A stretch of 64,000 nucleotides of DNA from Macrostomum lignano (Eukaryota). Shown in pieces: positions 1 to 64,000 of this stretch. Under the pieces are notes generated by a model. The model had not been told where the DNA came from and made no database searches. It saw nothing but the letters and a program-made list of their open reading frames with translations. Positions within the stretch are counted from its first letter, which is position 1. Every line of letters starts with the position of its first letter. The translations under genes were made by a program, and so were the position numbers. The DNA is taken from positions 62,001 through 126,000 of the forward strand of contig NIVC01000483.1 in the NCBI GenBank assembly GCA_002269645.1, given 5' to 3'.

Positions 1-172
1 CCAGACACGTTCTTAACCGAACTAGACACGATCTTAACCGAACTAGACACGATCTTAACTGATAGACACGTTCTTAACCGAACTAGACACGTTCTTAACC
101 GAACTAGACACGATCTTAACCGATAGACACGTTCTTAACCGAACTAGACACGTTCTTAACCGAACTAGACAC
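1..172. repeat. 21-bp minisatellite (ACTAGACACGTTCTTAACCGA) with 19-bp variants, truncated by the window edge
   Basis: About 8 directly visible tandem copies. Confidence 0.9.
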
Positions 173-244
173 CTTGATTCACAGAGTGAAAACACATTCT
201 AACAGAATCAGACCAGGGTAGAGCTGTTTAGAGCGCGCTCAAAC

Positions 245-3200
245 TCACTCAGTTTTGCTGCCTTCAGCTCCCTGACCATCTGCCGTGGTGGCAGCGGCAG
301 CGGCTGCGGCGGCAGCGACCTGCCTCACCAGTTCCTTCCTGTCGTCGCCCCAGGCCCGGAATCGCCGAAAGAACTCTTTGTCGGGTCGATCGTGCAAAGC
401 GGCCCAATCCAGGCCCTGAGCAGACCGCGACATCGGATGCCTGCTCAGCCAATCTTGCCGTTTAGCCATCATCTCATCGCTTGTCGTCGTTGCAGCAGCA
501 GCTTCAGCCAAGTCTTTGGACTCGCTTAGCAACTCAATAGCGAGAATGTAGGCCTGGTCTAGCCATCGAATATAAGAGCCGTAGCATTCAGTCTGTTCGA
601 TGACGTCATTGGCCAGGGCAAGGGCTCGTTTGGGATTGCCGGCGGCTCGGTGCAGCCTTTAGAGATGAAAAAAGTATTTAAATTATTGAATCTCAATTAG
701 ATGACCCAAGTTTACCAAATGTTGATCTAATAGCCGAGTTAAACAATTAAAATTGACAGACTCATGCAGTGACTAGCAGACTCAAAATATCAGACTCAAA
801 ATATCATAGATTCGAAATCAACCAGACTCAGAATCTCACAGACTTAAAATCCCAGACTCAGAATTTGACAGACTCAAAATCTCATACTCAAAATCCCAGA
901 CTCAAACTCTCCCAGATTCAAAATCTCCCAGATTCAAAATCTCAAAGGCTCAAATCTCAGAGACTAAAAATCACCCAGACTCAAAATCTCACAGACTCAA
1001 AATCCCAGACTCAAACTCTCCCAGATTCAAAATCTCATAGATTCAAAATCTCTCAGATTCAAAATCTCAAAGGCTCAAATCTCAGAGACTAAAAATCACC
1101 CAGATTCAAAATCTCAAACTCAGAATTTGACAGACTCAAAATCTCACAGACTCAAAATTTCACACTCAAAATCTCACAGACTCAAAATCTCATACTCAAA
1201 ATCCCAGACTCAAACTCTCCCAGATTCAAAATCTCCCAGATTCAAAATCTCCCAGATTCAAAATCTCACAGACTCAAAATCTCAGTATCCAAATCCCAGA
1301 CTTAACATCTCAGACTCAAAATCACCCAGACTCAAAATCTCACAGACTCAAAATCTCACAGACTCAAAACCTCAGACTCAAAAATTTCAGACTCAAAATC
1401 TCAGAATAAAAAATCTGACAGACTAAAAAATGGCCTACTTAGCCAACTGGAGTTTAGCTCTGAGCAGCAGGTGCCCTTGAGCTGGTTGGCTGTCAATCAG
1501 CGCTTCTAGAGCTTCATCAGCCAGCCGCTCAGCCTCCGGACGGTACTCCCCCGAAGGCACATCGGCCAGAAGTCTGCCCAGACAGATTCTGGCTTGCACA
1601 GCTGCCGGACTGTGCCGACCGATGGTATTCGAGAGAATTTCAACAGATTTTCTACCGAATTCGATGGCGACTTGAAGCAGTTCAACTGGCAGGATGGCGG
1701 GGTTCGCTAGGCGAGCAGCTTGGGCTAGATTAGTCATCAAGGAGGCAGCGTTGGGATGCTGAGATGCCGACTCGCCAGAGCTCATTCTGACTGCGGCTAG
1801 AGAAGCTTCCACGTGAGCGACAACTTCTTGGGGCTCCGCAGTTGCACCCTGACCGCGGCGGCTGCGATGACGGAGCCGTAGAAGCTGCGCCAACGACAGG
1901 TGCGACTGGACTTCGGCTAGTAGCGGGTGCTGGTAGCCCAGGATGAGCTGAGCGAATAAAGATGCGTTCTGGAATTTGATGGATAGGAAATTTATTAAAT
2001 TTTATAAGAATGAGGTGAGAATTAGCCTTAGAAACGGAATTGATTTTTCCTAGAAAGAGAGAATAAGTTTCCTATAGAATGAGATCCAATTTTTACGAAA
2101 AGAACGAAGTTTTTTAGCTGATGCGATATTTTCTAAGAATTAGGTGTAATCTAAAAATTATATTTTGTTAGAACAGAACGACATTGGCGGAATTAGTTGG
2201 ATTGATGTTAGCATTCGTCAGCAAATGAAATCAGTGGTTCCTTTGTTTATTGGTGTATTAGGAACGAATAAAGAAAATGGGGAAGATAAAGATATGACGA
2301 TGCGCCTGCCGTATATTTATAGATATGACTTGGTTTTCGAGAAAGTTCTAAAAATATTTTCTACAGTATAACAAATTTAACGTGCTGATTAATTTACAGA
2401 TAATTACACAGATATTTACTATGCTATATCCAGGACGTTTACTATACTATTTACTATAGTACATAATTTAGTATTCATTAATAAATGCTTGAAACTAGCT
2501 CGTAGAATATTTTAGGTGAAGATAAACTTCTGCAAAGATCGCGACATTTGGATTTGTGCATGGTTTCTAGAATGTTAGATTAATACGGTTAATGAAAGTT
2601 TCTCGAACGAAGGGCGGTACAATGTCAAATCGATTCTTATTTAAAATTTACATCGGACTATCTTAAGATACTGACATGGTTTTTAAACCATGAGATACTT
2701 AAGATTGCACCGAATTACTTACTTAAAAGCTAAAAAAATTACACTAAAATAACTATTACTTAAAAAAACTAAATTTTCTGACTTTGGTTTGTTTCCTTCT
2801 TAGAATGACATCGTATAAATTTCGATACAGTAAAAATAAAATTCGTTTTTCATACATATGAGACCAAATAGTTTTCTAGGGATGTTAGAGAAATATTTCC
2901 AAACACTAGAAAATAAAACTTTGCACACCCGTGACCAAACTTACCACAGCAACTTCGACTCCAAAATCATCTTGACAGAAAGCGTTTGAAAATTTGACAA
3001 AGTTTAACAACGACTTGATGTATTCCGGCGATTCTGTTTTGTAAAATTTGCTGAAATAATAATAAATTAAAATTTATGTTAATATTAAGTCAAGCGGGTA
3101 TGGAAATTACAAAAAAGTACTTACTAAGCATGCTGTACGCAAGCAACAGCTAATTTTTCCGCTTTTCCTTCATCGGAATTTGTTAGGTAAAGTTGCAAAG

Positions 3201-5903
3201 CGTGGTAGAGAATTTTGAAGACGGCCTCTGTATCATTAAGATCCACAGTCTAAAATTGATATTTTATTAAATTTTTCAAGTATAAAAGAAATCTTTTCTA
3301 TATTTACTCAAGAGACGACTCAATTTATGTATAATTAACAATTTTAATTCAATAAAAAGTCATTTTGATTTAAATTTTTACTTACTATTTTTCGTTTAAT
3401 TATTTTTTTAATATTAATAAAACGTAATAAAAAATTATCTATACCTAAATATTTAATAGAGTTATTGATCATTTATTTTATCATTTAAAACTATAAGTAA
3501 AACAAATAATAATGAATCCTGTTTAATAAAAGAAAACTCTGCAGGCCCGCACTGGCAAATAATTAATCAATTAATATTCTTATGCTTGCATATTCTAAAA
3601 AATCTAAAAACAAATTAGCATGCACTCACCGAGATGGCGCTACCAAAAGCACCCAACGCGGACGCCAGGCTACCCTGGTCCAGCAGCATCCGACCAATCT
3701 GTGCCTGCAGCAGGGCCTGGTTGTCCATCACTTTTTGGCCAAACGACAAGCGGTTGATTCTGGCCGCCGTGGCCTGTGCCGCCTGACTGGCAGCGTCGGC
3801 CAGCTGGTAGTCGGCGTTGTTGAGCCGGGCTTCCATCAGCCTGACGCTGGCGCGGTAGGTTGGCAGCAGGGCTTCCACGCAGTCGCCGCCGAACCTTTTC
3901 AAGGAGATTAGTGAGAGTTATATACAGTCGCTTGTGTCACAGAGACTATGGTGGCTTTGTGTGTCACATGGATGTAATAAAATGGCAACATGGCCATACA
4001 TGTGCAACACCCTGGCGAGGGGCTTAGCCAAGGTAAGTCACAAAAATGCCAACCCAAAAATAGACATAGCACTAATTAGGTACTGAGACATTTAGCCTTA
4101 AAAATCAAGTCATAGTTACTCCTGCCGTTTACCCAAAATTTTGTTAATTTTAGCACAAAAGCCCCAAATGAATGTCACCGTCGGTCATAGTCATCGGATG
4201 TTGTGATGGAATTATTTTATCACTAGATCGCCGAGCGTTACACTAACAACGTGTGAAACAAGTTTTACTTCAGACAGCTCAGATACTTAAGCAGCCTCAC
4301 CTATTCAGATAGTCGCACAAAGACCCGGCAACTGTCTCGCACTCTCTAAACAGATTGACTCCGGCCAGAAAGTCGAACAGTCGGCCGGCCAAATTTGCCA
4401 GCTTAGTAGCCGCGTACCGCGACCATCGACCGTCGGTGAAAAGTCGTCGACCGTCCGGCCCGGTAGATAAGTTAGCAAACGCGGTTGCTATGGCGTTGCC
4501 AAGGCTAGGCGCATCGGCTAGTAAGTATTTATAAGCCAGATGACGCTTGCGAATGTCGCACAGCAGACGGTGCAGCGGCGAAATGAAGCAGACCAGCATG
4601 AGTCGTTCGGGATTGGCCGAACCGGCGGCTTGCAAGGCGAACTCGTCGGCGGTTCGCAGTCGCGACAGGCATCGACGCTCGTGCTTGGCCGCGGAGCGAC
4701 CGCTGCCGCCGTTAGCTGTCCAGGCTTCGTAAGTTCGAGCCAGGTGCTCGGGCAAGTCCTCCGGTAGGCGACTCAATCGAATAGACGGATTGGCTTCGAG
4801 CTGACTCAGTCTGGACTTGGCCGCCGAGCGTAGCGCCTTCCAACGCTGACGATGCTCTGCAGACGTCGGATCGTCTTCTTGAGGTTGAATCGGCGGCAGC
4901 GGCGGCTGCTGCTGCTGCTGCTCAGAGTGTTGCATTGAGTCTGTGGAACTCGATTTCAGATTGGCTAGATTTGTGCTGTCTAGAAAGTCAACCAGGATTT
5001 GATGATTCCGAGCGGTGGTGGCGTCGACGGTGGATGTTGCCGATAGAGACGTCCTGGGTAGGTGACGGGACTTTGCTTCTAGATCGCTTGCTCTAGAGGT
5101 TCCTCTGGTGTGGATTAGATCTAGAGGGCGATTCTCTGGTGCAGATTAGATCTAGAGGGCGATTCTCTGGTGCAGATTAGATCTAGAGGGCGATTCTCTG
5201 GTGCAGATTAAATGTAGAGGGCGATTCTCTGGTGCAGATTAAATGTAGAGGGCCATTCTCTGGTGTAGATTAGATCTAGAGGGCCATTCTCTGGTGTAGA
5301 TTAGATCTAGAGGGCCATTCTCTGGTCCAGATTAGATCTAGGGGGCTGGTTTTCAGAATAGAGATTCGAGGGCGATTCTCAGAACAGAGATTTGAGGGCG
5401 ATTCTCAGAACAGAGATTTGAGGGCGATTCTCAGAATAGAGATTCGAGGGCGATTCTCAGAATAGAGATTCGAGGGCGATTCTCAGAATAGAGATTTGAG
5501 GGCGATTCTCAGAATAGAGATTTGAGGGCGATTCTCAGAATAGAGATTTGAGGGCGATTCTCAGAATAGAGATTCGAAGAACAGAAGGGCGTTCATTCGG
5601 CAATACTTGCAGCTCACATTCCCACCTGAACTTGTTGTACCACTGGGTGCTGGGATCCTTGCTGGGCAGCATGTCAAGCAGCATTCGCGTCTTCTCAGAC
5701 CTGTTGGCACCGCGGGACACGAAGCGAACATCGGTGTCGCTGAGAATACCTTCACGTCTCAGGTAATCAACCACGGGATCTACATTGAGCTGCTGTACAA
5801 GGCAGACTCGATTGACGCGAAGTCGAAGAACATTTTGGGCCTCTCGTTGGCTCACTGAGCTGACGCGGTCTTGCACAGATCTTGATTTGGGTTTTGAATG
5901 CAA
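245..5903 (-). CDS. CARD-containing APPBP2-like TPR protein (multi-exon; start codon not located)
   Basis: Phase-compatible GT-AG exons on the minus strand: about 5870-5626 (CARD, LRVNRVCLVQQLNVDPVVDYLRREGILSD...EKTRMLLDML), 5053-4301, 3894-3630, 3249-3125, 3050-2945, 1968-1439 and 656-245 (TGA at 247-245, or GTGAGT donor after 249). The translation tracks remembered APPBP2 blocks: LPEDL~LPENI, KRHL, RLMEARLNNADYQLA~RLLHVRNGNCKYHLG, KAEKL~KAEQL, LGYQHP. Confidence 0.8.
769..1425. repeat. Degenerate 16-bp minisatellite (GACTCAAAATCTCACA), intronic
   Basis: Tandem copies visible; the + strand ORFs cycle with a 16-aa period, as expected for a 16-bp unit. Confidence 0.9.
5095..5345. repeat. 31-bp minisatellite (GAGGGCGATTCTCTGGTGCAGATTAGATCTA), intronic
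   Basis: About 8 tandem copies, period 31 (5121 to 5152). Confidence 0.9.
5350..5578. repeat. 26-bp minisatellite (GAGGGCGATTCTCAGAATAGAGATTY), intronic
   Basis: About 8 tandem copies directly adjacent to the 31-bp array. Confidence 0.9.
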
Positions 5904-6983
5904 AAAAGCTTTTTTTCAAAGACTTCTTTCATTTTAATTTTGATAGCCATGCAAAGCAAAATGTCTAACTTTTAATTTAGTTTCTATGCTAAATCATAAT
6001 TAGAAAATTAGCTTTAAGTGCATAATTTAAGAGGAAAAGTTAGAATTGATTTTCAGTAATTTTTATTCCTAAGAAGGTATGGCAGTTATTGATAAATAGC
6101 ATAACAACCTAAAGCAAAGATATTAAACAAAATGCTATAAAAGCATTATTGCAATTATTAAAGCTATTACTGATAAAATAAAAAATCGATATATATATAT
6201 TACCTAGTGACAACTAATATACAATTGTATTTTAAACCAGTTGACCAAAAGTAATATTAATAAGGTTTTTTGTTTAGCACATGCCATATGAATTCTGATG
6301 TTCTGCACTTAATGACTAGACAATGTTAGTAATGTAAATTCTTCTTAAATGATGTACGAGCCTTTTAAAAGCAACAGTCGACAAATAAACAAAACATATG
6401 TCTAAAAATTGGATGTTTAGTAGAGAGGTAAAATTGATCGCATACCTAGATAGATACCTACCGACAAACCATTTTTATTATATGGAGTACACGAATATCT
6501 TAAAATGAAAAACATTGAAGATTAGATTACCTCGAAGAAGCGTTACCAACTTTCTCTTGCAAAGTTGGAAAATTTCTGCTCATTTCCTCTTAAAAAGTAT
6601 CTAGTAGTCTTATTTTTAAACACACGCAAAGTATCCAAAATTGCTAGACTACCTTACAGTCCGTGAGCTATAGATCATTCTTGGGTCTTATTAAACTTGA
6701 AATCGTTCCCCCAAACAAAAAAATACTTACATAAATTTGTTCTTTTTTCAATCTGTTATATCAAAAAACTTTTTATTTATTTGATACTTGCGCTATTACT
6801 ATAGAATTAAGGGCAAAGTAATTTTGTTCAGAAGATTTTGTTTTACTTGTTGTAGCTAATAGTGTCGCTCCTATTCAGTTTAAAATTTGAATATGTTTTC
6901 GGCTATATACAAAATCAAATCATCGGTTTGATCTATACCAGCGTCTTTGTATTTTCCTACTGACAAGAGAAGCAAAGCTCCTA

Positions 6984-8095
6984 ATGGAAGAAGAGCAAAG
7001 CGATTTTGTTATTCCCGTAAAGACGGATACTGACGAATTCGTCTTGCGAGGTCGCCCTTGCGAGCTTTCCTCATTTTCTTTTGTCCCTCCAGAGCGCCAT
7101 GCACCGAGGGAACGTACATATTTCAACGTAGATAAAAATGTAAGATTTTGCCACCAGGGGCGTAGCCAGGAATTTCCTACGGGGGGATACACCAAGGTGA
7201 ATTTTCTACGGGGGGATACACCAAGGTAAAAGTGCTATGACAGAGTCACATGGTATCATGTATAGCAACAAAGGGCAACAAAAAAGTTTTGGTCAGGCTC
7301 TTCGGGGGGGGGATACATCCCCCCTTATCCCCCCCCCTCCCTACGCCCCTGTTTGCCACTAGTATGAAAGTAGCTTCCAGACCATATATAAGCATTTTAT
7401 ATGCCCAGCTGTCCTAAAGTAATACTGGCTTAAACCCTCTAAAGTTAGAACAGACGAAATAATATAGAGTTGGTAAATTTTTTGTCAGTTTTAAGTGATT
7501 TACTTTTATTTTAAAACCCACGAGACTTTGAAAATAGATGATATATAAATAAAGGAAAGGCGAAATTGAAGACTACAACTACCTTAGATGCAGCGCAGTA
7601 TACAGTAAAAATAGATTAAAATTTCAATACATTTCCTCTCTCACCCTAGCTATTGCCTTTACCGCCCATCCCACAGGAACGCTACTCGGCCTATGGCTAC
7701 GATAGGATTTTTCACCAGGAGCGCGATTTCAATGCCAAGCTGCACAGAGACGACAGGGAGCATGCAAAGTCTCAAGGCCTCCAAGTGCATCAGGAGGTAA
7801 TTTAAATGTTTTGTAACGGCTAGTAGTGAACTTTATAAGTTCAAAACATTTACACTGCAAATAATTACATTTTAACGGCTTGGTACGTTGATGATCCGTT
7901 TTAACACGGTTCCTGGATATAACGATATTTCCAGGAAATTTCAAAGCCGGTACCGACTCTCTACTCGTCTGTGTACGGCAAGCGGCTATCGAATCAGCTG
8001 GACCCCCGGATCGGGCGCATTGCCGCGTCGGCATCGTTCAGTCCGAGTTCTACAGGCGAAACGGCACAGAGATCAATGGGCAAGGCGTAGATTAA
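6984..8095 (+). CDS. CFAP90: Cilia- and flagella-associated protein 90 (C5orf49) orthologue, 3 exons
   Basis: Exons 6984-7139 (LSSFSFVPPERHAPRERTYF), 7677-7796 (FNAKLHRDDREHAKSQGLQVHQE) and 7935-8095 (PVPTLYSSVYGKR...DRAHCRVGIVQSEFYRRNG), all with phase-0 GT-AG junctions. The HRDDREHAK and SSVYGKR motifs are those of C5orf49. Exon 3 needs one extra C in the C5 run at 8003-8007. Confidence 0.85.
7155..7351. mobile_element. hAT-type (Tip100-like) MITE in CFAP90 intron 1
   Basis: Perfect 11-bp TIR CAGGGGCGTAG/CTACGCCCCTG; exact 8-bp TSD TTTGCCAC at 7147-7154 and 7352-7359. Confidence 0.9.
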
Positions 8096-9734
8096 GGTTC
8101 AAACGCTCAACTATATTTATTAATTAATAATTACAGCAACGAAATTTTCTCTTTCCTTAATTCTATTCTTGTTATAATAAGCCAACAGTTTATTGTTTAA
8201 TTATATTGCTAAATAATGTTTGATAGAGTTCATTCGTGTTCCCGTATAGAACTGGATTTGAACTGTTCTAATATGCGAAATAAACAAATACATGTCCACG
8301 TATCTTTGTTCTTTTGCATTCCTAATGAGATGAGTTCAACTTTTATTGTCTTCATTATTTAGTTTAACGTACATCTGTACATGTACGGAACGAAAAGGAC
8401 GAAATCCAGCATTCTGATGCCGTAGTTTTTTTATCTTGTTAGCTGCCCACTGAGTTGCAGATGGCCCGTCTCTGGAGGTCACGCCCACTTTCCTTTTCTT
8501 CACAGGACGGCTCTTTCAGTTCAGTGTTGTCACTCTGAGTGCCAATACTGAGAAATCCCCCAGCCGGTTCGTCTTGGTCACGCACTGCCGCCGTGCTCGC
8601 TCGGACAAAATCTGCTTCCATCGCTGCATCTTGATGAAGGCATATTCTGATTGCCGCTGTGAAGTCTCATTGTCTGCAAGTTAAAAAATATTGTGTTCTG
8701 AATTCCTGGGATTGTAACTCCAACTGTGCCCCCCAAGCGCCAACCTAAAGGGTGAAATGGATCTTTTTGGCGCCGAGTGCCATTTTTTATGCCCTGTTGG
8801 ATCTTTCAAGAGGAGTAGAATAATGAGGGGTAATATATAGGGTGACACACAACAGAGGGTCGCGTCTCGGTGGGGGTGGGTGGAGCGAGCCAATCAAATG
8901 TGATTCCCGCGGGAATGACCCGTGGGAATCCCGCGGGAAATCAGTTCCTAATTCCCGTGGCCATGACTGTACACTGTAAATCGTAAAAATAACAGCGATT
9001 ATTGATAAGAGTATCAATAATTCCTATACAGTATTCGCCCACTATAAGCAAAATTCTCGTTGTATTTATATTAAGTTATAATTTAAATCCATCATATATA
9101 TTAATGGACAACTGAAGTATTAAAAATAATTTTACGTTTGCAAACAAAAGATAAGATTTTTTTGTTAATTTAATACAAACGTAAGAGAACATATTGATTT
9201 TCAAGTCCCAAAAATTGTTTATTAAGAATGAAAAACCCAAGTAGGGTCTGTATACTTATACGGCCAGTTTATGCCTGTAAATATGCAGGATGCAGAAGCA
9301 GATTTTACCAAAAACCACAGAAGCAAACACAATAGAAAAAACAATTCAACCAAAAAATATTGATTAATAGAACAATACCGATTGCCACAGTTTCAGTGAG
9401 TATTAATCTCACGTTTTTAGCAGCTTAGATACGCTTTGTGCAATTCATTGCAGCAAAAAGCCAAATAGTTACCAATGTACGATATTGCAATTGATCATTT
9501 ATCCAAACGTGAAACAGAAAAATAAAATTAATAATAGAATTTCAAGATCACTCAGGCTGGAATTGATGATCAGAAATAGATTATTTTTGAATGGGACAAA
9601 CAGAACAGTTTATTATCAACAAAAGGCGTTCGTTTCAACTTGAGTAGGGCTGAGAGTGGCTTCCGTTACAAACAAGAGAAATGAGAGCTTTGAGAAATGA
9701 GAAATGAGATGCAGAACCTCAGGAGAGAGTGAGA

Positions 9735-10155
9735 TAGGGAGATACTCGTAGTGAGTTGGGAAGATAGTGAGATGGGAAGATAGTGAGATGGGTAGATAGT
9801 GAGATGGGGAGAGAGTGAGATGGGGAGATAGTGAGATGGGGAGATAGTGAGATGGGGAGATAGTGAGATGGGGAGATAGTGAGATGGGGAGATAGTGAGA
9901 TGGGGAGATAGTGAGTTGGGGAGATGGGGAGATGGGGAGAGAGTGAGATGGGGAGAGAGTGAGATGGGGAGATAGAGATAGTGAGTTGGGGAGATGGGAA
10001 GATAGTGAGATGGGGAAAGAGTGAGATGGGGAGAGAGTGAGATGGGAAGATAGTGAGATGGGGAGATAGTGAGATGGGGAGATAGTGAGACGGGGAGAGA
10101 GTGAGATGGGGAGAGAGTGAGATGGGGAGAGAGTGAGACGGGGAGAGAGTGAGAT
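9735..10155. repeat. 16-bp purine-rich minisatellite (GTGAGATGGGGAGATA)
   Basis: Tandem copies just 3' of the first calmodulin-like gene. Confidence 0.9.
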
Positions 10156-10234
10156 TGGAAAAGGTTTAGGAGAAGCTGGCTGGCCAAAAACGAGTCGGCT
10201 GCTCAAAGCTCCGATATGTAGAATCCCCTTGGTC

Positions 10235-10735
10235 TCAACGGAAGATCCTCATGCTGGCCGCCAGGCTGCTGAACTCCTCAAAGCTGATCTGACCGTCTCC
10301 GTCGGTGTCAGCGGCCGCCATCATCTGGTCGAGGTCGTGCTCGCTCAGGCCCTCCTCTAACAGGTCGTTCATCACGTGAGCCAGCTCAGCCCTGGAGATG
10401 AAGCCGTCCTTGTTTCTGTCCAGCAGCTCAAAAATTCGCTTCCTCTCGTCGACATCTTCATCTGTCGATGCCGATGTCGACTTGCCGTTGGCTTTCTCGG
10501 CGAAGGCGTCCATCATGGCTACGAACTCGGAGAATTCCAACCGGCCGTTGGAGTTCTTGTCGAACTCGCGGATTAGCGAGTCGGCCTCAGCTCGGGTCAG
10601 GGCCTGCCCGGCAGACCGCATCAGCCTGACGAGTTCGCGAGCCTCAATCGCTCCGCTGCCATCGACATCGAATTTGTCGAACACTTCGCGTAGAATCTCC
10701 TGACTGACGGCCCCAGTGCCGCTCTGGTTGGACAT
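10235..10735 (-). CDS. Calmodulin-like protein, four EF-hands, intronless CDS (166 aa)
   Basis: Loops DVDGSGAIEARE, DKNSNGRLEFSE, DRNKDGFISRAE and DTDGDGQISFEE; ATG and stop present. Confidence 0.92.
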   Translation of the reverse strand: MSNQSGTGAVSQEILREVFDKFDVDGSGAIEARELVRLMRSAGQALTRAEADSLIREFDKNSNGRLEFSEFVAMMDAFAEKANGKSTSASTDEDVDERKRIFELLDRNKDGFISRAELAHVMNDLLEEGLSEHDLDQMMAAADTDGDGQISFEEFSSLAASMRIFR

Positions 10736-11130
10736 TTCACAGCAGTGGCTGTCTGTCGATTTTTGTATTGCAGCGCCTTATCCGGCCGACTGGGAATGCA
10801 AATTGACGAGCAATTCTGCTGCCGCTCTGAAATATGCTGAGTGGAAGGCAGCTCTTGGCAGTGTTTTGAGCGCCGTGTTGGGGTTGGCCTGCAGCCAATG
10901 CTGCTTCTCAGCTCTGCGAGATGCGTTTGCCTCACCTCTCTGCAGCCTGTGACTGGTACACGCCTCTGCTACTCCTCCTGCATGCAGCTTCCAACTCGTC
11001 TCCGTCTGTTTCTCCCTCCCCTTGCAGCTGTTGCTCCCGCGGTAGCCTGTGACAGCTCTTCCCGCTGCCTGCCTGAGCCCTGCTTGACAGCCGCATTGTT
11101 GCTGGGGGGAGTTGGGGACTGCGAAGTACG

Positions 11131-11131
<1 letters not shown>

Positions 11132-11166
<35 letters not shown>
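11132..11166. repeat. (TATC)n microsatellite
   Basis: Direct reading. Confidence 0.9.
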
Positions 11167-12908
11167 AAAATATTTAATGAAGAAATCCATCTATTGTTTC
11201 ATTGTTTAATAAAACATCCATCCAAGATTGCGCAAGAATATTTAAGAGTAATGTATCTGATTTTCCTAATTAATGTAAATTTTCAGGTATTCCTAATCTC
11301 GTAACTATTTTAGCTTTTGAGATGAGTCTAAATTTATTTACTGCACGTTCTACTGTTAGTAGACGCTGGTAAATGAGGTTTGAGTCTCGCTCCACGAATC
11401 TTGGTTGAATTCCGTGTGCGGAATTTGAAATATTCAAATTCCAAGTGTGATCCTGTAGCACAAGCAGACACAGCTGTCACCCCAGCCCCGCAATCCCCTC
11501 CACCCCCCTGTTTCCTCGGCTCTGCACTGAGCTGGGATATTCGTCTGAGTACCTGACAGCAGCTCCGATCCTTCCCAAACTCAACAGCCAGTTCAAGGAG
11601 ATCCAAAATCAGAATTAGGAGTGCCAAATTTTCCACTAAATGATCATAATTTCTTACACCCCAATGTGGCTATACAACCGATGCATCGGTCTCGCTGAGT
11701 CTCTTGGCTTCCTATATAAACCTCAACGCCAATTTGTCTATGACAAAACTATTCTTGGATAGGGGTGTTCGGGTCGGCCATTTTTTCGGGGTTCGGGGTT
11801 TACCGGTACCCCTACCCCGAACCCCGAACCCCGTCCCGAACATTTCTTCCAACCCCGAACCCCGAACCAGGTACCAAAATCCGACCCGACCCCGAACGTA
11901 ACCCCGAACATTTTCACGCTTATTTTGGTCAATCATTTTAATAAATTAATACACGTTTTTCACCGATAAAGGTACAATATTCATTTGTACTTCACTTCAA
12001 TTGTAAGCCTTTTGGGCGCGACGTTAGCTCATGAATGACTTGGGACAAACACAGGTTTATATTTGTTGTATAGGTGTAAATGGTATACTTCTTGCAATGG
12101 GATTGGGATTGAGATGGAAGGAATACCAAGACCCAAGATCTAATAGTAAGATACATGAAAGTTCACAACTAAAATCAGGACCATTTCGTACCTATACTTA
12201 CAACGAAATTGCTTTCAAAGTAATATTACATCTATGAGTTTATTTAAGCTGCAAAAATAGAGTACAATAAAATTAGATTATACCCTGTAGTGTAGATATC
12301 AGTAGAGATAGAACTAGAGCGATAAAGAGATAGCACAGATAAAACAATGATACAATGAAACAGGAGAGTTAATCACAAATATATATTTATTTTTACTTTT
12401 GACTACAGTTAACAGTAAGTCAGTAGTGGTATAACAGAATTGCTATGTAAAAACAAAAGTGACGTCTTTACATAAAATTGTATGCTGATATGAGTAGGTA
12501 ATCATTGTGATAATTGATTATTGGCGACTGATGCGTGGAGAATAATAGTGTATTTATAAATTTTAAGCTTCCTCATCAATCCAGAAGTTCAGACCATGTT
12601 ACACGTAGCATGACCGGATTTTCAGTTCTCGGTTCAGTTCCGAAATTTAAATTAATTCACTCCGGATTGCCTCTAAATAGTTAGTGTATAAACAAAGTAA
12701 AAACATTTCTGCTCCAATTGCACTTAAACAGCAAATAAAAAAGCATTGCCATTGCAATAAATATTTAAATAATATTATTTTTTGATGATAGTTTTACATT
12801 TTATTGTAATTTTTTCGTCAGTCATTTTAGCGCGCATATGAAACTTATGCATACGAAATTCAAAAGCACATTGCTTTCGAATTGCTTGGAGAATGCCTAA
12901 GGCAAAGG

Positions 12909-13087
12909 CAGTGGCGCAACCAGGTGGGGGGCGGGGGCGGTCGCCACCCTCTTATAGGCGCGGAGACCCAAAAAATCAAAGAATCAGAGGGGGACCAAGC
13001 GAATTTTCGCCAAAACAGAGCCACCCCTCTCCCGGGACTTTACCCTCCAAAATCCGCCCCCTCATAAAATTTCTGGTTGCACTACTG
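12909..13087. mobile_element. hAT-like MITE, degenerate
   Basis: TIR CAGTGGCGCAACCAG versus CAGTAGTGCAACCAG (13/15), G/C-rich subtermini; TSD not recognisable. Confidence 0.55.
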
Positions 13088-13504
13088 AACGAAAGTTTCC
13101 TTACACACCCTCTCTTCAATATAAATTTATAATTATATTATATTTCAATATAAAATTATAATATTTTACATATTATAATTTTAATTTTAATTTTAATTTT
13201 AATTACATGTATATATAATTATATAATTAAAAAAGATATTTAATTTATCTGCACTTTCTTTGAAAATTAAATCTCATAAGAATAAAATATAAGCATAAAA
13301 GTCATGCTTAAATGTCTTTTGCTGAGCAAAACTGTCACTCTATAATGATGGTATTAAATATTTACGCGTAGATGAACTTTGTTTTAGTTTTTAGTTACTC
13401 TTAAGACTAGAAAAAAATTACCTGGGACTATATGAAGTATAACTTGTTTCAACTAATTGTTTTACTTAAATGAATAAAAAATATATACACTGTAAAAGTT
13501 AGCT

Positions 13505-14020
13505 CATAACAGCAACAACTTAACAACAAATTATGCAGCTAGCAATCAAAGTCACAGAGCAGGGTGCTTCAGATGGCGCGCCGCAGAGCCTGAGAGCGGA
13601 CGAAGTCCGCCCCGTTGGCAGTGTCGGGCGCCCTGGCGTCGCGTACGTAGGAGGCAGTCCACGTATCGACGGGTTTGGGCCTGACCCCGCCTGAGCAGGC
13701 CCTGCAGAGTGAGCAACAGGACGTCCTGAACAGGTTTTGGCGTGTTGACAACCAGTCCGACGCTCAATGCCACCTTGACCAACCTGTCGATCTGGCGGGA
13801 TGCCACCTTGAACGGACGAGGACAGGAGGGCGAGTTCGTCGGCGTAGCCAAGCAAATAATAATAAGGCGCTTTTCGCCGTGGCGGCGACCGATGCGTCTG
13901 CGCAGCGCAGGAAGCCGTCGTTAGTCGAGGAGACTGCGGTCCGAAGCACCCAGTGGCAGCAGCACGAAGAGAAACGGCGCCAAAGTGTCGCCATGCAGAA
14001 CTCCTGATGAAGTGTCGAAC
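13505..14020 (-). pseudogene. Decayed, internally deleted RTE-clade LINE 3' fragment (RT YADD region and 3' end)
   Basis: LGYADELALLSSSV and VLLLTLQGLLRRGQAQTRRYVDCLL align with the RTE copy at 57946-59520; degenerate (CAA)n tail near 13505-13525. Confidence 0.85.
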
Positions 14021-14029
14021 TGATGATGA

Positions 14030-14480
14030 TTTACATGTATGTAATCGCCCTACTAGTGAACCGTCTTCTCATGGGGGAAGGATCAGATCGTATGACTATG
14101 GATGGCTGCCAGCCGTCTATGACCAGACTATGACCGACAGATCGCCCTTCAGGTTGTCCCGCCCATGCATATTGATAACAATTTTTGGTAGTGCTATATT
14201 AGAGACGCGGTAAGGACCCAAATGTGCCCCATCGATAGCTAAGGTGCAAATATTGATCATCGGGTTATTGCATGACCCACTGGCTGCCACCACTCTGTGA
14301 CCTGGCGAACCTGGATCTACGGTATGACCAGACCTGGCGAGGCCGGAGCCCCGCCTGGGATGGGTATCAAGGGTTGGAGCTAGCGGCGAGCAGCATGCAG
14401 CCGAATAGCTATAATAGGAATCTGCTTGGGCACAAATCGGGAACTCCGGGATCATACAGACGGATTTTTATCAGGGGATC
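14030..14480 (-). pseudogene. Possible decayed LINE AP-endonuclease fragment
   Basis: Only a FPHEKTVH segment resembling the FPHK-x-x-H motif of LINE endonucleases; stops present. Confidence 0.25.
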
Positions 14481-14599
14481 CTTTTAAGGCTGTGATGACA
14501 TACGGTTCAGATTGCAAAAAGTACATGTAGTGTATAGAGAAAACGTAGAACAGCTATACATGTACATCTAGTTTGGATTGATCAATGGGTTCGGGCCTG

Positions 14600-14935
14600 G
14601 CTCCTCATATGAAAGGTTTTCCTCTCCACATGGAGCACCAGACCGCTGATGTGATGAACCACTGCTGGCAGCGTGCGTCTGCGTCGTGGCATGTCAGGTC
14701 CGCTGATACGTCAGCAGACACAGTCAGCATCTCGGTCTTCAATATGCTGACAACGCTTGAACCCACCTCTTTCTGTGCTTTCAACAGACGAGAAAAAGAG
14801 GCTGAGGTCGCCAGCGTTGCCAAACAAGCTTAGGTGTTTTTTGCCGCTGTGGCGAATGATGCGTCTCCACAACAGATAAAAAAGCAGGAAGAAATCTCTC
14901 CATTTCAGCATTCGAGGTGTGCCACGAAGCTCACA
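14600..14935 (-). pseudogene. Older, more decayed RTE-clade RT fragment
   Basis: HLSLFGNAGDLSLFFSSVESTER ~ RLSVLGYADDLALLSSTVEGAQR; SVVSILKTEMLTV ~ GLVVNTQKTVVLC, in a shifted frame. Confidence 0.65.
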
Positions 14936-17149
14936 GATGTTCAATTGAAAAGATATTTTTGGTGTAAAGTCTACTCAGATGTTATATTGCAAAATGCTTT
15001 TAGTTTAATTTTAAAAAGATTTTCCTCGCTGTAGTATGCATTTGATTTTTTGTTTATTTATTTTCGTGGAACTGAACGTGGAACTGAAAATCCGGTCATA
15101 TACACGTAGCACATGTAAAATTATTACTGAACGTAATTTTTTAAATCATCAACTGCAAGACTGAATGGGTCGAAAAACGACAATCGTTATTTACCAGAAA
15201 GTGTAAATGAATCCATGGTTCTATCTGCTATTTCCGTTTCAAATTGTATGTAAAATATAACTTAAGTTGTACCTGAAACTCAACGCATATCTTTCGCATT
15301 GTGGATTTTGCATAAGGAGTAAAAAGTGCTTGAAAATACTCTTGAGAATGATAATTGTTCAAAACCCCGAAAACCCGGTGGCCAAACCCGACCCGAACCG
15401 CGAACCCGGTACCCCTAACCCGAAACCCGAACCCGGTACCAAAACCCGACCCGAAACCCGACCCGACCCCGAACCCCGAACACCCCTATTCTTGGAGTAA
15501 GATTTGCTAATCCTGTTTCTAGTTTCTATAGGATCCCCTTGGCCAGCCCTCGAGCGGACCCATAGCTTTACTAGCCACATTGAGAATCGATATAAGGGAG
15601 AGAACTGTGAGAGGCACAGCTCAATGGGCTTATGCTTCCCGGCTCTAACCCTGTGAATTGCAGACAGGAAACTGCAACAAGGAGAGGCGGTTACTGCAGC
15701 ACAGGCAGGAGTGGCGGCAGGTGTGGCGGCTCTGTAAAATGCTTGAACAGCTAGCGAATTCCTATAACTATAAATGGGAGAAAGGAAAAATTATAGAAAT
15801 TCCTAAGCGAGAAAAAAATTAAAAACTGCTGACGCCGAATGAGCTGTGGAGCTGTGAGCGAGACAGTGACAGACTGAGCTGCCAAGTTGGAAACCCAATC
15901 CATTGTAAAAGCAGATTTTCTCTGTTGAGGGAAAAATGCAAAAAAAGGTTGTATCCAAAGTTTCATTTTGCACTTGGCGCTGTCCACTTTTCGCGTCTCA
16001 GTCGACAGCAGACACTTCAGAGTAACTAACGGAATTTTACATACACTTTAATACACAGCGACTTGTCAAAAACACAAGACAAGAGGAAGTATATTTTCAC
16101 ACAGAAGCATCCAACTTAGTGCATGTCTATGGACGAAACCCCCGAAGAAGCGTTTATAATTTGTCAAATTTTGCTTGTCACTTTTGTCACTTGTCGATTT
16201 GTCAAGTTGGAAATTTTGTCCGACATATGCTTTATGAAATAGGCCCCAGGCATGTACACTCTGTGCCTTGGCAGGTTGGCCCCTCATGGAGTCTAATTAA
16301 TGTACATAAAACATCTATAGAATTACACCGTAGATCACAAGGTCAGTCATCATGTAAATTCCAATTTAATAATAAGATTAATTATAGTTCAGGCCCGGGG
16401 TTCTGATAATTGGATACTAAAAAATTATTTATGAGCCTACACAAATCGATAGGTAATTGATCATGCTGGCATGACTATCTATGGATAGGGTAAGGTAGTC
16501 AATAAAAAGCTTGCTAATTGAATTTGGGCTCTACCCCTATCCCCAATATGATATTTCAGTATCATCACCTCTCTTAGAGAGAATTTCAGAATATCGTCAT
16601 TAATTGCAGTTCCACACACACAGGAAACCCAGAAATTTAATGCTGCATCCCACAGTCTGGGACTCAGCCCACACACTCTCTGGATTTTGAGCACTTTTTA
16701 TACGAGTTCGAATACGCTTGGGAAAAATTTCCTCCTCAATTTTTTTTAAGTAAAAAACTTTCTGCTATTAAACTTTTTGCTGGGCTATTGCGCACGCGAA
16801 TCGAGGGTACAGGGAGTGAGCTAGCGATTTAAAATCCGGGGTCGCTGCACACCCTGTATAAGTAAACTGCTTCGAAAGAGAAATTCACATGTAGCCAGTA
16901 TAAAGTTTTGTACAGACAATGAGTCGTATTTAAAAAGTTTTTAAAGATTAAAATGCTTCAGTCTTTCAGAAGAAAGGCATTTTTCAAGTCGGCTCTTTAA
17001 TCCCTTAAAGTCTGTTTTCTAGCCTAAGATCCCAGTATCAGCATCCCCTTTAAGCCTTGGCATTGCAGGATTTCACATTGATTGATGGCACCTTAGCAAC
17101 TCCCCTTTAGTCATGACCGAAGCCTAACTCTCTCTCTCTCTCTGATGCT

Positions 17150-17365
17150 TGGTCTCTCAGCAATTCCCCCAGTAAGCCTTGGCATCTCCGCAAACCCCCC
17201 CGTGAGCCTAGACATCTCAGCAAACTCCCCCCCGTGAGCCTTGGCATCTCAGCAAACTCCCCCCGTGAGCCTAGACATCTCAGCAAACTCCCCCCCCGTG
17301 AGCCTTGGCATCTCAGCAAACCCCCCCCCCGTGAGCCTAGGAATCTCAGCAACTCCCCCCGTTAG
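17150..17365. repeat. ~31-bp GC-rich minisatellite (GCAAACTCCCCCCGTGAGCCTTGGCATCTCA)
   Basis: About 6 tandem copies with variable C-run length. Confidence 0.85.
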
Positions 17366-17444
17366 CCTTGTTCGTTTTCCTTAAGTTTAAGAGTCAAAGT
17401 TCAGGGAAGGGGAATAAGTATGTCGGTGAGTAGGGGGCCAGAGT

Positions 17445-18118
17445 GTGTCTACCGCAACTATCTACCCTACTACAAGTGTGTCTAGTAAGCAAATATTTAC
17501 CCTACCACAAGTGTATCTACTACAGCAAATATCTACCCTACTACAAGTGTGTCTAGTAAGCAAATATTTACCCTACCACAAGTGTATCTACTACAGCAAA
17601 TATCTACCCTACTACAAGTGTGTCTACTACAGCAACTATCTACCCTACTACAAGTGTATCTACTACAGCAACTATCTACCCTACTACAAGTGTATCTACT
17701 ACAGCAACTATCTACCCTACTACAAGTGTATCTACTACAGCAACTATCTACCCTACTACAAGTGTATCTACTACAGCAACTATCTACCCTACTACAAGTG
17801 TATCTACTACAGCAACTATCTACCCTACTACAAGTGTATCTACTACAGCAACTATCTACCCTACTACAAGTGTATCTACTACAGCAACTATCTACCCTAC
17901 TACAAGTGTATCTACTACAGCAACTATCTACCCTACTACAAGTGTATCTACTACAGCAACTATCTACCCTACTACAAGTGTATCTACTACAGCAACTATC
18001 TACCCTACTACAAGTGTATCTACTACAGCAACTATCTACCCTACTACAAGTGTATCTACTACAGCAACTATCTACCCTACTACAAGTGTATCTACTACAG
18101 CAACTATCTACCCTACTA
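17445..18118. repeat. 36-bp minisatellite (CTACTACAGCAACTATCTACCCTACTACAAGTGTAT)
   Basis: About 14 near-identical copies plus diverged 5' copies. Confidence 0.95.
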
Positions 18119-18806
18119 AACACCAAAGGCGATCTTAGCAAGCAGCAGTATCTCGAGTACTATCTCATCTCCGGTACAGCGCCAGTCTCTCTAGTGTAGC
18201 ACTTGCAACGCCAAGCAGCTAAGCAAATATTGCAGCATGGCTCCGCTCTTCTCTCGGGGCCCATGCAGTGCAATATATTCTACTAGAAGAAGCTGCGAGC
18301 TCTTATCTCGTCTGGGAACACGAACAGACGCTAGCAGATGGTAAGCCTGACAACCAGCCCTCCGTGTTGTATGTAGCAAATAATTAATCCCGAAAATCCC
18401 AACAGGTCTTAGACTCGCTCTTCTGCTGAGCAAATTTTGTCTCAATCTGAATGAATTTGACTGAAGTTGACATCGATTGAACAGTTGAAGAATATAGTTT
18501 GTCAGCTTTCTGCTTTCGCTTGCTATCATTCCCAGCTCACACTGGCAGCGTGTGTGTGCATATTCTTTACTTCAATTCCTGGCAAGACGCATAAAAGAAA
18601 GGCGTTCCATTTTTTGGATTCTTTCTTTTAGAAGCAGCTGCTTTCAGTCACTCTCTCTCTCTCTCTTCCTGTCTCTCCTTTTGTCTTGCTGCTTGTTGCA
18701 TTCCCCAACAGCTAGTGTCACTGTAAACATATTGCTGCAGCTACTCCAGCCCCCCCCCCAGCGACGTGTGTGGCCCTCATAGTCAGCTGACTCAAATGCA
18801 CACAGG

Positions 18807-18911
<105 letters not shown>

Positions 18912-19399
18912 GTGGGAGAATTTTCCTCCCCATTTAAGCGCTGCAAGCCGGGGTGAGAGTGAATGGCTGCATTATTATTCCACCCATAGTTTTTCCTACT
19001 ATCCCCATTCTCCCATTTCTTTACCATTCTTTCCCTCAAGCCATCCCACAGGGCAACTATTGCTGGATCGAACTGGATATTTGCTTCCCTTCTCCCCCAG
19101 TTTCCCTGTCCGGCAACACGTCCCCAATCGTGCAGTTTCCCCAGTTGGCCTGTATTGGCCCAGTTTGAGTCAGTTTGAGTCCAACCCGTTGAATATTTAA
19201 GCAGTGCTGGGGTCTGAAGTTAGCCGGAATGGTTGGGACAGAGCAACAATGAACTGGGGTGCTGCCTCGGATACTATCATAATAGGGAGGCTGCGATGAC
19301 ATTTTTGAGTCGGTTTTATAGAGCCAAGCTCTTAACTAGCTCTGTTTTGTTTAATAGTAAGACAAAATATGCTTATTGTGATCAATGGTCCTAGGCTAG

Positions 19400-19715
19400 A
19401 TATTGAGGAGAGTAGCATTGATAATGAGGGTTGTATGATAGATAATGAGGAGTGTAGGATAAATAATGAGGACTGTAGGATAGATAATGAGGAATATAGG
19501 ATAGATAATGAAGAGTGTAGGATAGATAATGAGGAGTGTAGGATAGATAATGAGGACTGTAGGATAGATAAGGAGGAATATAGGATAGATAAGGAGGAAT
19601 ATAGGATAGATAGTGAGGAATATAGGATAGATAATGAAGATTGTAGGATAGATAATGAGGAATATAGGATAGATAATGAGTACTATATATAGGATAGATG
19701 ATGAGGAGTGTAGGA
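19400..19715. repeat. 21-bp minisatellite (GATAGATAATGAGGAGTGTAG)
   Basis: Tandem copies; the IDNEECR ORF is repeat-derived. Confidence 0.9.
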
Positions 19716-20439
19716 TTCAGTTTTGTTCATAGAACATAAAACTTTAATAATCGATACTACTTTGCTAGAAAGCAAACTGATAACTTGAAATAAGGCCACT
19801 GTTTCAAGCCTGACATTCTGTTTACCAGACTTAATTAGAGCAGACAATTGAGTAGAAGAAAATTTTCATCATTAAATCCAAGCAAAGCTGCTCAGTAAGC
19901 CTTGCTCTACTGCAGAGTTTCTCAGCTCTCTGTGGCCTGCAATGAAAGTGAGACTAAATTATAATACTTTTTTCACACTACAGCAATAATTGCAGCTTAG
20001 GTCATGGGTTGGGTGTGTGCCAGTTTGCATGACTCAAACAGAGTTTTGAGTGATAGGTGGAATTGGCGCCGTATTATCAAATTTCTAGCACAGCCAACAA
20101 CGGCTTAAGCTATAGCTATTCGAGACCAATATTGCTGCTTCCAGAGTTTTTTGTTATTGTTCTACCCAGGAGCAGCACAGCTCTGCGCCTTGAGCAGAGC
20201 GCGTACTGCACTTTTATATTTCATGCTCCACTCGTGTTCACCCGATCAACATACTCGGACGCTGGTACGTCTAGCTGTATCGCTCCTCTCGGATACAAAT
20301 AAGCATTTTCGATTTCTGATGCAAGTGTTTTTTATTCCCCAGCTACATCACGCATCAGTTCTTAAAAATTGAAGTATCACTTACGATACTTGTACCTAAA
20401 GTCACCAAATAGAATATTGAAATAATAGAATAGAATACA

Positions 20440-20702
20440 GAGTCACCTATTACATTACAGAGTCACCAGTTACATTACATAGTCACCAATTACATTACAG
20501 AGTCACCAGTTACATTACATAGTCACCAGTTACATTACAGAGTCACCAATTACAGTACAGAGTCACCAATTACAGTACAGAGTCAACAATTATATTACAG
20601 AGTCACCAATTACATTACAGAGTCACCAATTACAGTACAGAGTCACCAATTTCATTACAGAGTCACCAGTTACATTACAGAGTCACCAATTCCATTACAG
20701 AG
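20440..20702. repeat. 20-bp minisatellite (AGTCACCAATTACATTACAG)
   Basis: About 13 tandem copies. Confidence 0.9.
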
Positions 20703-20949
20703 ATTTTGACACACATGCAAATCAAGACAGACTTAAATACAGTGCTGGGAATCGAAGCAAGGGGACTTGAGTACGAGAGACACTTCAAAGTAGCCTTATG
20801 TTTTAGATTGGAAGCATAATTTATCCACATATTTATTTGATAAAATGCAAAGTTCCTGTCACTGTCGACCAATGGTCCGCATAGGCCCGTGAAGCCTCTC
20901 TATCCGGCCCTCGGGTCCTTTGAAACTTCACACTAGCAATCCGGGGTTC

Positions 20950-21380
20950 GCGTCATTTCATCTTTCTTCTCGGTTCTCTCCTATCTCCTTTCTCCCCTCT
21001 CGTCTATTCTCTTTTCTCTCTCCTCTCTCTCTCTCTCTCTCACCTCTCCCATACTCTTTAATCTCTCCTCTACTCTCTCCTCTCTCTCCTCACCCCTCTC
21101 TCCTCTCTCCTCGGTCTTCTCATGTCTCCTCTCTCCTCTTTCCTCTCCTCTTATCTCTCCTCTCCTCTTCTCTCTCCTCTTCTCTCTCTCTCCTCTCCTC
21201 TCCTCTCCTTCCTCCTTTCTCCTCTCTCTTCTCATCTCTTTCATCTCCTCTCTTATCTCGTATCCTCTTCTCTCTTATCTCTTCTCTCATCGCAGCTCTC
21301 ATCCCGCATCGCGCCTTTCACATCACATCTCATCTCTTCTCATATACTGTATCCTCTTCTCTCTCCTCTATTTTCTCTCG
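20950..21380. repeat. CT-rich low-complexity polypyrimidine tract
   Basis: Direct reading. Confidence 0.85.
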
Positions 21381-21927
21381 TGCGAAATCGTCTATGGTGA
21401 AAACCCAGTCAGCGCTACGCAGAAAATCAAATCTTCAATTTTATAATTTGGGATTCAGAGTCCAGCTGGGGGAGATAACCGGGATTTCAGTGCCATCAAA
21501 ACTGACAGTTTCATATTATAAAAATATCCTATAAAACTGGTGTTTAAAATGAATTGCAACAGGACAGTCGTTTATTAATAGGACAGTTTTAACGATTCAA
21601 TCACCATATATAGCATTCGTCGCTAGTTTATTTAAGTATTTATTTAAAATTATTGATAATCGTAAGACTTATTAAGTTAATTAGAGAGAATGGAGATAAT
21701 AGATTTCTAAGGTTTAGATTTGGTCAAAAAAGCAGTTCAAACACAGTGATGACAGCTTTGGATTAGAGGGCCCTGACAGATTGTGGTATAAATAATGATA
21801 ATAGCAATAGCAATACATTAGCTTCTAACAATGCAGTCAGCTTTTTTCAGATTATAAATATTTATAGTTTCAGTTTGCTCAAATAATATCCGGGCGTAGC
21901 CTCATCAAGCCGTCAGTCAGTAGTTGC

Positions 21928-22389
21928 TCAGGCATGGAAGATCTTCATCTTGGCAGCCATGTTGTTGAACTCGTCGAAGCTGATGGCGCCGTCTTTGTCG
22001 GTGTCAGCCTCGTTCAGCATCTGCTGCAGCTGCTCGTCGGAGAGGCCCTCCTTCAGGATGTCGTTCATGACAGCCCGGAGCTCCTGCAGGGAGATCACGC
22101 CGTCCTTGTTCTGGTCCAGCAGCTGGAAGATCTTCTCCTTCTCGGACTGGGGCCGGTGCCCGCCCTTGGACAGGAAGCTGTTCATCATGTTGACGAACTC
22201 GCCGAATTCCAGGGTGCCGTTCTCGTTCTTGTCGAACTCTTTGATGAGAGCTTCGGCCTCAACTCGGGTGATGGTGTGTCCGGCGGCGCGGATCAGGTTC
22301 ACCAGCTCCTTGGCCTCGATGGTGCCATTGCCATTAGCATCGGCGCTGTCGAACACCTTCTTCAGAACTTGTTCGCTCTCGCTGGCCAT
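21928..22389 (-). CDS. Calmodulin-like protein, four EF-hands, intronless CDS (153 aa); paralogue of 10235-10735
   Basis: Loops DANGNGTIEAKE, DKNENGTLEFGE, DQNKDGVISLQE and DTDKDGAISFDE; a TTGCAG acceptor lies just upstream of the ATG. Confidence 0.93.
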   Translation of the reverse strand: MASESEQVLKKVFDSADANGNGTIEAKELVNLIRAAGHTITRVEAEALIKEFDKNENGTLEFGEFVNMMNSFLSKGGHRPQSEKEKIFQLLDQNKDGVISLQELRAVMNDILKEGLSDEQLQQMLNEADTDKDGAISFDEFNNMAAKMKIFHA

Positions 22390-23199
22390 GGCTTGTTAAT
22401 TTTCGAGTCTGCAATGGAGCTGGAAGGAAACCGACTGAAGGAATGGTTTGCAGCAGCAGCAAGGGGCTTGGCCTGTGGGGGCAGTTTTATTCCCCCCTTC
22501 GCTGGATCGTTTGGCGGAGGGGGGGAGGGGAGATTTGAGGGGCGCCAGACCTCGCGCTGAAGCTCATTGGCCTAAAGCAGTTGTCAGAGCCAGAGTTGAG
22601 TACTGAGCCAAGGAGATCCAGATTCAGCAATCTGGAGAGGAAGCTCTATTGCCTGGAGCGGATCGTGGGACTCTAAAATTACTAGGGCATGGTGTGTGCA
22701 CGAAAAAATGATCCAGCGGTTTGTAGTGCGATTAAAGGAGCTAAAAAAAGGACCTGTTTATGCGCGAAACAGATTCTAACGTGGTCTGACTACAGCTATT
22801 GGCTACTCAAATCATTGAACTCTCCGCTTTAAGGAAATGACAGAAGCATTTTTGTTGCAGGAACTAACATAGGGGATTAATACTCTGTCAGACAGTAAAC
22901 CCGTGCGAGCTAGAAGTCCTCCACTTCCGTATACTCGTAGCTATGCTTTAGACCAGTCTGCTCCCACAGATTAGCTGCTGTGCTCCGCACAACCGTGCCT
23001 AAAGCCGAGCGCGAGTCCTGACTGCAGTGAACAAACAGTGGAGTTATAGTTTGCGTGCGAGTCCATGGACTGCTGCTGGATAATATCTGGACAGCGAGCT
23101 AATGCAAATGCATATAGAGTCGATTAAAGTTATAGGGAGTCTCCAAGTGTCTTTAAAACCTTAGAACGCATTGCAGACATGAAGAATGCAAAATATGCA

Positions 23200-23368
23200 A
23201 AAATCGGGACCCAGAGACTCCCAGGTCTAATCTGGACTCAGAGACACCAAATGTCTAATCGGGACTCGAAGACTCCCAGGTCTAATCGGGACTCAGAGAC
23301 ACCAAATGTCCAATCGGGACTCACAGACACCAAAAAGGTCTAATCTGGACTCAATCTCTAATCGGGGC
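23200..23368. repeat. Alternating 27/28-bp minisatellite (AATCGGGACTCAGAGAC...)
   Basis: About 6 copies, dimeric pattern. Confidence 0.8.
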
Positions 23369-24184
23369 TAAGTTAAATAGTATTTCAGTATTTGGGGTTG
23401 ATTAACATCCTTCCAGTCCAGACACTCGACTGCGGTAGTCTTCGGTTGCAACAGGCGGCGCCAGAAAAAAGCCGAATGCAAAGAGAGAAAAAAGAAGCAA
23501 CAAAAACACTGCCCCGGCCTATCTCTGCTTTGGCTCTCGTTCGCTTTAATTTTCCGAAAAAACCTCCTCTCTGTGGTCCCCAGGCCATCTCCACGTTCGG
23601 CCTGGCTATCGATGATCATGAATAATTAATGAGCTTTTTCCCCCAGCTTTCTATCATCCATCAGACCATCCATCGGCCTGGCAGAGATCAGGGATGCGGT
23701 GTCCCGGGAAGAGATGTGGGCGCTGAGGGAGCAGCGAAAACCACAAAAACCGGCGTGTACAACGAAAATCACACTAAATTGCATTTTAGCCTTGTTAATT
23801 AGAAAAATAATTTCAGGAGAAAGGCTGTGGGCTCGCCGGCGACATCGGGCCCACAACCAGCTCGCACCTGAGCTGCCTCTGCTTCGAGACCTTGGCTAGG
23901 CCATAAAAAATATAACTGAACCCGTCATAAAATACAAAATCGATTGAAAAAAGCTTTCTGCATGAGCCCCCTTCCAGGGAGCAGAGAGGAGAAGTTAAGG
24001 TGATTGTAAAGATTGCTTTGCAAGGAGCTTGTAAATTTGCTAGAATTTTTCCCAGATATTTAAGAGCAGAGTGCTTCCAACTGCACCAAGTTTGATGCTG
24101 TCAACTGCCGCTGTTACAAACTGTATAGAGATTCTGTAGACATACCTGTGGATTTTAGGAGACTTTCAGTTGAGTGGTTGCCAT

Positions 24185-24392
24185 CCCTGTAGACATGCCT
24201 GTAGATATCCCTGTAGACATGCCTGTAGATATCCCCCTGTAGACATCCCTGTGGATATCCCTGCAGATATTTCTGTAGATGTCCCTGCAGATATTTCTGT
24301 AGATAGCCCTGTAGATATCCCTGTAGATATCCCTGTAGACATCATGTAGATATCTCTGTAGATATCCCCTGTAGATATCTCTGTAGATGCTT
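24185..24392. repeat. 11-12-bp minisatellite (CCTGTAGATAT)
   Basis: Direct reading. Confidence 0.85.
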
Positions 24393-24843
24393 TTAATAGA
24401 TGACTTTGCAAATGTCGATGTAGATTCTCTATGCTATATTTTTATACAGATTCCAACGAAGCTATTCGTATCCAGATGACCTATAGATGCTCCCTAGATA
24501 TCCCAAACTATAACTGATTCTCATACATGTAGATGTCTGCGAGCACAAAAACTCCATCCATGCCTTTCCTATGATAATTATAAGTACTAAAATAGCTGGT
24601 CAAAATTTATTGTTTACATTGACAACATACAATTGGCACTGAGACTATCTGCGAGTGCGAGGCGCAGCGCTGAGTCTGCTCAGATTTTATTGATACAGTG
24701 AGTATTCTGCCGGCAGTGTAGGCACAGACAAAATTCTGAAGCCCAAAGCAAACAAGTAATCGTGTTTTTGAATCAATACAAACTCTAGTAACTGAGATTT
24801 GCTCCACAAAATTCTACAGAGTTATTTAATTAGTTTGTTTCTT

Positions 24844-25172
<329 letters not shown>

Positions 25173-27589
25173 TAACGCTGATTGTGGGACGGATGTCACC
25201 GAAGGGAGCTCACAACCCTCCAGCAGCCAGTCCTAGTCGCTACTCCAGATGCCTATAGTTCTAGTTCTCCATGTAACCTTTTGTCTAAAAGCAATCGTTT
25301 AAATTGGATAAGGTTGCTTCACGGCTGCGTCACTCTATTCTAAAAGTGAATTGCTGATTCAGTATAAGGCTGCAGCGCCCAAGAGACAGTGAAAGGGGTT
25401 GAAAATCCAATTTGGCTGATGGATTCCTCATTTCCTTCTGAAATAACTGCATAGACCATATGGAGCTGGCCCCTTTATCGTGTGACAACTCACGCCAGCT
25501 ATAGTCAACCAGCAGTCAGTTGCGCGTTATTATATACCCCCGTTACCTACCCTACCCTTGTTGACTAATCTACTCCCGCTGCCTACTATACCCCCCACAC
25601 CAGGCAACATAGTAGGCCCGTTGCCTACTCTACCCCAGCTGCCGACTCTAAGCCAGCAGCCTATATACTCTACTACCGCTGCCTAATCTACTATTTTATA
25701 TCGCTGCTTAACACTACCTTCACTGCGAATAAATAGATACACATGTATTTAAAGTAGACGGGTTCAAAATGAAAGGCACACAAAAAGCATTATAAGCCTG
25801 AAATTTGAATTCACGCCAAAACCAGTAGCTATATATAACGAATGTCCGTGCTTGAAAATTAATTATATATTTGTTTTTTTTAACCGGATGCCCCCACCGT
25901 AGCGTGGCAACTAAAAGCTATCAATTTTATGACAAAACTTTTCTGTTCGTTACTTTGGTTTAAAGCGAAAAGCCATTATAAGAATATAATAAAATACATT
26001 ATTTCTTATTCGCAAAGTACGAGCTAGCTAATTTCTTCCCAAAGGCAAGAAGCAACTGTTGATGGGAAAACTAGAAATAATAATAATAATAAAACAGCAT
26101 TACGATCAATTGATAAAACAAAATTGCAAAGCGAATTTTATGCAAATGATAGCTAAAGTACTGACACCGTTTGATAAAACAAACTAAACGGTTTTGTTTT
26201 AATTTTAATCACGAATCGAAGTGAACCGCTTTAAAATCTTCTTAATAATACATTTTCTAAAAAAATGAGATTCTAGATAAACAAATAACTGATTTATTAA
26301 TTTGTTTTGTATATAAAGTAAATCAAAACAACAGCCAAATACGGGAACAGAATGGGTTGTATACATAAATATTCCTAAAACTGTTTTTACTTTAAATGTC
26401 CAATTCAGCGCTGCTTTGTTGTAAAAATATATCTAAATAAATCATAACGATATTTTATCGGACTTTACTTGTATGCATAAAAGTACATCATATCAAATTA
26501 TATTCTAGTGAACAGCATATACATGTCAAGGACGACTAGGAACACTTCGTTATAGTCTAGTAGTCCTTGATACATGTACAGTGTGTATAGTACAATAAGT
26601 GTAAAATACTGGGTAATTTAGATTCCCTAATATTATTATTAGCACGAAGTACGCTCGTAATATAATAATTACTTGGTTTCATATACATATTGTTTACTAT
26701 TAAACATCATATCACAGTGCAGAAATTTTTAAGGATTCATAACATTACATAAAACAACAAATACAACTTTGCTGAAAAATTTAGGAAGTGCCACGAATAA
26801 GAGAAAACAAATGATTTGGACACATGAAAAATAATGATTTGCCATTTTCGAAAGAACTAAAACTAAAATTTTATTCAAAATTCAGCAACAAAAGTATCCA
26901 GGTCGATACAGCGAATTTTCAACGCATCACAAAGCCGGAAATTCCGGTATCATAGATTTGTTATAAATAGCGAAATAAGCCTTGAACCAACAACAGACTG
27001 CGCACAAACAACGAGGCAATTAATACAACAATCTAGTACTGATGGGTAAAATCGCCCTCTCCGATTTTACTATTGACAAAATTAACTACACGAAATCCGA
27101 GTCCAACTTTTTCCGGCTTTTTTGGTGTCTCTTTTTGGTTCACACGGACATTTTCGACAACGAGAGAGAAGCCCATTTAAACATAGAATAAGTTTTTTTA
27201 AACGACACTAATTATTACACCGAGTAAAGTGGGTTTTCTCCAATATTAAAAAAATACGTACCTGGTGCTTAATAAACTGCCGTTGCTGTGCAGGTGAGGT
27301 GGCCGCGGCTTTGAGAAACGAAACACCAATCGCGAACACAATAAAAACCTCGATTTGAGCGAACAGAAGCAGAGCAGCGCGAAGCAAAAAAAATTAAATT
27401 GCTTTGCTTTTCTCTAGTTTTATCCGACACCAAAAATTAGAAAATGACTAGCAATCTTCGCCCCCCGTTGGGGGACATCTGTATAGAATCTCTGTTCTCT
27501 ACAAGTAATAAGAAGATAGCCAAATAAAGCTTTCACAAAGAAAACAAACAAACTACTCAAATGAAGTGCAATGCAAAAAAAATCATCCC

Positions 27590-27790
27590 AAGACAGCAAG
27601 CATCCCCCAGATAGCAAGCATCCCCCAGATTGCAAGCATCAACCAAATAGCAAGCATCCCCCAGATAGCAAGCATCCCCAGATAGCAAGCATCCCCCAGA
27701 TAGCAAGCATCCCCCAGATAGCAAGCACCCCCTAGATAGCAAGAATCCCCCAGATAGATAGCATCCCCAAATAGCAAGCATCCACCAGAC
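27590..27790. repeat. 18-bp minisatellite (GATAGCAAGCATCCCCCA)
   Basis: About 11 copies. Confidence 0.9.
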
Positions 27791-27869
27791 AATAAGTAGC
27801 TAGTGCGACAATTTCCTTAGCATTATAGTGGCTCCTTTAAAATTCACTCACTTTTACATTTTGAATTGT

Positions 27870-29670
27870 GTATCTTTTATGTTTGACATAGTGGCTCTTT
27901 TATGTTTGAAATGAAGTCACTTATATGTTTGACATGGTGAATCTTTTAAATTTTTTACAGGTTGGCTCTTTAATTTTCAACATGGTGGCTCTTTTATGTT
28001 CTACATGGTGGTTCTTTTATGTTCGACATGGTGGCTCCTTTATGTTCAACATGGTGGCTCCTTTATGTTCGACATGGTGGCTCTTTAATGTTTGACATGG
28101 TGGCTTTTTAATGTTTGACATAGTGGCTCTTTAATATTCAACAAAGTGGCTCTTTAATGTTTGACATAATGACTCTTTAATGTTCAAAATGGTGGCTCTT
28201 TAATGTTTGACATGGTGGCTCTTTTATGTTTGAAATGAAGTCACTTATATGTTTGACATGGTGACTCTTTAATGTTCAAAATTGTGGCTCTTTAATGTTT
28301 GACATGGTGGCTCTTTTATGTTTGAAATGAAGTCACTTATATGTTTGACATGGTGAATCTTTTAAATGTTTTACAGGTTGGCTCTTTAATTTTCAACATG
28401 GTGGCTCTTTTATGTTCGAAATGGTGGCTCTTTTATATCAGACATGGTGGCTCTTTTATGTTCTACATGGTGGTTCTTTTATGTTCAACATGGTGGCTCC
28501 TTTATGTTCAACATGGTGGCTCCTTTATGTTCGACATGGTGGCTCTTTAATGTTTGACATGGTGGCTTTTTAATGTTTGACATAGTGGCTCTTTAATATT
28601 CAACAAAGTGGCTCTTTAATGTTTGACATGGTGACTCTTTAATGTTCAAAATTGTGGCTCTTTAATGTTTGACATGGTGGCTCTTTAATGTTCAACATAG
28701 TGGCTCTTTAATGTTCGACACGATGGCACTTTAATGTTTGACATGGTGGCTCTTTAATGTTTGACATGGTAGCTCTTTAATGTTCGACACGATGGCACTT
28801 TAAAGTTTGACATGGTGGTTCTTTAATGTTTGATATGGTAGCTCTTTAATGTTCGACATGGTGGCTCTTTAATGGTCGAAATGTTTTTTTTGTTTTATAG
28901 TGGCTCTTTAATGTTCAACATGGTAGCTCTTTTTGTTTGAAATAAAGTCTCTTATATGTTTGACATGGTGGCTCTTTAATGTTCAGCATGATGGCTCTTT
29001 AATGTTCAACATGAAGTCACGTATATGTTTGATATAGAGTCACATATATGTTTTACATAGTGGCTCTTTTATGTTTGACATGGTGGCTCTTTTATGTTTG
29101 AAATGGTGGCTCTTTAATGTTTGACATGGTGGCTCTTTTCTGCTTGACATGATGGTTCTTTTATGTTTGAAATGGTAGCTCTTTAATGTTTGATATAGTG
29201 GCTCTTTTATGTTTGAAATGGTGGCTCTTTAATGTTTGACATGGTGGCTCTTTAATGTCAACATAGTGGCTCCTTTATGTTCAACATGAATGGCTCTTTT
29301 ATATTAGACATGGTGGCCCTTTAATGTTTGACATGGTGGCTCTTTTCTGGTTGACATGATGGTTCTTTTATGTTTGAAATGGTAGCTCTTTAATGTTTGA
29401 TATAGTGGCTCTTTAATGTTTGACATGGTGGCTCTATTATGTTTACATGGTAACTCTTTAATTTTTGACATTGTGGCCCTTTAATGTTCGAAATGGTGGC
29501 TCTTTAATGTTTGACATGGTAGCTCTTTAATGTTCGACATGGTGGCTCTAATGTTGGACATTGTGGCTCTTTTATGTTTGACATGGTGGCTCTTTGATGT
29601 TTGACATGGTGGCTCTTTAATGTTCGACATGGAGGCACGTATATGCTTGGCATGATGGCCCTTTTATGTT
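27870..29670. repeat. 1.8-kb degenerate 23-bp satellite (TTTGACATGGTGGCTCTTTAATG) with higher-order blocks
   Basis: Monomers visible throughout; the block starting near 27900 recurs near 28320. Confidence 0.92.
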
Positions 29671-29713
29671 TAGCATTTTGTGTTTTTAGGGTGTTTTAAC
29701 AAAAAAATTATTT

Positions 29714-29782
29714 TGCTCTACTAAGATTCGAACCCAGGTCACTACATTAGCAGTCCAGTCTACTCGCATCTAGGCTATCTCT
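29714..29782 (-). pseudogene. tRNA-like relic or tRNA-derived SINE head
   Basis: A-box-like TAGCCTAGATGCG, loop CTGCTAA and B-box GGTTCGAATC; the acceptor stem does not pair. Confidence 0.45.
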
Positions 29783-30791
29783 TTTTAATTTGAGAACATG
29801 AATTGTGGCCCTTTTAATTCAATTCTTACAGCAAGTCAATTGGAGTAAAAAGTTATGACATAATCAATTTCTCAGTCAGCCAGTATCAGTCCCAATTTAA
29901 GTTAGCAATATTGGTTACGCAATTTCTATCAAGTCGTGTGTGCATTTCTTTGACACTGTTTTCAACTTTTTGTGATGCAATCTTTATCACAATCGGAATT
30001 CAGTCAGTCAGTTTTTTCTCTAGCATTCTTACAATGCATTTCAAGTCAAAAATTTGGCTTGACCTTTGCAAAAAAGCATGTTTTTCGAATATTTAATCCC
30101 TTTAAAATTGAGCAATTTCTTAGCCAAGATGCATGTACCGTCCCAGAAAAATTTCTGATCAAATGGTGCAAGTTTGAAGAAAATCGGTTAAGCCGTTTTT
30201 TCTGAAATCTATCTCACAGAGACACACATTTCATTTTTAGTATATAGGATAGTGCATGGCTCGTATGAAACCCAAAAGTTTTATGGTACGTGATAGTTAG
30301 AAATAAGAAAGAAATTACCGAGTGTGCTCTCTAATGAAAGCGACGCGTTTTAGATTGACATTCATTTTGCCCCTCCATTTTGCTTAAAAAGGCATTCCCT
30401 ACGTTTTTATCAACGGATTTGACACCTAAACTGTGCAAATTTTACCATAAAATAGGTTGGGTAACTACACCATTCAGAATGATCTTACTAAGTAAGCTCA
30501 AAATTATATAGTAAGGAAAATATTGAAAGGTTAAAAATAATAAATAAATTTCTATGAAAATAGTGAAAGAATAAAACAAGAATCAGTTTCTGCTCGGCTA
30601 GAAAAGTCGTTAAATTTTTCGAAACTTCTCCACACTTCGTATCGTATTGAGCAAATTAATAAAATCATTAAACAAATGGAACTAGTTGACCCCAACTAAA
30701 GTCTAAAGATCCCCATTACAAATATATGGCTCGATGGCTTTTTGTCCATAAATAGGTATATTTGTCGCAAAAATATATGGATAGAATTAAT

Positions 30792-42187
<11,396 letters not shown>

Positions 42188-42373
42188 TTGAGCTCGAAAA
42201 AGGAATACAATAATTAGACTGCGACTTTGCTGTCAGATGCATGCAGTAGGTTTTTTAATTTATTAGTCAGGAAAATTTTAAGTTTGAGTAAAATTTTTGT
42301 CAGCTGATTGCTTATGAATTAGCAAGGACTCTAGTGTTTCAAATCGATATTTGAAACACTAGAGTATAATTTT

Positions 42374-45300
42374 TGGAATAAAACAGTTGAAAATTAATTT
42401 GTTCACATAAAATATTGTGTATATTGATTGATTGATAAGAGGCATTGGCTGAACTCTTAGTATATATCTTAAATATAGTTTTTGTGTATATATAATTTAA
42501 CTGAAAGGATAAGCTAACAATATGTATATGCGTTAATTTTTTAGGAATCTTTTTTAAAATATTGTGAGAAATTTAGTCCTAAAATATAATTTTATTACGA
42601 ACCATAATCAATAATGTATATTTTATTTAAATACAAAATGCACTAGATTGCAGGGGAAAAATAAAGAATGTTTGGCAAAAAATGAATGACAGAATAAAAT
42701 TAAACTGGCTATTTAAATTTTTTAGAAATTTTATCTACAGGCAAAACTATAGTTAAATAAATGATTATAATGTAAAATTTGTAAAATTATTGCTTTTCTT
42801 GGCCTTCATTTTAAAAAAGTCAAAATCAGATAGTCTAATAGAAAGGTGTAATTATATCATTTCTCCTTTTATATAGCTTGGCCCGATTTCTAAGTTTTGA
42901 ATACAATAATTAACACCACCATCCACCAATTAACTCATTAACACTCTTGTCAGGACTGGTTTCTTTCATAATATAGTATTTCCAATATACATTTGTATTA
43001 TACAGTGATTTTATACTATAAAAATGAACCTGACGAGGGAGGAGTTTTGTAAGATTATGCTATTTTTTCGTTTTTTTAACCTACTGTACGCTCGTAGACG
43101 GAACATGCGGCACATGCAAATTCATTTCTAAGGACAAATTACAAGTTAAAAATGTAACATTTCTGGGCTACATAGCCGCCAAACAAATTTAAAAATAACT
43201 GTTTTAAAGTTTATTAAAAAACCGTTTTAAAAAAAGTTTCTATAAATAAGGTTTAACTTCGATGGTATTTTAAAGCAACATTTTTTTCTAGGGCAAAACC
43301 GTTTTGTTTTATCTTAAAGTGAGCACGAAAAATGAAATAAGATTTTACGCGACTATTTTTACTACCACGGCTCGTTACATTCTGATTATGTAATTACAAC
43401 AGTAGGCTTCCTAGCAGTAGTATGCACGTATGATCACGCATTAGTTAGTCCAGTGTACCTGTTTTAAACTACGGACTTACATGTAAATAGAATTATTATT
43501 CACTTCATTTTCTATTTCTTACCCACGGTTATTTCATAAAAATCTCAGAAAAGGCTAATTGAAAACTTGTTCTTCTGGCCTTCACGGATGCAAATATAAA
43601 ATTCACGTTTGCAGTCAGTCAGTCAGTTTTTAGGAGAGCAGATTCTGCAGCAATTGAATTTTTCACTTTGTTAATGCAAATTATGGACAATTTCAAAAGC
43701 CTTTTATGATAAATGATTATGGGAAACTTGGAGACTTTCATCGATTGTTTTTTATTTAAATTTACCTATTTCATCTCAGGACTGATAACTTACCTAACAA
43801 AAAAATCACTGTGCCAATGCAATTTTTATGCATAAAATACACTGTACACAGTGTAAAGTGTATGGAATACACGTGCAAAATTTACAAACAGATAACAATG
43901 TAGAGCTTCTCGACGAATTTTTCTATGAAGGCTTCTAAAATCTGTCAAAAGGGAAAATTAGCCCATAAGTATTTAAGTCTTACTCATTGTATTTTACGAT
44001 CGTATCGAAAGATAATTTACAAGAAGTATTTCCTTTGAAACGATAGTACGATTAATTGCTATAAAATTAATGCTAATAGTTTTTACGTCATAATCCAGCT
44101 AATTGACTGCTAAAAAGTATCGTCAATCCATGATGCCTCACACTCAGTAACAGTGGCCTGACCAATAGCAGTACTGTTGGCATCCATAATTTCTTACGCC
44201 TCAATGCAGCGGATCTAGAAGCGAAAAATTAAATCGCGATTCGCAAAGCGTCGCGACAGGCTATAACCGGTGTAGTCATGGAAACCAACCCGGTGGCAAT
44301 AGAGCGAATTAGACAAAGACGCAGACTGAGAAGACCCGGCTGCTCGAGGATCGCCTAGTCCGCAGCCCCGAAGCAGTTCGCATAGTCGCCAAGGCTTCAA
44401 ACGCGCGTCGTTTTCTTGACTTGCCGGTCCCCTTGTCCATTTCGGCTCCTGAGGAGCTGTCCTCCCTCAGGTCGTTGGTGCTATCGCATCTGCTACTGCT
44501 GCTACTGCTTCTGCTGCTACTCTTCCCTCGGTAGGCTTTGTTTCCACACGTACTTTCGACTACGGGCGTTTTTATACGCAATCTTGATCGCCTTGGTGAG
44601 TGTCTACTATCTACTTGTCGTCTTGGTAGTGCGCGTCTTCGTAGAGTAGGCAGTACTGGCTGCAGGTCGGTCCTGGGGTCTCTCGCGCGACTTAAGTCGA
44701 GTTGGGTAGCGATGGCATAGGCTGGCGTACTCTAGCTGCGTTGAGACTCTCTACGCGTGGTTCGGTATGAGAACAGAATTTTTTTACATTTGAAACAATA
44801 AGCCAAGCGAAAAAACTTTCCGTTGTTAGTTTCCGAACTAAAATAACTTTTTTCTAAATGGAAACCTCATTAAAACAAACATACATGCACATACGCTCGC
44901 ATCAAACCGTAAAAAATAAGTTTTAGCGTCCTTGGACAAAACGCATAGATTCTCTGTTGTTTTGTGATTCATAAAGCNNNNNNNNNNNNNNNNNNNNNNN
45001 NNNNNNNNNNTGGAATAAAACAGTTGAAAATTAATTTGTTCACATAAAATATTGTGTATATTGATTGATTGATAAGAGGCATTGGCTGAACTCTTAGTAT
45101 ATATCTTAAATATAGTTTTTGTGTATATATAATTTAACTGAAAGGATAAGCTAACAATATGTATATGCGTTAATTTTTTGGAATCTTTTTTAAAATATTG
45201 TGAGAAATTTAGTCCTAAAATATAATTTTATTACGAACCATAATCAATAATGTATATTTTATTTAAATACAAAATGCACTAGATTGCAGGGGAAAAATAA

Positions 45301-47610
45301 AGAATGTTTGGCAAAAAATGAATGACAGAATAAAATTAAACTGGCTATTTAAATTTTTAGAAATTTTATCTACAGGCAAAACTATGGTTAAATAAATGAT
45401 TATAATGTAAAATTTGTAAAATTATTGCTTTTCTTGGCCTTCATTTTAAAAAAGTCAAAATCAGATAGTCTAATAGAAAGGTGTAATTATATCATTTCTC
45501 CTTTTATATAGCTTGGCCCGATTTCTAAGTTTTGAATACAATAATTAACACCACCATCCACCAATTAACTCATTAACACTCTTGTCAGGACTGGTTTCTT
45601 TCATAATATAGTATTTCCATAATATACATTTGTATTATACAGTGATTTTATACTATAAAAATGAACCTGACGAGGGAGGAGTTTTGTAAGATTATGCTAT
45701 TTTTCGTTTTTTTAACCTACTGTAGCGCTCGTAGACGGAACATGCGGCACATGCAAATTCATTTCTAAGGACAAATTACAAGTTAAAAATGTAACATTTC
45801 TGGGCTACATAGCCGCCAAACAAATTTAAAATAACTGTTTTAAAGTTTATTAAAAAACCGTTTTAAAAAAAGTTTCTATAAATAAGGTTTAACTTCGATG
45901 GTATTTTAAAGCAACATTTTTTTTCTAGGGCAAAACCGTTTTGTTTTATCTTAAAGTGAGCACGAAAAATGAAATAAGATTTTACGCGACTATTTTTACT
46001 ACCACGGCTCGTTACATTCTGATTATGTAATTACAACAGTAGGCTTCCTAGCAGTAGTATGCACGTATGATCACGCATTAGTTAGTCCAGTTACCTGTTT
46101 TAAACTACGGACTTACATGTAAATAGAATTATTATTCACTTCATTTTCTATTTCTTACCCACGGTTATTTCATAAAATCTCAGAAAAGGCTAATTGAAAA
46201 CTTGTTCTTCTGGCCTTCACGGATGCAAATATAAAATTCACGTTTGCAGTCAGTCAGTCAGTTTTTAGGAGAGCAGATTCTGCAGCAATTGAATTTTTCA
46301 CTTTGTTAATGCAAATTATGGACAATTTCAAAAGCCTTTTATGATAAATGATTATGGGAAACTTGGAGACTTTCATCGATTGTTTTTTATTTAAATTTAC
46401 CTATTTCATCTCAGGACTGATAACTTACCTAACAAAAAAATCACTGTGCAATGCAATTTTATGCATAAAATACACTGTACACAGTGTAAAGTGTATGGAA
46501 TACACGTGCAAAATTTACAAACAGATAACAATGTAGAGCTTCTCGACGAATTTTTCTATGAAGGCTTCTAAAATCTGTCAAAGGGAAAATTAGCCATAAG
46601 TATTTAAGTCTTACTCATTGTATTTTACGATCGTATCGAAAGATAATTTACAAGAAGTATTTCCTTTGAAACGATAGTACGATTAATTGCTATAAAATTA
46701 ATGCTAATAGTTTTTACGTCATAATCCAGCTAATTGACTGCTAAAAAGTATCGTCAATCCATGATGCCTCACACTCAGTAACAGTGGCCTGACCAATAGC
46801 AGTACTGTTGGCATCCATAATTTCTTTACGCCTCAATGCAGCGGATCTAGAAGCGGTAAAAATTAATCGCGATTCGCAAAGCGTCGCGACAGGCTATAAC
46901 CGGTGTAGTCATGGAAACCAACCCGGTGGCAATAGAGCGAATTAGACAAAGACGCAGACTGAGAAGACCCGCGCTGCTCGAGGATCGCCTAGTCCGCAGC
47001 CCCGAAGCAGTTCGCATAGTCGCCAAGGCTTCAAAACGCCGTCGTTTTCTTGACTTGCCGGTCCCTTGTCCATTTCGGCTCCTGAGGAGCTGTCCTCCCT
47101 CAGGTCGTTGGTGCTATCGCATCTGCTACTGCTGCTACTGCTTCTGCTGCTACTCTTCCCTCGTAGGCTTTGTTTCCACACGTACTTTCGACTACGGGCG
47201 TTTTTTATACGCAATCTTGATCGCCTTGGTGAGTGTCTACTATCTACTTCTGTCGTCTTGGTAGTGCGCGTCTTCGTAGAGTAGGCAGTACTGGCTGCAG
47301 GTCGGTCCTGGGGTCTCTCGCGCGACTTAAGTCGAGTTGGGTAGCGATGGCATAGGCTGGCGTACTCTAGCTGCGTTGAGACTCTCTACGCGTGGTTCGG
47401 TATGAGAACAGAATTTTTTTCATTTGAAACAATAAGCCAAGCGAAAAACTTTCCGTTGTTAGTTTTCCGAACTAAAATAACTTTTTTCTAAATGGAAACC
47501 TCATTAAAACAAACATACATGCACATACGCTCGCATCAAACCGTAAAAAATAAGTTTTAGCGTCCTTGACAAAACGCATAGATTCTCTGTTGTTTTGTGA
47601 TTCATAAAGC
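42374..47610. other. 2.6-kb tandem duplication (42374-44977 and 45011-47610) around a 33-N gap; probable unmerged contig overlap
   Basis: The copies end and start exactly at the gap 44978-45010 and differ mainly by 1-2-bp indels. Confidence 0.85.
46940..47385 (-). CDS. Possible terminal Ser/Arg-rich cytoplasmic exon of the EGF/TSP1/TM gene (duplicated at about 44310-44750)
   Basis: CGTAG acceptor then an open frame RVSTQLEYASL...SSSRSSSSSSRCDS; a 22-nt candidate microexon 47821-47800 is phase-compatible; no domain recognised. Confidence 0.3.
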
Positions 47611-48207
47611 CGGATAGATGTACGTCGTATTAGGAATAATGCGATTGCAGCTCAATGGCTGTAACCATTACATGTATATACAATAAATAAAACAAACATA
47701 TTTCTTACATGCAGCGTGTAGGTTGGCAAAAGTGGAGGGAGTCTAACGTCAGTAAACCTGACATTGGGAGACCGAATCTCCGACATGACGTCGACTTACT
47801 GGACTAGTTTCTTTCAAACTCCTAAAGCTGAGTATTTTCTGCCTATCCATATAAATAAATTGGGGATGAAATGAACCACAGCTCAAGGCGACTGCCACAG
47901 TTTCGGGATAGGCAGAGACGCAGCACTCATTCATTCATCAAGTTCCATCGCGCAGTTTGCGGAGACGTATTGTTACACTATGCGCGGGAAAAGGAAGTTG
48001 AGATGCTCTGCTCTTCTCTTGCTTTTCTTTCTTCTGCTGCAATGCAAATTCTGCATTGAGTCTGCTGTCTGAAATTTGGCAGGTCTGCGAGTGGCAGTCA
48101 ATGGCAACCTTTGAGAGGGCTGTGCGATGGAGCTTTTCTCTGGCCAACATATGGGCCATTTAGGTCAGTGAAATACCGTTACTCAAAAGCAATGTGCCGC
48201 CTAAAGG

Positions 48208-48750
<543 letters not shown>

Positions 48751-49133
48751 TGTGTAATGTATTAAATAATCGATTTAATAGTCACTGATAATAGAGTAAA
48801 TTCATTAAGTATAGAATTATTTCCTAACCGCAGGATAATGATTTAACAGATTTGTTTTGAAATGTAGGATTTTAACAGCTATACTTCTAGTGTAATAAAT
48901 TTTTTAGCTGCAGGTCGCGTGGTCATAGGCAGTGGTCGATCTTGTACCAAATTGAATGAGTTAGTTTGTGCTATGAGTGCAACAAGTAAGAAACATATTT
49001 CTAGTAAAGAACAAAAAACCCTAGCAAAAACGGATCATGGAATTGAATTTTTCGTTAACAACGGAACTGAGGATGTAAGGACAAAATATTTCATTGAACA
49101 ACTCAAGAGCTTGCGGTACAGATGTTCACGGAT

Positions 49134-55270
<6,137 letters not shown>

Positions 55271-56245
55271 AGCTTGCAGCTGGTCGTTTTTTCAGTAATC
55301 ACCGTCTGCAGCTTCTTCGACTTCTCAGAAGAACGAAACGTCATCGGATCGACGCTTTTGCCAACAATGCACATGAATCCTTTGTTAAAGTAGCGACCGA
55401 CTATCATAGTGAGCGTTCCTATTAGGTAGAGGTCAGATTTGGCGTAATCCTGGCACACAACGGAATCGTTAACCGACAATATCTGCCAGTCAAGAAGATA
55501 AACTGTAGAAACTCTAGTCTTTTTGCTGTAGTTGATTCGATCAAAATCTTTACGTTTCATGTCCCGCAATAAGGTTGGACTGATTGAACGAACGGTAACG
55601 TGAGTGACTAGAGCTTGGTAGGGTAGTTCAATTATTATCCAATGGTAGCCTGCATCCACGGCCGAATACTTTTTCTCGTGCGATGCGTAAGTATTGACGT
55701 CATCGTCCACGGCCATCTGCGGCCCGTACTGTGATAGCGACTCATCCGAGACGCTTGACATCCAGGCGCGTGTATTTAACAGAGGTACCTCCTCGTACTG
55801 GATGCCCGCATGGTCAATCTTTCGTTGATCTATTTTCTGTCGACAGGCTAGCGAGATGCAGGCCCGGGCAGTGTAGCCCATAGTGCTGCAACCCGAGCCA
55901 TAGGCTATACGCTGAGGAGACGGCAACTCCTCGTACAGTAAGTAGCACTTATGACAAACGCACTGGTTAGGATCGGACAGCGACAGAAAGTGCACGCTGA
56001 CGCACCTCTTGTCGTAGGCGCACCAATTTAAGCAGTCTTGCAAGAATATACTATTGCAGTAGTGCTTGCCGGCTTTTGAGAGTCGTGTTTTCGTAAACGG
56101 CGTCTCCTGGCCTAGTCCGGGCATGCACGATAGCTGAATTAAGTCGCTGTGATCGCATGCGAAGATATTGTTAGTTGTCTGTTTCGCTTGCAATAAAATA
56201 AGTGATTGTGCCGCTAAAAATGACCACAGTAAGAACATGGTTTAA

Positions 56246-56691
56246 TATACCTTTTAACAGTGTTGTTGGGCATAAGTGAAATTTATCTAGTCCAAGTGCT
56301 CCTACCACTGAGCGAAGTGAGTTTGATTTAGTCGCTTCAATTAGCTTGCAGCCATAGACGGTGAATTCAATATAGTCGTTTTTAGCGCGCGCAACGAGAT
56401 CGTGACTTTTATTTAGTCAAAGTGAAATGAATATGGTCAACGAGATCGTAAACTTTCAAATTCTATAGCCAAACAAGAACTCTAAGCGGACTAAATAAAT
56501 TTCACTACGACTAACTTTAAGTCACGGTAAGCTCAGCGCTAAGCAAGAGTGACCAAATATATTTCACTTTTCCTCAATCGTCTATGGCCAAAATCAACAG
56601 CTAGACTATATCAAACTCACTTCACTCAGTGGTAGGAACACTTGGACTAAATAAATTTCACTTATGCCCAACAACACTGTTAAAAGGTATA
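56246..56691. mobile_element. Foldback-type MITE with 88-bp terminal inverted repeats
   Basis: 56246-56333 versus reverse complement of 56604-56691, 4 mismatches; both ends read TATACC/GGTATA, compatible with a TA target site. Confidence 0.85.
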
Positions 56692-57564
56692 GTATCAAGT
56701 CAACTTGGCTTAGCAAAGAAGTAAAAACTGATCTGTCGGGTCGGACAAACTTTCGCACCATAATAAATAGCCAGTGTCTCTGCTTTATAGCCATAGACAA
56801 CTCGGGACTCCGTATGTTAAGGCGGATACAATTCACTCTTGCTGAGTCCAATAGGAATGAGCCATGTGTGCATGGTACCAAGAATTTCGACCATAGACAT
56901 GTGTGGCTTGTAGCAAAAGCCTCACCTCCTTGGTGCAGATTGGCGCATAAAACTATAATACAAGTAATACAAAACTTTGCAAAGCTGCTGTACTTTTTGA
57001 CTTTATAGAACTGTTCTACTCGTAGAATGCATACAAAGCTTTATATATTATGCTTAATAAGACTGGTATTGCGAAGCTTTTTTGCTGAAGAAACCACGCA
57101 ACAGTATTCCTTCTGCTTCCCTGCCTTATTAAGGAACCAATTCCAGTAAAACAAAAGGCCCTCCGCCATCGCTTCTCTGAAATATTCACCCAATTAAAGA
57201 GAAAATGCATCACTTCTGCTTGTTTAAAGAGCTGTTTTTTCAGAAAATTGGCTCCACATTTTGCAGAATAGATTATTAGGAGTAGAATTGGTGTCTGTAC
57301 AGCACTGGCGCGCTTGCATGTGCTCAAGATGTAGAGTGTTCTACCTCCCGTAAAAAGTAAAGTGTTAATCATAGAATGCTATAAGTAAGTCAGCCAAAAG
57401 TTTCCGGAATTTTTTAGAATCGAACTTTTAGTTAATTTTTGTCTATGGAAAAGCTTAAAAGCAGCAACCATCTACTATGCTGTTGGCCAGCCTTATCATC
57501 ACTCTTTAGCTTAACATTGCTCAGTTTCCCAGACCCTGCCTACTTAAGCCAGCAAGTGCATCCA

Positions 57565-57945
57565 ATGGAACTGCCAAGAACTGAATGGCGAGCAATTCTG
57601 CTCAACCACTTTCATGCGGGACGCAACGCAGCAGAGGCACATCGCGAGTTGTTGCAGCTGATGGGCCCACATGCACCCTCCAAGTCGTCGGTGTACGACT
57701 GGTTCTCTTGCTTTGCTGAGGAGAACTATGAGCTGAAGGACAAGCCGAGGTCAGGCCGACCCCCTGCTGCTGATGGCGATGCCGTTCTCCAAGCCCTTGA
57801 GGACAATCCGGACTACAGCGTGCGCAAGCTGTCAGCCGCTACTGGGGTGTCCTATGGCACGGTCCGGCGGAGCCTGCATGCTGCAGACAAGGTGCCGAAG
57901 AAGCCAACTCTGGTGCCCCATGAGCTGACACCTCAGCAGCTGAGA
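57565..57945 (+). CDS. Mariner transposase, N-terminal HTH part (codons 1-127)
   Basis: MELPRTEWRAILL...WF..F...D.PRSGRP...LVPHEL. Confidence 0.9.
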
Positions 57946-59520
57946 CAACAACAACAACAACAGAGTACGCTGCCAGTTCACAAAAGCAGCGTCAGATGGC
58001 GCGCTTCAAAGCTTGGGCGCGAACAAAAGCCGCACCGCCGGCAGAGTCCGGGGCGCCGGCGTCAGCCAGCAGACAGTCGACGTAGCGCCGAGTCTTCGCC
58101 TGTCCCCGCCGGTAGGGTGCCTGCAACGTAAGTAGCAGCACCTCCTGCACCGGCTCCGGACAGTAGGCCTCGGCGCGGATGACGTGGCCTGCCAGCTGGA
58201 GTCGCCGACGGCGCAGCAGATCGCTAGGACGGTCCAGGCCGGCGCGATGATAGAGCGCCGTGTTGGTGACTCGCTCGTTGCCGATCTTGAAGGCGGCGCG
58301 CAGCAGGCCAGCGTGCGCCGCGTCGACTTGAGCCTCGAGCGAGTCTGTCAGAGTCCAGGTCTCGGCGTTGTATAACAGGACGGTCTCGATCACCGCCTGG
58401 AACAGCGCCGCCCTCTGGCGGTCCGGTAGGGCCTCGGACTGCAGGACTGACCTTATAGAACGAAAGGCAGCCCAAGCAAGTCCTCGGCGACGCCGCAGAT
58501 CCTCGCGGACGTCGGGAACCAGACCGCCGAGGTAGACGAACTGCTGACATCTTGGAAGCTCACTCGCCTGTCCGTCAGCGCCTCGGCAGAAGATTGCAGC
58601 CTCGGTGTCGTCCGGCACGCATAGCACGACGGTCTTCTGCGTGTTGACCACCAGGCCGACGCTCGCAGCAAAGGCAACCAGCCTATCCAGCTGTCGTTGG
58701 GCGCCCTCGACGGTCGAGGACAGCAGGGCGAGGTCATCGGCGTAGCCAAGCACGCTGAGCCGTCTCTCCGGTTGGCGTCGACCCACGCGTCGCCGCAGCA
58801 GGAAGCCGTCGTCGTTGGAAGGCAGAGCAGTCCATAGCACCCAGTCAAGCACCAGAATAAATAGGAACGGCGCTAGCGTATCTCCCTGGAGCACCCCGGA
58901 GGATGTCTCGAAGAAATCCGATAGGCCGTCCGGTGTTGAGACAGCAGCCGTCGTGCCGTGGTACAGCGCCATGACAGCAGAAATCAGCAGCTCTGGCACG
59001 TTGTACGCACGGAGCACCTCTGGGAGCGCGTCCCTCACGACCGAGTCGAAAGCCTTCCTGAAATCGACGAAGATCAGGATCAGGGTCAACTGGCGGATGC
59101 GCGCCTCCTCGATGACTCATCGAAGAGCCAGGATCTGCGTCACTGTGCCGCGATGGGGCCGGAATCCGTTCTGCTCAGGTCGCAGGTACGGGTCCAGCAC
59201 AGGCTGTAACCGCGATAGCAGCATGCGGTTGAACAGCTTCGCGGCGCAGGACTGTAGGCAGATGCCTCGATGCTCCTCGAGCTTGGTGGTGCCCGGCTTC
59301 TTTGGAATGGCGACGATGTGCGCCGTGGTCCATTCGTTTGGCGCCACCTCACCGAAAAGCACGCGGTTCATCACTCTGGCGACCTCAGTGGCCACGCAGT
59401 GGATCCGCAGCGCCTCGGTGGGCACCTCGTCCGGACCAAGCGCTTTGCCGCCCGGCGACTGCCGAGCGAACTTCACAACGTCGGCTGTGCTGACTGGGGC
59501 AACATTGAAGCAGCTTGCGA
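57946..59520 (-). mobile_element. 5'-truncated RTE-clade non-LTR retrotransposon (RT domain, one in-frame TGA)
   Basis: RT motifs PKKPG, RGICL, EQNGFRPHRG, FVDFRKAFDSV, GVLQGDTLAPFLF, YADD, YLG; (TTG)n tail; 11-bp TSD AGCAGCTGAGA at 57935-57945 and 59521-59531. Confidence 0.95.
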
Positions 59521-59531
59521 AGCAGCTGAGA

Positions 59532-60173
59532 GCCAGGGTGAATGTGGCAACTTCGAATCTTCGCCAGGCCGGTTCTCCAAACTTTCTCAAGTCGATAATC
59601 GCTCAAGACGAGCAGTGGGTCTGCTATGAGAACCCAAGCACATCAGCCGTCTGGGTCGATGCTTCTGAAGAACCACCCAGCTGCCCAATGCGGAACCCCC
59701 ACTGCGGCAAGGAGCTGCTCTTTTTCTGGTTCTGCTCGTCTGGCCCTGTTTTCTGGGAGGTCATCCCGCATGGCATGGCTGTGAACGCGGAGGTGATCTG
59801 CAGCGAACTGGAGCAGGTCGCCCGTTTGCTGCGATCCGTGTGCCCGGGACACCGCGACAAGGTGCTCCTCTTCGACAATGCGTGGCCTCACAAAGCAAGA
59901 CTCACCCAGGCCAAGCTGGCAAGCCTGGGCTTCAGTGTTTTGCCCCACCCACCATACTCGCCAGACCTCTCGCCATGCGACTACCATGTGTTCAGGTCTC
60001 TCCAGAGCTTTTGTGATGGACAGCGGTTCGCCAACAAGCAACATGTGGAGCAGGCAGTGCAGAAATGGATTGATTCAAAGCCTGCGAGCTTCTGGAGGGA
60101 GGGGATTGAGGCATTGCCAGCAAGATGGGAGAGGGTCAAGGCCTTGAATGGCAACTACATCACATCGCTGTAA
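59532..60173 (+). CDS. Mariner transposase, C-terminal catalytic part (213 aa)
   Basis: QDEQW, FDNAWPH and HPPYSPDLSPCDYHVF; in frame with the N-terminal part once the LINE and one TSD are removed (340 aa total). Confidence 0.92.
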   Translation, partial: ARVNVATSNLRQAGSPNFLKSIIAQDEQWVCYENPSTSAVWVDASEEPPSCPMRNPHCGKELLFFWFCSSGPVFWEVIPHGMAVNAEVICSELEQVARLLRSVCPGHRDKVLLFDNAWPHKARLTQAKLASLGFSVLPHPPYSPDLSPCDYHVFRSLQSFCDGQRFANKQHVEQAVQKWIDSKPASFWREGIEALPARWERVKALNGNYITSL

Positions 60174-60277
60174 ACTGTTTGTTCTTGACACTATTTGTTA
60201 TAGTTTTAAAATGTTCAAATTCCGGAAACTTTTGGCTCACCCTAATAAGTGCACGCATGCGCACCTAAACTTTAAGG

Positions 60278-60450
60278 ATGATTCATGTTGCTATTTATGG
60301 CAGCAGAATGATTCATGTTGCTATTTATAGCAGCAGAATGATTCATGTTACTATTTACAGCAGCAGAATGAGTCATGTTACTATTTATAACCACACGATG
60401 AATCATGTTACCCCTTATAGCGCAACACGTGAATCATGTTACTATTTTTG
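60278..60450. repeat. 30-bp minisatellite (ATGATTCATGTTGCTATTTATAGCAGCAGA)
   Basis: About 5-6 progressively decaying copies. Confidence 0.85.
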
Positions 60451-60862
60451 GCCCACAAAATCGTCTATAAATACAAGCGGTCCAAAGCGGTACCGGAGTC
60501 AACTCCCGACGACAGGAGAAGCTCCGAAGAGGTTGTCTTTAGGAAGACTCCCTAGCTCACCAGTCGAACGAAAGACTTGATCAAGTGTTGCGGTTAGCCT
60601 TTCTTATTTGCGCCAGTTGTTGTTGAGACGTCTCGCTCAAGTCTAGTGTGTCTTGAGTCTATTTGAGTCTGTTGAGACTCTTGAGTCTGTTTGGACTCCC
60701 TTGGCAGTAGTCGCCCCGAAGGACTACCCTAGTAGATCTTAGAGGAGCTACTAGAGATATCCGGAGCATTACCTAGAGTGCATCGAGGCACTACTAGAAG
60801 AAGAAGGCTTAATTGATACCGCTATTCGGCGCAGGGTACCCATTGTTGATACGAGGCCTCTG

Positions 60863-61387
60863 GGGGGTGTTTCTCGAAACTCACGTAAGTTCTATGGTAA
60901 GTTAGATCGTAAGAAAGAAGTTTACGTGTAGCGTAAGTTTGCTCGTAAAACGCTTTCTCAAAACTCACTTAGACTTTGCGTGGCTTACGCTGTTCGTAAG
61001 TCGTATCTGAAACGAAAATTTGCATGTCTATGGTCATAAATCTGTAAATATCTTTACTTAGTCTATCGTAAGTTGCTTTCGAGAAAGACCCACCTTCGAT
61101 AAAGTTTAACTTGACTTGGCTTGACTAAAGCTTCACGTACTATGCGATTAGTGCTTAAGTGCGTCTTACGACCCATACCGAGCAGTCGTAGGGTTAAGAT
61201 CAACCTTACGAAAGACCATAGACATACGAACGTTTCGAGAAACAGTCTTTTGCGCAAAGTTACGAACTCGTAAAGTTGCGATCGATCTTACGCATAGCTA
61301 ACTTGCGAGCCCTTCGAGCAACCCGTAAGTGTAGCTTACCCAACTTACGTCTATGGTCGATCGTAAGTTGCTTTCGAGAAAGACCCC
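60863..61387. mobile_element. PIF/Harbinger-like MITE
   Basis: Ends GGGG(G)TGTTTCTCGAAA and TTTCGAGAAAGACCCC; 3-bp CTG flanks; internal CTTACG/CGTAAG and CTATGGT inverted motifs. Confidence 0.65.
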
Positions 61388-62013
61388 CTGATTGGTCCTG
61401 ACTGCAGATACCGGCCGGAAGTAACTTCATTGGAAATACAGTACAAGAAGCACCAGGACCAGAGAAGCGGATCCAAGACAGTGACCAGATCTACACGAGA
61501 TCTACTGACGAGTTCCTAGCGAGAACTACTCAAGAAATTCAAATCCGGATTGAAGGTAATTAACTACCTTCATTTGATTACTGGGTTGCCTAGCAAAGAG
61601 CTAGAAGTGATTGTTCCTTGATTATCAAAGGACTGGTAGTAAGGAACACATCAAAGAGTCAGTGGAGTTGGCCGGATTGCGTCAGCACTCACAGCCTTCG
61701 ATTTATTGATTTTATTGATTTATTTTTAGACCATATAAAACAAAAGACTGTCTGAATCACTCATTTTAGTGAGCGCTGAAATGGAGGATATTTCACTCAT
61801 TACAGAAGTCTTTTTCAACAGGGCCTCTAGTGTACTCGCTAACATACGGTAAGAGAAGCAGAATTTCCAGCCAATAGAAAGCAGCAAAATTTACTGGCTA
61901 ACGGGAGGCTAAACAACGCATTACAATATATATAGCTAACTGTAAGCACCATGACAAATTCTAATAGACTGCAAGCTACTGTCACTCGGAAATTGCTAAC
62001 TCTTTTCCAGGCA

Positions 62014-63071
62014 ATGCCTCCAGGTAAAAGATAAAACTTCTTAACTGCACAGGGGCCCTTTTTAATCTACAGAAAGTATCAATTATCATTTTAGAAAATT
62101 GGATTTTCCTTGTCCTACAACTGCTGGGTTTTCTGACTGTCTGCCAGTGCAGGTCCGGAGACACCTGGACTCAGGTGCAGGTGCAGTGCCTGTCTGAGGC
62201 CGCCGCGATTTACCGAGCGCAGGCGAGCAGCGATGTGCACTGCTCTGTGATCGCGTCCAGCAAGCAGAAAGTCGGAATCATTTTGGCCCAGTTCGAGCCG
62301 GCCTCTCTCCGCTGCAGTCTCTTCCGCTACCAGTCCGTGTGTCGCGACCTTGTCTCTGGCGGTGCGAGCAGCGACTGCCGAGTGCTCATCCGATTTCCGA
62401 TCAAATATCCGGCTCAGCTCAACCCGAAGCTCACAAACGTGTGGCTCGGAGACGACATGTCTGCATTTGAGAATGTCGTGTGCCAGGCTGACGAAGAGAC
62501 CAACCGAATTTATCCGGTCGGAGTCCAGTGGACAGAGGAGGGCGCCGCGTTCGATGGGAGCAGCTCGTTTCTGGCCATGAACAAGAGCGACATCGGGTTC
62601 GGCACAGGCGTCACGGTGCTGCTCAGGATGAAGCGGCAGCCGCAGGTGCAGCCGCTGTTTGAGTTCCTGGACTGCGCCAACTTTGCCACAGGACCTTACT
62701 ACCACCACATCTGGGAGTATTCCTCAGTATCAAGGTTCTATGTCCTCTTCTACGATACTAATTCAGTACGTAACAGAATCATGTCGTCAGCCCTTCTTAC
62801 CGCGAACGCCGGCGAGTGGATTGACCTCGGATTCACGTCGACACCGACAACAGACTCTTATGGAATGTTTGTGAACGCCTCCTTCTTGCCGATGTCTGCC
62901 ATCGATTTTCATACTGTAACTGCTTCTATTTCGGTGTCAAAGTTCTGCTTTCGGTTCGGCAAGCGGTACAATCATGCCACCCTATTCAAGGGCTCGGTCA
63001 AGGCCATCGCAATCGGCAACAGCTTCATGAACGAAACCGAGATTCGAGACTTCTTTGCCGCCCTGCCGTGA
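62014..63071 (+). CDS. Secreted protein with a Cys-containing (degenerate PAN-like) N-terminus and a LamG/ConA-like domain
   Basis: Exon 62014-62023 (ATG CCT CCA G|GTAAAA) spliced to 62095-63071 gives MPPENWIFLVLQLLGFLTVCQC (signal-peptide-like); LamG_3-like AAFDGSSSFL, TVLLRMK, EWIDLGFT, YGMFVNA, FKGSVKAIAI. Confidence 0.75.
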
Positions 63072-64000
63072 GGAGCAGCTCAGCAACTGGTGGACTCGCT
63101 GCAGTTTAAACTGTGAACTCACGACGATTTTTAGGTTTCTAAGCTTACACTTAAGTCAATAGGTGTTACCTTTTTGCGTCTTAATTCATCTGATTTGTGC
63201 AGGAATAAATTTCTTAAGCAGTGTTTGAATTTCTATTGACTTTTTCCTGTCGCTGTCTCTGATTTCTTTACTCGATTTACGGATATTTACAGACATGACG
63301 TGCAAATTGTTTCTTCGGCTAAAGCAGTGACACCTAAAGTTTCTGTAGTAAAGATTCGATTAAAACTCTCTTCAAACGTTGTGGTTTTCTTCTTAGCAGT
63401 CGAAGTCTATACTGTTTTACTTAAAAATTATTATTAGGTAATCTAGGCGTCCTTTGTCGTATCATATCCATATCAGATTCTGTTCGAATGTTTATTAAGA
63501 AAGAAAGTGCTTTACTCTTTCAAAGCTGTTTCTAACTCTTAATCAGAGTTATACTTTAAAATTTTATTGCGATTAGATAGCAAATTTAATATAGAAATGT
63601 ACGTAAGTATTTTAGTATTTGTCAATATACTTTTCAACAACGTTCCATAACAATAGTCTTGCTTATTAACTATCAGATTAGGACAAAGACAATGAGAATT
63701 TGGATAGGTACAGAGAGTTACCCTAGCTTACCAAACCATGCAGATTTCTGGAAGCCGGCTCCGATTCAAATTTGAAAATAATATCCTGATACAAACTGGA
63801 AGACCGCCGCCACTTCTTCATGAACACTGGCTTGCTAGCGCGTCGCTTATCGCATATCGCATATCGAGGTATCGCATATCTCCGTCGAAATCTATCGACA
63901 CCAGCAAAATGTATCGGCCGCTCAACGCCGTCTTGGATCTGGGAGGAATTCGTCGCTGGTGTCGCTGATGACGATCGCGTCCGCGCTCAATCAAAGTGCG

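What the first reader, a model, noticed from the sequence alone, without database searches (positions are those of the whole stretch)
245..5903. CARD fused to an APPBP2-like TPR protein: candidate death-fold-targeted ubiquitin-ligase adaptor
Seen: seven phase-compatible exons give a CARD (split by intron 5625-5054, reading WYNKFR|TSL...NHQILVDFLDS) followed by a helical-repeat protein. Two exons (3249-3125 and 3050-2945) are absent from the ORF track. Known: APPBP2 is a TPR substrate receptor of CRL2 (Elongin BC-Cul2) ligases that binds C-terminal degrons and, as I recall it, has no CARD. Block-by-block resemblance to APPBP2 runs across all exons (from memory). Inference: a CARD-bearing APPBP2 paralogue could link CARD proteins (caspases, Apaf-1, immune adaptors) to cullin-mediated degradation. 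I know of no characterised protein with this architecture.
Basis: partly seen in the sequence, partly recalled or inferred. Interest (0 to 1): 0.85.

Follow-up and report, generated by a model that had tools for sequence, protein, structure and literature searches.

The report
Flatworm CARD-fused APPBP2-like TPR gene
This stretch of the flatworm Macrostomum lignano genome holds a real gene joining a CARD (a cell-death/immunity docking domain) to a diverged copy of the ubiquitin-ligase receptor APPBP2; the same unstudied fusion occurs in annelids, brachiopods, molluscs and nemerteans, but it has lost the APPBP2 motifs expected of a cullin adaptor.

Summary
That ORF is 100% identical to an annotated Macrostomum lignano protein. 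Pfam finds a CARD above its threshold.

The APPBP2 resemblance is real homology:
- A family profile hits human APPBP2 (8JAL) at E 4e-45 over residues 41-574.
- hhalign gives probability 99.9%.
- Foldseek ranks APPBP2 first.

CARD plus APPBP2-like proteins of 790-860 aa exist in Owenia, Lingula, Lottia, Babylonia, Physella and Tubulanus. Lingula, Lottia and Tubulanus also carry a canonical 577-584-aa APPBP2. The CARD form is therefore an old, fast-evolving paralogue.

The ubiquitin-adaptor inference is not supported. The BC-box and Cul2-box motifs, the zinc-dimer residues, and 16-18 of the 18 R-x-x-G pocket residues are not conserved.

New finding: the annotated M. lignano products splice across the stop codon (donor at 249|248) into a Rab1-like GTPase encoded beyond the window edge.

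I found no paper on this family. It is a new variant of a known kind. Its most likely role is a CARD-docked TPR scaffold whose ligand is unknown.

The parts
6531..6583 (-). Exon 1 (not in the finding). ATG at 6583-6581, encodes MSRNFPTLQEKVGNASS + 2 nt. Donor GAG|gtaatc.
   Evidence: Identical to the N-terminus of annotated P0001. DNA is 100% identical in the second locus L002.
5626..5880 (-). Exon 2, encoding aa 18-102. CARD helices 1-5 are coded from about 5849. Acceptor ag at 5882-5881, donor CAG|gtggga.
   Evidence: Pfam CARD E 3.5e-9, residues 38-106. RAIDD CARD is the best PDB sequence match. AF2 model pLDDT 87-96 over residues 31-110.
4301..5053 (-). Exon 3, encoding aa 103-353. Contains CARD helix 6 (about 5053-4975, ...NHQILVDFLDS), a low-complexity linker with the conserved PLPxI motif (aa 153-158), and the start of the APPBP2-homologous region (from about aa 205, nt about 4749).
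   Evidence: L155, P156 and I158 are invariant in A1; the motif is present in all 8 full-length members. hhalign start point.
3630..3894 (-). Exon 4, encoding aa 354-442. TPR helices including the conserved SFGQ block.
3125..3249 (-). Exon 5, encoding aa 443-483. AT-rich (41% GC). Holds the KAEKLAVACVQHA block.
   Evidence: Present in annotated P0001/P0002. Conserved with canonical APPBP2.
2945..3050 (-). Exon 6, encoding aa 484-519. AT-rich (36% GC). Holds the KFYKTESPEYIKSLLNFVKFSNAF block.
1439..1968 (-). Exon 7, encoding aa 520-695. C-terminal TPRs, equivalent to APPBP2 TPR6-10.
   Evidence: Weak Pfam TPR_12 hit at aa 664-716.
245..656 (-). Exon 8, encoding aa 696-832. Last TPRs and an Ala-rich tail. 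Stop TGA at 247-245, the point where orthologues from other phyla also end.
243..249 (-). Alternative donor GA|GTGAGT (exon ends at 249, intron starts at 248), overlapping the stop codon. The annotated products use it to join a Rab1-like GTPase whose exons lie beyond window position 1 (L001 16043-17151).
   Evidence: P0001/P0002 continue ...GSKTE-QN(E/K)... Exon mapping, sequence. Pfam Ras E 5.9e-48, Rab1A E 1e-46. No in-frame ATG in the first GTPase exon and no AATAAA/ATTAAA between the stop and the acceptor.

Best explanation
Window 245-6583 (minus strand) encodes the Macrostomum lignano member of an uncharacterised paralogue family of APPBP2 found across Spiralia.

Shown:
- An N-terminal six-helix CARD is joined by a poorly conserved linker, carrying an invariant PLPxI motif, to a complete APPBP2-type module of N-terminal helices plus about 11 TPRs.
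- The family forms its own clade beside canonical APPBP2, which is retained in the same species.

Inferred mechanism: the CARD is the best-conserved module. It most likely docks the protein by homotypic CARD-CARD contact onto a CARD partner. [quoted passage not shown] The TPR solenoid would bind a second, unknown ligand. The protein would then act as a death-fold scaffold.

It is not an R-x-x-G C-degron receptor like human APPBP2. Coupling to Elongin BC-Cul2 is unlikely on motif evidence but not excluded.

In M. lignano the annotated, RNA-seq-derived mRNA also splices across the ancestral stop codon and appends a Rab1/Rab35-like GTPase. Both an 832-aa form and a form of about 1,060 aa are therefore plausible.

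Confidence by part: about 0.9 for identity, architecture and paralogy; about 0.4 for the scaffold mechanism.
For: - Gene model: eight GT..AG exons, an 832-codon ORF, identical to GenBank models. Those models derive from RNA-seq assemblies (PMC5730564).
- CARD: Pfam above its cut-off. AF2 predicts a helix bundle with a broken helix 1, pLDDT about 90.
- APPBP2 homology: family profile against 8JAL E 4.3e-45 over chain residues 41-574, next hit kinesin light chain at 5e-7. hhalign probability 99.9%, E 3.7e-37, 560 columns. Foldseek 8JAL E 1.9e-13, TM 0.71, next hit 1.3e-5.
- Family: 21 representatives found. Nine of the ten scanned carry a Pfam CARD, and the full-length ones (790-860 aa) add TPR hits. 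Named species are Owenia, Lingula, Babylonia, Tubulanus, Physella, Lottia, Bulinus and Plakobranchus.
- Paralogy: canonical APPBP2 is present in Lingula, Lottia and Tubulanus. A neighbour-joining tree separates two clades: 63% mean identity within canonical, 33% within CARD-type, 19% between them.
- CARD is the most conserved region: 45% identity, against 23-37% elsewhere.
- Loss of APPBP2 functional residues.
- Both genomic copies keep an intact ORF; dN/dS is 0.33, from only 26 differences.
- M. lignano has a CARD caspase, and flatworms have APAF-1 (PMC11463336).
Against: - I examined no reads or protein data directly. Transcript support is indirect, through the annotation.
- CARD partners and the TPR ligand are pure inference.
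- The region homologous to the APPBP2 VHL box is still present, so non-canonical Elongin C binding cannot be excluded.
- Residue-level statements rest on alignments at 17-20% identity.
- Pocket-equivalent columns are no better conserved than background within the family (0.49 against 0.535). There is therefore no positive evidence for a conserved ligand pocket at that site.
- Canonical APPBP2 sequences were in the AF2 alignment, which could bias the model toward that fold.
- The M. lignano protein is the most divergent member (22% identity to the others). It lacks the conserved LVKGFxHxWxPxPEN segment.
Confidence: 0.6

Rival explanations
1. The protein is a CRL2 (Elongin BC-Cul2) substrate receptor. 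Its CARD brings CARD proteins such as caspases or APAF-1 to the ligase for ubiquitination, or regulates the ligase as the CARD of cIAP1 does.
For: - Homology to APPBP2 extends into the N-terminal VHL-box region: hhalign aligns CARD-type columns from 212 to canonical position 4, with a shared W-x-P motif.
- APPBP2 is an established CRL2 receptor (PMC10614623).
- A CARD inside an E3 ligase has a precedent in BIRC2/cIAP1, whose CARD is among the better PDB matches (E 1.9e-4).
Against: - The BC-box Leu aligns to Glu, Asn or Pro. No [STP]Lxxx[CSA]xxx[AILV] match is found at the homologous position in any of 8 members, against 11 of 12 canonical proteins.
- The Cul2-box Pro aligns to Lys or another non-Pro residue.
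- M. lignano lacks the segment altogether.
- Zinc-dimer Cys54 is lost in all 8 and His89 is kept in only one; only 0-2 of 18 degron-pocket residues are kept.
Confidence: 0.25
2. In M. lignano the functional product is the three-part protein CARD - APPBP2-like TPR - Rab1/35-like GTPase. This would be a GTP-switched scaffold, possibly associated with membranes, created by read-through splicing into the first gene of a downstream Rab array. This is compatible with the best explanation and adds to it.
For: - Both annotated loci give the fused ORF.
- A consensus donor GTGAGT overlaps the stop. The acceptor ttttcag lies at L001 16042.
- The first GTPase exon stays open in the fused frame in both loci. 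It has no in-frame ATG of its own: L002 has only an out-of-frame ATG that ends in TGA, and L001 has none.
- There is no AATAAA or ATTAAA between the stop and the acceptor.
- GTPase copy 2 has its own ATG exon.
- The gene models come from RNA-seq assemblies with boundaries set by experimental evidence.
Against: - Orthologues in five other phyla end where the TGA lies and have no GTPase.
- About 7% of M. lignano assembled transcripts are multi-gene precursors, so a chimeric assembly is possible.
- The copy in this window's contig has a 1-nt frameshift in the last GTPase exon.
- The C-terminus ...SQKCPPKK does not end in the paired cysteines (CC/CXC) typical of Rab prenylation sites (my reading of the sequence against textbook Rab features; not tested).
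- The exons lie outside the window.
Confidence: 0.45
3. Artefact. The CARD exon belongs to a different gene, or the helical part is a generic kinesin-light-chain-type TPR protein with no specific APPBP2 relationship.
For: - A single-sequence phmmer search against the PDB did not find APPBP2 at E <= 10.
- Pfam sees only a sub-threshold TPR_12 hit.
Against: - The same CARD-plus-TPR order, with conserved residues spanning the exon junction, is found in independently annotated genomes of five other phyla.
- Profile and structure searches single out APPBP2, by about 38 orders of magnitude in sequence E-value and 8 in Foldseek E-value over other TPR proteins.
Confidence: 0.03

Closest known systems
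Human APPBP2 (PAT1), the R-x-x-G C-degron receptor of CRL2 (PDB 8JAL and related entries; PMC10614623)
   Same: Homologous over nearly the whole protein (chain residues 41-574 by profile; positions 4-581 by hhalign). Same N-terminal helices plus an 11-TPR solenoid. Top Foldseek hit.
   Different: - Has an added N-terminal CARD and linker.
- Only 17-19% identical.
- BC-box and Cul2-box motifs are not conserved; zinc-dimer Cys54 is lost in all 8 members and His89 is kept in one.
- 16-18 of the 18 degron-pocket residues are replaced.
- It forms a separate clade, and canonical APPBP2 is retained in the same species.
CRADD/RAIDD (CARD + death domain adaptor of caspase-2)
   Same: The best PDB sequence match for the CARD (3crd: E 9e-4 with the single sequence, 6.8e-6 with the profile). 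Both have an N-terminal CARD followed by a second interaction module, which is adaptor logic.
   Different: The second module is an APPBP2-type TPR solenoid, not a death domain. The protein is about four times larger. CRADD is reported absent from flatworms (PMC11463336).
cIAP1/BIRC2 (an E3 ligase with an internal CARD)
   Same: Its CARD has detectable similarity (E 1.9e-4). It is a precedent for a CARD embedded in ubiquitin-ligase machinery.
   Different: There are no BIR or RING domains here. Any link to ubiquitination would have to run through a cullin, and the motifs for that are not conserved.
APAF-1 and NLR-type sensors (CARD + NOD + repeat domain)
   Same: An N-terminal CARD followed by a C-terminal repeat domain that could sense a ligand.
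   Different: There is no NB-ARC or NACHT oligomerisation module. The only P-loop is the Rab-like GTPase of the annotated fused isoform.
Kinesin light chain TPR domain
   Same: TPR_12-type repeats; the second-best family in sequence searches (E about 5e-7).
   Different: It covers only about 200-250 residues and scores far below APPBP2. It has no CARD.

Membership tests
CARD (death-fold superfamily, Pfam PF00619) | Significant match to the CARD profile above the curated threshold | tested here: met
   E 3.5e-9, 37 bits against 23.9. Nine of ten relatives scanned also match.
CARD (death-fold superfamily, Pfam PF00619) | Six-helix bundle with a kinked helix 1 | tested here: met
   AF2 model with MSA: helices 29-40/42-48, 51-60, 66-73, 78-91, 98-111 and 114-129; pLDDT 87-96 over residues 31-110. 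This is a prediction only.
CARD (death-fold superfamily, Pfam PF00619) | Homotypic binding to another CARD | not testable with these tools
   Needs a binding assay.
APPBP2 family | Full-length homology to the APPBP2 N-terminal helices plus 11-TPR solenoid | tested here: met
   Profile against 8JAL E 4.3e-45. hhalign 99.9%, 560 columns. Foldseek rank 1, TM 0.71.
APPBP2 family | Orthology to canonical APPBP2 (same clade) | tested here: not met
   It forms a separate clade. A canonical copy is present in the same species: Lingula P0125, Lottia P0136, Tubulanus P0137.
APPBP2 as CRL2 substrate receptor | VHL box: BC-box [STP]Lxxx[CSA]xxx[AILV] and Cul2-box PhiPxxPhixxxPhi in the N-terminal helices | tested here: not met
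   The BC-box pattern matches in 11 of 12 canonical proteins and the Cul2-box pattern at its normal position in 10 of 12. Neither matches at the homologous position in any of 8 CARD-type proteins. This is motif evidence only.
APPBP2 as CRL2 substrate receptor | R-x-x-G C-degron pocket residues (Y338, Y341, V342, Y345, R380, L384, E387, E388, N434, R437, S441, Y468, E469, L472, H476, S479, Y483, Y515) | tested here: not met
   0-2 of 18 are identical in each CARD-type protein; M. lignano keeps 1 of 18. In the spiralian canonical APPBP2s the pocket-containing motifs (ALILEEIAID, HYGNLGRLYQSM, SxGHLASLYNYD, LEYDYRGL) read essentially unchanged.
APPBP2 as CRL2 substrate receptor | Zinc-mediated dimer through Cys54 and His89 | tested here: not met
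   Position 54 is Pro in all 8. His89 is kept only in Lingula.
APPBP2 as CRL2 substrate receptor | Physical binding to EloB/EloC/Cul2 | not testable with these tools
   Needs co-IP or AP-MS, or a complex prediction.
Rab small GTPase (annotated fused isoform only; exons outside the window) | Ras/Rab G domain | tested here: met
   Pfam Ras E 5.9e-48 on P0001 residues 864-1025. Rab1A E 1e-46.
Rab small GTPase (annotated fused isoform only; exons outside the window) | Being part of the same polypeptide as the CARD-TPR module | tested here: inconclusive
   For: the donor over the stop codon, no ATG of its own, no poly(A) signal. Against: orthologues lack it, and this contig's copy carries a frameshift.
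NLR / STAND sensors | Central NACHT or NB-ARC NTPase | tested here: not met
   No such Pfam hit in the 832-aa product or in relatives.

The most novel reading that the evidence does not exclude
CARD-APPBP2-like proteins are a spiralian regulator of the CARD initiator caspase. They might be a platform without a NOD domain that took over when APAF-1 was lost in molluscs, annelids and brachiopods. Alternatively they might be a diverged cullin-type receptor aimed at death-fold proteins. In Macrostomum, a fused Rab GTPase would turn the protein into a GTP-switched CARD scaffold.
Probability: 0.18. Interest if true: 0.85.

Novelty: new variant of a known kind. Interest (0 to 1): 0.6.

Why it matters
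APPBP2 has been studied as a single-copy, highly conserved CRL2 receptor for R-x-x-G C-degrons. A second, ancient paralogue that carries a CARD and has rebuilt both the ligase-docking motifs and the degron pocket shows that the fold was redeployed.

A recent inventory of lophotrochozoan apoptosis components does not mention APPBP2 or TPR proteins (term search of PMC11463336). [quoted passage not shown] How CARD caspases are controlled in these animals is open. This family is a conserved, unexamined CARD protein present in all those lineages.

M. lignano has transgenesis and RNAi, so the question is directly testable. The splice across the stop codon into a Rab gene would also be a clear example of domain accretion by read-through.

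Tried and rejected
- Single-sequence phmmer of the 832-aa product against the PDB found the RAIDD CARD but not APPBP2. The M. lignano sequence alone is too divergent, and a family profile was needed.
- Single-sequence AlphaFold2 of P0001 gave pLDDT 45 and was unusable.
- The search for homologous proteins with alignment A2 was swamped by bacterial TPR/kinase proteins and did not even return the alignment's own members. Probably the Ala-rich M. lignano words dominated the candidate list. That search was wasted.
The annotated P0001 was used instead.
- I tested whether pocket-equivalent columns are unusually conserved within the CARD family. They are not: 0.49 against a background of 0.535, and 81% of random column sets reach that value. 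I therefore dropped the idea of a 'remodelled but constrained pocket'.
- I tested whether the C-terminal TPR half evolves faster across the family. It does so only in M. lignano.
- Literature searches for APPBP2 with CARD, and for CARD-TPR architectures, found nothing relevant.

Full report
**Source and gene model.** Reading window 1-6600 on the minus strand and splicing by script gives eight exons. They are 6583-6531, 5880-5626, 5053-4301, 3894-3630, 3249-3125, 3050-2945, 1968-1439 and 656-245. All are flanked by AG acceptors and GT donors, and they form a continuous 832-codon ORF.

The first was missed: it carries the ATG, preceded three codons upstream by an in-frame TAA.

A protein search returned two Macrostomum lignano GenBank proteins. 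P0002 is 100% identical and P0001 is 98% identical. P0001 begins with exactly the peptide of the new first exon. Window 1-7000 is 100% identical to contig NIVC01000483.1 of assembly GCA_002269645.1.

The Mlig_3_7 annotation was built from RNA-seq assemblies, with gene boundaries set by trans-splicing and poly(A) evidence (PMC5730564). The exon joins therefore have indirect transcript support. I did not see reads.

**The CARD.** Pfam CARD matches residues 38-106 at E 3.5e-9 (37 bits, cut-off 23.9). The best PDB sequence match is the RAIDD CARD. In an 11-sequence family alignment, W98, Y99, F102 and L106 before the intron and L123, F126, L127 and T130 after it are invariant. The junction WYNKFR|TSL...LVDFLDS is thus validated by comparison across phyla. 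An AlphaFold2 model built with an alignment shows the helix bundle at pLDDT about 90.

**The APPBP2 claim.** The M. lignano sequence alone does not reach APPBP2 in the PDB. An exhaustive HMMER search with the helical part found 21 relatives. Nine of the ten scanned carry a Pfam CARD. The full-length ones (790-860 aa) add TPR_12-type hits and have no GTPase.

Named members come from these species:
- Owenia (annelid)
- Lingula (brachiopod), already auto-named 'amyloid protein-binding protein 2 isoform X1'
- Babylonia, Physella, Lottia, Bulinus and Plakobranchus (molluscs)
- Tubulanus (nemertean)

Three independent comparisons single out APPBP2:
- A profile of the family hits human APPBP2 (8JAL) at E 4.3e-45 over chain residues 41-574 of 585. 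The next family, kinesin light chain, scores 5e-7.
- Profile-profile comparison with 12 canonical APPBP2s gives probability 99.9%, E 3.7e-37, over 560 columns.
- Foldseek of the model ranks 8JAL first (E 1.9e-13, TM 0.71); the next hit scores 1.3e-5.

**Paralogue or orthologue.** A search with human APPBP2, whose sequence I verified against 8JAL, found canonical proteins of 577-584 aa at 63-66% identity in Lingula, Lottia and Tubulanus. These are the same species that hold CARD forms. A neighbour-joining tree separates a tight canonical clade (63% mean identity) from a loose CARD clade (33%; M. lignano 22% to the rest). Identity between the clades is 19%. The CARD form is an old, fast-evolving paralogue.

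**Does it work like APPBP2?** The structural paper (PMC10614623) defines three features: an N-terminal VHL box that binds Cul2-EloBC, a zinc dimer through Cys54 and His89, and an R-x-x-G pocket of 18 named residues in TPR6-11.
- Pocket: CARD-type proteins keep 0-2 of the 18 residues, and M. lignano keeps 1. In the spiralian canonical proteins the pocket-containing motifs read essentially unchanged.
- Zinc dimer: position 54 is Pro in all eight, and His89 survives in only one.
- VHL box: the BC-box [ST]LYNTAISAV matches the motif pattern in 11 of 12 canonical proteins and the Cul2-box LPENxQFDV in 10 of 12. Neither has a match at the homologous position in any of 8 CARD-type proteins. M. lignano lacks that segment entirely.

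The homologous helices are still there, so binding is not excluded. The inference 'therefore a cullin adaptor' nevertheless loses its basis.

Pocket-equivalent columns are no better conserved than background within the family. The CARD is the best-conserved module, at 45% identity. An invariant PLPxI motif sits in the otherwise variable linker.

**Most likely mechanism.** I favour a CARD-docked TPR scaffold. The CARD would engage a CARD partner and the solenoid another ligand. M. lignano has a CARD caspase, flatworms have APAF-1, and the other phyla have CRADD (PMC11463336). This is inference. The CRL2 model remains a rival at about 0.25.

**An unexpected extension.** Both annotated proteins run past my stop codon into a Rab-like GTPase (Pfam Ras E 5.9e-48; Rab1A E 1e-46).
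- The stop TGA (247-245) is overlapped by a consensus donor GTGAGT (248-243).
- The acceptor and GTPase exons lie beyond window position 1, at L001 16043-17151.
- They head what looks like a tandem array of four Rab-like units.
- The first GTPase exon has no in-frame ATG in either locus.
- No poly(A) signal separates it from the stop.
- Copy 2 has its own ATG exon.

Against a real fusion: orthologues in other phyla end at the position of the TGA. About 7% of M. lignano assembled transcripts are multi-gene precursors. This contig's copy has a frameshift in the last GTPase exon. I rate the fusion about even.

**Other checks.** The two genomic copies differ at 26 of 2,496 coding sites, with dN/dS 0.33, and both ORFs are intact. 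No paper linking APPBP2 to a CARD was found.

**Verdict.** CARD plus APPBP2-like paralogue is supported. The ubiquitin-adaptor function is not supported by the defining motifs. The architecture is not unique to this genome but is uncharacterised. It is a new variant of a known kind, of moderate to high interest.

Noticed in passing
L001 16043-22923 (beyond window position 1, same strand as the gene): What looks like a tandem array of four Rab1/35-like GTPase units lies directly downstream. Copy 1 lacks its own start codon and is spliced to the CARD gene in the annotation. Copy 2 has its own ATG exon. Copy 3 shows a frame break inside its first G-domain exon. Copy 4 is more divergent.
   Followed up: partly
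L001 about 17065-17075 compared with L002 (outside the window): The GTPase fused to this window's gene has a 1-nt deletion in a G run (CTGGGGGTCAGC against CTGGGGCGTCAGC in copy 2). It shifts the frame after ...ELCWG, so P0002 ends in nonsense residues while P0001 is intact. This may be an assembly error or an early step of decay.
   Followed up: partly
window 3125-3249 and 2945-3050: The two small exons are 41% and 36% GC, while the other coding exons after the short 5' exon are 54-65% GC. Yet they encode the block best conserved with APPBP2. The GC-rich exons are also where the M. lignano protein has diverged most, toward Ala/Arg/Gly-rich sequence. This is unexplained.
   Followed up: no
window 3-172, 777-1429, 5103-5346, 5353-5574: Minisatellites fill the introns and the 3' flank: 21 nt x 8, 16/30 nt x 41, 31 nt x 8 and 26 nt x 8.5. 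Similar arrays occur in the GTPase introns.
   Followed up: no
aa 153-158 of the product (window about 4905-4888) and all relatives: An invariant short motif [Y/F]-x-x-L-P-x-I (PLPPI in M. lignano) sits in the otherwise unconserved linker between the CARD and the APPBP2-like module. It is a candidate docking motif with no known partner.
   Followed up: partly
window 10235-10735 (-) and 21928-22389 (-): Two EF-hand (calmodulin-like) genes, each a single uninterrupted ORF of 166 and 153 aa with four EF hands (Pfam E about 1e-33). They appear to be paralogues.
   Followed up: partly
window about 6903-8090 (+): The neighbouring gene on the opposite strand is annotated with a CFAP90 domain. A beta-TrCP-like F-box/WD40 gene lies about 11 kb beyond window position 1 (L001 26555-27296).
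   Followed up: no
window 57439-60173: Mos1/mariner-type transposase pieces lie on the + strand (an HTH_48 ORF at 57439-58131 and a DDE ORF at 58815-60173). A reverse-transcriptase ORF lies on the opposite strand (57992-59089) and overlaps both, suggesting nested transposon insertions.
   Followed up: partly
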